Below are positions 1-64,000 of a DNA stretch of 64,000 bases, in pieces (the stretch's first letter is position 1; every line of letters begins with the position of its first letter). Below the pieces are notes generated by a model that saw only the letters and a list, made by a program, of their open reading frames with translations, searched no databases and was not told the DNA's origin. Position numbers and translations under genes: made by a program. This DNA comes from Candidatus Fraserbacteria bacterium (GTDB lineage: Bacteria > Bipolaricaulota > Bipolaricaulia > RBG-16-55-9). The stretch covers positions 18,546-82,545 of the forward strand of contig JBBIOR010000005.1 in the NCBI GenBank assembly GCA_037443265.1. Direction: 5' to 3'.

Positions 1-65
1 CTCAGCGGTAGAGCGTCTGCTTGCCATGCAGAAGGTCGCGGGTTCAAATCCCGTTGCCCGCTCCA
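1..65 (+). tRNA. tRNA-Gly(GCC), 5' end cut by window edge
   Basis: D-arm CTCAGCGGTAGAG, anticodon arm TCTGC-TTGCCAT-GCAGA, T-arm GGTTCAAATCC, 3' end TCCA. Confidence 0.95.
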
Positions 66-411
66 AGTCCGTCTCCTCATGCTGCCGCACACAGGTGCTG
101 AAGGCGTCATACGCGCTATATAGACCCCAAAGAGTCGCACCCACCCCGGCAAAGAGGCTGGCTGTGGTCGGAAAGAGCAGAATGGAAGCAGCTGTCAACC
201 CTACACCCACCACCAGATGTGTTACGGCCTTGCTCCTCTCCCCGTTTAGCCACTGCCCCCAACCGGGGATCACCAGAGACGCCAGACCATGCAGGAAGGG
301 ATCACAGCGGATCTCTTGCCCCTCTCCCTGAGCTAGGGCCGTCTCTGAAAACATCAACCCAACAGCCAGAGCCAGAACGCTGACAACGACTACGGAAAGC
401 AGCTTGTCCAT
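1..411 (-). CDS. Membrane protein with signal peptide and SLxxPGWGQ motif; 3' end runs off window
   Basis: Not in ORF track (no stop in window). SD GAAAGGAG before ATG at 411; MDKLLSVVVVSVLALAVGLMFSETALAQ...ASLVIPGWGQWLNG...WGLYSAYDAF. Confidence 0.75.
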   Translation of the reverse strand, partial: MDKLLSVVVVSVLALAVGLMFSETALAQGEGQEIRCDPFLHGLASLVIPGWGQWLNGERSKAVTHLVVGVGLTAASILLFPTTASLFAGVGATLWGLYSAYDAFSTCVRQHEETDLERATGFEPATFCMASRRSTAE

Positions 412-517
412 GTGAGATCTCCTTTCCCCGCCCCTTTCTAGCGCTTGCGCTCTCCCTCTGTCAAGAGGAGTGAGCGCTTGCGAACACCACCCCGTACCTC
501 GATAATGTCTTCTCATC

Positions 518-1456
518 ATGGACACACTCAAGACACGTCCTCCAACGCCCGGAGCTCCGCAGCGCGTTCGTCCCCAGCTGCCCCTCACTGGCATTGACGC
601 TGCACTCTGGGCCGTCGTCTTCATCTGGGGGGCCAATTTCGTCGTCATGAAGGCCGTCTTTGCCCTCCTTACGCCCCTGGCCTTCAACGCCGTGCGCCTG
701 ACGCTGGCGGCCATCCTCCTGTTGCTCATCCTCTTTCTGAGGGAGGGCTGGCGCCCCATGCCCCCCAGAGACTGGCTCAAGCTGGCCGGACTGGGGCTTC
801 TGGGCAATGCACTCTATCAAATCCCGTTCATCTTGGGCCTGGAGCTCACCACACCAGCAAACTCTTCGCTGCTGATTGCGACCATCCCCGTGTGGGCCGC
901 CATCTTGGCCAGGATCTTAGGCTGGGAGAGGATCTCCAGAGGCGTCTGGGCTGGAATCTTGCTCTCCTTTGCCGGAGTCCTGCTCGTGTCATACTCCTCT
1001 TCTGGAGGTTTTTCGCTGGAGGGCGACGGCTTCTGGGGAGATCTTCTGACGCTGGTGGCCGCCGTCTGCTGGGCCGGCTACACCGTCCTCTCCAAAGATC
1101 TCCTGAGGAGATACTCCCCCCTGCGCGTAAGCGCCATAGGCCTAGTGGCCGGAGTGCTCGCGCTCTGGGTCTTCTCCTACTCCCAAGTGCAAAGTACCCA
1201 CTGGGCGGGCCTCTCCTGGGGGGCCTGGGCAGCAATCATCTATTCTGGGGTCCTTTCGATCGCCCTGGCGTATGTGATCTGGGCTGCGAGCGTCAAGCAG
1301 ATCGGCGCGGCACGCACAGCCGTCTATAACAATCTCGTTCCGGTGGTGACTTTCATCGTGGCATATATCACCATGCAACAACCGTTCTCGCTCTTGCAGA
1401 TCGTAGGAGGAGCGATCGTGCTGACGGGCGTGTGGATCACCATCCGGGCCCGTTAG
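518..1456 (+). CDS. EamA/DMT family transporter
   Basis: About 10 TM segments, two EamA-like repeats (WGANFVVMK...; GDLLTLVAAVCWAGY). Confidence 0.9.
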   Translation: MDTLKTRPPTPGAPQRVRPQLPLTGIDAALWAVVFIWGANFVVMKAVFALLTPLAFNAVRLTLAAILLLLILFLREGWRPMPPRDWLKLAGLGLLGNALYQIPFILGLELTTPANSSLLIATIPVWAAILARILGWERISRGVWAGILLSFAGVLLVSYSSSGGFSLEGDGFWGDLLTLVAAVCWAGYTVLSKDLLRRYSPLRVSAIGLVAGVLALWVFSYSQVQSTHWAGLSWGAWAAIIYSGVLSIALAYVIWAASVKQIGAARTAVYNNLVPVVTFIVAYITMQQPFSLLQIVGGAIVLTGVWITIRAR

Positions 1457-2634
1457 AGCTCCTTGGGTAACTGACTGAGCACGTAGTCGCGGATCTGTTG
1501 AGGGCGGGGAAGATCTCGGACCAGATGGCCCTGCTTTAAGAATTGAACGAGCTTGGGCTCTACGGCACCTCCGCACTCTTGACAGGCCTTCAGCGGCTTA
1601 GCAAAGAGCGTGATCGTGCGCTTCCCACAGCTCTGGCACACCCAGAGCTGCTTCGCCCCGGACTCCTTCCCCCGCTTGGCGATCGTATCCCCCTCGACTT
1701 CCACAATGTCCAGCCCAAAATCGATCACCCGCGCGTTGCTGATGGCCGTGCCCACCCCATAGGCATCGGCCACTTCGTTCAGGGGCGGGATCAGGTCTTC
1801 ATCCAGGCCTCCAGAAATGAAGATTTTGACGTTCTCGTAGCCGTGGATGTCCAGCTCCCAGCGGACTTCCCGGGCGATTTCCAGCATGTCTCCGCGGCGC
1901 GAGGAGGGCGTGTCCAGCCGGACAGCATAGATGTTGCGGTCCAGAAGCTCCGCGTTCTCCAGCGCCTCGAATTTCTCGTCTCCAAAGGTGTCTACCAGGG
2001 CTACCCGCTTGACACGCTTGTCGATGACTTCATCAAACGCCAGCGTGGCCGAGACGGAATCTCCCATCACTAAGATGAGCGCGTGCGGGATCGTGCCCAC
2101 GGGCTCCTCACCTAAAAGCTCCGCGGCCACGACACTGGCCACCCCAGCACAGCCTCCAATGAAGGCCGCTCGCTCGATCATGGGCGCAATCGCCGGATGC
2201 ATTCTTCGGGCGCCGAAGCTGTAGACGGGCCGGCCTTGGGCCGCGATCACGCAGCGGGCCGCCTTCGTCGCAATGCCGCTCGCCTGGCAGAGCAATCCCA
2301 AAAGCGCCGTCTCATACACGCAGAACTCGCGGTAGTTGCCGCCGATCAAGAGCACCGGCTCGCGGGCCCCAAAGAGCGTCCCCTCCGGAAGCGCCCAAAG
2401 ATCCACAGGCATCCCCTCCAAGAGAGCCACAGCCTCATGGATACCGCAGAAGACCGCCCAATCCCCCTGAGGGAGCCTCTTGACACGGGCTTCCATCATC
2501 ACGTGTTTATCGATCTTCTTGACGTCGAGGATCTTCTTGGTGCGCTCGAAGTAGACGTCCGTGACCCGGCCCGAGCAGATCTCTTCCGGCGTAGCAATGT
2601 GAAAAGCTCGTTCTTTTGAGGCCCTCTTAGGCAT
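1453..2634 (-). CDS. pncB: Nicotinate phosphoribosyltransferase, short archaeal-like type with C-terminal Zn ribbon
   Basis: TDVYF, SFGARR, GTIPH, VRLDT, ISGGLD, GVGT motifs. Confidence 0.9.
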   Translation of the reverse strand: MPKRASKERAFHIATPEEICSGRVTDVYFERTKKILDVKKIDKHVMMEARVKRLPQGDWAVFCGIHEAVALLEGMPVDLWALPEGTLFGAREPVLLIGGNYREFCVYETALLGLLCQASGIATKAARCVIAAQGRPVYSFGARRMHPAIAPMIERAAFIGGCAGVASVVAAELLGEEPVGTIPHALILVMGDSVSATLAFDEVIDKRVKRVALVDTFGDEKFEALENAELLDRNIYAVRLDTPSSRRGDMLEIAREVRWELDIHGYENVKIFISGGLDEDLIPPLNEVADAYGVGTAISNARVIDFGLDIVEVEGDTIAKRGKESGAKQLWVCQSCGKRTITLFAKPLKACQECGGAVEPKLVQFLKQGHLVRDLPRPQQIRDYVLSQLPKEL

Positions 2635-2636
2635 GC

Positions 2637-2849
2637 TCAGACTCCGCTTGGCTCTTTTGGGTTTGGGGCGTTGGGAGTCTCTCTCTCTTCAAGGCCCATC
2701 TCCTCCGAGAGTAAGCCCTCTCCCAAAAGGCCTAGGTACTTGTCGAGAGCGCGGCGTACCAGCTCAGAGATGGGCAGCCCCGTCTCCTGAGAGAGGCGCT
2801 TCAGCTCGTGATGCTGGCGTTCAGTGATCGTCCAGTTGACCCTGCGCAT
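2637..2849 (-). CDS. Ribbon-helix-helix (CopG-like) regulator
   Basis: MRRVNWTITERQHHELKRLSQETGLPISELVRRALDKYL pattern; start placed downstream of a TTGACG-17-TATAAT promoter. Confidence 0.8.
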   Translation of the reverse strand: MRRVNWTITERQHHELKRLSQETGLPISELVRRALDKYLGLLGEGLLSEEMGLEERETPNAPNPKEPSGV

Positions 2850-2970
2850 GATGGTGTATGGATGATTGATTATAGGACGCCCAGCGGAGGCCGTCAATCA
2901 GACTCAAGGCCAGGCTGGGTTTGACCGCAGTCAGCTTCTCTGGTAAAGTACCATTCAGAGGATTCCTGCA

Positions 2971-3654
2971 ATGTGGAAGAGGCTTCAAGCGACTTTCGTC
3001 AGTGGGCTCTTGGCCCTGCTGCCCCTGGGGTTGACGCTGTTCATCCTGCTGCTGCTTTACAGAATCATCGAGGGTTGGTTGGGCTCAGGAGGCTTTCTGG
3101 GCAGCCTCATCCGCACCGTGCTTGGCCAGCAGCTCCCAGAAGGGTTCATCAATCTGCTGGCGATCCTCCTCACGGGGGTCATCATCCTGCTGGTGGGCGC
3201 GATCACCCGCTTCTACATGGGCCGCATGCTCTATCATTCCTTCGAGCGCCTGTTGCTGACCATCCCCGTCTTGCGCAAGATCTATTCCACCTTCAAGCAG
3301 ATCACGGATGCTGTCTTTAATAGAGACATGTCGGCCTTCAAGCGCGTGGCCCTGGTGGAATATCCCAGCAAGGGCCTCTATATGATCGGGTTCGTCACCA
3401 ATCCATCCGTGCCGGGCGTGGAAGAAGTCCTGGGAGAGCGGATGCTCTCGATCTTCATCATGAATCCGCCCAATCCCCTCACGGGCATCTGGCTGATGGT
3501 GCCCGAGAAAGACGTAGTCTACCTCGATCACATCACGGTAGAAGAGGGCTTCCGCATGATGATGTCGCTCGGCATGTCGATTCCGCCCGAGATCCGAGAG
3601 CGCCTCCTCAAGCGACCCCTGGTGTCACAGGCCGCGGCTGCGAAGGAGGACTGA
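2971..3654 (+). CDS. DUF502 family membrane protein
   Basis: GLLALLPLGLT, IPVLRKIYSTFKQI, VALVEYP, PNPLTG motifs. Confidence 0.85.
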   Translation: MWKRLQATFVSGLLALLPLGLTLFILLLLYRIIEGWLGSGGFLGSLIRTVLGQQLPEGFINLLAILLTGVIILLVGAITRFYMGRMLYHSFERLLLTIPVLRKIYSTFKQITDAVFNRDMSAFKRVALVEYPSKGLYMIGFVTNPSVPGVEEVLGERMLSIFIMNPPNPLTGIWLMVPEKDVVYLDHITVEEGFRMMMSLGMSIPPEIRERLLKRPLVSQAAAAKED

Positions 3655-3655
3655 G

Positions 3656-4525
3656 ATGGCCCTCTTTCGCCCCAAGAAATACTTTCGCGTGGATCTGGAG
3701 GAGAGGCCCCGCGAAGACGATGCGCTCTGGCTCAAGTGTAAGGCCTGCGGCCAGCTGGTCTTCAAGAAGAAAGTCGAGCAGAACCGCAACATCTGCCCCA
3801 AGTGCGGCGAGTATTTCTTCCTCACCGCTCGAGAGCGCATCAAACTCCTTGTCGATGAGGGCTCGTTTGCAGACATCTCCCGGCCGATTGTGGCCAAAGA
3901 TCCGCTGCGCTTCGTGGGAGCTAAGCCCTATGCCCAGAGCCTGAAAGAGGCCCAAGAAGAGACCGGTCTACCCAACGAGATCATCGTGGGAAGCGCAGCC
4001 ATTGAGGGGATTCCCGTCATTTTGGCCGTGATGGATTTCCGCTTCATCGGCGGCAGCATGGGCAGCGTCATGGGTGAGCAGATCTGTCATGGAATGCGCA
4101 CGGCCGCTCGGCTACGGCGCCCGTTCATTCTCATCTCCTCCACGGGCGGGGCCCGCATGCAGGAGGGCATCTTGAGCCTGATGCAGATGGCCAAGACGGC
4201 CGCCGCTCGGCTGCTGCTGGAGGAGGCCCGCGTCCCCTTCATCTCGGTGATGACGTATCCCACCACCGCGGGCGTGGAAGCGAGCATCGCCAGTTTGGGC
4301 GATGTGACGATGGCCGAGAAAGGAGCCCTCATCGGATTTGCGGGTCCGCGGGTGATCAAAGAGACGATCCATCAGGAACTGCCGCCCGATTTCCAGACGG
4401 ATCGCTTCGCCCTGGAGCACGGAATCGTCGATCAAGTGGTGCGGCGCGAGCAGATGCGCTCGGAGATCGCTCGAGTCTTAAGGTTCTTTGTGAGCCGAGG
4501 CGGCCCAGACCCCGGACGGAGGTAG
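3656..4525 (+). CDS. accD: Acetyl-CoA carboxylase carboxyltransferase beta
   Basis: WLKC Zn ribbon, GGSMGSV, GGARMQEG, IGFAGPRVI. Confidence 0.95.
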   Translation: MALFRPKKYFRVDLEERPREDDALWLKCKACGQLVFKKKVEQNRNICPKCGEYFFLTARERIKLLVDEGSFADISRPIVAKDPLRFVGAKPYAQSLKEAQEETGLPNEIIVGSAAIEGIPVILAVMDFRFIGGSMGSVMGEQICHGMRTAARLRRPFILISSTGGARMQEGILSLMQMAKTAAARLLLEEARVPFISVMTYPTTAGVEASIASLGDVTMAEKGALIGFAGPRVIKETIHQELPPDFQTDRFALEHGIVDQVVRREQMRSEIARVLRFFVSRGGPDPGRR

Positions 4526-4527
4526 AG

Positions 4528-5508
4528 GTGGCCGACTCGATGGAAGAGCTAGAGAAGAAGATCGCGGAGCTCAAGGAGTTGAGCCGCATCGATGGCCTGG
4601 ATCTCTCCGAGGAGATCGCGCGTCTAGAAGCCAAGCTCGCCGATCTACGGGCCGCGGCCCTCCCCAAAGAGATCGATGAGTGGGAGAGGGTCAAGTTGGC
4701 CCGCCACCCCAAGCGCCCCTTCACCCTCGATTATCTAGAGCGAATCATGGAGGATTATTATGAGCTCCGTGGGGATCGGCTCTACGGCGATGATCGGGCC
4801 ATGGTGAGTGCCCTGGCGCGCTTCGAGGGCCGCACCGTGGTGATAGTGGGCCATCAGAAGGGGCGAACACCCGAAGAGAATAGGGAGAGAAATTTCGGCA
4901 TGGCCCATCCGGAAGGCTATCGCAAGGCGCTGCGGGCGATGAGGCTGGCCGAGCGTTTCGGCTTTCCCATCTTCAGCTTCATTAACACGCCCGGAGCCTA
5001 TCCGGGCGTCGGGGCCGAGGAGCGGCACATCGGAGGAGCTCTGGCGCAGAACATCTATGAGATGTTCCAGCTTGAGGTACCCATTGTAGTGTCCATCATT
5101 GGGGAGGGCGGCAGCGGTGGGGCCCTGGGAATCGGCGTGGGAGATCGCATCTTGATGATGGAGAATGCGATCTATTCGGTGATCAGCCCGGAGGGCTGTG
5201 CCGCCATCCTCTGGCGCGATCGGGCCAAGGCTCCAGAGGCCGCGCGGGCGCTCAAGCTGACGGCTGAGCATCTGCGCGCGCTAGGGGTGATCGACGAGGT
5301 CATTCCCGAGCCCCCTGGCGGAGCCCACCATGACTACGATGCCGCCGCCCAAGCCCTCCGCCAGGCCCTCAAGCGGCACCTGGAAGAGGTTGAGACCCTT
5401 AAGCCGCAGGAGAGGCGGGCGCGACGCCGCCAGAAGTTTCTCGCCATGGGCATCTATGAGGAGCTCGCGGAGGCCCTCGAGCCTCCCGCTGGCTCCAGAG
5501 GGAGGTGA
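4528..5508 (+). CDS. accA: Acetyl-CoA carboxylase carboxyltransferase alpha
   Basis: ARHPKRP, NFGMAHPEGYRKA, GEGGSGGAL, YSVISPEGCA. Confidence 0.95.
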   Translation: MADSMEELEKKIAELKELSRIDGLDLSEEIARLEAKLADLRAAALPKEIDEWERVKLARHPKRPFTLDYLERIMEDYYELRGDRLYGDDRAMVSALARFEGRTVVIVGHQKGRTPEENRERNFGMAHPEGYRKALRAMRLAERFGFPIFSFINTPGAYPGVGAEERHIGGALAQNIYEMFQLEVPIVVSIIGEGGSGGALGIGVGDRILMMENAIYSVISPEGCAAILWRDRAKAPEAARALKLTAEHLRALGVIDEVIPEPPGGAHHDYDAAAQALRQALKRHLEEVETLKPQERRARRRQKFLAMGIYEELAEALEPPAGSRGR

Positions 5509-6239
5509 AAGGCATGCCTGCGAATCGCACGGCCGACTGCAGCGGTGAGTGCTCTTGGCTCTTCGCCGACCTGAGCTCCGAGGCCCTGGGAAAGATTCGC
5601 CGCATGTCGCGACGGCTTCACTATCCCAAAGGAGAAGTCATCTTCCAGGAGGGTGAGCCAGCGTTTGGTTTATACATCATCTGCTCGGGCAAAGTGAAGC
5701 TGGCCAAGCATTCCATCCGCGGCAAGAAACAGATCTTGAAGCTCCTAGGCCCCGGAGAGATCCTGGGCGAAAAGACCCTCTTCGATCGCGAAGTCTACAC
5801 GGCCTATGCCGAGACGCTGGAGGAGACGACACTCCACTTCATTGAGCGCGCGCCGTTCATCGAATTCTTGAGGGATCACCCCGAGGTAGCCCTGAAATTG
5901 ATCGAAAAGCTCGCCCGAGAGCTCAAGGCCTTCCAAGACAAGCTGATGGAAGCCTCGTATGAAGGCAGTCTCGAACGCCTGGCTAGGCTGCTGCTGCTCA
6001 TGGGCAAGCAATACGGCGTCCAGACGGAGAAGGGCTTAGATCTTGGAGTCGAGCTCAGCCGGCAAGAGCTGGCGGAGCTCGCCGGAATTGCGACGGAGAC
6101 CGCTATACGTATGCTCTCCCGGCTCAAAGACCGCGGCCTCATCGCCCTAGAAGGCTCCAAGATCTACATCGTAGATCGAGAGGGGCTGAGCGAGCTGGCT
6201 GAGCCGTTTCTGATCACGCTCAAAGAGAATCTCCTATGA
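5505..6239 (+). CDS. Crp/Fnr family transcriptional regulator
   Basis: cNMP-type beta-roll plus HTH LSRQELAELAGIATETAIRMLS. Confidence 0.9.
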   Translation: MKGMPANRTADCSGECSWLFADLSSEALGKIRRMSRRLHYPKGEVIFQEGEPAFGLYIICSGKVKLAKHSIRGKKQILKLLGPGEILGEKTLFDREVYTAYAETLEETTLHFIERAPFIEFLRDHPEVALKLIEKLARELKAFQDKLMEASYEGSLERLARLLLLMGKQYGVQTEKGLDLGVELSRQELAELAGIATETAIRMLSRLKDRGLIALEGSKIYIVDREGLSELAEPFLITLKENLL

Positions 6240-6249
6240 GGAGCGGCTC

Positions 6250-6915
6250 GTGAGAATGAGACTTCTGGCGTTCGGCCTGGTGTTGATCGTGCTCTTGGCC
6301 GCCAGCACGGTCATCTTGTTGGTGGACTTCCGCCTGAAAGAGAACAGAACTGCCTCGAGCCGGGCCGCTTCTGTCTCTACTCCCTCGCCCCTGTTCCCGC
6401 AAGTCGACGGCCAGATCAGCCGAGGCGAGTACGACTATCTCTATCGAGATCCCAACGGACTGACCCTCTACTGGAAGATCGACCAGACCCAGAAACTCAT
6501 CTATCTGGGATTGAGGAGCCCTGTAGCGGGTCGAGTGTCGATCTCGCTTGAGCCGACGGGTCCCGGCATGAAGGGCGGGGATCTTTTGATCGGTTTCGTC
6601 AAGGACGGCCAAGTCGAAGCCCTAGACGGCTACGCGGACAAGGCCACTGGATATACGCCCGATATTGAACTCGCCGGTGGCAGAAACGACATCCTGGCGA
6701 AAGCGGGGTCTTCGAGGCCGGAGGGCACCATTCTGGAGCTCGTGCGCAAGCTGGACACGGGGGATCCTTTTGATAAGCCCATTGTATCGGGCAAAATGAG
6801 GGTCCAGCTGGGATTTTCTGAGATCACGAACTTCGTGGGCCTCTACGGCGACAAGTGGATCACCCTTGAGGTCGAGTTCTTCACAGGGCTTGCGCAGCCC
6901 ACATCCCTTCCCTAG
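6250..6915 (+). CDS. Membrane-anchored DOMON-like domain protein
   Basis: N-terminal TM; LYWKID, GMKGGDLLIGFV, RKLDTGDPFD motifs. Confidence 0.7.
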   Translation: MRMRLLAFGLVLIVLLAASTVILLVDFRLKENRTASSRAASVSTPSPLFPQVDGQISRGEYDYLYRDPNGLTLYWKIDQTQKLIYLGLRSPVAGRVSISLEPTGPGMKGGDLLIGFVKDGQVEALDGYADKATGYTPDIELAGGRNDILAKAGSSRPEGTILELVRKLDTGDPFDKPIVSGKMRVQLGFSEITNFVGLYGDKWITLEVEFFTGLAQPTSLP

Positions 6916-6918
6916 AGA

Positions 6919-7848
6919 ATGCTGCGGCAACTGCTCTTAGGGTTATCTCGCAGTCGGCGCGCTCAAGCCTGGCTGATGAAGTCCCCTCCCATTCGCCGGG
7001 CTGCCTACCGCTTCGTCGCGGGAGAGGCCTTGGACGAAGCGATCGCCGTCGTGCGCACGCTCAACGAGCAGGGCATTTCGGCCACGCTCGATCACCTGGG
7101 AGAGAACACCCAGACGCGCCAGGCCGCCCTTCAGGCTGCGCAGGAGTATCTGAAGATCCTCGCTGCTATCCATCAAAATAATCTCAACTCCCATATATCC
7201 CTCAAGCTCACCCAAATGGGCTTAGACCTCGATGAAGATCTCTGCTTTGAGAGCGTAAAACAGATCATCGCCAGGGCTCAGCAGTATAAAAACTTCGTGC
7301 GGATTGATATGGAGAGTTCGGCTTACACTGACCGTACGCTTAAGCTCTATGAGCGTCTGCGAGGGGAGGGCTACGAGAACGTGGGCGTGGTGATTCAATC
7401 CTATCTCTATCGCAGCCGTCAAGACGTCGAACGCTTGATCCAGATGGGAGCGAATGTGAGGCTCTGCAAAGGAGCATACGCTGAGCCGCCTGCTGTGGCA
7501 TTTCCCAGCAGACGCGCAGTCAATGAGAATTATCTGAGGCTTTTAGAATTGCTCTGGAGCGCCCCAGCTCAAGAGAGAGGCACCTATGTGGCCATTGCCA
7601 CCCATGATGAGAAGATCATGGAGTGGGCCAAGAGATTCGCTTTAGCTCACGGCATCGCCAAAGATCGCTTTGAATTTCAGATGCTCTACGGCATCCGCCG
7701 GGATCTGCAGACCGCGCTCACCCAGAGCGGCTATAGGGTGCGGGTCTACGTCTCGTATGGGCGGGAGTGGTATCCGTATTTCATGAGGCGCTTGGCCGAG
7801 CGCCCAGCCAATCTCTTCTTCTTAGCACGCCACCTCTTCCGAAAATGA
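6919..7848 (+). CDS. Monofunctional proline dehydrogenase
   Basis: RFVAGE, RIDMES, VRLCKGAY, IATHD, EFQMLYG, YFMRRLAERP. Confidence 0.93.
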   Translation: MLRQLLLGLSRSRRAQAWLMKSPPIRRAAYRFVAGEALDEAIAVVRTLNEQGISATLDHLGENTQTRQAALQAAQEYLKILAAIHQNNLNSHISLKLTQMGLDLDEDLCFESVKQIIARAQQYKNFVRIDMESSAYTDRTLKLYERLRGEGYENVGVVIQSYLYRSRQDVERLIQMGANVRLCKGAYAEPPAVAFPSRRAVNENYLRLLELLWSAPAQERGTYVAIATHDEKIMEWAKRFALAHGIAKDRFEFQMLYGIRRDLQTALTQSGYRVRVYVSYGREWYPYFMRRLAERPANLFFLARHLFRK

Positions 7849-7849
7849 G

Positions 7850-7882
7850 AGAGAGCAGGAGGACTGAGTCCTCCTGCTCTCT
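7850..7882. terminator. Perfect hairpin between convergent genes, probable bidirectional terminator
   Basis: AGAGAGCAGGAGGAC-TGA-GTCCTCCTGCTCTCT; no clear U tract. Confidence 0.6.
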
Positions 7883-7955
7883 GGCTAAGATCCCCTACGC
7901 TCTGCTTGCCGCCAAAGGGGTGATCCTAGCTAGCTCCTCATTTGGGATTCCGTCG

Positions 7956-9107
7956 TTAGAGCAGCACAGCAGCCACAATGGCCGCAAGACTAGCCAAGAG
8001 AGCCACGACTGCCAGCCCCTGGGCTGCATCGGCTCGAGCTTGAGCTTCCTTGAGCTGCTTGGCTGCGATCTCCTCGACCTGGAGCCGGATCTCCTCCCTC
8101 GTCGGAACTTGAGGGATCTTGATGGAGGCCAGCACCTCCGTCTTGATCTCGGTCTTGAGTGTGGCGATGGCTTCCAAGGTCTCATTGAGCTTGCGGGCCA
8201 AGGCCTCGACCCTCTGTGCCAGAGTGTCCTGAGGCTTCTCACCCAGCTGAGCTTGGATCTTCTCGATCTTGTCAGACTGTTCTTTGATCTGCATTGCCAG
8301 CTGGGCGATCTGAGGCTTTAGCTCGGCCAGCTGCTGTGTGAGATCCCGCAGTTGGGCCACGCGGGCCTCGGTCTTCTCCTGACGAGCCGCCAGCTCCGCA
8401 ATCTGGACCTGCAATTGGGAGAGCACCTGGGTGAGGACGTCGATCTGAGCTAGGACATCCTGCAGCCTGCGCATGCGCCCCTCCTGATCATCCAGGCGGG
8501 CTGCCAGGCCATTTAGGCCCATTTGCAGCGCGGCGCTTTGGTCCTGCAGCTGACCCACACGGCCATCGAGCGCGTCCAAGCGGCTGAAGATCTTGCCCAA
8601 ATTCTCCTGGAAGGCGCTGGTGACCGTCAGGGTCTTCTCCACCGCCTCCTGGAGCTTGGTGATGCCCAGCTCGTTGGCCGCGAGCCGATTCTGAAGAGCT
8701 GTGATGCTGTCAGAGAGCTTCGCGTCCAACTCGGATACTTTGCCCTTGAGAGAGGCCACCTGTTGCGGCAGCTCGTTTAGGGCTTCCACGGCCTCCGAGA
8801 GCTTGGCCACAGTCCCCGAGACCTTCTTGATCTCAAAGGTGTTATCCTTGGTGAGGTTCTCCACGGTGAACAGCCGTGGCCGGAAATTCTCCAAGTCGGA
8901 GACGACGTTTTCGGAGACCCGTTGCACCTGCAAGGTGAGGGCTTTGACCAACGACTCCAAGTCGTCGATCATGGCCTCCAGCTGCTTGATCTTCTCGCTG
9001 ACACTCTTGTCCTCGGCTGCCAAGGCAGAGCTTGGGGAGAAGAGGACAAAGAGCGCCACAAGCAGCACGGCCAGAGCCGTCCATTGGAACGCCTGTAACG
9101 TACGCAT
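7956..9107 (-). CDS. Exported long coiled-coil protein with C-terminal membrane anchor
   Basis: Signal peptide ending ALA, heptad-rich body, terminal GLAVVALLASLAAIVAAVLL. Confidence 0.8.
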   Translation of the reverse strand: MRTLQAFQWTALAVLLVALFVLFSPSSALAAEDKSVSEKIKQLEAMIDDLESLVKALTLQVQRVSENVVSDLENFRPRLFTVENLTKDNTFEIKKVSGTVAKLSEAVEALNELPQQVASLKGKVSELDAKLSDSITALQNRLAANELGITKLQEAVEKTLTVTSAFQENLGKIFSRLDALDGRVGQLQDQSAALQMGLNGLAARLDDQEGRMRRLQDVLAQIDVLTQVLSQLQVQIAELAARQEKTEARVAQLRDLTQQLAELKPQIAQLAMQIKEQSDKIEKIQAQLGEKPQDTLAQRVEALARKLNETLEAIATLKTEIKTEVLASIKIPQVPTREEIRLQVEEIAAKQLKEAQARADAAQGLAVVALLASLAAIVAAVLL

Positions 9108-9329
9108 TGGATGTATCCCCCCTTTAGCGTTGGCTCCATTCTAAAGAGGCGTCCAGGGAGGATCGGTAATTGAAGTCACCTTCGAGGGCATCCGCTTACG
9201 AGATGGGGATGGGAGCCGCATCCTTCCCCTGGTCGCCCCTGATGCCTGGCAAAAGCGGCAGGGGTGTAGCTAGAATATACTGAATTGAACATGGATTTCT
9301 GCGTTATTCTTTCTGATTCGTTTTGAGCG

Positions 9330-9354
9330 GACCGTTAATAATATCTTAACGGAC
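9330..9354. other. Candidate tyrosine recombinase core site (dif/att-like)
   Basis: GaCCGTTAA-TAATATC-TTAACGGaC inverted arms with 7-bp spacer next to a recombinase operon. Confidence 0.5.
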
Positions 9355-9615
9355 ATGCTGGGGGGCCTCGCCTTGGGCGTTCACCCAAGGCGAGGCAATC
9401 GTGACCGTGTCCCAGTCCTGTACGTAGTCGTAGAGCCTGGCCTCTTCGTGAAGAGGAAGTACGCGCGTTGGGGCGTAGACAACGACGCTCTCTATGCCAT
9501 CTCCCCAAAGCGACTTGAACTCAGAGACGGTCAACTCTCGAGGAAGCACCATCAAAGAGAACTCAAAGCGGCTGTGATCCTTCAGCCCTCGGAACCGCAC
9601 GTAGATGAGCTTCAT
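9346..9615 (-). CDS. Small ubiquitin-like (beta-grasp) protein lacking C-terminal GG
   Basis: SD AAGGGG before MKLIYVRF; TVSEFK and LYDYVQDWDTVTI resemble ubiquitin-fold patterns. Confidence 0.6.
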   Translation of the reverse strand: MKLIYVRFRGLKDHSRFEFSLMVLPRELTVSEFKSLWGDGIESVVVYAPTRVLPLHEEARLYDYVQDWDTVTIASPWVNAQGEAPQHVR

Positions 9616-9724
9616 CGTTGCCACCCCTTTCGCTTTCAACACACTCATAGGGAGATACACTCAAGAGAAGGGACGGGTTCCACGCGGGTTCGCGCAGATC
9701 GCCATACGAGGGCTCTCGATAGAC

Positions 9725-10618
9725 TCAAATTTTGATTCGATCTTCCACGGGGTTGGAGAGCCGCCCATGCTCGTGGAAGTAGATCATCGTGGTCTGAATG
9801 GAGCGATGGCGCGCGGCCGCTTGCGCCTCCAGCAGCGACGCCCCGCCCTCGATGGCCAACGTCACAAAGCTATGTCTAAGGGAATGGGCTGAGGTCTTCG
9901 GGGTCTTCACCCCAGCCTTCTTTAAATAATACGTGATCCGGCGGCGGATGTGGCGCGTGCTCAGCCGCAGATCTCCCTTGCGATTCCTCCTATCCACTTT
10001 GACAAAGAGAGGCTCAGCCGGATGGGGCCGGCCGCGACACGCGAGATATTCAAAAATCGCTTGCTCCGTGGCAGGAGCCAGCACGACAAACTCGTCTTTG
10101 GCATCCCGCCCCTTCCCCCAGATGCGCAAGATCCTTCGGCCTTGACGGGTCTCTAGGTCCCCTACGTTCGCGCGATGGACTTCAATGAGGCGAAGCCCGC
10201 CTCTGACCATCAAGTTGATCATCGCATAGTCGCGCTTGCCCAAGATCGTGCGGCGATCGATGGCTTCAAAGACGGACAAAAGCTCAGCCCGCGTGAGATC
10301 TTTTCTGAGATGCCCCCGCGGACGGCGCAGACCTTTGATCCCCTCTACCGGATTCTGGGGCAATAGGCCCTCCTCTACGGCGAAGCGAAAGAACCTCCGC
10401 AAGGCCACCCAGTACGTGAGCACCGTGTTCGCCGCGCGACTTTCCCGAAGCCACTCGCGATAGGCCTTGAGCGTCTCGGCATCGAGCCGGCCGCTGGATT
10501 CTCTCTGCAGCCAGCCGAAGAAGCTCTTAAGCGCCTCCTGATACGTCCTCCGCGTGTTCGAAGAGACGTCAATGGAGCTTAGAAATTGAGCCAGGGTTGC
10601 CTGCCAGGGGACCACCAC
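9725..10618 (-). CDS. Tyrosine recombinase (XerC/D-like)
   Basis: GLRLIE, GKG, HSLRH, H and catalytic Y (TTMIY) present; own promoter TTGTCG-17-TAGAAT. Confidence 0.92.
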   Translation of the reverse strand: MVVPWQATLAQFLSSIDVSSNTRRTYQEALKSFFGWLQRESSGRLDAETLKAYREWLRESRAANTVLTYWVALRRFFRFAVEEGLLPQNPVEGIKGLRRPRGHLRKDLTRAELLSVFEAIDRRTILGKRDYAMINLMVRGGLRLIEVHRANVGDLETRQGRRILRIWGKGRDAKDEFVVLAPATEQAIFEYLACRGRPHPAEPLFVKVDRRNRKGDLRLSTRHIRRRITYYLKKAGVKTPKTSAHSLRHSFVTLAIEGGASLLEAQAAARHRSIQTTMIYFHEHGRLSNPVEDRIKI

Positions 10619-10696
10619 TCACCACCTCATGGAGCGATGGCCTATTCTATGGGGAAACTTCCAGATCGACAAGCACCCCAGCGCACACGGCCCATT

Positions 10697-10734
10697 TGTA
10701 ACGCGGGTTACGCTCGCATGTGACCAAGTTCCCA
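10697..10734. promoter_or_regulatory. Two tandem CRP-like boxes
   Basis: TGTAA-N6-TTACG (10697) and TGTGA-N6-TCCCA (10719), 22 bp apart. Confidence 0.45.
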
Positions 10735-10817
10735 CCCCCGTTTGACAGACCTCCTCCCGCCTGGCCAGAAGAAGCTCTAGAGTAGCAACAGTCTATGCCC
10801 AAGGAGGAGGCACATCT

Positions 10818-11660
10818 ATGAGTAATAAGTCTCTGGTGGTAGCCATAGCGATCCTCTTCTCCGGCCTACTGGCCAGCCAAGCCTGGGCCGCGGAGTATAG
10901 CGATTTGGAGAAGAAGATCGAGGAACTTTCGAAAGAGATCCAGAAGCTCGAGGGGATGGTCAAGGATCTCTCCTTCCAGGTCCAGCAGACGCAGGCCATA
11001 GCCAGCGTCGTGAAAGAATTCTCCTTTGAGCTGAAGAAAGCGGAGAGTTCTCTGCGCGAGCTTCAAGGGATCAACAAGAAAGTGACAGAAGAGATCCAGC
11101 CTCGCCTGCTCACCCTCGAGGGTACCATCCAGGGGGTTGCCGCCAGCTTCAAGGAGAAGCACGACTCCCTGCAGGGGCGGGTCTTTGATCTGGAGACCAG
11201 CGTGCAGGGGCTCGACGCCCGGCTGAAGTCTGTCGAGGGCAAGGTCCGCGAGCTACTCGATCTCGACAGCCACGTCCAACAGCTGGAGAAGCGGCTCTCG
11301 GCCCTGGAGCAGCAAGTGGGCAAGACGGTCGGGATGCCCCCGGATGCGGCCAAATTCATGATGAAGATTCAGGAGCTCTCGGACCGCCTGCAGACCCTGG
11401 AGCAGACGATCGCTACGCTGCCCATCGCGGATCTCAGCGATCAGATCAGCAAGAACCGCGCGCGCCTCTCATCCCTGGAGATCAGCAAGGCCAACACCGA
11501 GGAAGTAGAGGCCCTACAGGCCCGAATCATGCAGCTAGAGCAGCAATTGCAGGCCGAGGTGGAGGAGGTCAAGACTCAGACGAGCATGAACACGGCCCTA
11601 GCCGGCTTGGGGTTGGCTGCCGCTTTAGTCGCTCTAGCCAGCATCTTCGGGATCATTTAG
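10818..11660 (+). CDS. Exported coiled-coil protein with C-terminal membrane anchor, paralog of 7956..9107
   Basis: SD AAGGAGG; signal peptide AWA; heptads; terminal ALAGLGLAAALVALASIFGII. Confidence 0.8.
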   Translation: MSNKSLVVAIAILFSGLLASQAWAAEYSDLEKKIEELSKEIQKLEGMVKDLSFQVQQTQAIASVVKEFSFELKKAESSLRELQGINKKVTEEIQPRLLTLEGTIQGVAASFKEKHDSLQGRVFDLETSVQGLDARLKSVEGKVRELLDLDSHVQQLEKRLSALEQQVGKTVGMPPDAAKFMMKIQELSDRLQTLEQTIATLPIADLSDQISKNRARLSSLEISKANTEEVEALQARIMQLEQQLQAEVEEVKTQTSMNTALAGLGLAAALVALASIFGII

Positions 11661-11729
11661 CCAGCCAGCTAAAAGAGCGAAGCTCAAAGGCGACCACCAC
11701 AACCACAAGAAGATCCAGCAAGAAACCAA

Positions 11730-11766
11730 GAGCCATCCTGGTCTGGCCTCCTCACCAGGATGGCTC
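11730..11766 (-). terminator. Intrinsic terminator of ABC operon
   Basis: 13-bp stem GAGCCATCCTGGT/ACCAGGATGGCTC with U-rich tail on minus strand. Confidence 0.65.
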
Positions 11767-11771
11767 CTCTG

Positions 11772-12503
11772 TTATTCCGTGCCAGGCAACTCCATTTCCC
11801 GGAAGCGCCAGATGGCCAACCCGAGGGGGATGGCTGTCCAGCCGAACAAGACTCCCACACTGGCCGCCATGGAGACATCAGTGGGCAGACCCAGCAGATG
11901 ATGCGCGAACCCTTCCGCGTAATGCCGGATGCTCAGCTGAGTGGCTGCCGGCGAGATGCGACTCAACGACTCTTCCCAGCCCAGAATATAGGCAAAGCCC
12001 CAAATGAGCGCCCGGTCGAAGAAAAGACTTAAAGCCAAGAAGAAAGCCCCGTAGGCCAGCAGGGCCAAAGCCGTTGTCAGCAGGAGTCTTCCGATCAAGT
12101 CCCAGTTGCTCGTAGCCAGTAGAGCTGTGGCCACCAGACTGAGTCCAGCAAAGAGTAGCGCGGTCAAGATGGCCGCGGCGTATTTTGCAAGCACGATCGT
12201 AGCCCGCAAGACCGGCTTCGTCCAGAGATAAACGATCGTTTCATTCTGAATCTCTTCTCTGAGCGCTGTGGCCGTAAGAAGCAGCGCAATCGCCGGATAT
12301 ACGAGCGGCAGCTGAAAACCCTTGAAGAGCTCCCTCAAGAATCCCTCTGAGACGATACGGGGATCGAGTCTGCCCGCCTGGAGCATCACCGCCATAATGA
12401 GCAGGGGAAACGCGCTCAGAATCAATAAGAAGAGCCAGAGTCCCAGGCGTCGCCAGCCCACCAGCTGCCGCAGACTCAACTGCACAAGCGCGCGAGAGAT
12501 CAT
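11772..12503 (-). CDS. ABC-2 type transporter permease
   Basis: About 6 TM; EEIQNETIVYLWTKP motif. Confidence 0.85.
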   Translation of the reverse strand: MISRALVQLSLRQLVGWRRLGLWLFLLILSAFPLLIMAVMLQAGRLDPRIVSEGFLRELFKGFQLPLVYPAIALLLTATALREEIQNETIVYLWTKPVLRATIVLAKYAAAILTALLFAGLSLVATALLATSNWDLIGRLLLTTALALLAYGAFFLALSLFFDRALIWGFAYILGWEESLSRISPAATQLSIRHYAEGFAHHLLGLPTDVSMAASVGVLFGWTAIPLGLAIWRFREMELPGTE

Positions 12504-13408
12504 CGCACCAAATAGCGAAAGACGCTCTCCAGATCCTCGTCTAAGCTCACGATGCGCATAAGCCTCACTCCAGCCTCGAACGCCACTTGCGGAAGCCGGC
12601 TGTAGAAGACATCAGGCTCGCTCACGTCCGCGATCAGTTCACCGTCGGCCAGGCTCAGCCCACGCACCAGGGCTCTTTCCGTAAGCAACGCCGCCAGGCG
12701 CTTGGAATCGCTCGCCTGGATCGAGACTCTGTGGGGCCAATCGTCCAGGGAGGCGCGAATCGCCCGAAAATCTCCAAACGCCACGAGCCGACCGCGATGG
12801 ATGAGCATGATCTGAGAAGCCATCCGCTCCACCTCGTAGAGCACGTGAGAAGAGACGACGATCGTCTTGCCCGCCTCCCCCAGCCTTTTGATTAGAGCCA
12901 TGAGAATCCGTCGCTGGGTGGGATCGGCCCCCTTGAGCGGCTCATCCAGCAAGAGCACCTCCGGGTCGTGCAGGAGGCTTTGAGCGATCTTGAGGCGCTG
13001 GCGCATCCCTCGACTGTAAGCCCCAATCTTCTTGTCCTTCTGCGCTTCAAGATCCACTTGCTGCAACGCTCGGAGAGCCGCGCCTTGAGGGTCGCTTACG
13101 CCCTGAAGCCTAGCCATCAGCTCCAGGAACTCACCCCCAGTCATAAAATCATAGAGCCGATCGCTCTCGGGGCAGTAGCCGATCTGCCTGTAAAGCCGTG
13201 GATTTTGGCGAGGCGATTGCCCAAAGAGGCTCACCCGACCGGAAGTGGGCTTAAGCAGCCCGGCCAAAAGCTTCAACAGCGTAGTCTTGCCCGCGCCGTT
13301 GGGACCCAGAAGCCCCGTCACCCCCGGCCCCAGCTCGAACGAGATGTCGCTTACGGCCACGACATCACCGTAGCGCTTCGTCACATGATCGACTTCAATG
13401 ACGCCCAT
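12500..13408 (-). CDS. ABC transporter ATP-binding protein
   Basis: GPNGAGKT, YSRGMRQR, LLLDEP. Confidence 0.92.
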   Translation of the reverse strand: MGVIEVDHVTKRYGDVVAVSDISFELGPGVTGLLGPNGAGKTTLLKLLAGLLKPTSGRVSLFGQSPRQNPRLYRQIGYCPESDRLYDFMTGGEFLELMARLQGVSDPQGAALRALQQVDLEAQKDKKIGAYSRGMRQRLKIAQSLLHDPEVLLLDEPLKGADPTQRRILMALIKRLGEAGKTIVVSSHVLYEVERMASQIMLIHRGRLVAFGDFRAIRASLDDWPHRVSIQASDSKRLAALLTERALVRGLSLADGELIADVSEPDVFYSRLPQVAFEAGVRLMRIVSLDEDLESVFRYLVR

Positions 13409-14331
13409 TAGCGCATCTCACGATGATAGCTCATCCAGACGATCGCCCACGAGAGGGCGATTACAGCCAGCGCTCCGGCCAGATAAGCCCAGACAGAGAG
13501 AGGCTCAATGCGCAGGAGATCCCCGGGGAGCTCAATGGGGCTCAGCGTCCCGAAGAGCCCGTCTTTGACCCGTAGTGGCAGATCTCCCAGATCTAAGAGC
13601 ATCACCCAGGGTTCCCGGAGAGCGAAGAGGAGCAGGCCGTTCAACAAGCCCCCGAGGAAGATGAGGCCGAGGATGGCACCGGCGGCATAGCCGCGACTGA
13701 CCGTCAGCGACGAGATGCCCATCGCCCAGCTCGTATAGAAGAGGGCGAGCAACAGGCCGGAAGCGAGGAGTGCTCCAAGATCCCGCAGATGGCGGCTCAG
13801 ATACTCGAGCGCGTCACCCGCGAGAAACGTCTTGCCCAAAAAGAGAAGCAGAGCCGGTCCGAGTGTCACCAGCGCCAGCACCCCAAAGATCGCCCCTGCC
13901 TTCGCCCACAGATAATCATAAACGCGGATGGGTCGCGCCAAATAGAGGGGATAGACCCGATAGCGCCGATCGTCACAGAGCAGCGCCGGAGCCACCAGAG
14001 CGCTCAAGAAAAGAAGCACAATCGCGGAAGCCTCGTAGAAGCCGCTGTAGGGGTTGAGCAGCGTCTGAGGCGCGCCCGCCCCAAAGAAATCAGCCAACTG
14101 GCTCATCAAAAGATAGAAGAAGAAGATGAAGAGCTCGCTGATCAGCAAAAGAATGATCGCCAGCCTATACTTCCAGCTCCTCTTTATTCCCAGAGCGCGC
14201 TTGAGTTCATCCCCGATGAAGCCAGCTAGGGCGTAGCCCCGGCCGAGATAACGCCCCTCATAGGGGCGATAGCCCCTATCATAGATGACACCCTTAGATT
14301 TTGCGCTCATGGCTGGCGATGCAGGTCCCAA
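13408..14331 (-). CDS. ABC-2 type transporter permease
   Basis: Multi-TM; DDRRYRVYPLYLARP motif. Confidence 0.85.
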   Translation of the reverse strand: MGPASPAMSAKSKGVIYDRGYRPYEGRYLGRGYALAGFIGDELKRALGIKRSWKYRLAIILLLISELFIFFFYLLMSQLADFFGAGAPQTLLNPYSGFYEASAIVLLFLSALVAPALLCDDRRYRVYPLYLARPIRVYDYLWAKAGAIFGVLALVTLGPALLLFLGKTFLAGDALEYLSRHLRDLGALLASGLLLALFYTSWAMGISSLTVSRGYAAGAILGLIFLGGLLNGLLLFALREPWVMLLDLGDLPLRVKDGLFGTLSPIELPGDLLRIEPLSVWAYLAGALAVIALSWAIVWMSYHREMR

Positions 14332-15221
14332 AAGAGCTCCTCGAGCGAACGGCTCTCGCGCTCCAGATATCTCAGCTGAACCCCCGTCTGGACGGCCTGC
14401 TGCAGGATCACGTCATACACAACATCGCTATCCGCTTTGACTAGAAGCCTTGTACCCACCGCCTCGACCTTAAGCCCCTCAGCCCTAAGCCCCTGAACAA
14501 AAGCCTCTTGATCGCCCACGACGCGCACCAGAAGCCCCTCGCTTAGCCCCCCTAAAAGCTCGCTCAGCTTGCCCTGCGTAACTACTTGTCCGGCCCGCAA
14601 GATCACGACATACTCGCACACCCGCTCTACATCCCGAAGCAGATGCGAGGAGAGCAACATGCTGATGCCCATCTTCTTGTGAACATCTCCAATGAGATCG
14701 AGCATCTCCCCCCGGCCTTGGGGGTCCAGGCCGCTGGTGGGCTCGTCCAGTAAGACAAGCTTTGGGTCATGGACGAGTGCCTGTGCGAGTTTGACCCGCT
14801 GCTTCATGCCCACGCTGTAGCCCCCAATGGGCCGATAGCGCTCCTCCCCCAAGCCCACCAGATGCAAGACATCATGAGCACGCTGCAGGGCCACCTCTTT
14901 GGGAAGCCCTGAGAGTCGTCCCAAGCGCACTACCAGATCAAACGCGCTTTGATCCGCAGGCAGGCAGTCATCCTCCGGCATGTAGCCCACACGACGGCGA
15001 AGCTCCAGACCCTGTGAGGCCACATCGAACCCCAAGACCCGCGCAGATCCTGAAGTGGGAGAGAGCAGCCCCAACAGCAGCTTCATGAACGTCGTCTTGC
15101 CCGCACCGTTCTCCCCCAAGAGCCCGACACTGCCTTCTGGAATCTCGAGGGATATGCCCTCTAAAGCCGGCAACCCGTTATAGCGCTTGGAAAGATTCTC
15201 CGTAGAGATGGCTGAGGCCAT
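14307..15221 (-). CDS. ABC transporter ATP-binding protein
   Basis: GENGAGKT, YSVGMKQR, LLDEPTSGLDP. Confidence 0.92.
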   Translation of the reverse strand: MASAISTENLSKRYNGLPALEGISLEIPEGSVGLLGENGAGKTTFMKLLLGLLSPTSGSARVLGFDVASQGLELRRRVGYMPEDDCLPADQSAFDLVVRLGRLSGLPKEVALQRAHDVLHLVGLGEERYRPIGGYSVGMKQRVKLAQALVHDPKLVLLDEPTSGLDPQGRGEMLDLIGDVHKKMGISMLLSSHLLRDVERVCEYVVILRAGQVVTQGKLSELLGGLSEGLLVRVVGDQEAFVQGLRAEGLKVEAVGTRLLVKADSDVVYDVILQQAVQTGVQLRYLERESRSLEELFWDLHRQP

Positions 15222-15226
15222 TTATA

Positions 15227-15577
15227 CTAGACCCAAGTCAAGCGGGCCATCTCGGCACCATCGCCCAGACGCGCCGGGAGCTTCAAGACGCGGGTGTAGC
15301 CCCCCGGTCGATCCTTATAGCGCGGGCCGATCTCCTCGAAGAGCTTTTTGACGGCCTCCTTGTTCTGCAGCAAGCGAAATGCCTGGCGGCGGGCCTGGAG
15401 ATCCCCCTGCTTGGCCCACGTGACCAACTTCTCAGCTAAGACGCTACTCTCCTTGGCCCGCGCCACCGTCGTGTCGACTTTCCCATGGGCAATCAGGGCC
15501 TGGACCTGACCGGCTAGCATGAGCTTGCGATGCTGGCTCATGCGATTCAGTTTTCGAAATTTCTTGCGATGCCTCAC
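15227..15577 (-). CDS. rplQ: 50S ribosomal protein L17
   Basis: MRHRK...[10 protein letters not shown]...GDGAEMA. Confidence 0.97.
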
Positions 15578-15591
15578 GCTCCCTCCCTCCT

Positions 15592-16566
15592 TCAGGACTT
15601 CTTCTTGGAGGGGATCAGCTCATACCCCAGCTCATGCAAGCGCTCTTCCACCTTGGCCAAGGACTTTTCGCCGAACTTGTGAATGTCGCGCAACTCCTCG
15701 CGGGAGTGCGTCAAGAGATCCCTAAGCGTCACGATGTTGTGCGGCGGTTGCTTGAGCAGATTGCATGCCCGCTTGTCAAACCCAAGTTCCTCCAGCGTCA
15801 GCTCCAAGATCTCCCGCTCCTCTTGTTTCTTCTCTTCCTCCTTGACCCGTGCGTACGGGTGCTGAGCGAACTCCGAGAAGAGCTCAAAGTGACTGATCAG
15901 GATCTGCGCGGCGTGATGGAGGGCCTCCTCCGGCTTGATCGCCCCGTTCGTCTCCAGCTCTAAGATCAAGCGATCGAAGTCGCTCCGCTCGCCCACCCGG
16001 GTCTCCTCGATGCGGAAATTCACTCGTTTCACGGGCGAAAAATCCGAGTCGATGGCGATGACCCCCAAGGGCATGTCCTCCTTCTTGTTGCGCTCGGCCG
16101 AGCGATAGCCGAAGCCCGTCTCCACCTCCATCTCGATCTCCAGCTGGCCGCCTTCATCCAAGGTCGCAATGGGGTGGTCCTTGTTGATGATCTCCACGCC
16201 GGAGGGGGTCTCAATCGCTTCGGCCGTCACCTGGCCGGGGCCTTCGGCTTTGAGCAGCAGCCGACACAGCTCATCCCCCCGAGTGATCCGGATCGCCAGC
16301 TCCTTCAGATTCAGGATGATCTCCAAGAGGGTCTCCTTGACCCCAGGCACCGTATCGTACTCATGGTATTTGCCCCCAAAGCGCACCCGGGTCACCGCCG
16401 CCCCCGGAATGGACGAGAGCAGCACCCTTCTTAGGGCGTTGCCCAGCGTGGTGCCGTACCCGCGCTCCAGCGGCTCCACGACGATCCGCCCATAGCGCCC
16501 ATCCAGCTCTTCCACGCCAATTCGGGGCTCGATCGTCTGTACCTGCTCCATCTCCGCCACTCTCAT
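15592..16566 (-). CDS. rpoA: RNA polymerase alpha subunit
   Basis: [22 protein letters not shown]; alpha-CTD. Confidence 0.97.
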
Positions 16567-16584
16567 GCCACCCTCTCCTCCGCA

Positions 16585-17205
16585 CTAGCGCGAATAGAAC
16601 TCCACAATCAAGTTCATGTCTATGTCCTGACCGATCTCTTCCCGCTTGGGCTTGTCCAGCACCCTGAGCTTACCGTTGAGCCTCTCCAGCCAGCTGGCCG
16701 TGGGACGCTGCTGGACCTCTTTGAGAACAGCTTGAATGCCCTTCTTGCTTAAGGCGCTCTCCTTGAAGGAGACCACGTCTCCAGGCCTCGTCAAGAACGA
16801 GGGGATATCCACCCGGCGCCCGTTGACCCACACGTGCCCGTGCTTGATCCACTGGCGCGCTTGATCCCGCGAGGAGGCTAGACCCCCCCGATAGAGAATG
16901 GTATCTAAACGCCGCTCCAACAGCTCCAAGAGATAGTCGCCTGTGACGCCTTTGACTTTCTTGGCCAACTCCACATAGCGACGGAACTGCCTCTCGCGCA
17001 GCCCATAGATCCTCTTGAGCTTCTGTTTCTCGCGCAGGTGGATGCCGAACTGCGAGAGGCGATGCCGGGTATCCCGGTGCATGCCGGGTGGGTACTTGCG
17101 GCGCGACACGGGGCACTTGTCCGTAAAGCACTTGGTGCCCTTCAAAAAGAGCTTCTGCCCCTCTCGGCGGCAGAGTCTACATTTGGGTCCAATATATATG
17201 CCCAT
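16585..17205 (-). CDS. rpsD: 30S ribosomal protein S4 (Zn-binding type)
   Basis: GPKCRLCRREG, LLERRLD. Confidence 0.97.
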   Translation of the reverse strand: MGIYIGPKCRLCRREGQKLFLKGTKCFTDKCPVSRRKYPPGMHRDTRHRLSQFGIHLREKQKLKRIYGLRERQFRRYVELAKKVKGVTGDYLLELLERRLDTILYRGGLASSRDQARQWIKHGHVWVNGRRVDIPSFLTRPGDVVSFKESALSKKGIQAVLKEVQQRPTASWLERLNGKLRVLDKPKREEIGQDIDMNLIVEFYSR

Positions 17206-17224
17206 ACGAGAATCCCTCTCTACT

Positions 17225-17554
17225 CTACGAGTGCGAGATCGGGGTGATGTTCTTGACCTCCTCTACGCGAAATGGAGAATTCTTCAAAGCGTTGACGACG
17301 GAGTTGCGCCCCGATCCCGTGCCGTTGACGGTGACGATCACAGATTTAATGCCGAATTCCTTCATGCGCTCCATGAGTCTTTCCGTGGCCAGCTGAGCGG
17401 CAAACGGCGTGCCCTTGCGCGACCCCTTGAAGCCCACCACCCCGGGACTGCTCCAGGCGAGCACCCTCCCCGCGAGATCCGTGAGCGTGAGAATCGTGTT
17501 ATTGTACGTCGCATGCACGTGAATGCGCGCTCGCTCCAGCTGCTTCTTGGCCAT
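17225..17554 (-). CDS. rpsK: 30S ribosomal protein S11 (C-terminal tail absent)
   Basis: HVHATYNNT, GFKGSRKGTPFAAQ, ends TPISHS. Confidence 0.95.
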   Translation of the reverse strand: MAKKQLERARIHVHATYNNTILTLTDLAGRVLAWSSPGVVGFKGSRKGTPFAAQLATERLMERMKEFGIKSVIVTVNGTGSGRNSVVNALKNSPFRVEEVKNITPISHS

Positions 17555-17560
17555 AAGGGA

Positions 17561-17929
17561 TCAGCGCTTCTTCCCGGCCTTCGAGGGCCTAGGACCCTTC
17601 CAGGTGCGCGCGTTCGCCCTGGTACGCTGCCCGCGCACCGGAAGCCCCACAGTATGACGAATCCCACGATAGCACTTGATCGCCTTCAAGCGATCGATGT
17701 CTGCCTTCACCTTGCGCCGAAGCTCCCCTTCCACGAGGATCTTGCCCTCAATCTGCTTCCTAAGCTCCGCCACTTCGGCTTCAGAGAGCTCATGCACCCG
17801 TTTATCGGGAGAGATTCTCGCCTCGGCCAAGATCTCAGCGGCCCGCGGACGCCCAATCCCATAGATGTACGTGAGCGCGATCTCCACGCGCTTTTTGCTC
17901 GGCAAATCCACGCCTGCTATACGCGCCAT
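17561..17929 (-). CDS. rpsM: 30S ribosomal protein S13
   Basis: [19 protein letters not shown]. Confidence 0.97.
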
Positions 17930-17939
17930 TCGCTTCTCT

Positions 17940-18053
17940 TCACCCCTGACGCTGCTTGTGCTTGGGGTTCTTGCAGATCACCATGACCCGCCCCCCACGG
18001 CGGACGATCTGGCAGTGATCGCACATCTTCCTCACAGAGCTTCGCACTTTCAT
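17940..18053 (-). CDS. rpmJ: 50S ribosomal protein L36 (Zn-binding)
   Basis: Hand-translated [37 protein letters not shown]; below ORF-track cutoff. Confidence 0.97.
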
Positions 18054-18056
18054 CGC

Positions 18057-18275
18057 TTATCCCTCACGATAGACGATCCGGCCTCGCTGGAGATCATACG
18101 GGGAGAACTCCACTACTACGGTGTCTCCCGGCAGGATTTTAATATAATTCTTCCGCATCCTTCCAGAGACGTGGCAGAGGGCCTCTCGTCCATCCTCCAG
18201 CCGGACTTTGAAGGTCGAGCCGGGATACGCCTCGATCACTTCGCCCTGCTTGCGGATGAACTCCCCTTTGCCGAT
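18057..18275 (-). CDS. infA: Translation initiation factor IF-1, probable ATC start
   Basis: SGRMRKNYIKILPGD...SPYDLQRGRI; extending to ATC at 18275 gives 72 aa with a G-rich SD. Confidence 0.93.
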   Translation of the reverse strand: MGKGEFIRKQGEVIEAYPGSTFKVRLEDGREALCHVSGRMRKNYIKILPGDTVVVEFSPYDLQRGRIVYREG

Positions 18276-18295
18276 AGTCTCCCCCCCCTTTTTTT

Positions 18296-19063
18296 TTACG
18301 AGCAGCCCCAGACAGCGGTGAGGATCTCCGGCTCGCCCCCGGTGATGAGGACCATCTCCTCCACGTGGGCCGCGGGTCGCCCATTGGGGGTGAGCACCGT
18401 CCAGCCGTCCTCTGCCACCCGCTCCTCTTCTGCTCCGGTGGACTTCCAGACCATCGGCTCGATCGCCAGGACCATCCCTTCTACGAGCTTCGCTCCTCGG
18501 CCCGGCACCCCATAATTGGGCACCTGCGGCTCCTCGTGCATCGAGCGGCCGATCCCATGGCCTACGAATCGCTTCACGACTTGATAGCCCCTGGACTCCA
18601 CATAGGAGCCGATCGCGTGCGCAATATCCCCCACGCGATGGCCAGCCAGGGCCTGAGCGATCCCCTGCCTGAGGGCCTCCCGCGCTACGCCTACGAGCTC
18701 CAGAGCCTCCGGCGAAGGCCGCCCGATAATGACAGTGTCGGCCTTGTCCGCATAGAGCCCTCGGCGCTCAATCCCAATATCAATCGAGAGCACATCGCCC
18801 TCGTGCAACACGCGATCAGGCCGGGGGATCCCGTGGACGATCTCGTCGTTGATGGACGTGCAGATCGATGCGGGAAACCCGCGATAGCCCTTGAAGGCGG
18901 AGGCGACCCCGGCCTCGTCCATGAGCTCCTCCGCCAGTTCATTGAGCTCGCCGGTGGAGACCCCCGGCTGAGAGGCACGGATCAGCGCTCTTAGAATCTC
19001 ATTCAAGATCCGCGCGTTCTCCCTCAAAAGCTCGATCTCACTCTCTGTCTTTAGCTGTATCAT
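18296..19063 (-). CDS. map: Methionine aminopeptidase
   Basis: SINDEIVHGIP, GHGIG, HEEPQV, AIEPM. Confidence 0.96.
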   Translation of the reverse strand: MIQLKTESEIELLRENARILNEILRALIRASQPGVSTGELNELAEELMDEAGVASAFKGYRGFPASICTSINDEIVHGIPRPDRVLHEGDVLSIDIGIERRGLYADKADTVIIGRPSPEALELVGVAREALRQGIAQALAGHRVGDIAHAIGSYVESRGYQVVKRFVGHGIGRSMHEEPQVPNYGVPGRGAKLVEGMVLAIEPMVWKSTGAEEERVAEDGWTVLTPNGRPAAHVEEMVLITGGEPEILTAVWGCS

Positions 19064-19694
19064 AGCCAGAGATCACATTCAGGATTCGCTCAAAGACCTC
19101 CTCAATCGATCCCCGGCCATCCACTTCGACTAAGAGACTGCGCCTACGATAGGACTCGATAAGGGGTTGAGCCTCTTGATTATACTGAACATCATAGCGC
19201 TTTGCGACCACCTCGGCTCTGTCATCCGAGCGCTGATAGAGCCTTCCGCCACAGGCATCGCAGATTCCTGCGCGCTTGGGAGGCTGTGAGACGAGGTTAT
19301 AAATTCGGCCGCAGCGCTCGCAGACCCGCCGGGAAGAGAGCCTCTGAATCACTTCCTCCCGCGGAAGATCAATCCAAAGCGCCAGATCGATCCCTGTCAG
19401 CTTCTCCAGCGCCTCTGCTTGAGAGACGTTCCTGGGGAAGCCATCGAGGATGAAGCCCCGCTGCCCCTCTAACTCACGGAGTTGCTCACGAATCAGGGCC
19501 ACCACCAGCTCATCGGGAACGAGTTCCCCGCGGTCCATGTAAGCTTGGGCCCGCTGACCCAGTTCTGTCTGATCTTTCACGGCCGCCCGCAAGAGATCCC
19601 CCGTGACGATCCGTGGGATCGAAAGATGCTCTGCCAAGCGTTTGGCCTGGGTCCCCTTGCCCGCCCCCGGCGGCCCCAAGAGCACGATCCTCAT
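19038..19694 (-). CDS. adk: Adenylate kinase
   Basis: GPPGAGKGTQ, LDGFPR, Zn lid. Confidence 0.96.
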   Translation of the reverse strand: MRIVLLGPPGAGKGTQAKRLAEHLSIPRIVTGDLLRAAVKDQTELGQRAQAYMDRGELVPDELVVALIREQLRELEGQRGFILDGFPRNVSQAEALEKLTGIDLALWIDLPREEVIQRLSSRRVCERCGRIYNLVSQPPKRAGICDACGGRLYQRSDDRAEVVAKRYDVQYNQEAQPLIESYRRRSLLVEVDGRGSIEEVFERILNVISGYDTAKDRE

Positions 19695-21019
19695 AGCTTT
19701 CTTCCCAGCACAGCGCCCTTGCGAATCAGACTCTCATAATGGCGCTCGACCATGTGGGCCTCGATCTGCTTGACGGTATCTACGCCTACGCCCACCACAA
19801 TCAGAATCGAAGTACCTCCTAGGGCGAAGAAGGCCTGTAGCCCACTCAAGTTCGTGACGATGTAGGGCAGAAGCGCAATCGCCGTCAAGAAGAGCCCACC
19901 GATGAAAAGCAGTCTCGTCTGGATCCGCTCGATGTAGTCGGAAGTGGCCTTGCCCGGACGTAGCCCTGGGATGAACCCCCCCCAGCGCCTCAGGTTATCT
20001 GCCAAGTCTTGAGGGTTAAACACGATCGCACTGTAGAAGTACGTGAAGAACATGATCAGCAGGCCATACAAAGCGAGATAGATCCAGCCGCCCCGCTGCA
20101 GATCTGCCTTGAGCACTTGAAACCACTCGGGGCCGCCCGAGAGGGCCGGCCAGCTGAGCAGAGTCTGAGGCAGGGTGAGAATAGCCGCAGCAAAGATGAT
20201 CGGGATGACCCCTCCCTGATTGACGCCGAAAGGAATGTATGTGTTCTGGCCCCCATAGACTCGACCCCGCACCATGCGCTTGGCGTATTGGATCTCAATC
20301 CTTCGGGCTCCCAGTTGTACCAGCACCACCCCGGCCACCACCACCACGAACATCGCAAGAAGCACGATCGCCCACAGGGGATTGGTTCCACCTCCGGGGC
20401 TGAGGGCGATGATGGTCTGATTGAGGAAGCCGGGGTAGCCGGCGATGATGCCGGCCATGATGATCATCGAAACCCCACGGCCGATCCCGTTCTCTGTAAT
20501 TCTCTCCCCCAGCCACATCAAGAACATCGTGCCCGTGGTGAGCGCGACCACCGAAGTAAAATAGAAGATGATCGGCGATTGTCCCTCAAAGAGCAGCCCC
20601 TGGCTGGCGATGACATAGCTGGTTCCGGCCGATTGCAGGAGGGCCAGCCCGACAGTCCCGTAGCGGACATATTTCTGGATGATCTTGCGCCCCTCGTCCC
20701 CCTGCTTCGTAAGCTCCTTAAGATACGGGATGACGGATTGCAGTAGGCTCATAATGATCGAGGCGTTGATGTAGGGGATGACACCGAGGGCGAAGATGGA
20801 AAGATTTTCAAAGGCTCCTCCGGTAAAGAGATTCAAGAAGCCGAGAAGCCCGCTGCTGCCGCCCAAGGCCGAAGCGAAAAACTCGCTCCACTTCTGGGGG
20901 TCGATGCCCGGCACGGGGATCCACGCCCCCAGTCGGAAGACCGCAAAGGCCCCTAAAGTAAAAAGGATCCGCTTGCGGACTTCAGGGATGGTCAGCGCCT
21001 GCAGGATGCCTTCGAACAT
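19691..21019 (-). CDS. secY: Preprotein translocase SecY
   Basis: SIFALGVIPYINASII, IPGLRPG, GGTSILIVVGV. Confidence 0.97.
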   Translation of the reverse strand: MFEGILQALTIPEVRKRILFTLGAFAVFRLGAWIPVPGIDPQKWSEFFASALGGSSGLLGFLNLFTGGAFENLSIFALGVIPYINASIIMSLLQSVIPYLKELTKQGDEGRKIIQKYVRYGTVGLALLQSAGTSYVIASQGLLFEGQSPIIFYFTSVVALTTGTMFLMWLGERITENGIGRGVSMIIMAGIIAGYPGFLNQTIIALSPGGGTNPLWAIVLLAMFVVVVAGVVLVQLGARRIEIQYAKRMVRGRVYGGQNTYIPFGVNQGGVIPIIFAAAILTLPQTLLSWPALSGGPEWFQVLKADLQRGGWIYLALYGLLIMFFTYFYSAIVFNPQDLADNLRRWGGFIPGLRPGKATSDYIERIQTRLLFIGGLFLTAIALLPYIVTNLSGLQAFFALGGTSILIVVGVGVDTVKQIEAHMVERHYESLIRKGAVLGRKL

Positions 21020-21024
21020 GGGGC

Positions 21025-21525
21025 TCAGCCGTCTCCTTCCCGCCCGCTGCGGGCATTTCTGCTTGCGGCACGCCGGGGGCTCTTAAGCACGATGGCCTGC
21101 CCGCCCGCCTCCTCAATCTGCTGACGGGCCTTCTTCGAGAAACTATGGGCCTTGAGGATCAGCCTCTTGGTGAGGCGCCCACGCCCCAGCACCTTCACCC
21201 CATCCCGGATCTCCTTGATGAGATGGCGCTTAAGTAGCTCCTCGGGCGTGACCTCCGCCCCCTCTTCAAATTGCTCTGCGATGTCATCGAGGTTGACATA
21301 GGAGAAGATCCGCCGCCGGAAATTTTGGAATCCCCGCTTGGGCACGCGCTTCCAGAGGGGAGTCTGTCCTCCTTCAAAGGCGGGAGGCATCTGATAGCCG
21401 CTGCGGGCCGTCTGCCCCTTGCCCCCGCGACCGGAGTACGTCCCGTGGGAGGCATTGCCCCGCCCCACCCGCTTCCTCTCTTTGCGACTCCCCGGCGTGG
21501 GAGAGAGCTCATCCAGCCTGACCAT
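21025..21525 (-). CDS. rplO: 50S ribosomal protein L15
   Basis: RVGRG, GRGGKGQTARSG, FEGGQTPL; start moved to ATG 21525. Confidence 0.95.
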   Translation of the reverse strand: MVRLDELSPTPGSRKERKRVGRGNASHGTYSGRGGKGQTARSGYQMPPAFEGGQTPLWKRVPKRGFQNFRRRIFSYVNLDDIAEQFEEGAEVTPEELLKRHLIKEIRDGVKVLGRGRLTKRLILKAHSFSKKARQQIEEAGGQAIVLKSPRRAASRNARSGREGDG

Positions 21526-22036
21526 GGAGGACCTCCTTGGGCGTCTTGTCCCTCTGGCGCGCAATCTCTTCCACTGTCCTGAGCTGCTTGAGCCCCTCGA
21601 TCGTGGCCTTGGCCAGGGTGAGCGGATTGGTCGACCCCAAGGCCTTGGTCAGAATATCTCGAATTCCCACCAGGCGGCAGATCGTGGCCACCGTCTCGCC
21701 CGCGATGATGCCCGTGCCGGGGAAGGCCGGCTTGAGCAGCACTCGGGCGGCCTTGAACTGTCCGATGACGGGATGAGGGATCGTGCCGCCCACCAGCGGG
21801 ACCGGGATCATATGGCGTCTGGCGTCGCGGATCGCTTGCTGGACCGCCGGAGGGATCTCGCGCGTGTTCCCCTTGCCCAAGCCAATACGCCCGGCTTGAT
21901 CCCCTACCGCCACAATCACGCGGAAGCTCAAATTCTTTCCGCCCTTGACCACCTTGGCCACCCGGCGGATCTCAATCACTTCGTTCTTCAGCTCTGGCTC
22001 TGGCTGCTGCTCTTCCAGTCTGTTGATCTCCTTCAA
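21509..22036 (-). CDS. rpsE: 30S ribosomal protein S5
   Basis: [17 protein letters not shown]. Confidence 0.96.
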
Positions 22037-22392
22037 AACTTGAGTCCTCCTTCTCGAGCACTCTCGGCCAAGGCCTTGATGACCCCATGATAGGGATAGC
22101 CCCCTCGGTCGAAGACGACTCTTTCAATCCCCAAAGCTCTGGCCCGCTCCGCCAAAAGCTTGCCGACGGCCTTGGCCGCTTCGATATTGCAGCCGCGCGC
22201 TCCGCCCAGCGCCTTATCCAGCGTCGAGACGTAGACCCGCGTGTGGCCTTGCTCGTCGTCAATGAGCTGCGCGTAGATGTGTCGAAGACTCTTATAGACG
22301 GAGAGCCTGGGGCGGTCCGCCGTGCCCCGGATCTTGCGGCGGATGCGCCGGTGACGCTGCTGACGCTGTGCTTCGCGCGTAAGAGTCGCCAT
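22033..22392 (-). CDS. rplR: 50S ribosomal protein L18
   Basis: [16 protein letters not shown]. Confidence 0.96.
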
Positions 22393-22395
22393 AGC

Positions 22396-22977
22396 TCATC
22401 CGCCGGCCGTCTTGGCCGCCGCCCCTGCCAGCTTGCCCTCCTTGCGAATGATGTGTTCATCGGCGTAGCGAATCCCAGTACCCTTGTAGGGCTCAGGCTC
22501 TCTAAGGGCTCGAATCTCCGCCGCGATCTCGCCCACCCGCTGCTTGTCCGGGCTTCGAAGCGTGATCTCCGCTTCAATACCCCCGCTCTTTATTTCCTTG
22601 ACCTCGACTGTAACGTTCTCCGGAAGCGTGTAGTGGATGGGATGGCTGCGGCCGATCTCAAGCACGAGATCCCGACCCTGCAACTTGGCGCGATACCCCA
22701 AGCCGACCAGCTGCAGCTTCTTCTCGTAGGGCTGCTGAACCCCTCGGATCATATTCGAGATCAAGCGCTGATAGAGCCCGTGACGGGCTTTATGGTCTTT
22801 CGCCTCGCCTTTGCGGGTGACCCGCACCTGGCCGTCCTCCACCGCCACAGCGACGAACCGGGGCTCGTAGCGCTGCTCCAGCTTCCCCTGGGGGCCCTCG
22901 ACCCGCACCCAATCGGCCTGGACTTCCACTTTCACCCCTGGGGGGATGGGGATCGGCAACTTTCCTATGCGGGACAC
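22396..22977 (-). CDS. rplF: 50S ribosomal protein L6
   Basis: MSRIGK, PEPYKGTGIRY. Confidence 0.96.
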   Translation of the reverse strand: MSRIGKLPIPIPPGVKVEVQADWVRVEGPQGKLEQRYEPRFVAVAVEDGQVRVTRKGEAKDHKARHGLYQRLISNMIRGVQQPYEKKLQLVGLGYRAKLQGRDLVLEIGRSHPIHYTLPENVTVEVKEIKSGGIEAEITLRSPDKQRVGEIAAEIRALREPEPYKGTGIRYADEHIIRKEGKLAGAAAKTAGG

Positions 22978-22984
22978 GGCTAGA

Positions 22985-23389
22985 TCACCAGATGTGGCAC
23001 AAGACTTCGCCTCCGACGCCGCGCCGGCGGGCCTCGCGCCCGGTCATGACCCCCTGAGACGTCGAGAGGATCGTGATCCCTAAGCCGGCCATCACGTAGG
23101 GAATGCCCTCCACCCCCACATAGACCCGCTGGCCCGCCTTACTCACGCGCTCTAAGCCGTGAATGACCCGCTCTCGACCCCGCTTGCCCTTGTACTTCAA
23201 GCGCAGCCGGAGGGTCCGCTGGCCCCTTTCGTCCGCCTGAACCTCAAAGCCTTCGATGTAGCCCTCCTCCTGAAGGATTCGGGCCAGCTCCTCCTTCAGG
23301 CGAGAGCTGGGCAGGCGCACTTCTTCGTGATAGCGCTCGTTGGCGTTTCTGATGCGCGTCAGCATGTCCGCAATGGGATCCGTCATCAT
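22985..23389 (-). CDS. rpsH: 30S ribosomal protein S8
   Basis: TDPIADMLTRIRNA, GGEVLCHIW. Confidence 0.96.
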   Translation of the reverse strand: MMTDPIADMLTRIRNANERYHEEVRLPSSRLKEELARILQEEGYIEGFEVQADERGQRTLRLRLKYKGKRGRERVIHGLERVSKAGQRVYVGVEGIPYVMAGLGITILSTSQGVMTGREARRRGVGGEVLCHIW

Positions 23390-23411
23390 GCCCGTCACCC
23401 CACTCAACGCT

Positions 23412-23597
23412 TCACCAACTCGCTTTCTGTACCCCAGGGATCAGGCCCCGATGGGCTAGCTCCCGAAAGCAGAGCCGGCAGACGCCAAAATCTCTGATGA
23501 AACCCCTCTTGCGTCCGCAGATCTGGCAGCGCCGCACCCGGCGCGTCATGAACTTCGGCTCTCTTAGGCTCTTGGAAATCCACGCCTTCGTGGCCAT
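23412..23597 (-). CDS. rpsN: 30S ribosomal protein S14 type Z
   Basis: RCQICGR...CRLCFRE, ends ASW. Confidence 0.95.
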
Positions 23598-23599
23598 AA

Positions 23600-24151
23600 T
23601 TAATCCCGGAACGGACACCCCAATTCCTTCAAGAGATAATACGCCTCCCGATCCGTCCTGGCCGTCGTCGAGATCGTGATGTTCATGCCCTGGACTTTTA
23701 CGATCTCGTCGTATTTGATCTCAGGGAAGACGAGCTGCTCGTCCAACCCGAGAGAATAATTGCCACGGCCGTCAAAGGAATCCGCTGATAGCCCTCGAAA
23801 ATCCCGCACCGAGGGCAGCACGACATTGAACAGCTTCTCCAAGAACACATAGGCCCGCAGGCCCCGCAGGGTCACTTTGCAGCCCACCGGGTCGCCTTGG
23901 GTGATCCCAAAGTCCGAGATACTGCGCTTGGCCCGGGTGACTACGGGGCGTTGGCCGGTGATCTTGGCCAGATCCTTCATGCAGCCCTCCAGCACCTTCG
24001 GATCGTCATGGGCCTCTTTGATGCCCATATTGATGACGACCTTCTCGAGGCGAGGCACCTGCATGGCGCTCTTATAGCCAAGCTCCTTTATGAGCTTGGG
24101 AATCACTTCTTGATGATAGCGCTCCTGCAACATGGCTCTCATGTCATTCAA
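23600..24151 (-). CDS. rplE: 50S ribosomal protein L5
   Basis: [19 protein letters not shown]. Confidence 0.96.
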
Positions 24152-24458
24152 ACGTCTCCCCGCACTGCTTGCACTTTCTCATCTTCTCGCCGGTCTCGGT
24201 GAGCTCAAACCCCACCCGCGTCGGGTGATCACAGACCGGGCAGATCACCAGCACATTGGAGATGTGAATGGTCCCCTCGCGCTCGATGATGCCACCCTCG
24301 CGCTGCCGGGCTGTCGGGCGCTGGTGGCGCTTAATGATATTTACACCTTTGACGATGAGGCGCTGCTGCTCCCGCAGGATCTTCATCACTTCCCCCCTCT
24401 GGCCGCGGTAGTTGCCCGCAATCACTTTCACCACATCGCCCTTCTTGACTTTGAGCAT
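24144..24458 (-). CDS. rplX: 50S ribosomal protein L24
   Basis: [17 protein letters not shown]. Confidence 0.96.
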
Positions 24459-24827
24459 CTACAGCACCTCCGGAGCCAGCGAGAGAATTCTAAGCATGTT
24501 CCTCTGGCGCAGTTCTCTGGGTACGGGTCCGAAGACGCGCGTCCCAATAGGCTCTAATTGATTATTCACTAAAACGACGGCATTGTCATCGAAGCGGATG
24601 TAGCTGCCGTCCTCGCGGCGATAGGGCTTGCGCGTGCGGACGATGACCCCTTTCACCACAGCGCCCTTCTCGATCTCGCTGGTTGGCAGACGCTTCTGGA
24701 CGGAGCCCACAATGATGTCTCCAATGCGGCCACCGACAGCGCCGGGTCGGCCCAACACGTTGGCCACGCGAATCTCCTTGACTCCCGAGTTGTCTGTGAC
24801 TTTCAAGACGCTTCGGACTTGGATCAT
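24459..24827 (-). CDS. rplN: 50S ribosomal protein L14
   Basis: [18 protein letters not shown]. Confidence 0.96.
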
Positions 24828-25114
24828 GACGACTCTACCTGCTCAGTCTCTCCCGCAGGCCCCTCCTCTGCGGGCGCGCGCTGGAGGACCGCCACCAGTC
24901 GCCAGCGCTTGAGCCGCGAGAGCGGCCGGGTCTCACGAATTCTCACCACATCCCCCACGTGAGCCTCTTCCTGCTCATCGTGGGCGTAAAACTTCTTGCG
25001 CTTGCGAATCACTTTCTTATAGCGCGGATGCCGGACGTGGGTCTCGACCAACACCGTGATCGTCTTCTGCATCTTGTCACTGATCACTCGTCCAATGCGC
25101 TCTTTGACCGGCAT
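24824..25114 (-). CDS. rpsQ: 30S ribosomal protein S17
   Basis: SDKMQKT, ETRPLS. Confidence 0.96.
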
Positions 25115-25317
25115 CAGCGTCCACCTGCCTTAAGCTCTCGCTCTCTTAGGACAGTGAGGACCCGGGCGATGTCCTTCTTCGTCTCCTTGAGGGCCGCGGT
25201 GTTCTCCTGCTGGCCGGTGGCGATCTGAAAGCGCAGCGTAAAGAGCTTCCTCTTGAGCTCCGCTTCCTTCTGGCGCAGCTCTTCTTCGGTGAGATCGCGC
25301 AGCTCCTTGGCTTTCAT
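25114..25317 (-). CDS. rpmC: 50S ribosomal protein L29
   Basis: [20 protein letters not shown]. Confidence 0.95.
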
Positions 25318-25745
25318 AGCTCGCCTCCCAGCTTGAGCCTCTCCCTAAGCCTTGTTCGAATGGGAAGCTTATGGTCGACGGCCTGCTGGATCTCTTCCGC
25401 CTGGGCGCGGGTGACCCCGCTGATCTCAAAGAGGATCCGCCCGGGCTTGACCACAGCCACATAATGATCCACATCTCCCTTGCCCTTACCCATACGGGTC
25501 TCCGCGGGCTTCTTCGTCACGGGCTTATCCGGAAAGATACGGACCCAGATCTTGGAGTTGCGCTCCATCATCCGGACCATGGCCTGCCGGCAGGCCTCAA
25601 TTTGTCTATCGGTGATCCAAGCGGGCTCAAGCGCCTGGATGCCAAATTCTCCAAAGGCCACTTCACTTCCGGCCAGGGCCAGGCCCTTGCGCCGACCGCG
25701 ATGAGTCTTGCGAAATTTCGTCCGCTTAGGAGCCAGCAGCGCCAA
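25314..25745 (-). CDS. rplP: 50S ribosomal protein L16
   Basis: [18 protein letters not shown] start at 25745 after GAGGTGAG. Confidence 0.95.
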
Positions 25746-26409
25746 CGGCCTCACCTCGCTTCTCCACCGGTAGCGCCCGCCGCGGCAACTGCTCCCCACG
25801 AAAGAGCCAGACTTTGATGCCAATGGGGCCATACTTCGTCCAGGCCTCGGTGAACCCGTAATCGATGTCGGCCCGGATCGTCTGCAGCGGCACCCGGCCC
25901 TGTTTAATTTCAATCGAACGGGCGATCTCCGCGCCGCCCAGCCGGCCGCTGCAACGAATCTTGACCCCTTTGGCTCCGCGCTCCATCACCCGGCCGATCA
26001 CTTCCTTCATGGCCCTCTGAATGGGAAAACGGTTCTCCACCCGATAGGCCACCTCTTCCGCCACCAGGATCGCCTCGAGATCCGGAGCCTCAACTTCTTT
26101 GATAGAGATCTTCACCTTGCGGCCGAGCTTCTCCTCCAGCTCCTTCTGGAACTGATCGATCTCAGCCCCGCCCTTTCCAATTAAGATGCCGGGCCGAGCC
26201 GTACGGATCACAATCGAGACTCGATCCTCCGTGGGCCGCTCCAGATTGATCTCCGCAATGCCTGCGCCCTTGTAGCGCGCGCAGATCCATTGGCGAATCT
26301 TCTGATCCTCTAGTAAATATTCAGGGGCCTTCTTCTCATGGAACCAGTTCGACTTCCACTTCTGAGTGATCCCGAGTCGAAACCCCAGCGGATGGGTCTT
26401 CTGTCCCAT
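25726..26409 (-). CDS. rpsC: 30S ribosomal protein S3
   Basis: [27 protein letters not shown]. Confidence 0.97.
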
Positions 26410-26753
26410 CAGCTCTGCGCCTCCTTCTCAGCCACCACAATGGTGATATGGGCCGTGGGCCGCTTGATGATGTCAGCTCGGCCGCGCGAGCGGGCCTTCA
26501 CCCTCTTTAAAGACGGCCCCTGATCGACCCGGGCCTCTTTCACCGTGAGCGTGTCCACGTCCATGTCATAGTTATGCTCCGCGTTGGCCACGGCAGACTC
26601 TAGGACTTTTCGAATGGCGCGGGCCCCCTTGGACTTGGCCAATCTCACCAAGTGGAGCGCTTCATCCACCGGCTTGCCCTGGATCTCTCGGGCCACGAGC
26701 CTCGCCCGATCCGGCGAGACGCGCACCCACTTCGCCATCGCTTTCGCCTGCAT
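26409..26753 (-). CDS. rplV: 50S ribosomal protein L22
   Basis: SAVANAEHN, RSRGRA, HITIVV. Confidence 0.96.
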   Translation of the reverse strand: MQAKAMAKWVRVSPDRARLVAREIQGKPVDEALHLVRLAKSKGARAIRKVLESAVANAEHNYDMDVDTLTVKEARVDQGPSLKRVKARSRGRADIIKRPTAHITIVVAEKEAQS

Positions 26754-26774
26754 AAAAGACCCTCTCTTGCCGTC

Positions 26775-27059
26775 TTACTTGGGTGCTGGAGGTTGCTTCT
26801 TCTTCACCCCGCCGTGGGCCTTGAAGATGCGCGTCGGGGCGAACTCCCCCAATCGATGGCCTACCATGGCCTCTACAATTTGAACGGGCACGTGTATCTT
26901 ACCGTTGTGGACTTTGATCGTCAACCCGACCATCTCGGGCGTGATCATCGAGGCCCTCGACCAGGTGAGGATCTCTTTGAGCTCACCCCGCTTAGCCTTG
27001 GCGATCTTCTTTAAGAGCTTAGGGTGAACGAAGGGGCCCTTCGAGGTCGAACGGGCCAT
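26775..27059 (-). CDS. rpsS: 30S ribosomal protein S19
   Basis: [22 protein letters not shown]. Confidence 0.96.
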
Positions 27060-27060
27060 C

Positions 27061-27906
27061 TTAGCTCACCCTCCCCTTGCGGGCATCCCGCGCGTGGACC
27101 ACGATGAGTTTATCCGAGGGCTTCTTCTGGCGGGTGCGCACGCCCTTGGCGGGCTTGCCCGAGAACGTGCGCGGCGGGCCCCCCACATAGTGTCGGCCCT
27201 CGCCTCCACCGTGCGGATGATCCACTGGGTTGCGCGCCACACCCCGCGTGATGGGTCTGTGTCCCAGATGCCGCACCCGACCCGCTTGGCCGTGAACGAC
27301 GTTCTTGTGATCGAGGTTGCCCACTTGTCCTACCGTGGCCATGCAATTCCCATCAAAGATGCGAATCTCTCCCGAAGGGAGTCTCAAGCGCACTTGGCCC
27401 TCCTCGAGGCTGAGCACTTGACAGGCGGTCCCCGCAGCCCGGGCGAGCTTGGCTCTCCCTCTAGGCGCAAACTCGACACAATGGACGAACGATCCCACGG
27501 GGATCTTCTTAAGGGGCAGCGCGTTGCCCGGACGGGCCTCTACATCTTCCCCCGCCATGACCGTCGCCCCCAGAGCCAGCTCCAAGGGCGAGATGATATA
27601 GCGCTTCTCGCCGTCGGCATAATGGAGCAGCGTGATCCACGCCGAGCGATTCGGGTCATACTCTCGGGAGATGACCCTAGCGGGAATCCCAAATTTATCC
27701 CGGGCGAAGTCGATGAGGCGGTAGAGGCGCTTCTCTCCGCCGCCGCGCCCGCGCATCGTGATCCGGCCCTGATTGTTCCGCCCGCCCGTCTTCTTCAAGG
27801 GCACAAGCAGGCTCTTCTCGGGCTCCTTGGGTGTCAGCTCCGAGAAGTCTGGCCACTCAGCGTGTCTTAGACTCGGCGTGATCGGCCTAAATCGCTTCGT
27901 AGGCAT
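27061..27906 (-). CDS. rplB: 50S ribosomal protein L2
   Basis: [30 protein letters not shown]. Confidence 0.97.
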
Positions 27907-27918
27907 CCGCTCATCCCC

Positions 27919-28200
27919 TCATTGATAGATCTCGATCCGCTGGCCCGCCGCGAGCTGCACGATGGCCTTCTTCCAATCGGGCTTTCGACCCTGTTGATAG
28001 AAGCGAATCCGGCGGGGCTTGCCGCGGACGTCCATCGTCCAGACCCCTTCGACCTTCACTTTGAAGATCTGTTCGATGGCCCGACGGATCTGGATCTTGT
28101 TGGCCTTTGGATGGACGCGAAAAGTATATTTTCGCTCATCCTGCCCCTTCCAACTCTTCTCGCTCACAATCGGCGCAATGATCACATCTTCAAGCTGCAT
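27919..28200 (-). CDS. rplW: 50S ribosomal protein L23
   Basis: PIVSEK, ANKIQI, WKKAIV. Confidence 0.95.
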   Translation of the reverse strand: MQLEDVIIAPIVSEKSWKGQDERKYTFRVHPKANKIQIRRAIEQIFKVKVEGVWTMDVRGKPRRIRFYQQGRKPDWKKAIVQLAAGQRIEIYQ

Positions 28201-28834
28201 GTCCGTTCACCCTAGCCGTCAGTTCTTGCAGCGCCCCGGCGGTCAAAAGCAAGCGGGCGTGCCTTAAAATCTCATAGGCGTGCACGCTCCGGGCCGGCCT
28301 ACAGGTCACTCCCGGAAGATTGCTGAACGACTTGCAAACCCGAAAGTTATTCTCTTCATAAGAGAGAAGCACAAGAAGCGTCTCCTCCTGAGGGATCTTC
28401 AATCGCTCCAGAAGCGCCAGGGCGTCTTTCGTCCTGGGCCTTTCGAAGTCCAATCGATCAATAAGGGTTACCCGATCGCTCTGGTAGCGATCGCGGATGG
28501 CCGAAAGCAGGGCCTGTCTTCTCATCCTCTTGGGGAGTTTATATTCATACTCTTTGGGCTGGGGGCCGAAGGTGATTCCCCCTCCGACCCAGAGGGGGGA
28601 TTGGAAGGAGCCGTGGCGGGCGCGGCCCGTATGTTTTTGCGGCCACGGCTTGCGGCCGCTTCCGGCCACTTGGCTTCGGGTCTTGGTGGCATGCGTGCCC
28701 TGTCGCTGGTTGGTGAGAAAGCTCTGGACCGCGCGGAAGAGCAGATCTTTGTGAATCGGACCCTCCGCCAGCTGCTCGCTGATCTCGAGGGTCTCCTCGC
28801 CGCCTTCGAGCTTAAACATCTTCGCCGTAGCCAT
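28190..28834 (-). CDS. rplD: 50S ribosomal protein L4
   Basis: RQGTHATKTR, KPWPQKHTGRARHG. Confidence 0.96.
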   Translation of the reverse strand: MATAKMFKLEGGEETLEISEQLAEGPIHKDLLFRAVQSFLTNQRQGTHATKTRSQVAGSGRKPWPQKHTGRARHGSFQSPLWVGGGITFGPQPKEYEYKLPKRMRRQALLSAIRDRYQSDRVTLIDRLDFERPRTKDALALLERLKIPQEETLLVLLSYEENNFRVCKSFSNLPGVTCRPARSVHAYEILRHARLLLTAGALQELTARVNGHAA

Positions 28835-28837
28835 AGC

Positions 28838-29467
28838 TCATCCCTCTTCCTCTTTGCGCAGCTCCACCAAGCTCCCTCGGGGACCCGGGACGGCCCCCTT
28901 CACGACGAGGAGATGGCGAGTCGGATCGGCTTTGAGCACCGTAAGCCCGCAAACCGTCACGCGCTCAGCCCCCATGTGGCCAGCCATGCGATGGCCCTTA
29001 AAGACTTTTCCTGTGGCGCGGATGCTGCCGATCGAGCCCGGTCGTCTATGGGAGTCCGAGCCATGAGAAGCATCTCCCCCTCGAAAGCCCCATCTCTTCA
29101 TCACGCCCGCAAAACCCTTGCCTTTGGAGATGCCACTTACGCGAATCTTCTCCCCCTCTTGGAAGATCCCCACCGTGATCTCCTGCCCCACTTGGAATTG
29201 GGAGGGATCCGCCACGCGAAATTCTCTCAGATGGCGCCGGGGCTCCGTCTTCGCCCGCTCAAAATGGCCCCTCATCGGCTTGTTCACATGTTTCGGCTTC
29301 AGCCGGCCAAAGCCCAATTGAAGAGCCTGATAGCCATCGTGCTCTTTGGTCCTGATTTGAACGATGACGTTGGGCTCCGCTTCGATGACCGTGGCTGATA
29401 TGGCCTGGCCCTCCGCGTCAAACCACTGCATCATCCCTAGCTTGCGTCCCAGCATTCCCAAAGCCAT
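28838..29467 (-). CDS. rplC: 50S ribosomal protein L3
   Basis: GRKLGM, SKGKGFAGVMKRW, KGAVPG. Confidence 0.96.
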   Translation of the reverse strand: MALGMLGRKLGMMQWFDAEGQAISATVIEAEPNVIVQIRTKEHDGYQALQLGFGRLKPKHVNKPMRGHFERAKTEPRRHLREFRVADPSQFQVGQEITVGIFQEGEKIRVSGISKGKGFAGVMKRWGFRGGDASHGSDSHRRPGSIGSIRATGKVFKGHRMAGHMGAERVTVCGLTVLKADPTRHLLVVKGAVPGPRGSLVELRKEEEG

Positions 29468-29490
29468 AGCCTCTCTCCCACGCTGTGAGA

Positions 29491-29799
29491 TTACAGCTTG
29501 ACCTCGATGTCGATGCCTGTGGGCAATTCAATATCCATGAGCGCGTTGATCGTCTCTGAGGTCGGCTCGCGAATGTCTAAGAGTCTTTTATGAATGCGCC
29601 GCTCGAAGTGCTCCATCGATTTCTTGTTCACATGGGGCGAGCGCAGCACCGTATAGCGCTTGATCTCCGTGGGCAGAGGGATCGGCCCGGAGATCTTCGC
29701 CCGCGTCTCCTGAGCCGTCTTTACAATGCGGCGCATGGCCTCATCCACGAGCTCATGGTCATAGCTCTTTAGGCGAATACGGATCTTCTCACGCGCCAT
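29491..29799 (-). CDS. rpsJ: 30S ribosomal protein S10
   Basis: [20 protein letters not shown]. Confidence 0.97.
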
Positions 29800-31916
29800 T
29801 ACTTCTTCCCCTCCAAGACGGCCTCTTTAAGGCGGGCCGGCACGATCTCATAGTGGGAGAACTTGAACTGATACGTCGCACGCCCTTGGCTTAAGGAGCG
29901 CAATGCTGTAGCATAGCCGAAAGTCTCCGCCAAGGGGATCATCACCCGGATGATTTGCGTGTTGCCGTGCACGTCGAAGCCCTTGATCTCGCCGCGGCGG
30001 GTGTGCAGATCGCTCACGATATCGCCAATATATTCCGTGGGCGTGATGATCTCTCCCTCCATGATGGGCTCCAGAAGCTCCGCCCGAGCGCGCGTAAAGG
30101 CCGTGCGCAAGGCGCGGGCCGCGGCCGTCTTAAACGCGATCTCTGACGAGTCGACTTCGTGATAGGAGCCGTAGTAGAGCGTGGCTTTGAGATCCGTGAC
30201 GGGGTAGCCCGCCAAAGGTCCGCTACCCATGGCCTCGAGAATCCCTTCGCGCACGGCCGGGATGTACTCTCGGGGGATGACACCGCCCTTGGTGGCATCG
30301 ACGAACTCGAAGCCTCCGCCCCGCGGCAAGGGCTCAAATTTAATACAGACGTGGCCGTATTGGCCGCGACCGCCTGTCTGTTTGATGAATCTCTCCTCGA
30401 CGTCCACCGGCTCCACCAGCGTCTCTTTATAGGCCACTTGGGGACGACCCATGCGCGCCTGCACATTGAACTCCCGCTTTAGGCGATCGAAGATGATCTC
30501 CAGATGGAGCTCGCCCATGCCCGCGATGATGAGCTGGTTGGTATCTGGATCTGTCTTCAGCTGCAGAGTGGGATCTTCTTGGGCTAGCTTGACGAGCGCC
30601 TCCGTGACCCTCTCTTCTTCCGCTTGGGATTTGGGCTCCACGGCTGCGAAGATGACCGGCTCTGGAAACTCAATCTTCTCTAGCAGAATGGGATGATCGG
30701 GGTCACAGAGGGTGTCCCCCGTAGAGAGCTCCTTGGGGCCGACGATGGCCCCAATGTGCCCGGCGCTGAGAGCCTCCACTTCCTGGCGCTTATTGGCGTG
30801 CATATGGAAGATACGCGCCACGCGTTCCTTCTTGCCCGTGGAGGCGTTCAGCACATAGGAGCCCTGATGAAGCGTCCCCGAATAGACGCGCACGTAGACC
30901 AGTCGGCCGGTGTATTCGTCCACGGCCACTTTGAAGGCCAAAGCGGCCAGAGGCTCATCGGGGCTGGGCTGGCGGACGATCTTCTGGGGTGCCCCTTCGG
31001 CAGGGCCGCCCATCACCGAGCCGGTGATCTGGCCGCGATCCAGAGGGGACGGAAGATAATCGACCACAGCATCCAAAAGGGGCTGGACTCCAATGTTCTT
31101 GAGTGAGGAGCCGCCCAAAACGGGTACGCAGCCCTTCTGGAGAGTCGCCCGGCGGATGGCTCGCTTGAGCTCTCCTTCAGAGATCTCTTCGTTGTTCAAA
31201 TACTTCTCCATCGCATAGTCATCGACTTCCGCCAGCATCTCAATCAAACGGGCGCGATATCGCTCGGCCTTGTCACAGAACTCCGGCGGGATGTCCACAT
31301 AGCTATACTGGATCCCTTTGGTAGCCTGGTCCCAGACGATGAGCTTCTTCTTGAGCAGATCAATCATGCCCAGGAGCTCATCGCCCCCTCCGGCCGGGAT
31401 CTGCAGCGGAAGAGGAATTGTGCCTAAGCGCTCCTCCATCATCTCGATGGTGCGCTCGTACTGAGCCCCAGGGCGATCGAGTTTATTGATATACGCCAGG
31501 CGAGGGATGCTATATTTATCCGCCTGGCGCCAGACCTTTTCCGTTTGAGACTCGACCATGTCGACGCCGGAGAAGATCGTAACGACTCCGTCGAGCACGC
31601 GCAGAGATCTTTCCACCTCGGCGGTGAAATCGACGTGGCCGGGCGTGTCGATCAGGTTGATCTGATGTTCGCGCCATTGGCAGAGGGTCGCAGCGGCCGT
31701 GATGGTGATGCCGCGCTCGCGCTCCTGCGGCATCCAGTCCATTTCCGTATCGCCCTCGTCGACGTCGCCGGGCTCGTGAATGATCCCCGCGTAAAAGAGG
31801 ATCCTCTCGGTGGTCGTCGTCTTCCCGGCGTCGATATGGGCGACGATCCCGATATTCCTCAACTTCTCGATCGTATGCTTCTGCTTCGCGCTTGTAGCCG
31901 TTACGACGTCTGCCAT
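29799..31916 (-). CDS. fusA: Elongation factor G
   Basis: [39 protein letters not shown]. Confidence 0.96.
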
Positions 31917-31958
31917 AGCTCGATCCCTCTTGGGAAATCCAACGCACTCTCTGGATGA

Positions 31959-32462
31959 TTACCAGCGATAGTGAGCGAAGGGCCGGTTGGCCTCCGCCAT
32001 GCGGTGGGCTTCCAGTTTCTTTTCGTGGGCTTTGCCCTGACCCTGAGCGGCTTCCATCAGCTCTTCAGCCAAGCGCTGGGACATCGGCTTGCCCTTCCGC
32101 TCGCGGGCCGCCTGCACGATCCAGCGGATGGCCAGTGTCTTCTGCCGATCCTCTGGGACTTCGTAGGGCACTTGATAGGCCGCACCCCCCACCCGTCGGG
32201 AGCGGGTCTCCAGCTTGGGCATACAGTTACTAATAGCTTTATAGAAGATCTCTAGGGCCGGCTGGCCCGTGCGCTCCTCCACCCGATCGAAGGCCTCATA
32301 GACTATGCGCCGGGCCAAGGACTTCTTGCCGTCCTTCATCACAGCATTGATGAATTTCTCGACGAGTTTGCTGCCATAGCGCAAATCCGGATACAAGAAG
32401 GGCGCTTGATCTCGCCCCGTTCTGGTCCCAGGCAGCACCCGTTCTAACGCCTTATTGAGCAT
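31959..32462 (-). CDS. rpsG: 30S ribosomal protein S7
   Basis: MKDGKKS, RRVGGAAYQVP, AEANRPFAHYRW. Confidence 0.96.
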   Translation of the reverse strand: MLNKALERVLPGTRTGRDQAPFLYPDLRYGSKLVEKFINAVMKDGKKSLARRIVYEAFDRVEERTGQPALEIFYKAISNCMPKLETRSRRVGGAAYQVPYEVPEDRQKTLAIRWIVQAARERKGKPMSQRLAEELMEAAQGQGKAHEKKLEAHRMAEANRPFAHYRW

Positions 32463-32480
32463 ATTGGATCAAGGCCTCCA

Positions 32481-32870
32481 TTAGCTGGAGGTGGAGGCGG
32501 CGGCTGACTTCTTGGCCCCGTACTTGGAGCGGCCTTGACGACGCCCTTCCACGCCGGCGCAATCGAGCGCTCCGCGCACGACGTGATAGCGCACGCCCGG
32601 AAGATCCGGCACACGTCCACCCCGCACGAGCACCATCGAGTGCTCCTGCAGATTGTGCCCCTCGCCCCCGATATAGGCCGTCACGTATTTGCCGTTGCTC
32701 AGTCTGACACGCGCGACTTTGCGCAAGGCAGAGTTGGGCTTCTTGGGGGTTCGGGTGAAGACTCGGGTGCAGACGCCCCGCTTCTGCGGGCACCCTTCCA
32801 GCGCAGGAGCCTTCCCCTTCCAGCCCCGCAGCTTTCGACCTTTACGAATCAACTGATTGATCGTCGGCAT
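32481..32870 (-). CDS. rpsL: 30S ribosomal protein S12
   Basis: [25 protein letters not shown]. Confidence 0.97.
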
Positions 32871-32925
32871 CTCCGCCTTCCTTTAAAAAACGATGGGATC
32901 AGCGCAAACCCGCTGATCGCGAGCT

Positions 32926-32954
32926 ATTATAAGGGACGAGAAGCCCCCTGTCAA
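32926..32954 (-). promoter_or_regulatory. Consensus sigma70 promoter of ribosomal superoperon
   Basis: TTGACA-17-TATAAT on minus strand. Confidence 0.9.
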
Positions 32955-32958
32955 GCGC

Positions 32959-37932
<4,974 letters not shown>

Positions 37933-37956
37933 GCGAATTCACCCCTCATCTCCTCT

Positions 37957-38128
37957 GGCGTCTCTGCCCACAACAGGCCCGTCCCGGAAGCGCATCGTCT
38001 TTCGGGTAGCTCAAAGACCCTTCCTCGCTAAAACGAAAGGGAAACCCAATTCATGAATGACTTGCAGCCGACGGAGCTCTCCCTGTTGCCGCCACCCATA
38101 AGTCCACTGGCTTACCGGGCCAGACGCC
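37957..38128 (-). ncRNA. Putative structured RNA leader of rpoC
   Basis: Nested long-range pairs GGCGTCT/AGACGCC and GGCCCG/CGGGCC with internal hairpins, downstream of TTGAAA-16-TATACT. Confidence 0.45.
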
Positions 38129-38162
38129 GTGACCCTCAAGTATATCAGAAAGTCGATCCGTT

Positions 38163-40118
38163 TCAAACCCCCTCGACCACGGCCAGATCTTCTGCGGGCA
38201 GTTCGGACAGAAACCGCGATGGGCCCTCCATCAGCACGCTTCCATAGAGGGAGCGCTGCTGGGCACAGGAGAGATAGAGCCTCCGGCGGGCGCGGGTCAT
38301 GCCCACATAGAGCAGGCGGCGCTCCTCTTCTAGCATACCCTCCGCCAGCGAGCGCGCATGAGGCATGAGATTCTCTTCGAGCCCCACGATGAACACATAG
38401 TCAAATTCCAGCCCTTTTGAGGCATGGAGCGTGATCAGCGCCACGCGCCCCGCCTCGGACGGATAGCGATCGATGTCCGAAAGCAGAGCCACATGCTCTA
38501 AAAACCCCAAGAGCCCTCCACCCCCTTTCCCCTCGAAATCCCTCATCTGGCCAAGAAGTTCGCGGATGTTGCCCAAGCGCTCTTCGCCCTCGGGACTCTT
38601 AGAGAGCTCTTTCAGATAACCTGTACGCTCTAGGAGCGTATAGGTCAGCTGGCTGGGCGGCAGAGACCGACTGAGTTCCCGCAGATCCTCCATCAAAGCC
38701 ACGAAGTCTTGGACCGACTGAGTCTGCTGGCCCTTGAGAATCCCTGCCGGCTGAGCGGCCGCTCGGCGCAGCGCCTCCCAAAGCGAGCACTGCTCTTGAG
38801 AAGATAGACGCTGCAGGGCTTCAATGGTCGCCCCTCCGATGCCGCGCCGAGGGCGGGCCAGAGCTCTGAGCAGACTGATCTCGTCCTCGGGGTTGGCAAT
38901 AGATTTCAAATAGGCCATCACGTCTTTGATCTCCCGGCGCTCGTAGAAGCGCAGGCCCCGCATGACTTCATAGGGGATGCGCGCGCGGATCAAGGCCTCT
39001 TCCAGCACACGAGAGAGGGTGTTCACTCGATAGAGAACAGCAATCTGGCTGAGATCCGCCCCCTGCCGCCAGAGCTCTTGGATCTCACGGGCGATGGCAA
39101 AGGCTTCCTCGATCTCATCGCGCGCCACATAGAGTCGAATGGGCTCACCCCGGCCGGTCAGGGATAGATCCTTCGCTTTCAGCCGGAGGGCATTGTGCGA
39201 GATCAGATGCCGCGCGGCTTTTAAGATTCGATCACCATGAGGCCAGCGGTAATGCCTTCTGAGCTCGATCACTCTGGCTTTCGGGAAATCCCGCTCAAAG
39301 CGCAGCATATACCCCGGGTCTGAGCCCCGCCAGCTGAAGATGGCTTGATCTTCATCGCCCACCACGGAGATGTTTTCTGAGCGCTCGGCCAAAAGGCGCG
39401 TGAACACATACTGGGCGTGATTGATATCTTGATACTCGTCCACCAGCAGGAAGCGAAACCGCTCGCGATAGTGATGCAAGACATCCAGATGCTCGTGGAA
39501 TAACTTGACGGTGAGTCTCAGCAGATCCTCAAAATCAAGCGCATTGCTACCCTCAAGCAGCTCCTGATAGCGTCGATAGATGCGCGCTACCACTTCGAGG
39601 AGGTATGAGTCGAGCCTGCTGGCGTATTCTTCTCGAAAATCTTCCGGGCCGATGAGTTCGTCCTTGGCCCGCGCGATGAGGGCCGCGCACATCGCCGGGC
39701 TGATCTCGTCTGGGGAGAGATCCAGCTCTCGGATGGCCTGCGAGATGACTTCATATTGATCGCTCTCATCCAGAATGGAAAAATAGCTCGTGTACCGCGG
39801 CGAAAGACGAAAGATATGAGCGCGCAAGATCCGGGCACAGGCGGCATGGAAAGTCGAGATCCAGGGGCTGGGATGCCCGGCTCCTAGGAGCGCCTCCACC
39901 CGCAAGCGCATCTCCTCCGCGGCCTTGTTCGTGAAGGTCACGCCGAGGATCTCTAAATGGGAGACACCCTGAGTAAGCAGATACGCGATCTTGTGGGTGA
40001 TGACTTTCGTCTTGCCGCTACCTGGGCCCGCGAGGATCAGAAGCGGTCCCTCAAGGTGAGTGACCGCCTCACGCTGCTCGGGGTTCAACGGCTCAAGCAC
40101 TCTTAAGGCCAACATCAC
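38163..40118 (-). CDS. pcrA: ATP-dependent DNA helicase UvrD/PcrA
   Basis: AGPGSGKT, VDEYQD, TLHASKGLEF, EERRLLYVGMTRA. Confidence 0.93.
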   Translation of the reverse strand: MMLALRVLEPLNPEQREAVTHLEGPLLILAGPGSGKTKVITHKIAYLLTQGVSHLEILGVTFTNKAAEEMRLRVEALLGAGHPSPWISTFHAACARILRAHIFRLSPRYTSYFSILDESDQYEVISQAIRELDLSPDEISPAMCAALIARAKDELIGPEDFREEYASRLDSYLLEVVARIYRRYQELLEGSNALDFEDLLRLTVKLFHEHLDVLHHYRERFRFLLVDEYQDINHAQYVFTRLLAERSENISVVGDEDQAIFSWRGSDPGYMLRFERDFPKARVIELRRHYRWPHGDRILKAARHLISHNALRLKAKDLSLTGRGEPIRLYVARDEIEEAFAIAREIQELWRQGADLSQIAVLYRVNTLSRVLEEALIRARIPYEVMRGLRFYERREIKDVMAYLKSIANPEDEISLLRALARPRRGIGGATIEALQRLSSQEQCSLWEALRRAAAQPAGILKGQQTQSVQDFVALMEDLRELSRSLPPSQLTYTLLERTGYLKELSKSPEGEERLGNIRELLGQMRDFEGKGGGGLLGFLEHVALLSDIDRYPSEAGRVALITLHASKGLEFDYVFIVGLEENLMPHARSLAEGMLEEERRLLYVGMTRARRRLYLSCAQQRSLYGSVLMEGPSRFLSELPAEDLAVVEGV

Positions 40119-40142
40119 GATTCCTTAGGGAGGCCTCCCTGG

Positions 40143-41162
40143 CTACAAGGCCAGTTTGATGCAGTATTGCTCTAGCTCCTGCTCCGACGAGAAGGGAGAG
40201 ATGTTGATGCGATACGTCTCTTGGGAGTTCTCGAAGCGCCAGTGGGCTTGGACCCGGCGCCGCTGGTCCACGTTGGCGTGCATGGCGGTGATTCGGGCCG
40301 CCAGCTCGATGATTTGAAGGATCTCTCGCTCGCTCTTCTTCTGCCAGTTGGCCCGCACCAGCGCGATCGGGCCGTCGTTGAGGGGCACATAGAGCCGAAG
40401 ATCATCGGGCAAGAAGAACGTCTGCAATCTCTTCTTCTCTTCTTCGTTTCGTCCCAGGACGATCTTGACATCCGGCGGCTTTTTATAATAGAGCGGGAAC
40501 TCTAGAAGCTCCAGGCCGTTTAGGGTAAGATGCTCCTCTTGCAGAAGCTCTTCCAGCCGCTGGCCGAAGTAAGGCAGAATGAGTTTGCAGCGCTTCTCGG
40601 CCGGAAACCCTTCGATTTCGACGCCCAGCTGTCGGGCGAGTCGAAGGAGCTTTGAGCGATGGGCATCCGTCAAGCCCTTGAGGCGCTTTCGCTCTACCCA
40701 GCCGTTCTTTTCGGGCAGGGTCGGCGGGAGCAGCTTCGCGGACAGCGGTCGGAGCACGCGCCCCTCTGCCCCGGCTTCGCGCGTGATTTCCAAGATCTCT
40801 TCGACTCCTAGGCCGCGGGTCCCTACGATCTCGCCGGTAATCAAAAAATCCGCTCCCACTTTCTTCAGGTAGCGCAGAGCCTTGCGTAGCATGAGCTGGC
40901 GGCACCCAGTGCAACAGCTCTTCAGGTCATAGCCCCCGTTGCGGATGTTCGTGAGCTCCGCAAAGTCTTTCTTGACGCTTTGGCTGCGGAAGGAACCATT
41001 GAAGAGTGCCTTGCCCAGCTCTTTGCTCTGGTCGTAGTCACGGAAGAAGGGAGAACGAAAGTGGAGGAGTTTGACCTCCTCCACTTTCGGCTCTTTGAGG
41101 ATCAACTTCGTCGCGACAATGCTTGCCAAGCTCCCAGAAAAGAGGGCAACTGCCTTGACCAT
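40143..41162 (-). CDS. ThiI/MnmA-like PP-loop protein with degenerate P-loop
   Basis: KAVALFSGSLAS, CxxCR, ADFLITGE, LRPLSAKLL, LGRNEEE. Confidence 0.7.
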   Translation of the reverse strand: MVKAVALFSGSLASIVATKLILKEPKVEEVKLLHFRSPFFRDYDQSKELGKALFNGSFRSQSVKKDFAELTNIRNGGYDLKSCCTGCRQLMLRKALRYLKKVGADFLITGEIVGTRGLGVEEILEITREAGAEGRVLRPLSAKLLPPTLPEKNGWVERKRLKGLTDAHRSKLLRLARQLGVEIEGFPAEKRCKLILPYFGQRLEELLQEEHLTLNGLELLEFPLYYKKPPDVKIVLGRNEEEKKRLQTFFLPDDLRLYVPLNDGPIALVRANWQKKSEREILQIIELAARITAMHANVDQRRRVQAHWRFENSQETYRINISPFSSEQELEQYCIKLAL

Positions 41163-41224
41163 CTCCTGCCTCCACGTCCCGAACGATCGCGATTTGGTCC
41201 GTAAGCTCTCTATCTATGACTAGA

Positions 41225-41746
41225 CTAGTAGACGGGCTCCAGAAGCTCATACCGTCCGTCCGCGAGGCGATGGACGATGCTGAGGGCTTCGCGCTCCGCA
41301 TCCATGAATATTAAAAAATCTTTCTTCTTGTAGGATTCCAGCTGGAGGATAGCCTCCTCAGCCGTCATGGGCTTCTTCAGGAAGACCTGCACGCGGACGA
41401 TCTCTTTGGGCTGATGGTCGATCTCGAGGGAGCCTTCCCTAGGTCTGCCCTGGGAGCGCCGCTCCTTGAGCCGGCCTTTGTAGCGGGTGAGCTGGCTCTT
41501 GAGTCTATCCACGGCCTCGTCGATGGCCGCGTGCATATCGGGAGCTTCGGCGGAGGCCTTGAGCGTCTTCTTCTTCACCAGATGAGCGACCAGCTCACAG
41601 ATCTGCCGCTCCTTCTCGATGTCTAAGACGACATCCACCGTGATGATCCCATCGAAGTAGCGGCTGAGATGCTCCACCTTGCCCACGGCATATGACCGTA
41701 GCGCCTCACTCACTGGCCTATGCCGCTCAGCAACTGTGATTTTCAT
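41225..41746 (-). CDS. hpf: Long-form ribosome hibernation promoting factor
   Basis: DMHAAIDEAVDRL, C-terminal KPMTAEEAILQL; promoter TTGACG-17-TACAAT. Confidence 0.9.
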   Translation of the reverse strand: MKITVAERHRPVSEALRSYAVGKVEHLSRYFDGIITVDVVLDIEKERQICELVAHLVKKKTLKASAEAPDMHAAIDEAVDRLKSQLTRYKGRLKERRSQGRPREGSLEIDHQPKEIVRVQVFLKKPMTAEEAILQLESYKKKDFLIFMDAEREALSIVHRLADGRYELLEPVY

Positions 41747-41844
41747 CGTCCTCGCGCGGGCAGTATTGTAGCACAAAATAAGCCTTTCGTCAAGCACTGG
41801 CCGTCTTTGAAACGGAACAGGCGATCTCCTTATAATCGGGAGCG

Positions 41845-41919
41845 ATGGACGAGATGGCAGGCGTGACGCTCTTGAGCCTGATCGCCACGATCTTACTCCA
41901 TCTCTTCCTCCGCCGCTGA
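41845..41919 (+). CDS. Putative 24-aa single-TM small protein
   Basis: MDEMAGVTLLSLIATILLHLFLRR, ATG 8 nt after TATAAT. Confidence 0.45.
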   Translation: MDEMAGVTLLSLIATILLHLFLRR

Positions 41920-41930
41920 GGGGCCCGTCC

Positions 41931-42440
41931 ATGAGGATCATCCGCCCGGCGCTGGAGAAGGATCTGCCCCGCATCTTGGAGATCGAGCGGGCGTGCTTTA
42001 AAAACCCCTGGCCGGAGAGCCTGCTTAGAGGCCATTTGGGTGAGAGCGGCTTTTTAGTCTACGAGAAGGAGGGGCGAGTCGTCGGCTACGTCATCGCCGG
42101 CCTGAAAATCCCGTCCTTCTGGGCCCGCCTGGAGAGACAGACCCGAGCGCTCATCGGCCAGCCCGTCGACTGGGAGGAGCAAACGGGCCACATCATGAAC
42201 TTAGCCGTGGAGCCCTCCCAGCAGCGGCAGGGCTTGGGAGAGGCGCTCCTACGCCAGGCCCTTAAATATCTGAAAGGATTGGGCGCCTACTGCGTGGAGC
42301 TCGAGGTGCGGGCGAGCAACCAGGCCGCGATCCGGCTCTACGAGAAGCACGGCTTTCGGGTGAAGGAACGGCTCCGGAGTTACTACGGCCCTGGAGAGGA
42401 CGGGCTGCTCATGGTCAAGCCGCTCAAGCAGCCCGCCTGA
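41931..42440 (+). CDS. rimI: Ribosomal protein alanine N-acetyltransferase
   Basis: GHIMNLAV, LEVRASNQAAIRLY, YY...EDG. Confidence 0.85.
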   Translation: MRIIRPALEKDLPRILEIERACFKNPWPESLLRGHLGESGFLVYEKEGRVVGYVIAGLKIPSFWARLERQTRALIGQPVDWEEQTGHIMNLAVEPSQQRQGLGEALLRQALKYLKGLGAYCVELEVRASNQAAIRLYEKHGFRVKERLRSYYGPGEDGLLMVKPLKQPA

Positions 42441-42453
42441 GCCGACTCAGCTT

Positions 42454-44394
42454 TTAAAGCTCCGACTTCTCCGCGATCTTGTGCCGGAGCGTCTCGATCA
42501 GCTCGTCCAGGGGCTGCGGGCCTAAATCTTCTTCCGTCCGAAGGCGAACGGCCACTTCGCCTCTCTCCTGCTCTCTGTCACCCAACACGAGCATGTAGGG
42601 AATCTTTTGCAGTTGGGCCTCGCGCACCCTATAGCTTAGGGTCTTGTGCTTGGAGTAGCTGATCTCTGCACGGATGCCCGCCTCCTTAAGACACTTGAGG
42701 ACGGATTCTGCATAGGGAACGTGACGGTCGGCGATGGGCAAGATGAGCACTTGCACAGGGGCCAGCCACAAGGGGAACGCCCCGGCGTAGTGCTCAATTA
42801 AAATGCCGAAGAAGCGCTCCAGGGAGCCCAAGAGAGCCCGATGGATGATGTACGGCCGATGCTCGCGGCCGTCTTCAGCAATATAGCTGCAGTCGAAGCG
42901 CTCTGGGAGCACAAAGTCAAATTGCACGGTGGAGAGCTGCCAGAGCCTCCCGAGGGCATCTTTGGCGTGTACGTCGATCTTCGGGCCATAGAATTGTGCT
43001 TCGCCCTCCATGCGCTGGTAGGGAAGCCCTTGGGCTTGGAGCACGGCTTCGAGCGCGGCTTCTGCTCTCTGCCAATCCTCATCTCTGCCCGCGTATTTAG
43101 AAAGATTCTCGGGATCGCGCACGGAAAGATAAATCTCATATTCTTTGAAGCCCAGCGCTCCCAAAATATAGAAGGCCAGATCGACCACTTCGGCTACCAC
43201 CTCTTGAGCCTGCTCCGGGGCGCAGAAGATGTGTGCGTCGTCTTGAGTGATCATGCGCACCCTCAACAATCCATGGAGGACGCCGCTGCGCTCGTTGCGA
43301 TAGACCGTCCCATACTCCGCAAGCTTTAGCGGCAGCTCGCGATAGGAGCGCGTCTTCGACTTATAGATCATGATATGAAATGGGCAGTTCATGGGTTTTA
43401 CGAAATACTCCTGGCCCTCGACTTCCACGCGAAACATGTTTTCGCGATAGTAGCTGAGGTGTCCGCTGACCTGCCAGAGTCTGGCTCGACCCAGGTGGGG
43501 CGTGGCCACATACTGATAGCCGCGCTTGATGTGCGCTTCCGTCTCAAATCTCTCCAGCTCGCGGCGGACGATGACGCCCTTAGGATGCCAGAAGACGAGT
43601 CCTGGGCCAACTTCCTCTTCAAGGCTGAAGAGCTCAAGCTCACGGCCTAGCTGCCGATGATCGCGCCGACCGGCCTCTTCACGCCACTTCAAGAATTCTT
43701 CGAGCGCTTCTTTTTTATAAAAGGCCGTGCCGTAGATGCGCTGGAGCATCTGGCGCGATTCCTCTCCGCGCCAGTAGGCCCCGGCGACCTCCAGCAACTT
43801 AAAATGCTTGACGAGCCCGGTCTTCGGGATGTGCGGCCCGCGGCATAGATCAATAAACTCGCCATCTTTGTAGAAGGAGATCGCTTCGCCTTCTGGGAGT
43901 TCTCCTAAGATTTCGAGCTTGTAGGGCTCGTTTAGCTCTTGCAGCATCTTTCGGGCCTCATCGCGGGAGACCTCCAGGCGCTCGAAGGGATGATTCTCTT
44001 GGATGATCTTCTTCATTTCTTCAGAGATTTTTTCGAGATCCTCGGGCGTAAAGGGCTTAGGCACATCGAAATCATAGTAGAAGCCCTCTTCGATGGGCGG
44101 GCCGATGGCCAATTTCGCCTCGGGGAAGAGGCGCTTTACCGCCTGGGCGAGCACGTGAGCCATGCTGTGGCGATAGAGCCACTGGGCCCCTTCCGATTCC
44201 AGGGTCAAAAGCTCCAGCTCTTCCTCCTCGTGGCCGTCGGGCAGGGGGAAGTAGAGATCGACGTACTCTTTGTCCCTTCTGGCACCAATGATGCTTTTGG
44301 CGAGCTTGGGATCGAGCTGTTTGAGAATTTCGCTCAGGCGAGCGCCGGGCTGCTGGACCTTCAGCCTGCGACCGTCAGGCAGCTTCAAGATCAC
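42454..44394 (-). CDS. thrS: Threonine--tRNA ligase
   Basis: TGS LKLPDG, RHSMAH, DLCRGPH, RDHR, KPMNCP; GTG start after GAGGTGA. Confidence 0.96.
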   Translation of the reverse strand: MILKLPDGRRLKVQQPGARLSEILKQLDPKLAKSIIGARRDKEYVDLYFPLPDGHEEEELELLTLESEGAQWLYRHSMAHVLAQAVKRLFPEAKLAIGPPIEEGFYYDFDVPKPFTPEDLEKISEEMKKIIQENHPFERLEVSRDEARKMLQELNEPYKLEILGELPEGEAISFYKDGEFIDLCRGPHIPKTGLVKHFKLLEVAGAYWRGEESRQMLQRIYGTAFYKKEALEEFLKWREEAGRRDHRQLGRELELFSLEEEVGPGLVFWHPKGVIVRRELERFETEAHIKRGYQYVATPHLGRARLWQVSGHLSYYRENMFRVEVEGQEYFVKPMNCPFHIMIYKSKTRSYRELPLKLAEYGTVYRNERSGVLHGLLRVRMITQDDAHIFCAPEQAQEVVAEVVDLAFYILGALGFKEYEIYLSVRDPENLSKYAGRDEDWQRAEAALEAVLQAQGLPYQRMEGEAQFYGPKIDVHAKDALGRLWQLSTVQFDFVLPERFDCSYIAEDGREHRPYIIHRALLGSLERFFGILIEHYAGAFPLWLAPVQVLILPIADRHVPYAESVLKCLKEAGIRAEISYSKHKTLSYRVREAQLQKIPYMLVLGDREQERGEVAVRLRTEEDLGPQPLDELIETLRHKIAEKSEL

Positions 44395-44414
44395 AAAGAT
44401 CACCTCGGAGAGGA

Positions 44415-44499
44415 CCGGCAGGCCGGCTCCTCCGCTACCTGGGAGGCGACCCCTGCCGGCAGATGGAGCTATCTTACGGGACACCGCAGCCCAAATCAA
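44415..44499 (-). promoter_or_regulatory. thrS promoter and leader hairpin
   Basis: TTGATT-17-TAAGAT; stems CCGGCAGG/CCTGCCGG and CCTCC/GGAGG with loop CAGGTAGC. Confidence 0.6.
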
Positions 44500-44527
44500 G
44501 ATCTGCCCCTGCACAGTTGACTTTTCC

Positions 44528-45283
44528 GTGGAATGTCGTGTAATCTCCCTGAGAACTATAGCTGTCCGGTGGCCGAAGGAGTTAGAAGAGCCAAGACGCC
44601 TCAGTCGGCAGATTCTGGAACAAGCCGCTCGGCAGGGTCTTTATCTGCGTACGGCATCTTACCCCGCCGGAGCCCTCATCTTCGGGCAAGGGGACCTGTC
44701 TGAAGAGATGTACGTGATTTTAGAAGGCTTAGTCAAGGTGGCTCATATCATGGTGGATGGCACATCCTTCTCGCTGAGATTGCTTAAACCCGGCGAGCTC
44801 TTGGGCAGAAGTGCTCTAACCGCAAGTGTGCGGCGGGCATATGCACAAACCCTGAAGCCCACGCGCCTTCTGATCCTAAAGCCCCAAGAGCTGAGTCGTC
44901 TGCTGAGTCACTCGGAGGAGCTGACAATGAGCCTTATCACTTCACTAGCCCAAGAGGTATATGAGTTTCAAGTGCGCCTGCTGGCAGCCACCCAAGGCGA
45001 CTTGCCAGATCAGCTTGCGGTGCTCCTCTGGTTTTTACACCGGCGCTTTGGACAGGCTACGCCTGAAGGTGTGAGGCTGGAGCCGAAGCTCTCCTGCCAG
45101 ACGCTGGCCGAGATGCTAGGGCATAGCCGCCAGAAGGTCAATGAAGCCCTTGGAAAACTGAAGCAGCAGGGCTTGGTGCACGCTCACTATGGGCAGATTG
45201 TGATCAAGGATCTTGAGGGTCTTAGATCTTTAGCAAAGCCGTTTCTGGATGCGGGGGGGGGCGTAAGATTGTCCCCTCCGTGA
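44528..45283 (+). CDS. Crp/Fnr family regulator with RQ recognition helix (start uncertain)
   Basis: cNMP-like beta-roll; HTH LAEMLGHSRQKVNEAL. Confidence 0.85.
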   Translation: MECRVISLRTIAVRWPKELEEPRRLSRQILEQAARQGLYLRTASYPAGALIFGQGDLSEEMYVILEGLVKVAHIMVDGTSFSLRLLKPGELLGRSALTASVRRAYAQTLKPTRLLILKPQELSRLLSHSEELTMSLITSLAQEVYEFQVRLLAATQGDLPDQLAVLLWFLHRRFGQATPEGVRLEPKLSCQTLAEMLGHSRQKVNEALGKLKQQGLVHAHYGQIVIKDLEGLRSLAKPFLDAGGGVRLSPP

Positions 45284-45331
45284 CAGATTTTGTGTCGCCA
45301 AGGGGACAGAATATCTGTCACAGCGGTGGCA
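45270..45331. promoter_or_regulatory. Three TGTC-N8-GACA operator boxes at a 23-bp period
   Basis: TGTCCCCTCCGTGACA (45270), TGTCGCCAAGGGGACA (45293), TGTCACAGCGGTGGCA (45316). Confidence 0.75.
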
Positions 45332-45377
45332 GACGGCCTCCCAAGTGAGGGGTTAGGATGAAGCTAACCTTAAGGAG

Positions 45378-46103
45378 GTGTCACAGATGACGATCAACAA
45401 GATCCTTGTAGGAATAACGATTTTGATAGGATTAGCCCTTACAGAATTGACCTTAAGCTACCTGGGGGCTAACGCGTTCCATGCCGGCGTCCAGGGGATA
45501 AAAACCCTCGAGGAGCTTGGACAATCAGATACGGTCGAGTCGTCTACAACTATTGGGGCTCGTTTTCCTACGCCCTCGGTTCCAGTAGCTATTCTTAGCG
45601 AGAAGTTGGAAGAGTTCCGATCCGGAGCCCTCCTACTTGACATAGAGAACGCCTGCGTCTGGGAGTTAGGAGAAGGCAATAAGGCTTTTTACGTGCCTAT
45701 CGCTCCCAATCTCCAGGAGAAGGGAATCCAAGCTCTCGGGATCAACCCGAACACCGAGGAAAGGGTAACAGCTCCCCCTGAGCTCCTTCGACACTCTATT
45801 TGGTTCATGCCTGTCGGGGCAAAGATGATCATGGGGGTTCTCTTCCAAGATCAAGGGGCGGCGTTAGTGTACATCAAGCGCCTCTCCGAAGATCGCTACC
45901 GGCGCTCCATTGAGAGCCTCGACGGTCGAGTCTTAGAGGTTCGAGAAGGCGTGTTGGAACGGGTTGACCCCTCCATTGGCTATGGGCGTCTGAAACTGGG
46001 TCCCGCCCCAGAGGGGGAGCCAGTCCTGGCACAGGGTTGCTACGAATGTGAGTGGTGGTTCTGGAGTTTCTACGCCAAGTGCAAGCCCGTCCCGTGCCCT
46101 TGA
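45378..46103 (+). CDS. Hypothetical exported protein with Cys/Trp-rich C-terminal peptide
   Basis: SD TAAGGAG; N-terminal hydrophobic segment; ends GCYECEWWFWSFYAKCKPVPCP. Confidence 0.75.
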   Translation: MSQMTINKILVGITILIGLALTELTLSYLGANAFHAGVQGIKTLEELGQSDTVESSTTIGARFPTPSVPVAILSEKLEEFRSGALLLDIENACVWELGEGNKAFYVPIAPNLQEKGIQALGINPNTEERVTAPPELLRHSIWFMPVGAKMIMGVLFQDQGAALVYIKRLSEDRYRRSIESLDGRVLEVREGVLERVDPSIGYGRLKLGPAPEGEPVLAQGCYECEWWFWSFYAKCKPVPCP

Positions 46104-46115
46104 GAGGGGGACGAT

Positions 46116-46775
46116 GTGATATTTAGCCGGCGCACTTTTCTCAAAGGGGTTGCTGGCCTAACGCCCCTCGCCTGGACCGGAGCTTGGGCTAGGAGGGGAG
46201 AGGCCCTAGGGCAGGGCTCCTCCCCTCGACGCGTAAGCGGAGCCGGAGCCCACTTGGTCGGTCCCTTTTCCACTCCGTCCGGTGCTCTAGACCCCTTCGG
46301 CAACCCCGTCCCCCCACAGGCGTTCCTGCTGGCCGACTTTGGCTTTGACGAGACGTTTCTGTTCTGGAAGATCGCGACGAACCCGGACGCCCCCTTCGTG
46401 CTTCCCACAGTGGAACGGGGTCCTATCGCAGTGGACCTCTTTCGGTTCTTTCTGGGCATCCGGAGCGTGGAGATCTCATCGCTCACGGCCGAGGCTGCAC
46501 CCGATGGAAGCCGACGGGCCCGGCTGGAGGGGACAGGGAGGTCCGTGCTCGTCCTTCCCCTGGAAGGAGAGCTCCAACGCTTTGAGGAACCGGTCCGCTT
46601 CACTCTAAGTGCGGTCGATCGCGGAGCACCGGGCCCCCTGCTCGGGGATACCGTCCAATTGACGGTAAACCTCGACCCGGAAGGTGAGCAGGCGAAGATC
46701 TTCGGCCCTCAGAGCACCCTGTTCATCGCAGAGGAGGGAGCCCTCCTCTTTGGAAACGTCGCTGTGGAGATTTAA
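46116..46775 (+). CDS. Tat-exported hypothetical protein
   Basis: SRRTFLK twin-arginine signal; SD GAGGGGG. Confidence 0.8.
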   Translation: MIFSRRTFLKGVAGLTPLAWTGAWARRGEALGQGSSPRRVSGAGAHLVGPFSTPSGALDPFGNPVPPQAFLLADFGFDETFLFWKIATNPDAPFVLPTVERGPIAVDLFRFFLGIRSVEISSLTAEAAPDGSRRARLEGTGRSVLVLPLEGELQRFEEPVRFTLSAVDRGAPGPLLGDTVQLTVNLDPEGEQAKIFGPQSTLFIAEEGALLFGNVAVEI

Positions 46776-46782
46776 GCGTGCG

Positions 46783-47313
46783 ATGAGACTCGAACTCTTC
46801 TGGATTATAGCCGCGGCCTTCGCTCTTACCGCGCTGCTCCTCTTCTCGAACGCCCTCCTTCACCCCACAAAACCTTTGCCCCCAAGTGCAGAGGTGCCTT
46901 CTGAGACAGCCACCAACATAGAGGCCCATTGGCAGGCTCTCCTTCAGGCCATCCAAACCCAGGGGCTGGACGCTTCCCTCGTGCAAGAGGCCCGGCGGGC
47001 CCTTCAGGAGGGTCGTCTTGAGGAAGCCATCGGGGCGTGGAACGCCTTCGTCTTTCTGCTCGACGGCTGGGAGCGGGCCGGTCGCCTCTCTCCAAGCAAC
47101 GCAGCCTCCCTCCGTCGGCAGCTGCACCGCCTGCTTGATGCCCTAGCCCCTTCCTTGAAGGGAGCTCCCCTTTGCGTGGGCCTCTACGAGACCGAGGCCG
47201 GAGAGACTCGCTTAGTAGGTCCCCTCTTGCGCGAGGCCCCACCTGCCTTTCGCTTGCGGCTTGGTCCGCAACAGGAGTGGACTTGGCACCTCCAAGAGCC
47301 GCAGTGCTTTTAA
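46783..47313 (+). CDS. Membrane-anchored helical hypothetical protein
   Basis: ATG 46783, N-terminal TM LFWIIAAAFALTALLLF. Confidence 0.65.
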   Translation: MRLELFWIIAAAFALTALLLFSNALLHPTKPLPPSAEVPSETATNIEAHWQALLQAIQTQGLDASLVQEARRALQEGRLEEAIGAWNAFVFLLDGWERAGRLSPSNAASLRRQLHRLLDALAPSLKGAPLCVGLYETEAGETRLVGPLLREAPPAFRLRLGPQQEWTWHLQEPQCF

Positions 47314-47399
47314 ACTATCGTGATCGTGACCCTCCCTGGCTTCTGGCAAAGGGGTCCGCTAGAGGGGTACCATTTAGACGGAGACAACCGGAGGACGGC

Positions 47400-47789
47400 A
47401 TGCCCAATCGCGCTCAAGACTGGCTGAAACAGGCACTCCGTGATCTCGAGCAGGCAGAAGACTCACGGCGGGCTGATCGCCATGAGTGGGCGTGCTTCGC
47501 TGCCCAACAAGCCGCGGAGAAGGCTGTGAAGGCCTTGCATCTGCATCTAAGCCAAGAAGCGTGGGGTCACGTCGTCGCCCGCCTCTTGCGAGAGCTTCCG
47601 GAAGACGTGAAGGTTCCCGCCGAGCTGGTGGAGAAAGCCCGTGTCCTAGACGCCTACTATATCCCGCCGCGTTACCCCAATAGCCACCCCGAGGGGTCCC
47701 CCTTCGAACATTACGGCCCCCTGCAGAGCGAGGAGGCCATCCGCTATGCCCGTGAGATCATCACGTTCGTCCGTGCTCAGATGGCCTGA
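47400..47789 (+). CDS. HEPN domain protein
   Basis: WLKQALRDL, ACFAAQQAAEKAVKA, YYIPPRYP; SD GGAGG. Confidence 0.88.
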   Translation: MPNRAQDWLKQALRDLEQAEDSRRADRHEWACFAAQQAAEKAVKALHLHLSQEAWGHVVARLLRELPEDVKVPAELVEKARVLDAYYIPPRYPNSHPEGSPFEHYGPLQSEEAIRYAREIITFVRAQMA

Positions 47790-48120
47790 CGCGCAGACCG
47801 TCGATCGGGCAGTGCGCCGCTGGGCGCTGCAGCTTGGCCACAGTCGCCCAGAGGTGCTACGCATCGGCTACTTCGGCTCCTACGCCCGTGGGGACTGGGG
47901 TGTGGGCAGCGATCTGGATCTGATCATCATCGTGGCGAGTTCCGAGCGAGCGTTCGTGCGGCGAGCGGCCGACTGGGACACCACAGCCCTCCCCGTGCCG
48001 GCGGATGTGCTAGTCTATACGCAAGCCGAGTGGCAGATGCTCGAGCAGCAGGATCGACTGCCCCCTCTTACGTCGTCGATCATTTGGGTCTGGGAAGATC
48101 CTAAAGTGTCCCCTTGGTGA
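47746..48120 (+). CDS. Minimal nucleotidyltransferase (MNT)
   Basis: FGSYARGD...SDLD, DVLVYT. Confidence 0.88.
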   Translation: MPVRSSRSSVLRWPDAQTVDRAVRRWALQLGHSRPEVLRIGYFGSYARGDWGVGSDLDLIIIVASSERAFVRRAADWDTTALPVPADVLVYTQAEWQMLEQQDRLPPLTSSIIWVWEDPKVSPW

Positions 48121-48125
48121 CAGAT
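48107..48125 (+). repeat. Fourth TGTC-N8-GACA box, direct repeat of 45270..45288
   Basis: TGTCCCCTTGGTGACAGAT vs TGTCCCCTCCGTGACAGAT (17/19). Confidence 0.7.
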
Positions 48126-48228
48126 AGCGTGAACCTGAGCCGCTCCGGCAATGCGGTCGCCCCGCGGGTGATAGAAATGGTGTATGACAGTGGTGGGTTA
48201 GCAGCGCTTCTTCTGTTCTTTAGAGGAA

Positions 48229-49611
48229 TCAGAGAATATATCGGCTCAGATCCAGATCTTCCGCGATGCTCGTCAGCTTGTGCCTCACGTAGTCCGCTTC
48301 TATGGTGAACGCTCGGGGCTCCGGCAGATCAGCCGCCTCAAATGAAATATCTTCCATGAGCTTCTCCATCACCGTCTGGAGCCGCCGCGCCCCAATGTTC
48401 TCCAGCGACTCATTGAGACGATGCGCAATGCGCGCAATCTCACGAATCGCCTCGGGCGTGAAATTCAGCTTGAGATTCTCCACGGCCAAAAGCGCCTCAT
48501 ACTGCTTGACCAGCGAATCCTCGGTCTCCGTGAGGATGCGCACGAAGTCCTCCTCACCCAGCGGATGCAGCTCCACTCGGATGGGCAGCCGCCCCTGAAG
48601 CTCCGGGATGAGGTCACTGGGCTTGGCCATGGTGAAGGCTCCGGCAGCAATGAAGAGGATATTCTCTGTGGAGACGTGGCCGTGGCGGGTGCGTACTGTA
48701 CTGCCCTCCAGCAAGGGCAGAAGATCGCGCTGCACCCCCTGGCGCGAGACTCCCGGCCCGCTCCTCTCCTCCCGCCCCCCAGCCGCCAGCTTGTCGATCT
48801 CATCGAGGAAGATGATCCCCAGCTCCTCGGCCCGCTCCAGCCCCCGACGCCGAATCTCCTCGTGATTGATGAGCTTGTCTGCCTCTTGATTGAAGAGTAG
48901 CTCCCGGGCTTCTTTGATCTTGAGGCGTTTGGTGACCGTGCGCTGCGGCATGAAATCTGAAATGATATTGAGATCAATGCCGATCTGTTCTAAGCCCTCG
49001 CCGGAGAAGACGCTGATCTGCGGGAAGGCCGGCTCTTGTACGCGAATCTCGATGTAGCGATCCTCCAGCTCACCGGCCCGCAGCTTCTCCCGGAACTTCT
49101 CGCGGGTCATCTCCAACGACGCCTCGCGCTCCTCGTCGGCACTGGTGGGCCTGGGCAGCAACGCATCCAGAATGCGCTCCTCTACCAGCCGGAGGGCCTC
49201 TTTCTCGACGCGCTTGATCTCCTCCTGGCGGACCATGCCGATGCTCGCTTCCACCAGATCGCGGATCATCGAGTCCACATCGCGGCCCACATAGCCGATC
49301 TCCGTGAACTTCGTGGCCTCCACTTTCAAGAAGGGACACGAAGTGAGCGCAGCCAAGCGCCTGGAGATCTCCGTCTTGCCCACGCCGGTGGGGCCGATCA
49401 TCAAGATGTTCTTGGGCTGGATCTCTGTGCGGATGGGTCCCTGGACCCGCTGGCGGCGGATTCTATTCCTAAGGGCGATCGCCACGGCCCGCTTGGCCTC
49501 CTGCTGGCCGACGATGTATTTATCCAGCTCGGCCACGATCTCTTGAGGCGTCAGCTCCTGCTGCCGCGCCTGGCGCGGGATCTCGAGGCTCTCGCTCATC
49601 TCTTCTACCAC
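48229..49611 (-). CDS. hslU: ATP-dependent protease ATPase HslU
   Basis: GPTGVGKTE, KFTEIGYVGRD, GVQRDLLP, NIGARRL. Confidence 0.96.
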   Translation of the reverse strand: MVEEMSESLEIPRQARQQELTPQEIVAELDKYIVGQQEAKRAVAIALRNRIRRQRVQGPIRTEIQPKNILMIGPTGVGKTEISRRLAALTSCPFLKVEATKFTEIGYVGRDVDSMIRDLVEASIGMVRQEEIKRVEKEALRLVEERILDALLPRPTSADEEREASLEMTREKFREKLRAGELEDRYIEIRVQEPAFPQISVFSGEGLEQIGIDLNIISDFMPQRTVTKRLKIKEARELLFNQEADKLINHEEIRRRGLERAEELGIIFLDEIDKLAAGGREERSGPGVSRQGVQRDLLPLLEGSTVRTRHGHVSTENILFIAAGAFTMAKPSDLIPELQGRLPIRVELHPLGEEDFVRILTETEDSLVKQYEALLAVENLKLNFTPEAIREIARIAHRLNESLENIGARRLQTVMEKLMEDISFEAADLPEPRAFTIEADYVRHKLTSIAEDLDLSRYIL

Positions 49612-50147
49612 TCCAGCTCTTCGATTACGATCTCTTCATTGGTGAAGACATCGATGCTGGCAGCAATCCGCAGAGCTTGCTCGGCGATCTCACGGACAGA
49701 GAGTTTCGTCTGGGCTCGTAGGGCGCGGGCGGCAGCCAGCGCATACGCCCCGCCGCTGCCCAGCCCGATGATCCCATCATCCGGCTCCAGGACGTCTCCC
49801 GAGCCCGAGATGAGCAGCAGGCCCTCGCGGCCCGCGACGGCCATCAGGGCTTCTAAGCGGCGCAGCACGCGATCCGTCCGCCAATCCTTCGTGAGCTCCA
49901 CCGCGGCCCGCTTCAAGTTTCCCCCATATTCTTTGAGCTTGGCCTCGAAGCGCTCAAAGAGCGTGAGCGAGTCGGCCGTGGCTCCGGCAAAGCCGACCAG
50001 CACTTGATCGCCGTAGATCTTGCGGATCTTTCTCGCCTTGGACTTGATGATCCGGTTGTTCATGGTGGCCTGGCCGTCCGCGGCGATCACGGCCTTCTGC
50101 TCCTCTTCCGACCGGATGGCCAGAATCGTCGTCCCGATGGTGCCCAT
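49605..50147 (-). CDS. hslV: ATP-dependent protease subunit HslV
   Basis: GTTILAI, GFAGATAD, GSGGAYA; start moved downstream of a TTGCGA-17-TAGAAT promoter. Confidence 0.93.
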   Translation of the reverse strand: MGTIGTTILAIRSEEEQKAVIAADGQATMNNRIIKSKARKIRKIYGDQVLVGFAGATADSLTLFERFEAKLKEYGGNLKRAAVELTKDWRTDRVLRRLEALMAVAGREGLLLISGSGDVLEPDDGIIGLGSGGAYALAAARALRAQTKLSVREIAEQALRIAASIDVFTNEEIVIEELEW

Positions 50148-50194
50148 GAGGGCTCTCATTCTAACACGGCTCAAGCAGCCTCGCAAAAGTATCT

Positions 50195-51352
50195 CTAGAC
50201 GTGCTGGCGGGCTTCAATCAGATGCTGATAGATCCTAAGGAGCTCTTCGAGGGAGCGCTGGAGGCTCATCCTCTCCGCTTGCGCTCGGGCGGCGTGCCGC
50301 ATCGCTCCTAGGCGCTCCCCGTCGCGGAGTAGCTCTACCATGGCCGAAGCGAACTCCTCCTCGTCTTCTGGGAGCAAGAGTCCCGTCACGCCGTGCTCCA
50401 CAGCCTCCAAGGCCCCCATGGCCCCAATGGCCACCACGGGCAGCCCAGCTGCCTGTGCCTCCACAAAGACGATCCCCTGCGTCTCTGTCTTGGAGGCATA
50501 CACGAAGAGATCCGCGTTTTTATAATAATCAATGAGGGTCTTCCAGGAGAGATAGCCCGTAAAGATCACTCTTTGAGCGATCCCGAGTTCTTGGGCCTCG
50601 CCTTCGAGCTCGGCGCGGGCCGGGCCGTCGCCGACGATGAGGAGCCTAAGCTGGGGCATCTCCCTTAGGGCCCTCTGAAAAGCTCGCAGCAGAAACGAGA
50701 TGTTCTTCTCGCGGGCCAGCCGCCCGGCACACAAGAGCAATCTCTCATCGGAAGTGATCTTCCAGTGGGTCCGCAGATTCATCTTTGGCTCGCCGGAAAA
50801 CTCTTCGAGATCCATCCCGAAGGGCAAGGTGTATATGGGCACGTGAATCCCATACGAGAGGAGTTCGGCCTTCATGGGGCCGGAGGGGACGGTGACGGCG
50901 TCGCAGCGATTGCAGAAGGCCGCGCTGATCTTGCGCACCATGGTGGAGGTGGGGCGCAAGCATCGGGGCAGATAGTGAAGATATTCTGTAAAGAGCGTGT
51001 GATACGTGTGGAGATGAGGGATCTGATGCCGGCGCGCAACGCGCATGCCCAGAAGCCCCAACGAGAAGGGCGTGTGGCTGTGAACCAGATTGAGTTCTTC
51101 AAAGACCCGCCAGGCCTGGCGGTGATAGGGGATCGTCACGCGGCTCTCCTTGTGATAGGCGAACTTGAGCGCGGGAAATCTGAAGATCCTCTCGTTCTCC
51201 ACTGTCCAGTGTCGGCCTTCATACGAGGGCGCAAAGGTATAGACCCGATGCCCCAGGCGCGTAAGGAGCTTATCTAGAAGGGGCAGAAGCGTGGCCACCC
51301 CATTGATCTGGGGCGGGTATGTGTCCGTGAAGAAGCCGATCGCCAGCGTCAC
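50195..51352 (-). CDS. Glycosyltransferase family 4
   Basis: FTDTYPPQINGVA, HSHTPF, ETQGIVFVEA; GTG overlaps upstream stop. Confidence 0.9.
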   Translation of the reverse strand: MTLAIGFFTDTYPPQINGVATLLPLLDKLLTRLGHRVYTFAPSYEGRHWTVENERIFRFPALKFAYHKESRVTIPYHRQAWRVFEELNLVHSHTPFSLGLLGMRVARRHQIPHLHTYHTLFTEYLHYLPRCLRPTSTMVRKISAAFCNRCDAVTVPSGPMKAELLSYGIHVPIYTLPFGMDLEEFSGEPKMNLRTHWKITSDERLLLCAGRLAREKNISFLLRAFQRALREMPQLRLLIVGDGPARAELEGEAQELGIAQRVIFTGYLSWKTLIDYYKNADLFVYASKTETQGIVFVEAQAAGLPVVAIGAMGALEAVEHGVTGLLLPEDEEEFASAMVELLRDGERLGAMRHAARAQAERMSLQRSLEELLRIYQHLIEARQHV

Positions 51353-51891
51353 GACCGTCCCTCTAGCTTGCAGTAATAGCAGATCTCTCCTGGGCCGTCG
51401 TGGTGGACTCCGCAGAGGCGACAGCGGGTCCAGCCCTGCGCGGCCCGCAGCCTCTCCCGCCGAATCAAGCCCAAGATCCACCGCTCGAAGCCCTCTCTCA
51501 AATGGGGGTCTTCCAGTTCGTCCAGCAATCTCTTGACCTGCTCCCGCTCCATCAAGCTCAACTGCTCCCCTTCTGCGCGCTGATCTTGCACGGGCATTCT
51601 TAGGGCCCTGCCGGCTCGGAAGCGCACCTCGATAAGACGCTTCTCCCCCAATAGCTCATTGAGTCTGCTAAGATAGGCCTCCTTCATCAGGCTGAGCTGC
51701 TGGGCCACCACCGGATTGGCCGCTTCCACATAGAGAACCCCATCACGAACCCGCAGCGGCTGGGTGAGACGGCTCATCTGAGGCCCGGCGACCTCCGGCC
51801 AGAGGAGCAGAGCCTCTTGTTCTTCAAACTCTTTGCCTAGGCCCTGTCTCTCAAAGAGACGACGAATCTCTGGCAGGGTGATTCGCCTCAT
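51349..51891 (-). CDS. dciA: DciA/DUF721 family helicase loader with C-terminal Zn ribbon
   Basis: WPEVAG...TQP...DGVLYV...VVAQQLSL...LN...IEVRF; CxxC...CxxC. Confidence 0.8.
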   Translation of the reverse strand: MRRITLPEIRRLFERQGLGKEFEEQEALLLWPEVAGPQMSRLTQPLRVRDGVLYVEAANPVVAQQLSLMKEAYLSRLNELLGEKRLIEVRFRAGRALRMPVQDQRAEGEQLSLMEREQVKRLLDELEDPHLREGFERWILGLIRRERLRAAQGWTRCRLCGVHHDGPGEICYYCKLEGRS

Positions 51892-51930
51892 CAGAGAGCA
51901 TTGTACTTGAACTCTGCATAAAGAGCAAAA

Positions 51931-52200
51931 GGCCTCTCTACTACAACTGCTAAAATATATATCCCTAATAGTAGTAGTTGTAGAGGGCGGCTGACCCTGT
52001 GGAAAAGCCGGGGATCACAGAAGGCCAACGAAAATCGGCTGTGGAAATATCTGGGGAAAAGCTGTGGAGAAGTGGCAGCCAGCTGGGGATAACTTCTGGG
52101 GATAACTCGATGGGAGGGTTTTCCACAGGGGTTTTCCACAAGACCGGAGGAGTTTTCCACAAGCTTTCCCCAGGGTTTTCCACAGCGTTAATATAAAATT
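51931..52200. other. Probable chromosomal replication origin (oriC)
   Basis: About 12 DnaA-box-like 9-mers from 51998 to 52184 (7 one way, 5 the other), DnaA-trio repeats, AT-rich core. Confidence 0.85.
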
Positions 52201-52211
52201 CATTCTCAATT

Positions 52212-53192
52212 TTAGAGAAGGAGGCCTGGCTGACCTAGCTGATGGGAATAATCATGATGGAAGTAGGCCGCTGCAGCGATCATGGCCGCGTTGTCCGTGC
52301 ACAGCGCTAAGGAGGGGAAGTAGACCTCGAATTGCTCGCTGTGGGCTAGAAAGCGCTCGCGCAGGCGCGAGTTGGCCGCCACGCCCCCTACGATCACTAC
52401 GCGCTGAGTGCTCATCGCACGGGCGGCTCGGAGCGTCTTCTCCACCAGGACATCCACGACGGCCTCTTGGAAGGAGGCCACAAGATCCTCACGCTGTGTC
52501 TCAGGGTGATCGCGCAGATGATAAACCACAGCCGTCTTGAGGCCGGCAAAGCTGAACTCATAGCCGGGATCATCCAGCAGCGGCCGGGGGAAGGGAATCG
52601 CCTGCGGGTTGCCCTGCTTGGCCAAGCGATCTATCTGTGCTCCGGCTGGGTACCCTAGCCCGATGAGCTTCCCCACTTTGTCGAAGGCCTCTCCGGCCGC
52701 GTCATCGCGCGTCTCGCCCAAGATCTCATAGTGCCCCCACTCCTTCACATAGACGAGGAGGGTGTGCCCTCCAGAGGCGATGAGGGCCACAAACGGTGGC
52801 GGAGCTTGCTCGTTTTCCAGATGGTGCGCGAAGAGGTGTCCTTCTAAATGATTGACGCCCACAAGCGGGATATTCAAGCCATAGGCGAGTCCCTTGGCAA
52901 AAGAGAGCCCCACCAGCAGGCACCCGACCAAGCCCGGCCCCTGGGTCACCCCGATGAGATCGATCCCCTTCAGGGTGAGGCCGGCTTGCTTTAAGCTCTC
53001 TTCGATGATATAGGGCAGCTTGCGCAGATGATCCCGCGAGGCCACTTCCGGGACGACCCCGCCATATTTTTGATGGATCGCCGCTTGAGAGTAGACGACG
53101 TTGGAAAGAATTCTTCGGCCCCCCTCCAGCACGGCCGCGGCCGTCTCATCACAAGAAGTCTCGATGCCCAGTACATACCGGCACCGGCTCAT
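52212..53192 (-). CDS. tsaD: tRNA N6-threonylcarbamoyltransferase
   Basis: LGIETSCDET, HLEGH, SGGHT, DDAAGEAFDK, TDNAAMI. Confidence 0.96.
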   Translation of the reverse strand: MSRCRYVLGIETSCDETAAAVLEGGRRILSNVVYSQAAIHQKYGGVVPEVASRDHLRKLPYIIEESLKQAGLTLKGIDLIGVTQGPGLVGCLLVGLSFAKGLAYGLNIPLVGVNHLEGHLFAHHLENEQAPPPFVALIASGGHTLLVYVKEWGHYEILGETRDDAAGEAFDKVGKLIGLGYPAGAQIDRLAKQGNPQAIPFPRPLLDDPGYEFSFAGLKTAVVYHLRDHPETQREDLVASFQEAVVDVLVEKTLRAARAMSTQRVVIVGGVAANSRLRERFLAHSEQFEVYFPSLALCTDNAAMIAAAAYFHHDYSHQLGQPGLLL

Positions 53193-53782
53193 GGCTCTTG
53201 GGAGAACGCTTCTATCTTGAGAGCCGCAATGAAGGGCAAATTGCGGTATTTCTCGGCGTAATCCAGCCCGTAGCCCACAAGGAAGGCGTCCTCTTCAAAG
53301 CGGAAGCCCACGTAGTCGAGCGGGGTGGGCAGGCGGCGGCGGGGTGTCTTGTCGATCAGCGCACAGAACTTGACCGAGGCCGGCTCCCGCCGAGCCAGCA
53401 TTTCTCTTAAAAAGCTGAGCGTCTGGCCGGTATCTACGATGTCCTCGACGATGAGCACGTGGCGGCCCTTGATGGGCACTTCTAGATCGCGCACCAAGCG
53501 GATCTCTGCGGGTTTAAAGTCTTTGCCGTAGCTGGCCAGCTGAAGGAAATCGCACTCGAGGGGGATGGGCAGCTCTCTCACTAGATCCGCCAGGAAGACG
53601 AAGGCCCCGCGCAGGAGCCCCACGGCCACAGGCGGCTCGCGCCACAACCGCGACCCCAACTGCTGCTGGTAGTCGCGGGCTATCTCTGCCCCGAGCCGGC
53701 GGACCTGAGCGTGGACCTTCTGCTCGTCCCAGATGATCTTTTGAATCTCGGAATTGACGGCCCAGCGGCTAAAGTTGGCCAT
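53189..53782 (-). CDS. hpt: Hypoxanthine phosphoribosyltransferase
   Basis: VEDIVDTG, VGYGLDY. Confidence 0.93.
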   Translation of the reverse strand: MANFSRWAVNSEIQKIIWDEQKVHAQVRRLGAEIARDYQQQLGSRLWREPPVAVGLLRGAFVFLADLVRELPIPLECDFLQLASYGKDFKPAEIRLVRDLEVPIKGRHVLIVEDIVDTGQTLSFLREMLARREPASVKFCALIDKTPRRRLPTPLDYVGFRFEEDAFLVGYGLDYAEKYRNLPFIAALKIEAFSQEP

Positions 53783-54898
53783 CTAGCTCCTCGCGGTCAC
53801 CTTGCGGACGGCAAATTGCCCCTCGAGACGCTCGAGGCGCTTAGTGATCCCGCCATACTCCAGCTCCTCCAGGCCCACCATGGCCGGGCCGGAGAAGCCC
53901 TGGCGCCTGAGCTCGAGCGTCTTCTCTACGGCTCTTTGTCTGACCCAATCCCAGAAGGGGTGATCGAAGACGTCCACGGGTTCTGTGAGCCGCCCGTTAT
54001 GGACGCAGAAGGCCAGGCACGAGACCAGGGCCGGGCCGTCAAAGTAGGCCACGGGCGAGCCGTGCTTGACGGGCATAAGAGCCACATTGTGGCTGCCGCG
54101 GCAATCCCCGCTCACGTAATGGGCGATGGCAAAGGGGGCGATGATCTCGCCGGTGGCCGGAAATTGATTCTGTACCCGGACGATCATGACGGGATCGTCC
54201 TTGCCCACGTACTTGCCGGCGATATTATGCAATCGGGTGGTGCTTGAGGCCACACACCATTCCCCGGTGGTGCGCGAGTGGATCGACTCGATCACAAAGC
54301 GATGGTTGTCCCTTAGAAGCGCGGCCAGATCATAAAGGTCCTCCGGGGCGTTAAGCTCAATGACCCGATCCCCCTCGGTGTAGCTTACGTCCATGATGGT
54401 GAATCGAAAGCCCTTCTCCATGATGGGGCTGAGCATGAGGCCCGAGCAGAACATGGGATCGGCAAAGCCAAGGTACAGCGGGAGATTATACGCGCCGGGT
54501 TCGGTTTTGTCAGCCGCAAAGAGTAGGAAGGGCTCGTTGGGACGCTCTTCGAACTCGATCTCGGCCACGGCCGGCCCCAGCCCGCGCACGTTGCCCGCGA
54601 AGCTGTCTTTTAAGAGATCTTGGCCTGCGCCGTAGAGGCCCTCTTCCCGAGCGACCTCAGTCGCCTCGCGGAAAGCCTGCCAGGCCAGTCCGTGGATCTC
54701 CGGGTTGCCCAGGCCCTTCTGATGGGACATCAAGATGGAGATGTCATCCCCAGTGTAGCCCGTGAAGGCATCAATGAGCAGTCCGCCTCCTTCCAGCTGG
54801 ACGTACTCCTTCACCCGCTGGATGACGGCCTCACTGGGCCTAAGATGCCCTCCGACGGCGCCGATGTCGGCCTTAATCACCGTAAGAGTCGTCCTCAT
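53783..54898 (-). CDS. fbp: Bifunctional fructose-1,6-bisphosphate aldolase/phosphatase
   Basis: IKADIG, GDD, LYGAGQDLL, DKTEPGA, YVGKDDP. Confidence 0.93.
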   Translation of the reverse strand: MRTTLTVIKADIGAVGGHLRPSEAVIQRVKEYVQLEGGGLLIDAFTGYTGDDISILMSHQKGLGNPEIHGLAWQAFREATEVAREEGLYGAGQDLLKDSFAGNVRGLGPAVAEIEFEERPNEPFLLFAADKTEPGAYNLPLYLGFADPMFCSGLMLSPIMEKGFRFTIMDVSYTEGDRVIELNAPEDLYDLAALLRDNHRFVIESIHSRTTGEWCVASSTTRLHNIAGKYVGKDDPVMIVRVQNQFPATGEIIAPFAIAHYVSGDCRGSHNVALMPVKHGSPVAYFDGPALVSCLAFCVHNGRLTEPVDVFDHPFWDWVRQRAVEKTLELRRQGFSGPAMVGLEELEYGGITKRLERLEGQFAVRKVTARS

Positions 54899-54921
54899 AG
54901 CACATCCCCCCCTAGATGGAT

Positions 54922-55986
54922 CTAGATGAGCTGTACTTCGCTGTTGTCCCCGATCACGAAATGATATGCGGCCGGCGGTCGATCTCGACGTCGCAGGCGG
55001 ACGCCTCTGCCGATGAGGCTGTGATCGATTCTCCCGACTCCCTCGATGGAGGCCCCGGCCATCACGATGCTGTACTCGACCTCGCTCTTATGGATCTTGA
55101 CGTCTCGATCGATAGAGGTGAACGGCCCCACGAACGAGTGGCGGATGACCACTCCAGGGCCGATGATCAGAGGTCCACGCAACTCGCTGTCATGGATCTG
55201 GACGCCTTCGGCCATGGCGACTCGCCCGATGACGCGCGAGTCCTCCGGGATGGGAGAGCGGATCTCCGGCTCCAGTCTCTCCAGCAAGAGGCGATTGGCC
55301 TCCAGCATGTCTTCCGGCCTTCCGACGTCCTTCCACCAGCCCCGGACCAGATGGGGCACGACGCGACGGCCCTGCTCGATGAGGCGCTGGATGGCATCGG
55401 TGATCTCCAGCTCGCCTCTCCAAGAGGGCTCGATCTGCTCGATCGCCTCAAAGATATGATGATCGAATAAATACACCCCCACGATGGCCAGGTTGCTGGG
55501 AGGCACTTTAGGCTTTTCGATGAGTTCTACAATCTGACCCTTCTCCAGGCGAGCCACGCCGAAGCTGGTGGGGTCCTTCACTTCGGCCAGAAGGAGCGTG
55601 GCATGGGCCTCCTTGCGCTTGAACTCCTGCACCAGCTCCGCTACACCGTTCTCCAAGAGATTGTCTCCCAGATAGACGAGAAAGGGTTCTTGGCCGACGT
55701 ACTCGCGGGCGCAGGCCACCGCGTGGGCGAGCCCTTGAGGCCGTTCCTGCAACACATAGCTGATCTTTACACCCCAGCGGGAGCCGTCGCCCAGTGCAGC
55801 CTTAAACTCCTCTTCGACGTTGGGGCTGACTACTAGGCCGATCTCGCGGATGCCGGCGGCCCGAAGGGCCTCCAGAGTGTGTAAGATGACGGGGCGATTG
55901 GCCACCGGGATGAGATGCTTGGCGCTGGTGTGGGTGAGCGGCCGAAGCCGAGTCCCCTCCCCCGCGCAGAGCACGACTGCTTTCAA
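54922..55986 (-). CDS. rmlA: Glucose-1-phosphate thymidylyltransferase (long form)
   Basis: GEGTRLRPLT, AKHLIPVAN, RGELEITD. Confidence 0.88.
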   Translation of the reverse strand: MKAVVLCAGEGTRLRPLTHTSAKHLIPVANRPVILHTLEALRAAGIREIGLVVSPNVEEEFKAALGDGSRWGVKISYVLQERPQGLAHAVACAREYVGQEPFLVYLGDNLLENGVAELVQEFKRKEAHATLLLAEVKDPTSFGVARLEKGQIVELIEKPKVPPSNLAIVGVYLFDHHIFEAIEQIEPSWRGELEITDAIQRLIEQGRRVVPHLVRGWWKDVGRPEDMLEANRLLLERLEPEIRSPIPEDSRVIGRVAMAEGVQIHDSELRGPLIIGPGVVIRHSFVGPFTSIDRDVKIHKSEVEYSIVMAGASIEGVGRIDHSLIGRGVRLRRRDRPPAAYHFVIGDNSEVQLI

Positions 55987-56058
55987 ATGCCCTTCCCTCC
56001 AAAGATTTCACTAAATCGAGTAGAGTCGGATTCACGGTAGCAGATGCCAAGCGCGAAT

Positions 56059-57582
56059 TCAAGTATTGGCCGCGAAGACCCGCTCGCCGGCCAGATACGC
56101 ATCCCACACGCGCATCTGGTCAATACGCTCAGGGGCTTGAGTCGGGTCCTCCTCGAGGACGATGAGATCGGCCCATTGGCCCGGCTCCAACGAGCCCAGC
56201 TCTCCTTCAGAAAAGCCCGCATAGGCTGCCCCGAGCGTGTAGGCCGAGAGGGCCTCTTCGACGGAGAGCTTCTGATGTTCATGAGGGGCGTTCACGGCCA
56301 GCTGAATCCCATAGAGCGGCCCGAAGGGCATGCTGTCAGAGCCAAAGGCCAGCGGGATGCCTCTCTCCCACACCCGACGATGGGGGTCGATCCTCCGATC
56401 CCGCTCTGCCCCTAGACGCTCTTCGTAGAGCCTGCCGGGGCCGCTCCACTGCAAGAAATTGGGCTGCATCGAGGCGATCACCCCCAGATCCTGGGCCAGC
56501 CGGAGGTGCTCTTCTTTGGGCAGCTCAAAATGCTCAATGCGCGCTCGGTCATCGGGGCCAACGCCTGCCTGCTTGAGGGCTTCCAGCGCGGAAGCGATCG
56601 CCCGATCCCCAATGGCGTGAATCATGAGCTGAAAGCCCGCCTCGTGGGCCTTCCTGACCAAAGCGTTCAGCTCCTCTTGGGGATAATTCAGCTTTCCCCG
56701 GCTAGTGGGCTCATCGGCATAGGGCTCAAGGAGGGCCGCATTTCTGGCCCCAATGGAGCCATCGGCAAAGATCTTGATCGCTCCTAGCTTGAGAAATTCA
56801 TCGCCTAACTCGGAAGCGAGGCCCGGCTCGCTCAGGGCTTCCAGGTGCTCTACGGGAATATTTAAACGCACGCGCAGCTTGAGCCTTCCCCGGCGCTTCA
56901 GGCGAAGATAAGCCCGCACGTGCTCCGGGCGGGCTATATCGTGGACGGCTGTTACCCCCAGCGAGTGGGCCTTCTTCACCGCGGCTTGGACGGCCTTTTC
57001 GATCTCTTCCGGCCCTGGGGTGATCCGAGCGAGGAAATCAGCCGCGGCTCGCTCGCGCAGCTGGCCCTGCTCCCTATCAAACTCGTCCGCCTCAGCTTCC
57101 ACGGAGATGAGCTTGAGGGCCAAGGAGTTGGCCACGAGCAGATGGCCATCGACTCGACTTAAGGCCACGGGATTTTTGGGGGCAACCCGATCGAGGTCTG
57201 CGCGGGTGAGATAGCGCTTCTCCGGCCAGAGGCTTTCGTCCCAGCCGCGGCCTTGAATCCAGGAGTCCGGGCCGCGGCGCCGGGCGGCCTCGCGCACTCC
57301 CTCTAGGGCTTCATCGAGCGAGCGCGTCCGGGAAAGATCCAGTACATAGCCGGTCTCCTTAAGGCCTAAACTTACCAGATGCGTATGCGCATCGATAAAT
57401 GCGGGCAAGAGCGCCTTTCCGGCCAAATCGACGATCTTCGTCTGGGGGCCCCGGAGTCTTTTGATCTCCGCGGTGCGTCCCAGGGCCAGAATATGCCCGT
57501 CGCGCACGGCCAGGGCCTCGGCCCGTCTCGGAGCCGCTGCCCACACAACGCCGTTGATGAAAATCAGATCTGCTGCCCTCAT
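56059..57582 (-). CDS. Amidohydrolase family 3 (YtcJ-like)
   Basis: FIDAHTH, KIFADGS, HAIGD, RIEH, GSD. Confidence 0.88.
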   Translation of the reverse strand: MRAADLIFINGVVWAAAPRRAEALAVRDGHILALGRTAEIKRLRGPQTKIVDLAGKALLPAFIDAHTHLVSLGLKETGYVLDLSRTRSLDEALEGVREAARRRGPDSWIQGRGWDESLWPEKRYLTRADLDRVAPKNPVALSRVDGHLLVANSLALKLISVEAEADEFDREQGQLRERAAADFLARITPGPEEIEKAVQAAVKKAHSLGVTAVHDIARPEHVRAYLRLKRRGRLKLRVRLNIPVEHLEALSEPGLASELGDEFLKLGAIKIFADGSIGARNAALLEPYADEPTSRGKLNYPQEELNALVRKAHEAGFQLMIHAIGDRAIASALEALKQAGVGPDDRARIEHFELPKEEHLRLAQDLGVIASMQPNFLQWSGPGRLYEERLGAERDRRIDPHRRVWERGIPLAFGSDSMPFGPLYGIQLAVNAPHEHQKLSVEEALSAYTLGAAYAGFSEGELGSLEPGQWADLIVLEEDPTQAPERIDQMRVWDAYLAGERVFAANT

Positions 57583-57695
57583 TGCGATTCCTCTCGGGCA
57601 TAAGGATTGTAGCCGGGACCTGTAGCCACATCAAACGAGGGGGAGCTTGATTTGCTGCAGCGCTTACCCTAGAGTACCCCCTGGGGGGACGTCCT

Positions 57696-58439
57696 GTGCC
57701 GTGGAGACCTCTCTTAGAGGCCGTGCGCGATGGCAAGCTTTCCGTGGACGATGCGCTACGGAAGCTCAAAGATCTACGCGGCTTTTTGGAGCTTGGACAC
57801 TCAAAGCCGGACACCCATCGCTCGTTGCGCCAGGGCATTGCGGAAGTGATCTTCTGTCCGGGCAAGACTCCTCAGCAGCTTATTCAGATCATGGCAGCCC
57901 TCCGCGCACAGGGGGATTTAATTATCGCCACGCGCGCGCAGCCGGAGCACGCCCAGGCGGTAGCAAAGCGCTTTCCTAAGGCGCGCTATTTTGAAGAAGC
58001 CAGCATCATCGCGCTAGGAGAGCCCAGAGAGATTCGAGGCGGCCTAGTCTTGGTGCTCACCGCCGGCACCTCCGATATTCCCATTGCCGAAGAAGCCGCA
58101 GTCACGGCAGAGCTTCTGGGCAATCGCGTATCGAGAGAGTTCGACGTTGGGGCGGCGGGGGTCCATCGCCTGCTCGACCAGACGGAGAAATTACTCGAGG
58201 CCAGCGTGCTCATTGTAGTGGCCGGCATGGATGGGGTCTTGCCCACCCTGGTGGCAGGGCTAGTCGAAAAGCCCGTCATTGCCGTGCCCACCAGCCGGGG
58301 CTATGGGGCGAATTTTCAAGGGCTTTCGGCCTTGCTTACCATGCTCAACAGCTGCGTGCCCGGCGTGGCGGTTGTGAATATAGACAACGGTTTCGGGGCG
58401 GGGGTGCTGGCCGCCCGGATCAATCACATGAATCTATAA
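57696..58439 (+). CDS. larB: Nickel pincer cofactor biosynthesis protein LarB
   Basis: AGTSDIP, DVGAAGVHRL, VPTSRGYG, VVNIDNGFGA. Confidence 0.9.
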   Translation: MPWRPLLEAVRDGKLSVDDALRKLKDLRGFLELGHSKPDTHRSLRQGIAEVIFCPGKTPQQLIQIMAALRAQGDLIIATRAQPEHAQAVAKRFPKARYFEEASIIALGEPREIRGGLVLVLTAGTSDIPIAEEAAVTAELLGNRVSREFDVGAAGVHRLLDQTEKLLEASVLIVVAGMDGVLPTLVAGLVEKPVIAVPTSRGYGANFQGLSALLTMLNSCVPGVAVVNIDNGFGAGVLAARINHMNL

Positions 58440-58487
58440 AAATAAAAAAAGAAAAGACTGGAGCGCCGGCTCTCCACCGACGCTCCA
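58438..58487 (-). terminator. Intrinsic terminator of hup
   Basis: TGGAGCG...CGCTCCA hairpin with long U tract on minus strand. Confidence 0.75.
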
Positions 58488-58506
58488 CGGGTAATCGAGC
58501 GCCCCT

Positions 58507-58785
58507 CTAGCGCCTCAGCAGGGCCTCTTTGAAGGACTTGCCCGGACGGAACTTCGGGACCAGCTTGGCGGGCACGGTCATGGGCCGGCCCGTCTGCGGG
58601 TTGATCCGGGTGGTGCTCTTCTGCTGCCTTGCCTCAAAGGTGCCGAAGCCGGTGAAGGTGACCTTGTCCCGACGAGAGCAGCAGTCCACCAACAGGTCCA
58701 GCGCGGCCTCCAGGGCCGTGCGGGCCTCCTTCTTGCTGAGCTTGGTCCTCTTGGCCAACTGGTCGACAAATTCGGCCTTGTTCAT
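58507..58785 (-). CDS. hup: DNA-binding protein HU
   Basis: MNKAEF, GFGTF, INPQTG, PKFRPGK; promoter TTGACT-17-TATAAT at 58821..58849. Confidence 0.95.
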   Translation of the reverse strand: MNKAEFVDQLAKRTKLSKKEARTALEAALDLLVDCCSRRDKVTFTGFGTFEARQQKSTTRINPQTGRPMTVPAKLVPKFRPGKSFKEALLRR

Positions 58786-58845
58786 CGTTGCCCCTCCTTC
58801 CCCCGTTGAGATTGTCTCGAATTATAGGGCTAAAGAGGGCCAAAG

Positions 58846-59070
58846 TCAAGGGGGAGAGGCTCCCGTTGCGGGTTTTTCCGCCAGACCCCATAGTTCAATC
58901 TCGCCACACTGCGGGCAGCGCAGCGTATAGAAATACTCTGCCTGAGGGGCTCCTTCGAGCCGGGCCGGGGCCTCCTCGGCCCCCTTGCGGAAGAGTCGTC
59001 CTACCCCCCCACATCTCGGGCAGAAGAGCGTCGTGATGATCGTCTTCTCCGGGAGCTTGGCCAAGGGCAT
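58846..59070 (-). CDS. Small Zn-ribbon protein
   Basis: CPRCG...CPQCG; SD GAGGTGA. Confidence 0.65.
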   Translation of the reverse strand: MPLAKLPEKTIITTLFCPRCGGVGRLFRKGAEEAPARLEGAPQAEYFYTLRCPQCGEIELWGLAEKPATGASPP

Positions 59071-59140
59071 GTTCAGATCACCTCGGGTCCATCATAGCCC
59101 AAGGGCTTGACCCCGGCGAGTCCCGCCCCTAGAATGCCCC

Positions 59141-60157
59141 ATGATGATCGCAATCCCCGACCTGAGAAGAGAGACCCTGGAGCTCCTCTGCCAAGTTCCT
59201 AAAGGCCGCGTCACGACGTATCGGGCGCTGGCGCTGGCCTTGGGCGACGCCATGGCCGTAAGAGCCGTCGGGCAGATCATGGCCGATAACGAGCAGCCGG
59301 ATGTCTATCCCTGCTACAAGGTCGTCCACAGCGATGGGCGAGTGGGCGAATATAGCGCTCCGGGTGGCATGGCCGCCAAAATCGAAAGGCTTCAGGCCGA
59401 GGGCATCCCCATTCAGGACGGCTACGTTCAAGGTTTTAAAGAGCGCGTCTTCTATCAATTCCAATCGAACAGACCTCTAGTTCAACTAAGAGCGCTACAA
59501 GAAGAGCTCTCGAAGCGTGTCGTCTTAGAGCCCTTGCGAGAGGAGTATCGTACCGTGGGCGGCGTGGATCTTTCGTATAAGGGCCCCTGGCTGGGGGTGG
59601 GAGCGTACGTCGGCATGGAGATCGCTGGCCGAAGACACTTGGCCACGGTGATCTCCGAGCACGAGACCCTGTTTCCGTACATCCCAACTTATCTCGCGTT
59701 TCGGGAGTTGCCGGTGCTCTTGCCCCTGCTGGAGCGGGTGAGAGCCGAGGGCCCTTTGGCCGATGTGATCATGGTCGACGGCAGCGGCATCTTGCATCCG
59801 CGGCACGTGGGCATCGCGTCCCACTTGGGCGTACTTCTCAACATTCCGACCATCGGAGTGACGAAGACGTTGCTCTACGGCGAAGTGGATCTCAAAGACA
59901 TGAAGGCGAAAGAGGTGCGCTGGGTTCTTGATCCCACAAGCGGCCAGAGGATCGGAGCGGCGATCCAGACCCGTGCTCGGGCCGAGCCCGTCTTCGTCTC
60001 CGTGGGCCACAGGATCGATCTTGAGACGGCCGTGGAGCTGGTGCTAGAGCTTGCATCACAACGCTTGCCGGAGCCCATTCATCGGGCGCATCTGGCCAGT
60101 AAAGAGACGGCTCATCCTCGAGCTGAGCTGCGGGGGCAAAAAGCCCTAGATCTCTAA
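59141..60157 (+). CDS. O6-alkylguanine alkyltransferase-like domain fused to endonuclease V
   Basis: VPKGRVTTY, RAVG, PCYKVV; then GGVD, PYIPTYLAFRE, VDGSGILHPR, GVTK. Confidence 0.9.
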   Translation: MMIAIPDLRRETLELLCQVPKGRVTTYRALALALGDAMAVRAVGQIMADNEQPDVYPCYKVVHSDGRVGEYSAPGGMAAKIERLQAEGIPIQDGYVQGFKERVFYQFQSNRPLVQLRALQEELSKRVVLEPLREEYRTVGGVDLSYKGPWLGVGAYVGMEIAGRRHLATVISEHETLFPYIPTYLAFRELPVLLPLLERVRAEGPLADVIMVDGSGILHPRHVGIASHLGVLLNIPTIGVTKTLLYGEVDLKDMKAKEVRWVLDPTSGQRIGAAIQTRARAEPVFVSVGHRIDLETAVELVLELASQRLPEPIHRAHLASKETAHPRAELRGQKALDL

Positions 60158-60183
60158 GCCCTTACGGAAGGAGGTCTATAGGC

Positions 60184-60750
60184 GTGGATCGCACGGAAGC
60201 CCTCAAATTGCTGAAAGAGCACACGAGCAATGGGAATCTCATCAAGCACATGTTGGCCGTGGAGGCAGCCATGAGAGCCTACGCGCGCACATTCAACGAG
60301 TACGAAGAGCCATGGGGGATTGCGGGCCTCTTGCACGATTTCGATTATGAGAGATTCCCCAATCATGAGCACCATCCCACCGAGGGTCATCCCTACTGGG
60401 GGGTGCAGCTGTTAAGAGGCAAGGGCTATCCCGAGGAGGTCTGCCGGGCGATCTTGGCCCATGCGGACTACACGGGCGTGCCGCGGGAGACGCTTATGGC
60501 GAAAGCCCTCTATGCCTGCGATGAGCTTACGGGTCTCATTGTGGCGGTGGCGCTGGTGCGGCCCTCTAAGAAGCTCTCTGAAGTGACGGTGGATTCCATC
60601 CAGAGGAAGTGGAAGGACAGATCTTTTGCCCGTGGAGTGAGGCGTGAGGACATCGAGCGGGGGGCTCAGGAGCTGGGCGTGCCGCTGGATGAGCACATTG
60701 AGATCGTGCTTTCGGCGATGCAGGGCATTGCAGATCAGCTCGGACTCTAA
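60184..60750 (+). CDS. HD domain (HDIG) phosphohydrolase
   Basis: LIKHMLAVE, GLLHDFDYE, DELTG, FARGV. Confidence 0.88.
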   Translation: MDRTEALKLLKEHTSNGNLIKHMLAVEAAMRAYARTFNEYEEPWGIAGLLHDFDYERFPNHEHHPTEGHPYWGVQLLRGKGYPEEVCRAILAHADYTGVPRETLMAKALYACDELTGLIVAVALVRPSKKLSEVTVDSIQRKWKDRSFARGVRREDIERGAQELGVPLDEHIEIVLSAMQGIADQLGL

Positions 60751-60763
60751 CTAGAATATCTCC

Positions 60764-62266
60764 GTGGCTCGCAGAGTTCGTGATCGCATTCGCAGGGTGC
60801 TCATCGCCAACCGCGGCGAAATTGCCGTAAGAGTCATCCGCGCCTGCCGGGAGCTGGGAATCGAGACGGTGGCAGTCTATTCCGACGCCGATCGCTTCTC
60901 GCTGCACACGCGCTGGGCCGATCAAGCCCATCGCCTGGGTCCGCCCCCGGCCTCCGAGAGCTATTTGAACGCTCAAAGAATGATCGAGATCGCGAAAGAG
61001 ACGGAGTGCGACGCCATCCATCCCGGCTACGGCTTTCTGGCTGAAAGGGCAGACTTTGCCGAGCTTGTGGAGAAGAGCGGCTTGATCTTCATCGGCCCCA
61101 AGCCGCAGTCCATAAGGCTCATGGGCGATAAGCTGGCCGCGCGCAAGACGGCCAGAGAGCAGGGCGTGCCCACCGTGCCCGGAGTCTATGAGAAGATCGC
61201 CACGCTCGCCGAAGCGAAGCGTGCGGCCAAAGAAGTGGGCTTTCCCCTGTTGATCAAGGCCGCGGCCGGAGGAGGCGGCAAGGGAATGCGGCTTGTGGCC
61301 CGCGAACGCGAACTCAAAAGCTCTTTTGAGCGCGCCGTCTCGGAAGTGGAGAAGAGCTTCGGTGATCCCTCCGTCTATTTCGAAAGATTCATCCCGAAAG
61401 CCAAGCACATCGAAGTGCAAGTGCTGGCAGATTCTTATGGGAACGTCGTGCATCTCTATGAGCGAGAATGCTCCGTGCAGCGACGCTATCAAAAACTCAT
61501 CGAGGAGACTCCGGCTCCGCTGCTGAGTGACCCAATGAGGCGCGAGATGGGCGAGGCGGCCGTCGCGATCGCTCGGGCTTGCGGCTATCGCAGTGCGGGC
61601 ACCGTGGAGTTCCTCTATGATCTCGAGAGAGAGCGCTATTATTTTCTAGAGATGAACACGCGCATCCAGGTGGAGCATCCGGTCACGGAGATGACCACGG
61701 GGATCGATCTCGTGCAAGAGCAGATCCAGATTGCCGCCGGCAGAAAGCTCGCGTTCGCACAAGAGGAGGTCTGCCCGCGGGGCGCGGCTCTGGAGTGCCG
61801 CATCTACGCGGAAGACCCCGAGCACGATTTTATGCCTTCCATCGGGCGCGTGGAAGAATTAGTACTGCCTTCTGGCCCCGGAGTGCGGATAGATAGCGGC
61901 ATCTCGCGCGGCGATCTTATAACACCCCACTATGATCCGCTGCTTCTTAAGCTCATCGTCTGGGGCGAGGATCGCCCAGGTGCGATCCGGCGCATGGGAC
62001 GAGCCCTCCAGGAGATGTGGATCGTCGGCGTGGCCACCACCATGGGCTTCCATCTAAGAGCCCTCGCGGACGAAAGATTTCTCGCTGGGAGTTACACAAC
62101 GGATTTCATCCGGCATCTTCAGGCTGGAGGGCTTTCGCCAGAAGAGCTGGAGATCTTGGCTGTGGCAGCGACGGTCGAGCGCTTCACTCAAGGAAAGCAG
62201 TGGCACGCCACGATGAACTCCGCAGCCAAAGAGCAAGAGCAACGCTGGAAGTGGGCGTCCGAATGA
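60764..62266 (+). CDS. accC: Biotin carboxylase
   Basis: IANRGEIA, HPGYGFLAE, GGGGKGM, EMNTRIQVEHP. Confidence 0.93.
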   Translation: MARRVRDRIRRVLIANRGEIAVRVIRACRELGIETVAVYSDADRFSLHTRWADQAHRLGPPPASESYLNAQRMIEIAKETECDAIHPGYGFLAERADFAELVEKSGLIFIGPKPQSIRLMGDKLAARKTAREQGVPTVPGVYEKIATLAEAKRAAKEVGFPLLIKAAAGGGGKGMRLVARERELKSSFERAVSEVEKSFGDPSVYFERFIPKAKHIEVQVLADSYGNVVHLYERECSVQRRYQKLIEETPAPLLSDPMRREMGEAAVAIARACGYRSAGTVEFLYDLERERYYFLEMNTRIQVEHPVTEMTTGIDLVQEQIQIAAGRKLAFAQEEVCPRGAALECRIYAEDPEHDFMPSIGRVEELVLPSGPGVRIDSGISRGDLITPHYDPLLLKLIVWGEDRPGAIRRMGRALQEMWIVGVATTMGFHLRALADERFLAGSYTTDFIRHLQAGGLSPEELEILAVAATVERFTQGKQWHATMNSAAKEQEQRWKWASE

Positions 62267-62802
62267 AGTACATCGTGGATGTGGAGGGGAAGTTGATCGA
62301 AGTCGAGCTGGTTCGTCAAGAGGGCCAGACGTGGGCCATCGTTGGCCAGAAGCGGGTGCCCGTGGCGCTACATCGACACTGGGGAAGCCACTTTCATACG
62401 CTCATCTACGGCCATCGCGCTTTCACCCTCCATCTCCGTGGGCAGGGCACAGGCTATATCATTCATTGGCGCGGCCGAGCATGTCCCGTGGAGGTAGGGC
62501 TGTCGGCCGTGCAAAAGCGGCGGCGTCATCCTCAGAAGGGCGCGGCAGTCGTAATAGGCGAGCAGATCGTGACGGCCCACATGCCGGGCCTGATCGTCAA
62601 ACTCGAAGTGAAGGAGGGCCAGAGGGTGCGGAAGGGAGACGGCCTGCTCGTGATCGATGCCATGAAGATGGAGAACGAGATCCGCGCTCCGTGCGAGGGA
62701 ATCCTCGAGAAGATTCTGGTAGGGGTCGGTCGCGAGGTGAGCCGCGGCCAGATCCTCTGCGTGATCCGCTCCGATCCTTCCCTGGGGCTTACTCATGGTT
62801 AA
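62263..62802 (+). CDS. Biotin carboxyl carrier protein
   Basis: [18 protein letters not shown] overlap with accC. Confidence 0.88.
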
Positions 62803-64000
62803 GCAGCCTGCTCATCCGCGCAAAGAGAGATTCACCACGGATTCAAGCATCGAGCTTAAGCCCTTCTACAGCCCCGAGGATCTGCCAAGCTTCGATGCTA
62901 AGAGCCAGCTGGGCTTCCCGGGAGAGTATCCCTTCACCCGTGGCATCTATCCCACGATGTATCGAGGTCGGCTCTGGACCATGAGGCAATATGCCGGCTT
63001 CGGCACGGCCGAAGAGACGAACGCGCGCTATCGTTATCTAATCGCGCAGGGGCAGATGGGGCTTTCGGTGGCGTTTGATCTCCCCACCCAGATGGGCTTG
63101 GATTCTGATCACCCCTTGGCAGAAGGGGAAGTAGGCCAAGCGGGTGTGGCCATCTCTTCCGTAGAAGACATGGAGCGCTTGTTCGCGGGAATCCCATTAG
63201 AGCAGATCTCCACGTCCATGACGATCAATGCTCCGGCCGCGATCCTTCTGGCCATGTATATGGCCGTGGCCGGGCAGCAGGGCGTCCCTAAGGAGCGCTT
63301 GTCCGGCACGGTCCAGAACGACATTCTCAAAGAATACATCGCGCGCAAGACGTACATCTTTCCGCCCTCCTTCTCGATGAGATTGGCCACGGACACGATC
63401 CTCTACTGTGCGAAACATCTTCCCAAGTGGAATCCCATCTCGATCAGCGGCTATCACCTAAGAGAAGCCGGGGCGACGGCCGTGCAAGAGATTGCCTTCA
63501 CGTTCGCCAATGCGATCGCCTACGTAGAGGCCGTCTTGAAGCGCGGCCTCTCTGTGGATGAGTTTGCGCCCAAGCTCTCGTTCTTCTTCTCGTGTGATCG
63601 GCACTTCTTTGAGGAGATCGCCAAATTTCGTGCCGCACGGCGGCTGTGGGCCAGAATCGTCAAAGAGCGCTTCGGCGCCAAGAAGAAGGAATCGATGATG
63701 CTGCGCTTCCACACTCAAACGGGGGGCTCGACGCTGGCGGCCCAGCAGCCGCTTAATAACATCATCCGCACGACACTGGAGGCGCTGGCGGCCGTGCTGG
63801 GCGGCACGCAGTCACTCCACACGAACTCGTATGACGAAGCGCTGGCTCTGCCGAGCGAGCAGGCCGTGCTCATCGCACTTAGAACCCAGCAGATCATCGC
63901 CGAAGAATCCGGCGCAGCGGATGTGATAGATGCTTTGGCCGGCTCGTATTATCTGGAGTGGCTGACGGCAGAGCTCGAAAGACGAACCCAGGAGTACATC
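62795..64000 (+). CDS. Methylmalonyl-CoA mutase large subunit, 3' end beyond window
   Basis: Not in ORF track; [51 protein letters not shown]. Confidence 0.93.

Follow-up and report, generated by a model that had tools for sequence, protein, structure and literature searches.

An AUC codon as the probable start of infA in a Candidatus Fraserbacteria bacterium, conserved as AUC or AUU in two related families

In the window, as the whole analysed stretch of 64,000 nucleotides is called here, the infA gene, which encodes translation initiation factor IF1, is very probably translated from an AUC codon (18275-18273, minus strand), judging from comparison of its sequence with those of its relatives. 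This codon occupies the position of the first methionine of IF1, it is conserved as ATC or ATT (ATY) among orthologues, purifying selection sets in at it, and an alternative start is absent. The explanation as a whole, in which AUC is the start codon, has been kept by selection and renders infA sensitive to IF3 and IF1, is on balance favoured.

Feedback through the start codon is a textbook mechanism for IF3, and the regulation of IF1 is poorly understood. To our knowledge, such feedback has been regarded as special to infC, and infA of Escherichia coli has, as far as we know, been described as not autoregulated.

Results

Location of infA and of its start codon

The infA gene lies in a secY-adk-map-infA-rpmJ-rpsM cluster, the usual position of IF1 genes. 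The features of the locus are as follows.

18057..18275, minus strand: infA coding sequence (IF1), 72 codons plus stop, 99.3 bits on TIGR00008
18273..18275, minus strand: ATC, inferred start codon of infA, which the initiator tRNA would read as fMet; corresponds to Met1 of solved IF1, and is ATC or ATT in 23/23 clade orthologues
18279..18290, minus strand: purine-rich Shine-Dalgarno sequence AAGGGGGGGGAG, between the map stop and the infA start
18237..18239, minus strand: GTG, codon 13 of infA and first canonical start, rejected; profile positions 1-11 would be lost, and GTG is present in 15/22 orthologues
18296..19063, minus strand: map, type I methionine aminopeptidase, upstream gene, 287.8 bits on TIGR00500
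17940..18053, minus strand: rpmJ, ribosomal protein L36, downstream gene with an ATG start, 72.7 bits on TIGR01022

The stop codon of map (TAA, 18298-18296, minus strand) is situated 20 nt 5′ of the infA ATC. Read on the minus strand, the spacer consists of a run of nine A followed by eight G residues (18297-18281), then AGACT and the ATC at 18275-18273. The codons after ATC are GGC AAA GGG GAG TTC ATC CGC AAG CAG GGC GAA and GTG (18239-18237); the stop codon TAA occupies 18059-18057, and rpmJ begins at 18053. No stop interrupts the frame for 164 codons 5′ of the ATC, a distance that reaches into map and contains no ATG, GTG or TTG; the first such codon in frame is codon 13. The initial annotation had placed the start at ATC 18275 behind a G-rich Shine-Dalgarno sequence, with no in-frame ATG, GTG or TTG at the N-terminus, and had noted that the first standard start, GTG 18239, would remove 12 residues. 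All of this was borne out: the Shine-Dalgarno sequence is the purine-rich run at 18279..18290, canonical starts are missing both from the 164 upstream codons and before codon 13, and initiation at GTG would leave a product of 60 aa.

The 72-aa product scored 99.3 bits against the TIGR00008 equivalog profile (cut-off 61.15) and covered positions 2-68 of its 69 positions, while the 60-aa GTG form covered positions 12-68 only. Residues 2-70 could be aligned without a gap with residues 2-70 of the solved 72-residue IF1 2n3s_A, so that the ATC falls exactly at the position of Met1, in agreement with the gapless N-terminus of a 72-aa product claimed initially. Twelve IF1 sequences of the PDB matched the product at E < 1e-10. 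By family membership, the product is taken to be bacterial IF1, which would bind the 30S A site and support initiation.

Single-sequence folding of the infA leader was weaker than that of its shuffles (z = +1.62), and no conserved RNA structure around the start was predicted by RNAalifold, which returned 0 pairs for 22 sequences. The homopolymeric A9G8 run of the map-infA spacer (18281-18297) was observed only in the source genome, the relatives having ordinary GGAGG-type spacers. A length error in this run would alter only the spacing of the Shine-Dalgarno sequence and no reading frame.

Read support had been proposed in the initial annotation as a check; independent sequence support was obtained from a hot-spring contig of an independent run (X2, 569 nt, depth 4.7). 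This contig spans 17900-18292 and differs from the window at 24 sites, none of which lies at 18273-18275. It also carries a 9-nt insertion in the infA-rpmJ spacer (window position 18055). A further contig (X1), identical to the window and probably its source, was left out as independent evidence.

Within the 30-gene ribosomal cluster of the window, infA was the only gene without a canonical start at its profile N-terminus. The start of rplP is TTG. The longest-ORF call of this gene (25314-25913, minus strand, 199 aa, TTG at 25913) overruns the end of rpsC, and its real start is most likely a TTG near 25740, about 5 nt past GAGGTGA.

Conservation of the ATY start and onset of selection

Orthologues, defined as the gene between map and rpmJ, were collected from 40 relatives of the source genome (1.69 Mb, 44 contigs, 88% complete, Candidatus Bipolaricaulota) and from 150 sampled genomes of the class. 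At 6/6 loci of family f1, to which the window belongs, and at 17/17 loci of family f5, ATC or ATT stands opposite the infA ATC in the alignment; f1 and f5 are two related families of Candidatus Bipolaricaulota/Fraserbacteria. Alignment of infA 5′ ends across relatives, another check suggested at the outset, thus gave ATC or ATT in 23/23 cases and no ATG within these two families. Thirteen of the 22 distinct ATY orthologues carried ATT and nine ATC; one more locus (L014) has ATC one codon further upstream.

A GGAGG- or GAGGTGA-type motif was located a few nucleotides 5′ of ATY in all orthologues of the clade. In 13/22 orthologues no canonical start was present in frame between the upstream stop and ATY. 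The upstream in-frame stop lay only 1-7 codons before ATY in 10/22, leaving ATY as the only near-cognate codon there. In-frame GTG or TTG codons occurred upstream in 9/22 orthologues; these were 7-29 codons away, ahead of the Shine-Dalgarno sequence, and unconserved. Across the 22 orthologues, pN/pS was 0.21 over codons 2-12, 0.16 over codons 13-71 and 0.94 over the 11 in-frame codons upstream. Codon 13 was GTG in 15 orthologues and GTT, GTA or GTC in the other seven. The onset of selection and the variability of codon 13 together indicate that translation begins at or immediately around ATY, and not at codon 13.

When the five f5 genomes G018, G020, G021, G022 and G029 (87-93% complete) were tested with the TIGR00008 HMM, the ATY gene was the only IF1 gene in every one of them, and it must therefore be functional. 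It is scarcely credible that infA is a 60-residue IF1 starting at GTG 18239, that the ATC is an assembly error or that the gene is decaying. GTG 18239 is indeed the first canonical start, and 60-aa versions have been produced by the gene callers of public databases (P0013, P0016). As a start of infA, GTG 18239 was nevertheless ruled out by purifying selection on codons 2-12, by the loss of GTG from codon 13 in 7/22 orthologues and by the 11 profile positions that the 60-aa form lacks; error and decay are contradicted by ATY in 23 independently assembled genomes and in the independent hot-spring contig, and by its gene being the sole IF1 gene in 5/5 genomes. The ATY of infA is neither an error nor a local oddity.

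In a tree of IF1 genes, which rests on only 72 columns, the 23 ATY genes formed one clade (ultrafast bootstrap/SH-aLRT 100/96), and the canonical-start family f3 was the next branch. With pS at 0.65-0.74, synonymous divergence within the ATY clade approached saturation; codon 1 ended in C or in T, with changes between the two, and in no case in G. These sequences are best read as showing that AUY arose once, in the common ancestor of f1 and f5, and was then maintained by selection. As the members of the clade are kin and not independent, the argument is one from maintenance and not from 23 independent events. ATA was also absent (0/22 orthologues) from the internal Ile codon 7 of infA, so its absence from codon 1 is uninformative, and only the absence of ATG is telling.

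The map-infA operon arrangement was common to all 23 clade loci. This arrangement, together with the map stop 20 nt 5′ of the ATC, would also suit re-initiation, in which ribosomes finishing map restart 20 nt downstream, the identity of the codon matters little and ATG drifted neutrally to ATY. Such a course of events is very improbable. Among relatives, between about 20 and about 100 nt separate the end of map from ATY, and every one of them has kept a strong Shine-Dalgarno sequence; neutral drift at a pS of 0.65-0.74 should have resampled ATG; and an independently derived ATA paralogue, described below, does not lie behind map. Re-initiation is itself lowered by overproduction of IF3 in E. 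coli, according to the portion of PMC2268962 cited here.

In one genome of family f3 (G010), the only infA (L027) reads CAG GTC at the site of GTG GTC in its congener (L026). Neither a canonical nor an AUH start (AUU, AUC or AUA) could be seen at the conserved N-terminus of L027, and the map frame seems to continue past it.

Start codons of infA outside the clade

Outside the clade, no infA gene requiring an AUH start was found among 76 genome loci or 78 metagenome loci; these roughly 150 loci were chosen by peptide patterns and are a non-random sample. The metagenome scan yielded just two further close relatives, its patterns having mostly caught distant phyla, and it was used as a control set only. 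At the 76 genome loci, the aligned codon was ATG in 50, TTG in 11 and GTG in one; the remainder had ATG one codon away (12 loci) or GTG six codons upstream (two loci). Within the class, family f9 showed TTG at 15/16 loci and GTG at one. The start was GTG in families f8, f11, f6 and most of f3, and ATG in f10 and f7. The starts of all these families were read from the sequences; for f8 and f10 an automatic rule for Shine-Dalgarno spacing failed.

A rough filter, which involved no gene prediction, was also applied to about 1630 putative genes of the source genome. It returned 17 genes in which AUH behind a Shine-Dalgarno sequence precedes the first canonical start by 8 codons or more. Ranking by the coding score of the stretch in between put a gene for an HhH-GPD glycosylase and infA in the first two places; infC was also listed. 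An unfiltered scan of the same genome for a Shine-Dalgarno sequence, ATY and a long open frame was uninformative, with 114 strict ATY cases versus 75-233 for control codons, and infA itself escaped its motif rule. The HhH-GPD glycosylase gene (L207 178-840; contig C7 of the source genome, 40477-41139) has a conserved N-terminal stretch of 42 residues without a canonical start. An ATT follows GGAGG by 10 nt, and the same position is ATT in G001 and TTG in G006. This gene is possibly a third AUH-initiated gene of the genome.

Second IF1 genes and an ATA-initiated paralogue

The source genome has a second IF1 gene outside the window (L002 1492-1707, contig C15), which starts with ATG, scores 87.7 bits on TIGR00008 and lies directly 3′ of a gene for a cold-shock protein (L002 1205-1408). 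This pairing was observed at eight loci of family f1 (L002, L190-L194, L205 and L206), and the IF1 paralogues of this family start with ATG, GTG or TTG. In G003, G005, G007, G009 and G011 (L074-L078), map adjoins rpmJ; the infA of the cluster has been lost, and only stand-alone IF1 genes are present.

A stand-alone IF1 paralogue of genus g10 (family f5) showed an ATA start, 7 nt past GGAGG, in 8/8 loci (L197-L204). Its pN/pS was 0.16 for codons 2-12 and 0.85 upstream, and no conserved canonical alternative start was found at the eight loci. These genes scored 88-93 bits on TIGR00008 and formed a clade of their own (99/96) within the paralogue group of the IF1 tree. On this evidence, an AUH start has arisen in IF1 genes a second time, independently, as the ATA of g10. 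All five g10 genomes examined (90-96% complete) contained an ATT copy and an ATA copy as their only full-length IF1 genes, and these organisms appear to be without any canonical-start IF1 gene.

Start codon of infC and initiator tRNA

The infC gene of the source genome scored 180.7 bits on TIGR00168, and its start region reads TAA GGC ATC behind AGGAGGT. Among relatives, infC showed AUH behind a GGAGG motif at 30/30 loci (28 ATC, one ATT and one ATA); at four of these loci, a TTG or ATG in the same frame also lay 6-7 codons 5′ of AUH and overlapped the Shine-Dalgarno sequence. The lineage thus has the infC-type design, which the infA leaders resemble.

ARAGORN detected 40 tRNAs in the source genome (88% complete). 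One of them is a standard initiator, with anticodon CAU and GGG/CCC in the anticodon stem, and another is an ordinary tRNA-Ile(GAU); none of the 40 was an initiator-like tRNA carrying a GAU anticodon. With only the ordinary initiator tRNA(CAU) at hand, decoding of AUC would involve a mismatch at the third position, just as it does at infC.

Treatment of infA in databases

The NCBI-annotated IF-1 protein P0010 is identical with the translation of L016 after residue 1, the ATC having been read as Met. Other gene callers shortened IF1 to 60-66 aa or extended it to 81-102 aa in these genomes. A full-text literature search found no published natural infA initiated by AUU, AUC or AUA; the arXiv survey of Gvozdjak and Samanta was outside its scope. 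As far as could be found, the AUH start of infA has been present silently in the database, apparently undescribed and uninterpreted. It is of a kind already known, namely control of an initiation-factor gene through a non-canonical start codon.

Discussion

Proposed mechanism

In the mechanism proposed here, the ordinary initiator tRNA (CAU) would read the AUC of infA despite the mismatch at the third position, helped by a strong Shine-Dalgarno sequence and an unstructured leader, and the resulting product would be a normal 72-residue IF1. IF3, with support from IF1, would reject start codons of the AUU/AUC type. Because of this rejection, high IF3/IF1 activity per 30S subunit should lower the synthesis of IF1, and low activity should raise it. 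As the infC genes of these genomes start in the same way, both fidelity factors would be balanced by one mechanism.

The biochemistry behind this proposal is that of E. coli. Discrimination of IF3 against non-AUG codons 'with the support of IF1' is described in PMC5499595 (sections 20, 21 and 23). In the E. coli extracts reported there, an engineered AUU-infA mRNA was translated at 0.74 of the AUG level, and an excess of IF3 removed about half of its translation when the extracts came from rich medium and more than 60% when they came from minimal medium. The same mRNA was a poor competitor at 20 °C. According to the same paper, ppGpp preferentially inhibited non-AUG infA mRNAs, which were strongly affected by nutrient limitation (abstract, sections 14-15), and an AUA mRNA matched AUG in activity and showed hardly any sensitivity to IF3.

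By analogy, an AUY-initiated infA is likely to be IF3-sensitive, and would necessarily be so if IF3 works alike in these organisms. A negative loop on IF1 would be plausible because IF1 assists IF3. That the AUC of infA puts IF1 synthesis under start-codon discrimination by IF3 and IF1 is a proposition for and against which the analogy is about evenly balanced, and that feedback on IF1 is the function for which the start was selected may be given an even chance at best. From the E. coli data, infA would be expected to sense IF3 and IF1, and it is on this expectation that feedback depends.

An autoregulatory loop on IF1 analogous to that of infC had been put forward in the initial annotation, and it stands as plausible. 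The infC of the same genome starts with ATC, infA has kept AUY without reversion to ATG at saturating divergence, ATA was gained independently by a paralogue, and the engineered AUU-infA is repressed by IF3. Against the loop, the ATA paralogue does not fit IF3 sensing neatly, given that AUA is barely sensitive in E. coli extracts, and the effect sizes for AUU-infA in the cited sections of PMC5499595 are modest. The TTG, GTG and ATG starts in other families of the class point to a general pressure for weak starts, not to IF3 sensing; because IF3 accepts these three codons as canonical, the shared pressure may be simply for low translation efficiency.

Comparison with known systems

The closest known system is infC of E. 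coli, whose AUU/AUC start is associated with translational autoregulation (Butler et al. 1987; Brombach & Pon 1987, both as cited in PMC9845219; summarized in PMC5499595). Both are initiation-factor genes with a conserved AUH start behind a good Shine-Dalgarno sequence, in both the factor takes part in rejecting such codons, and infC of the source genome has the same design. The gene studied here is, however, infA, and IF1 merely assists IF3 in discrimination. The AUH start of infA is also confined to one clade, whereas AUU/AUC at infC has been described as near-universal. Unlike the autoregulation of E. coli infC, repression of infA by its own product is a proposal.

Chloroplast infA (Hirose et al. 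1999, FEBS Lett, as quoted in PMC9845219) is the same gene and likewise has a weak non-AUG start that limits IF1 synthesis; it differs in its organelle setting and in its UUG codon, which is canonical for IF3 whereas AUC and AUU are not. In pcnB of E. coli, a chromosomal gene mentioned in the introduction of PMC5499595, an AUU start limits translation, but the product is no translation factor and no feedback logic is implied. The engineered AUU, AUA, GUG and UUG variants of E. coli infA mRNA concern the same gene, and their AUU and AUA forms are translated, the AUU form being sensitive to IF3, temperature and ppGpp; they are artificial, natural E. coli infA starting with AUG (PMC5499595). Sections 3, 20, 21 and 23 of that source report no natural AUH-initiated infA.

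Feedback or other roles of a weak start

The main rival to feedback is a fixed throttle, in which AUY is a real start that keeps the production of IF1 at a much lower level than that of the operon's ribosomal proteins, with no meaningful feedback from IF3 and IF1. This is unlikely, though it deserves to be taken seriously. Weak canonical starts of infA elsewhere in the class (TTG at 15/16 f9 loci and GTG in f8) accord with a throttle. So does the chloroplast gene, in which translation rose 300-fold once UUG had been replaced by AUG (Hirose et al. 1999, as quoted in PMC9845219), as do the cases of rare starts merely limiting expression that are mentioned in section 23 of PMC5499595. For mere limitation, though, GTG or TTG would suffice, yet AUY was kept in 23/23 orthologues, and the same type of start is found at infC in 30/30 relatives. 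Moreover, any AUU or AUC start is IF3-sensitive in E. coli, so that some coupling to IF3 would be nearly unavoidable if IF3 acts alike here.

The reported effects of nutrient limitation and ppGpp on non-AUG infA mRNAs and the weakness of AUU at 20 °C (PMC5499595, abstract and sections 14-15) also bear on the idea that AUH starts tune IF1 to nutrient state or temperature (ppGpp, cold) and not to factor levels, paralogues with different starts serving different conditions. The canonical start of the second IF1 gene of f1, just 3′ of the cold-shock-protein gene at eight loci, would suit such a division. This idea is nonetheless improbable: it is a pure analogy with E. coli extracts, and both IF1 genes of g10 have AUH starts, which fits poorly with a split into a regulated and an unregulated copy. 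Feedback through IF3 and IF1 is preferred to either of these alternatives.

A wider reading, tentative and concerning this order of Bipolaricaulota, is that IF1 and IF3 act together as a fidelity homeostat. All genes of both factors would be AUH-started, and their synthesis would read and correct the stringency of start-codon selection. IF1 paralogues with graded starts (AUG behind the cold-shock gene, AUA, and AUU/AUC in the ribosomal operon) would supply IF1 according to condition, some genomes being without a canonical-start IF1 gene.

Significance

For annotation, the consequence is that gene callers of the Prodigal type give truncated or spuriously extended IF1 proteins in these genomes. 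The native AUH leaders of infA can be tested directly, in E. coli or in vitro. IF1 genes that have twice independently come to start with AUH, and have kept such starts over long divergence, constitute a natural experiment, which suggests that the dosage of IF1, too, can be tied to the fidelity of initiation.
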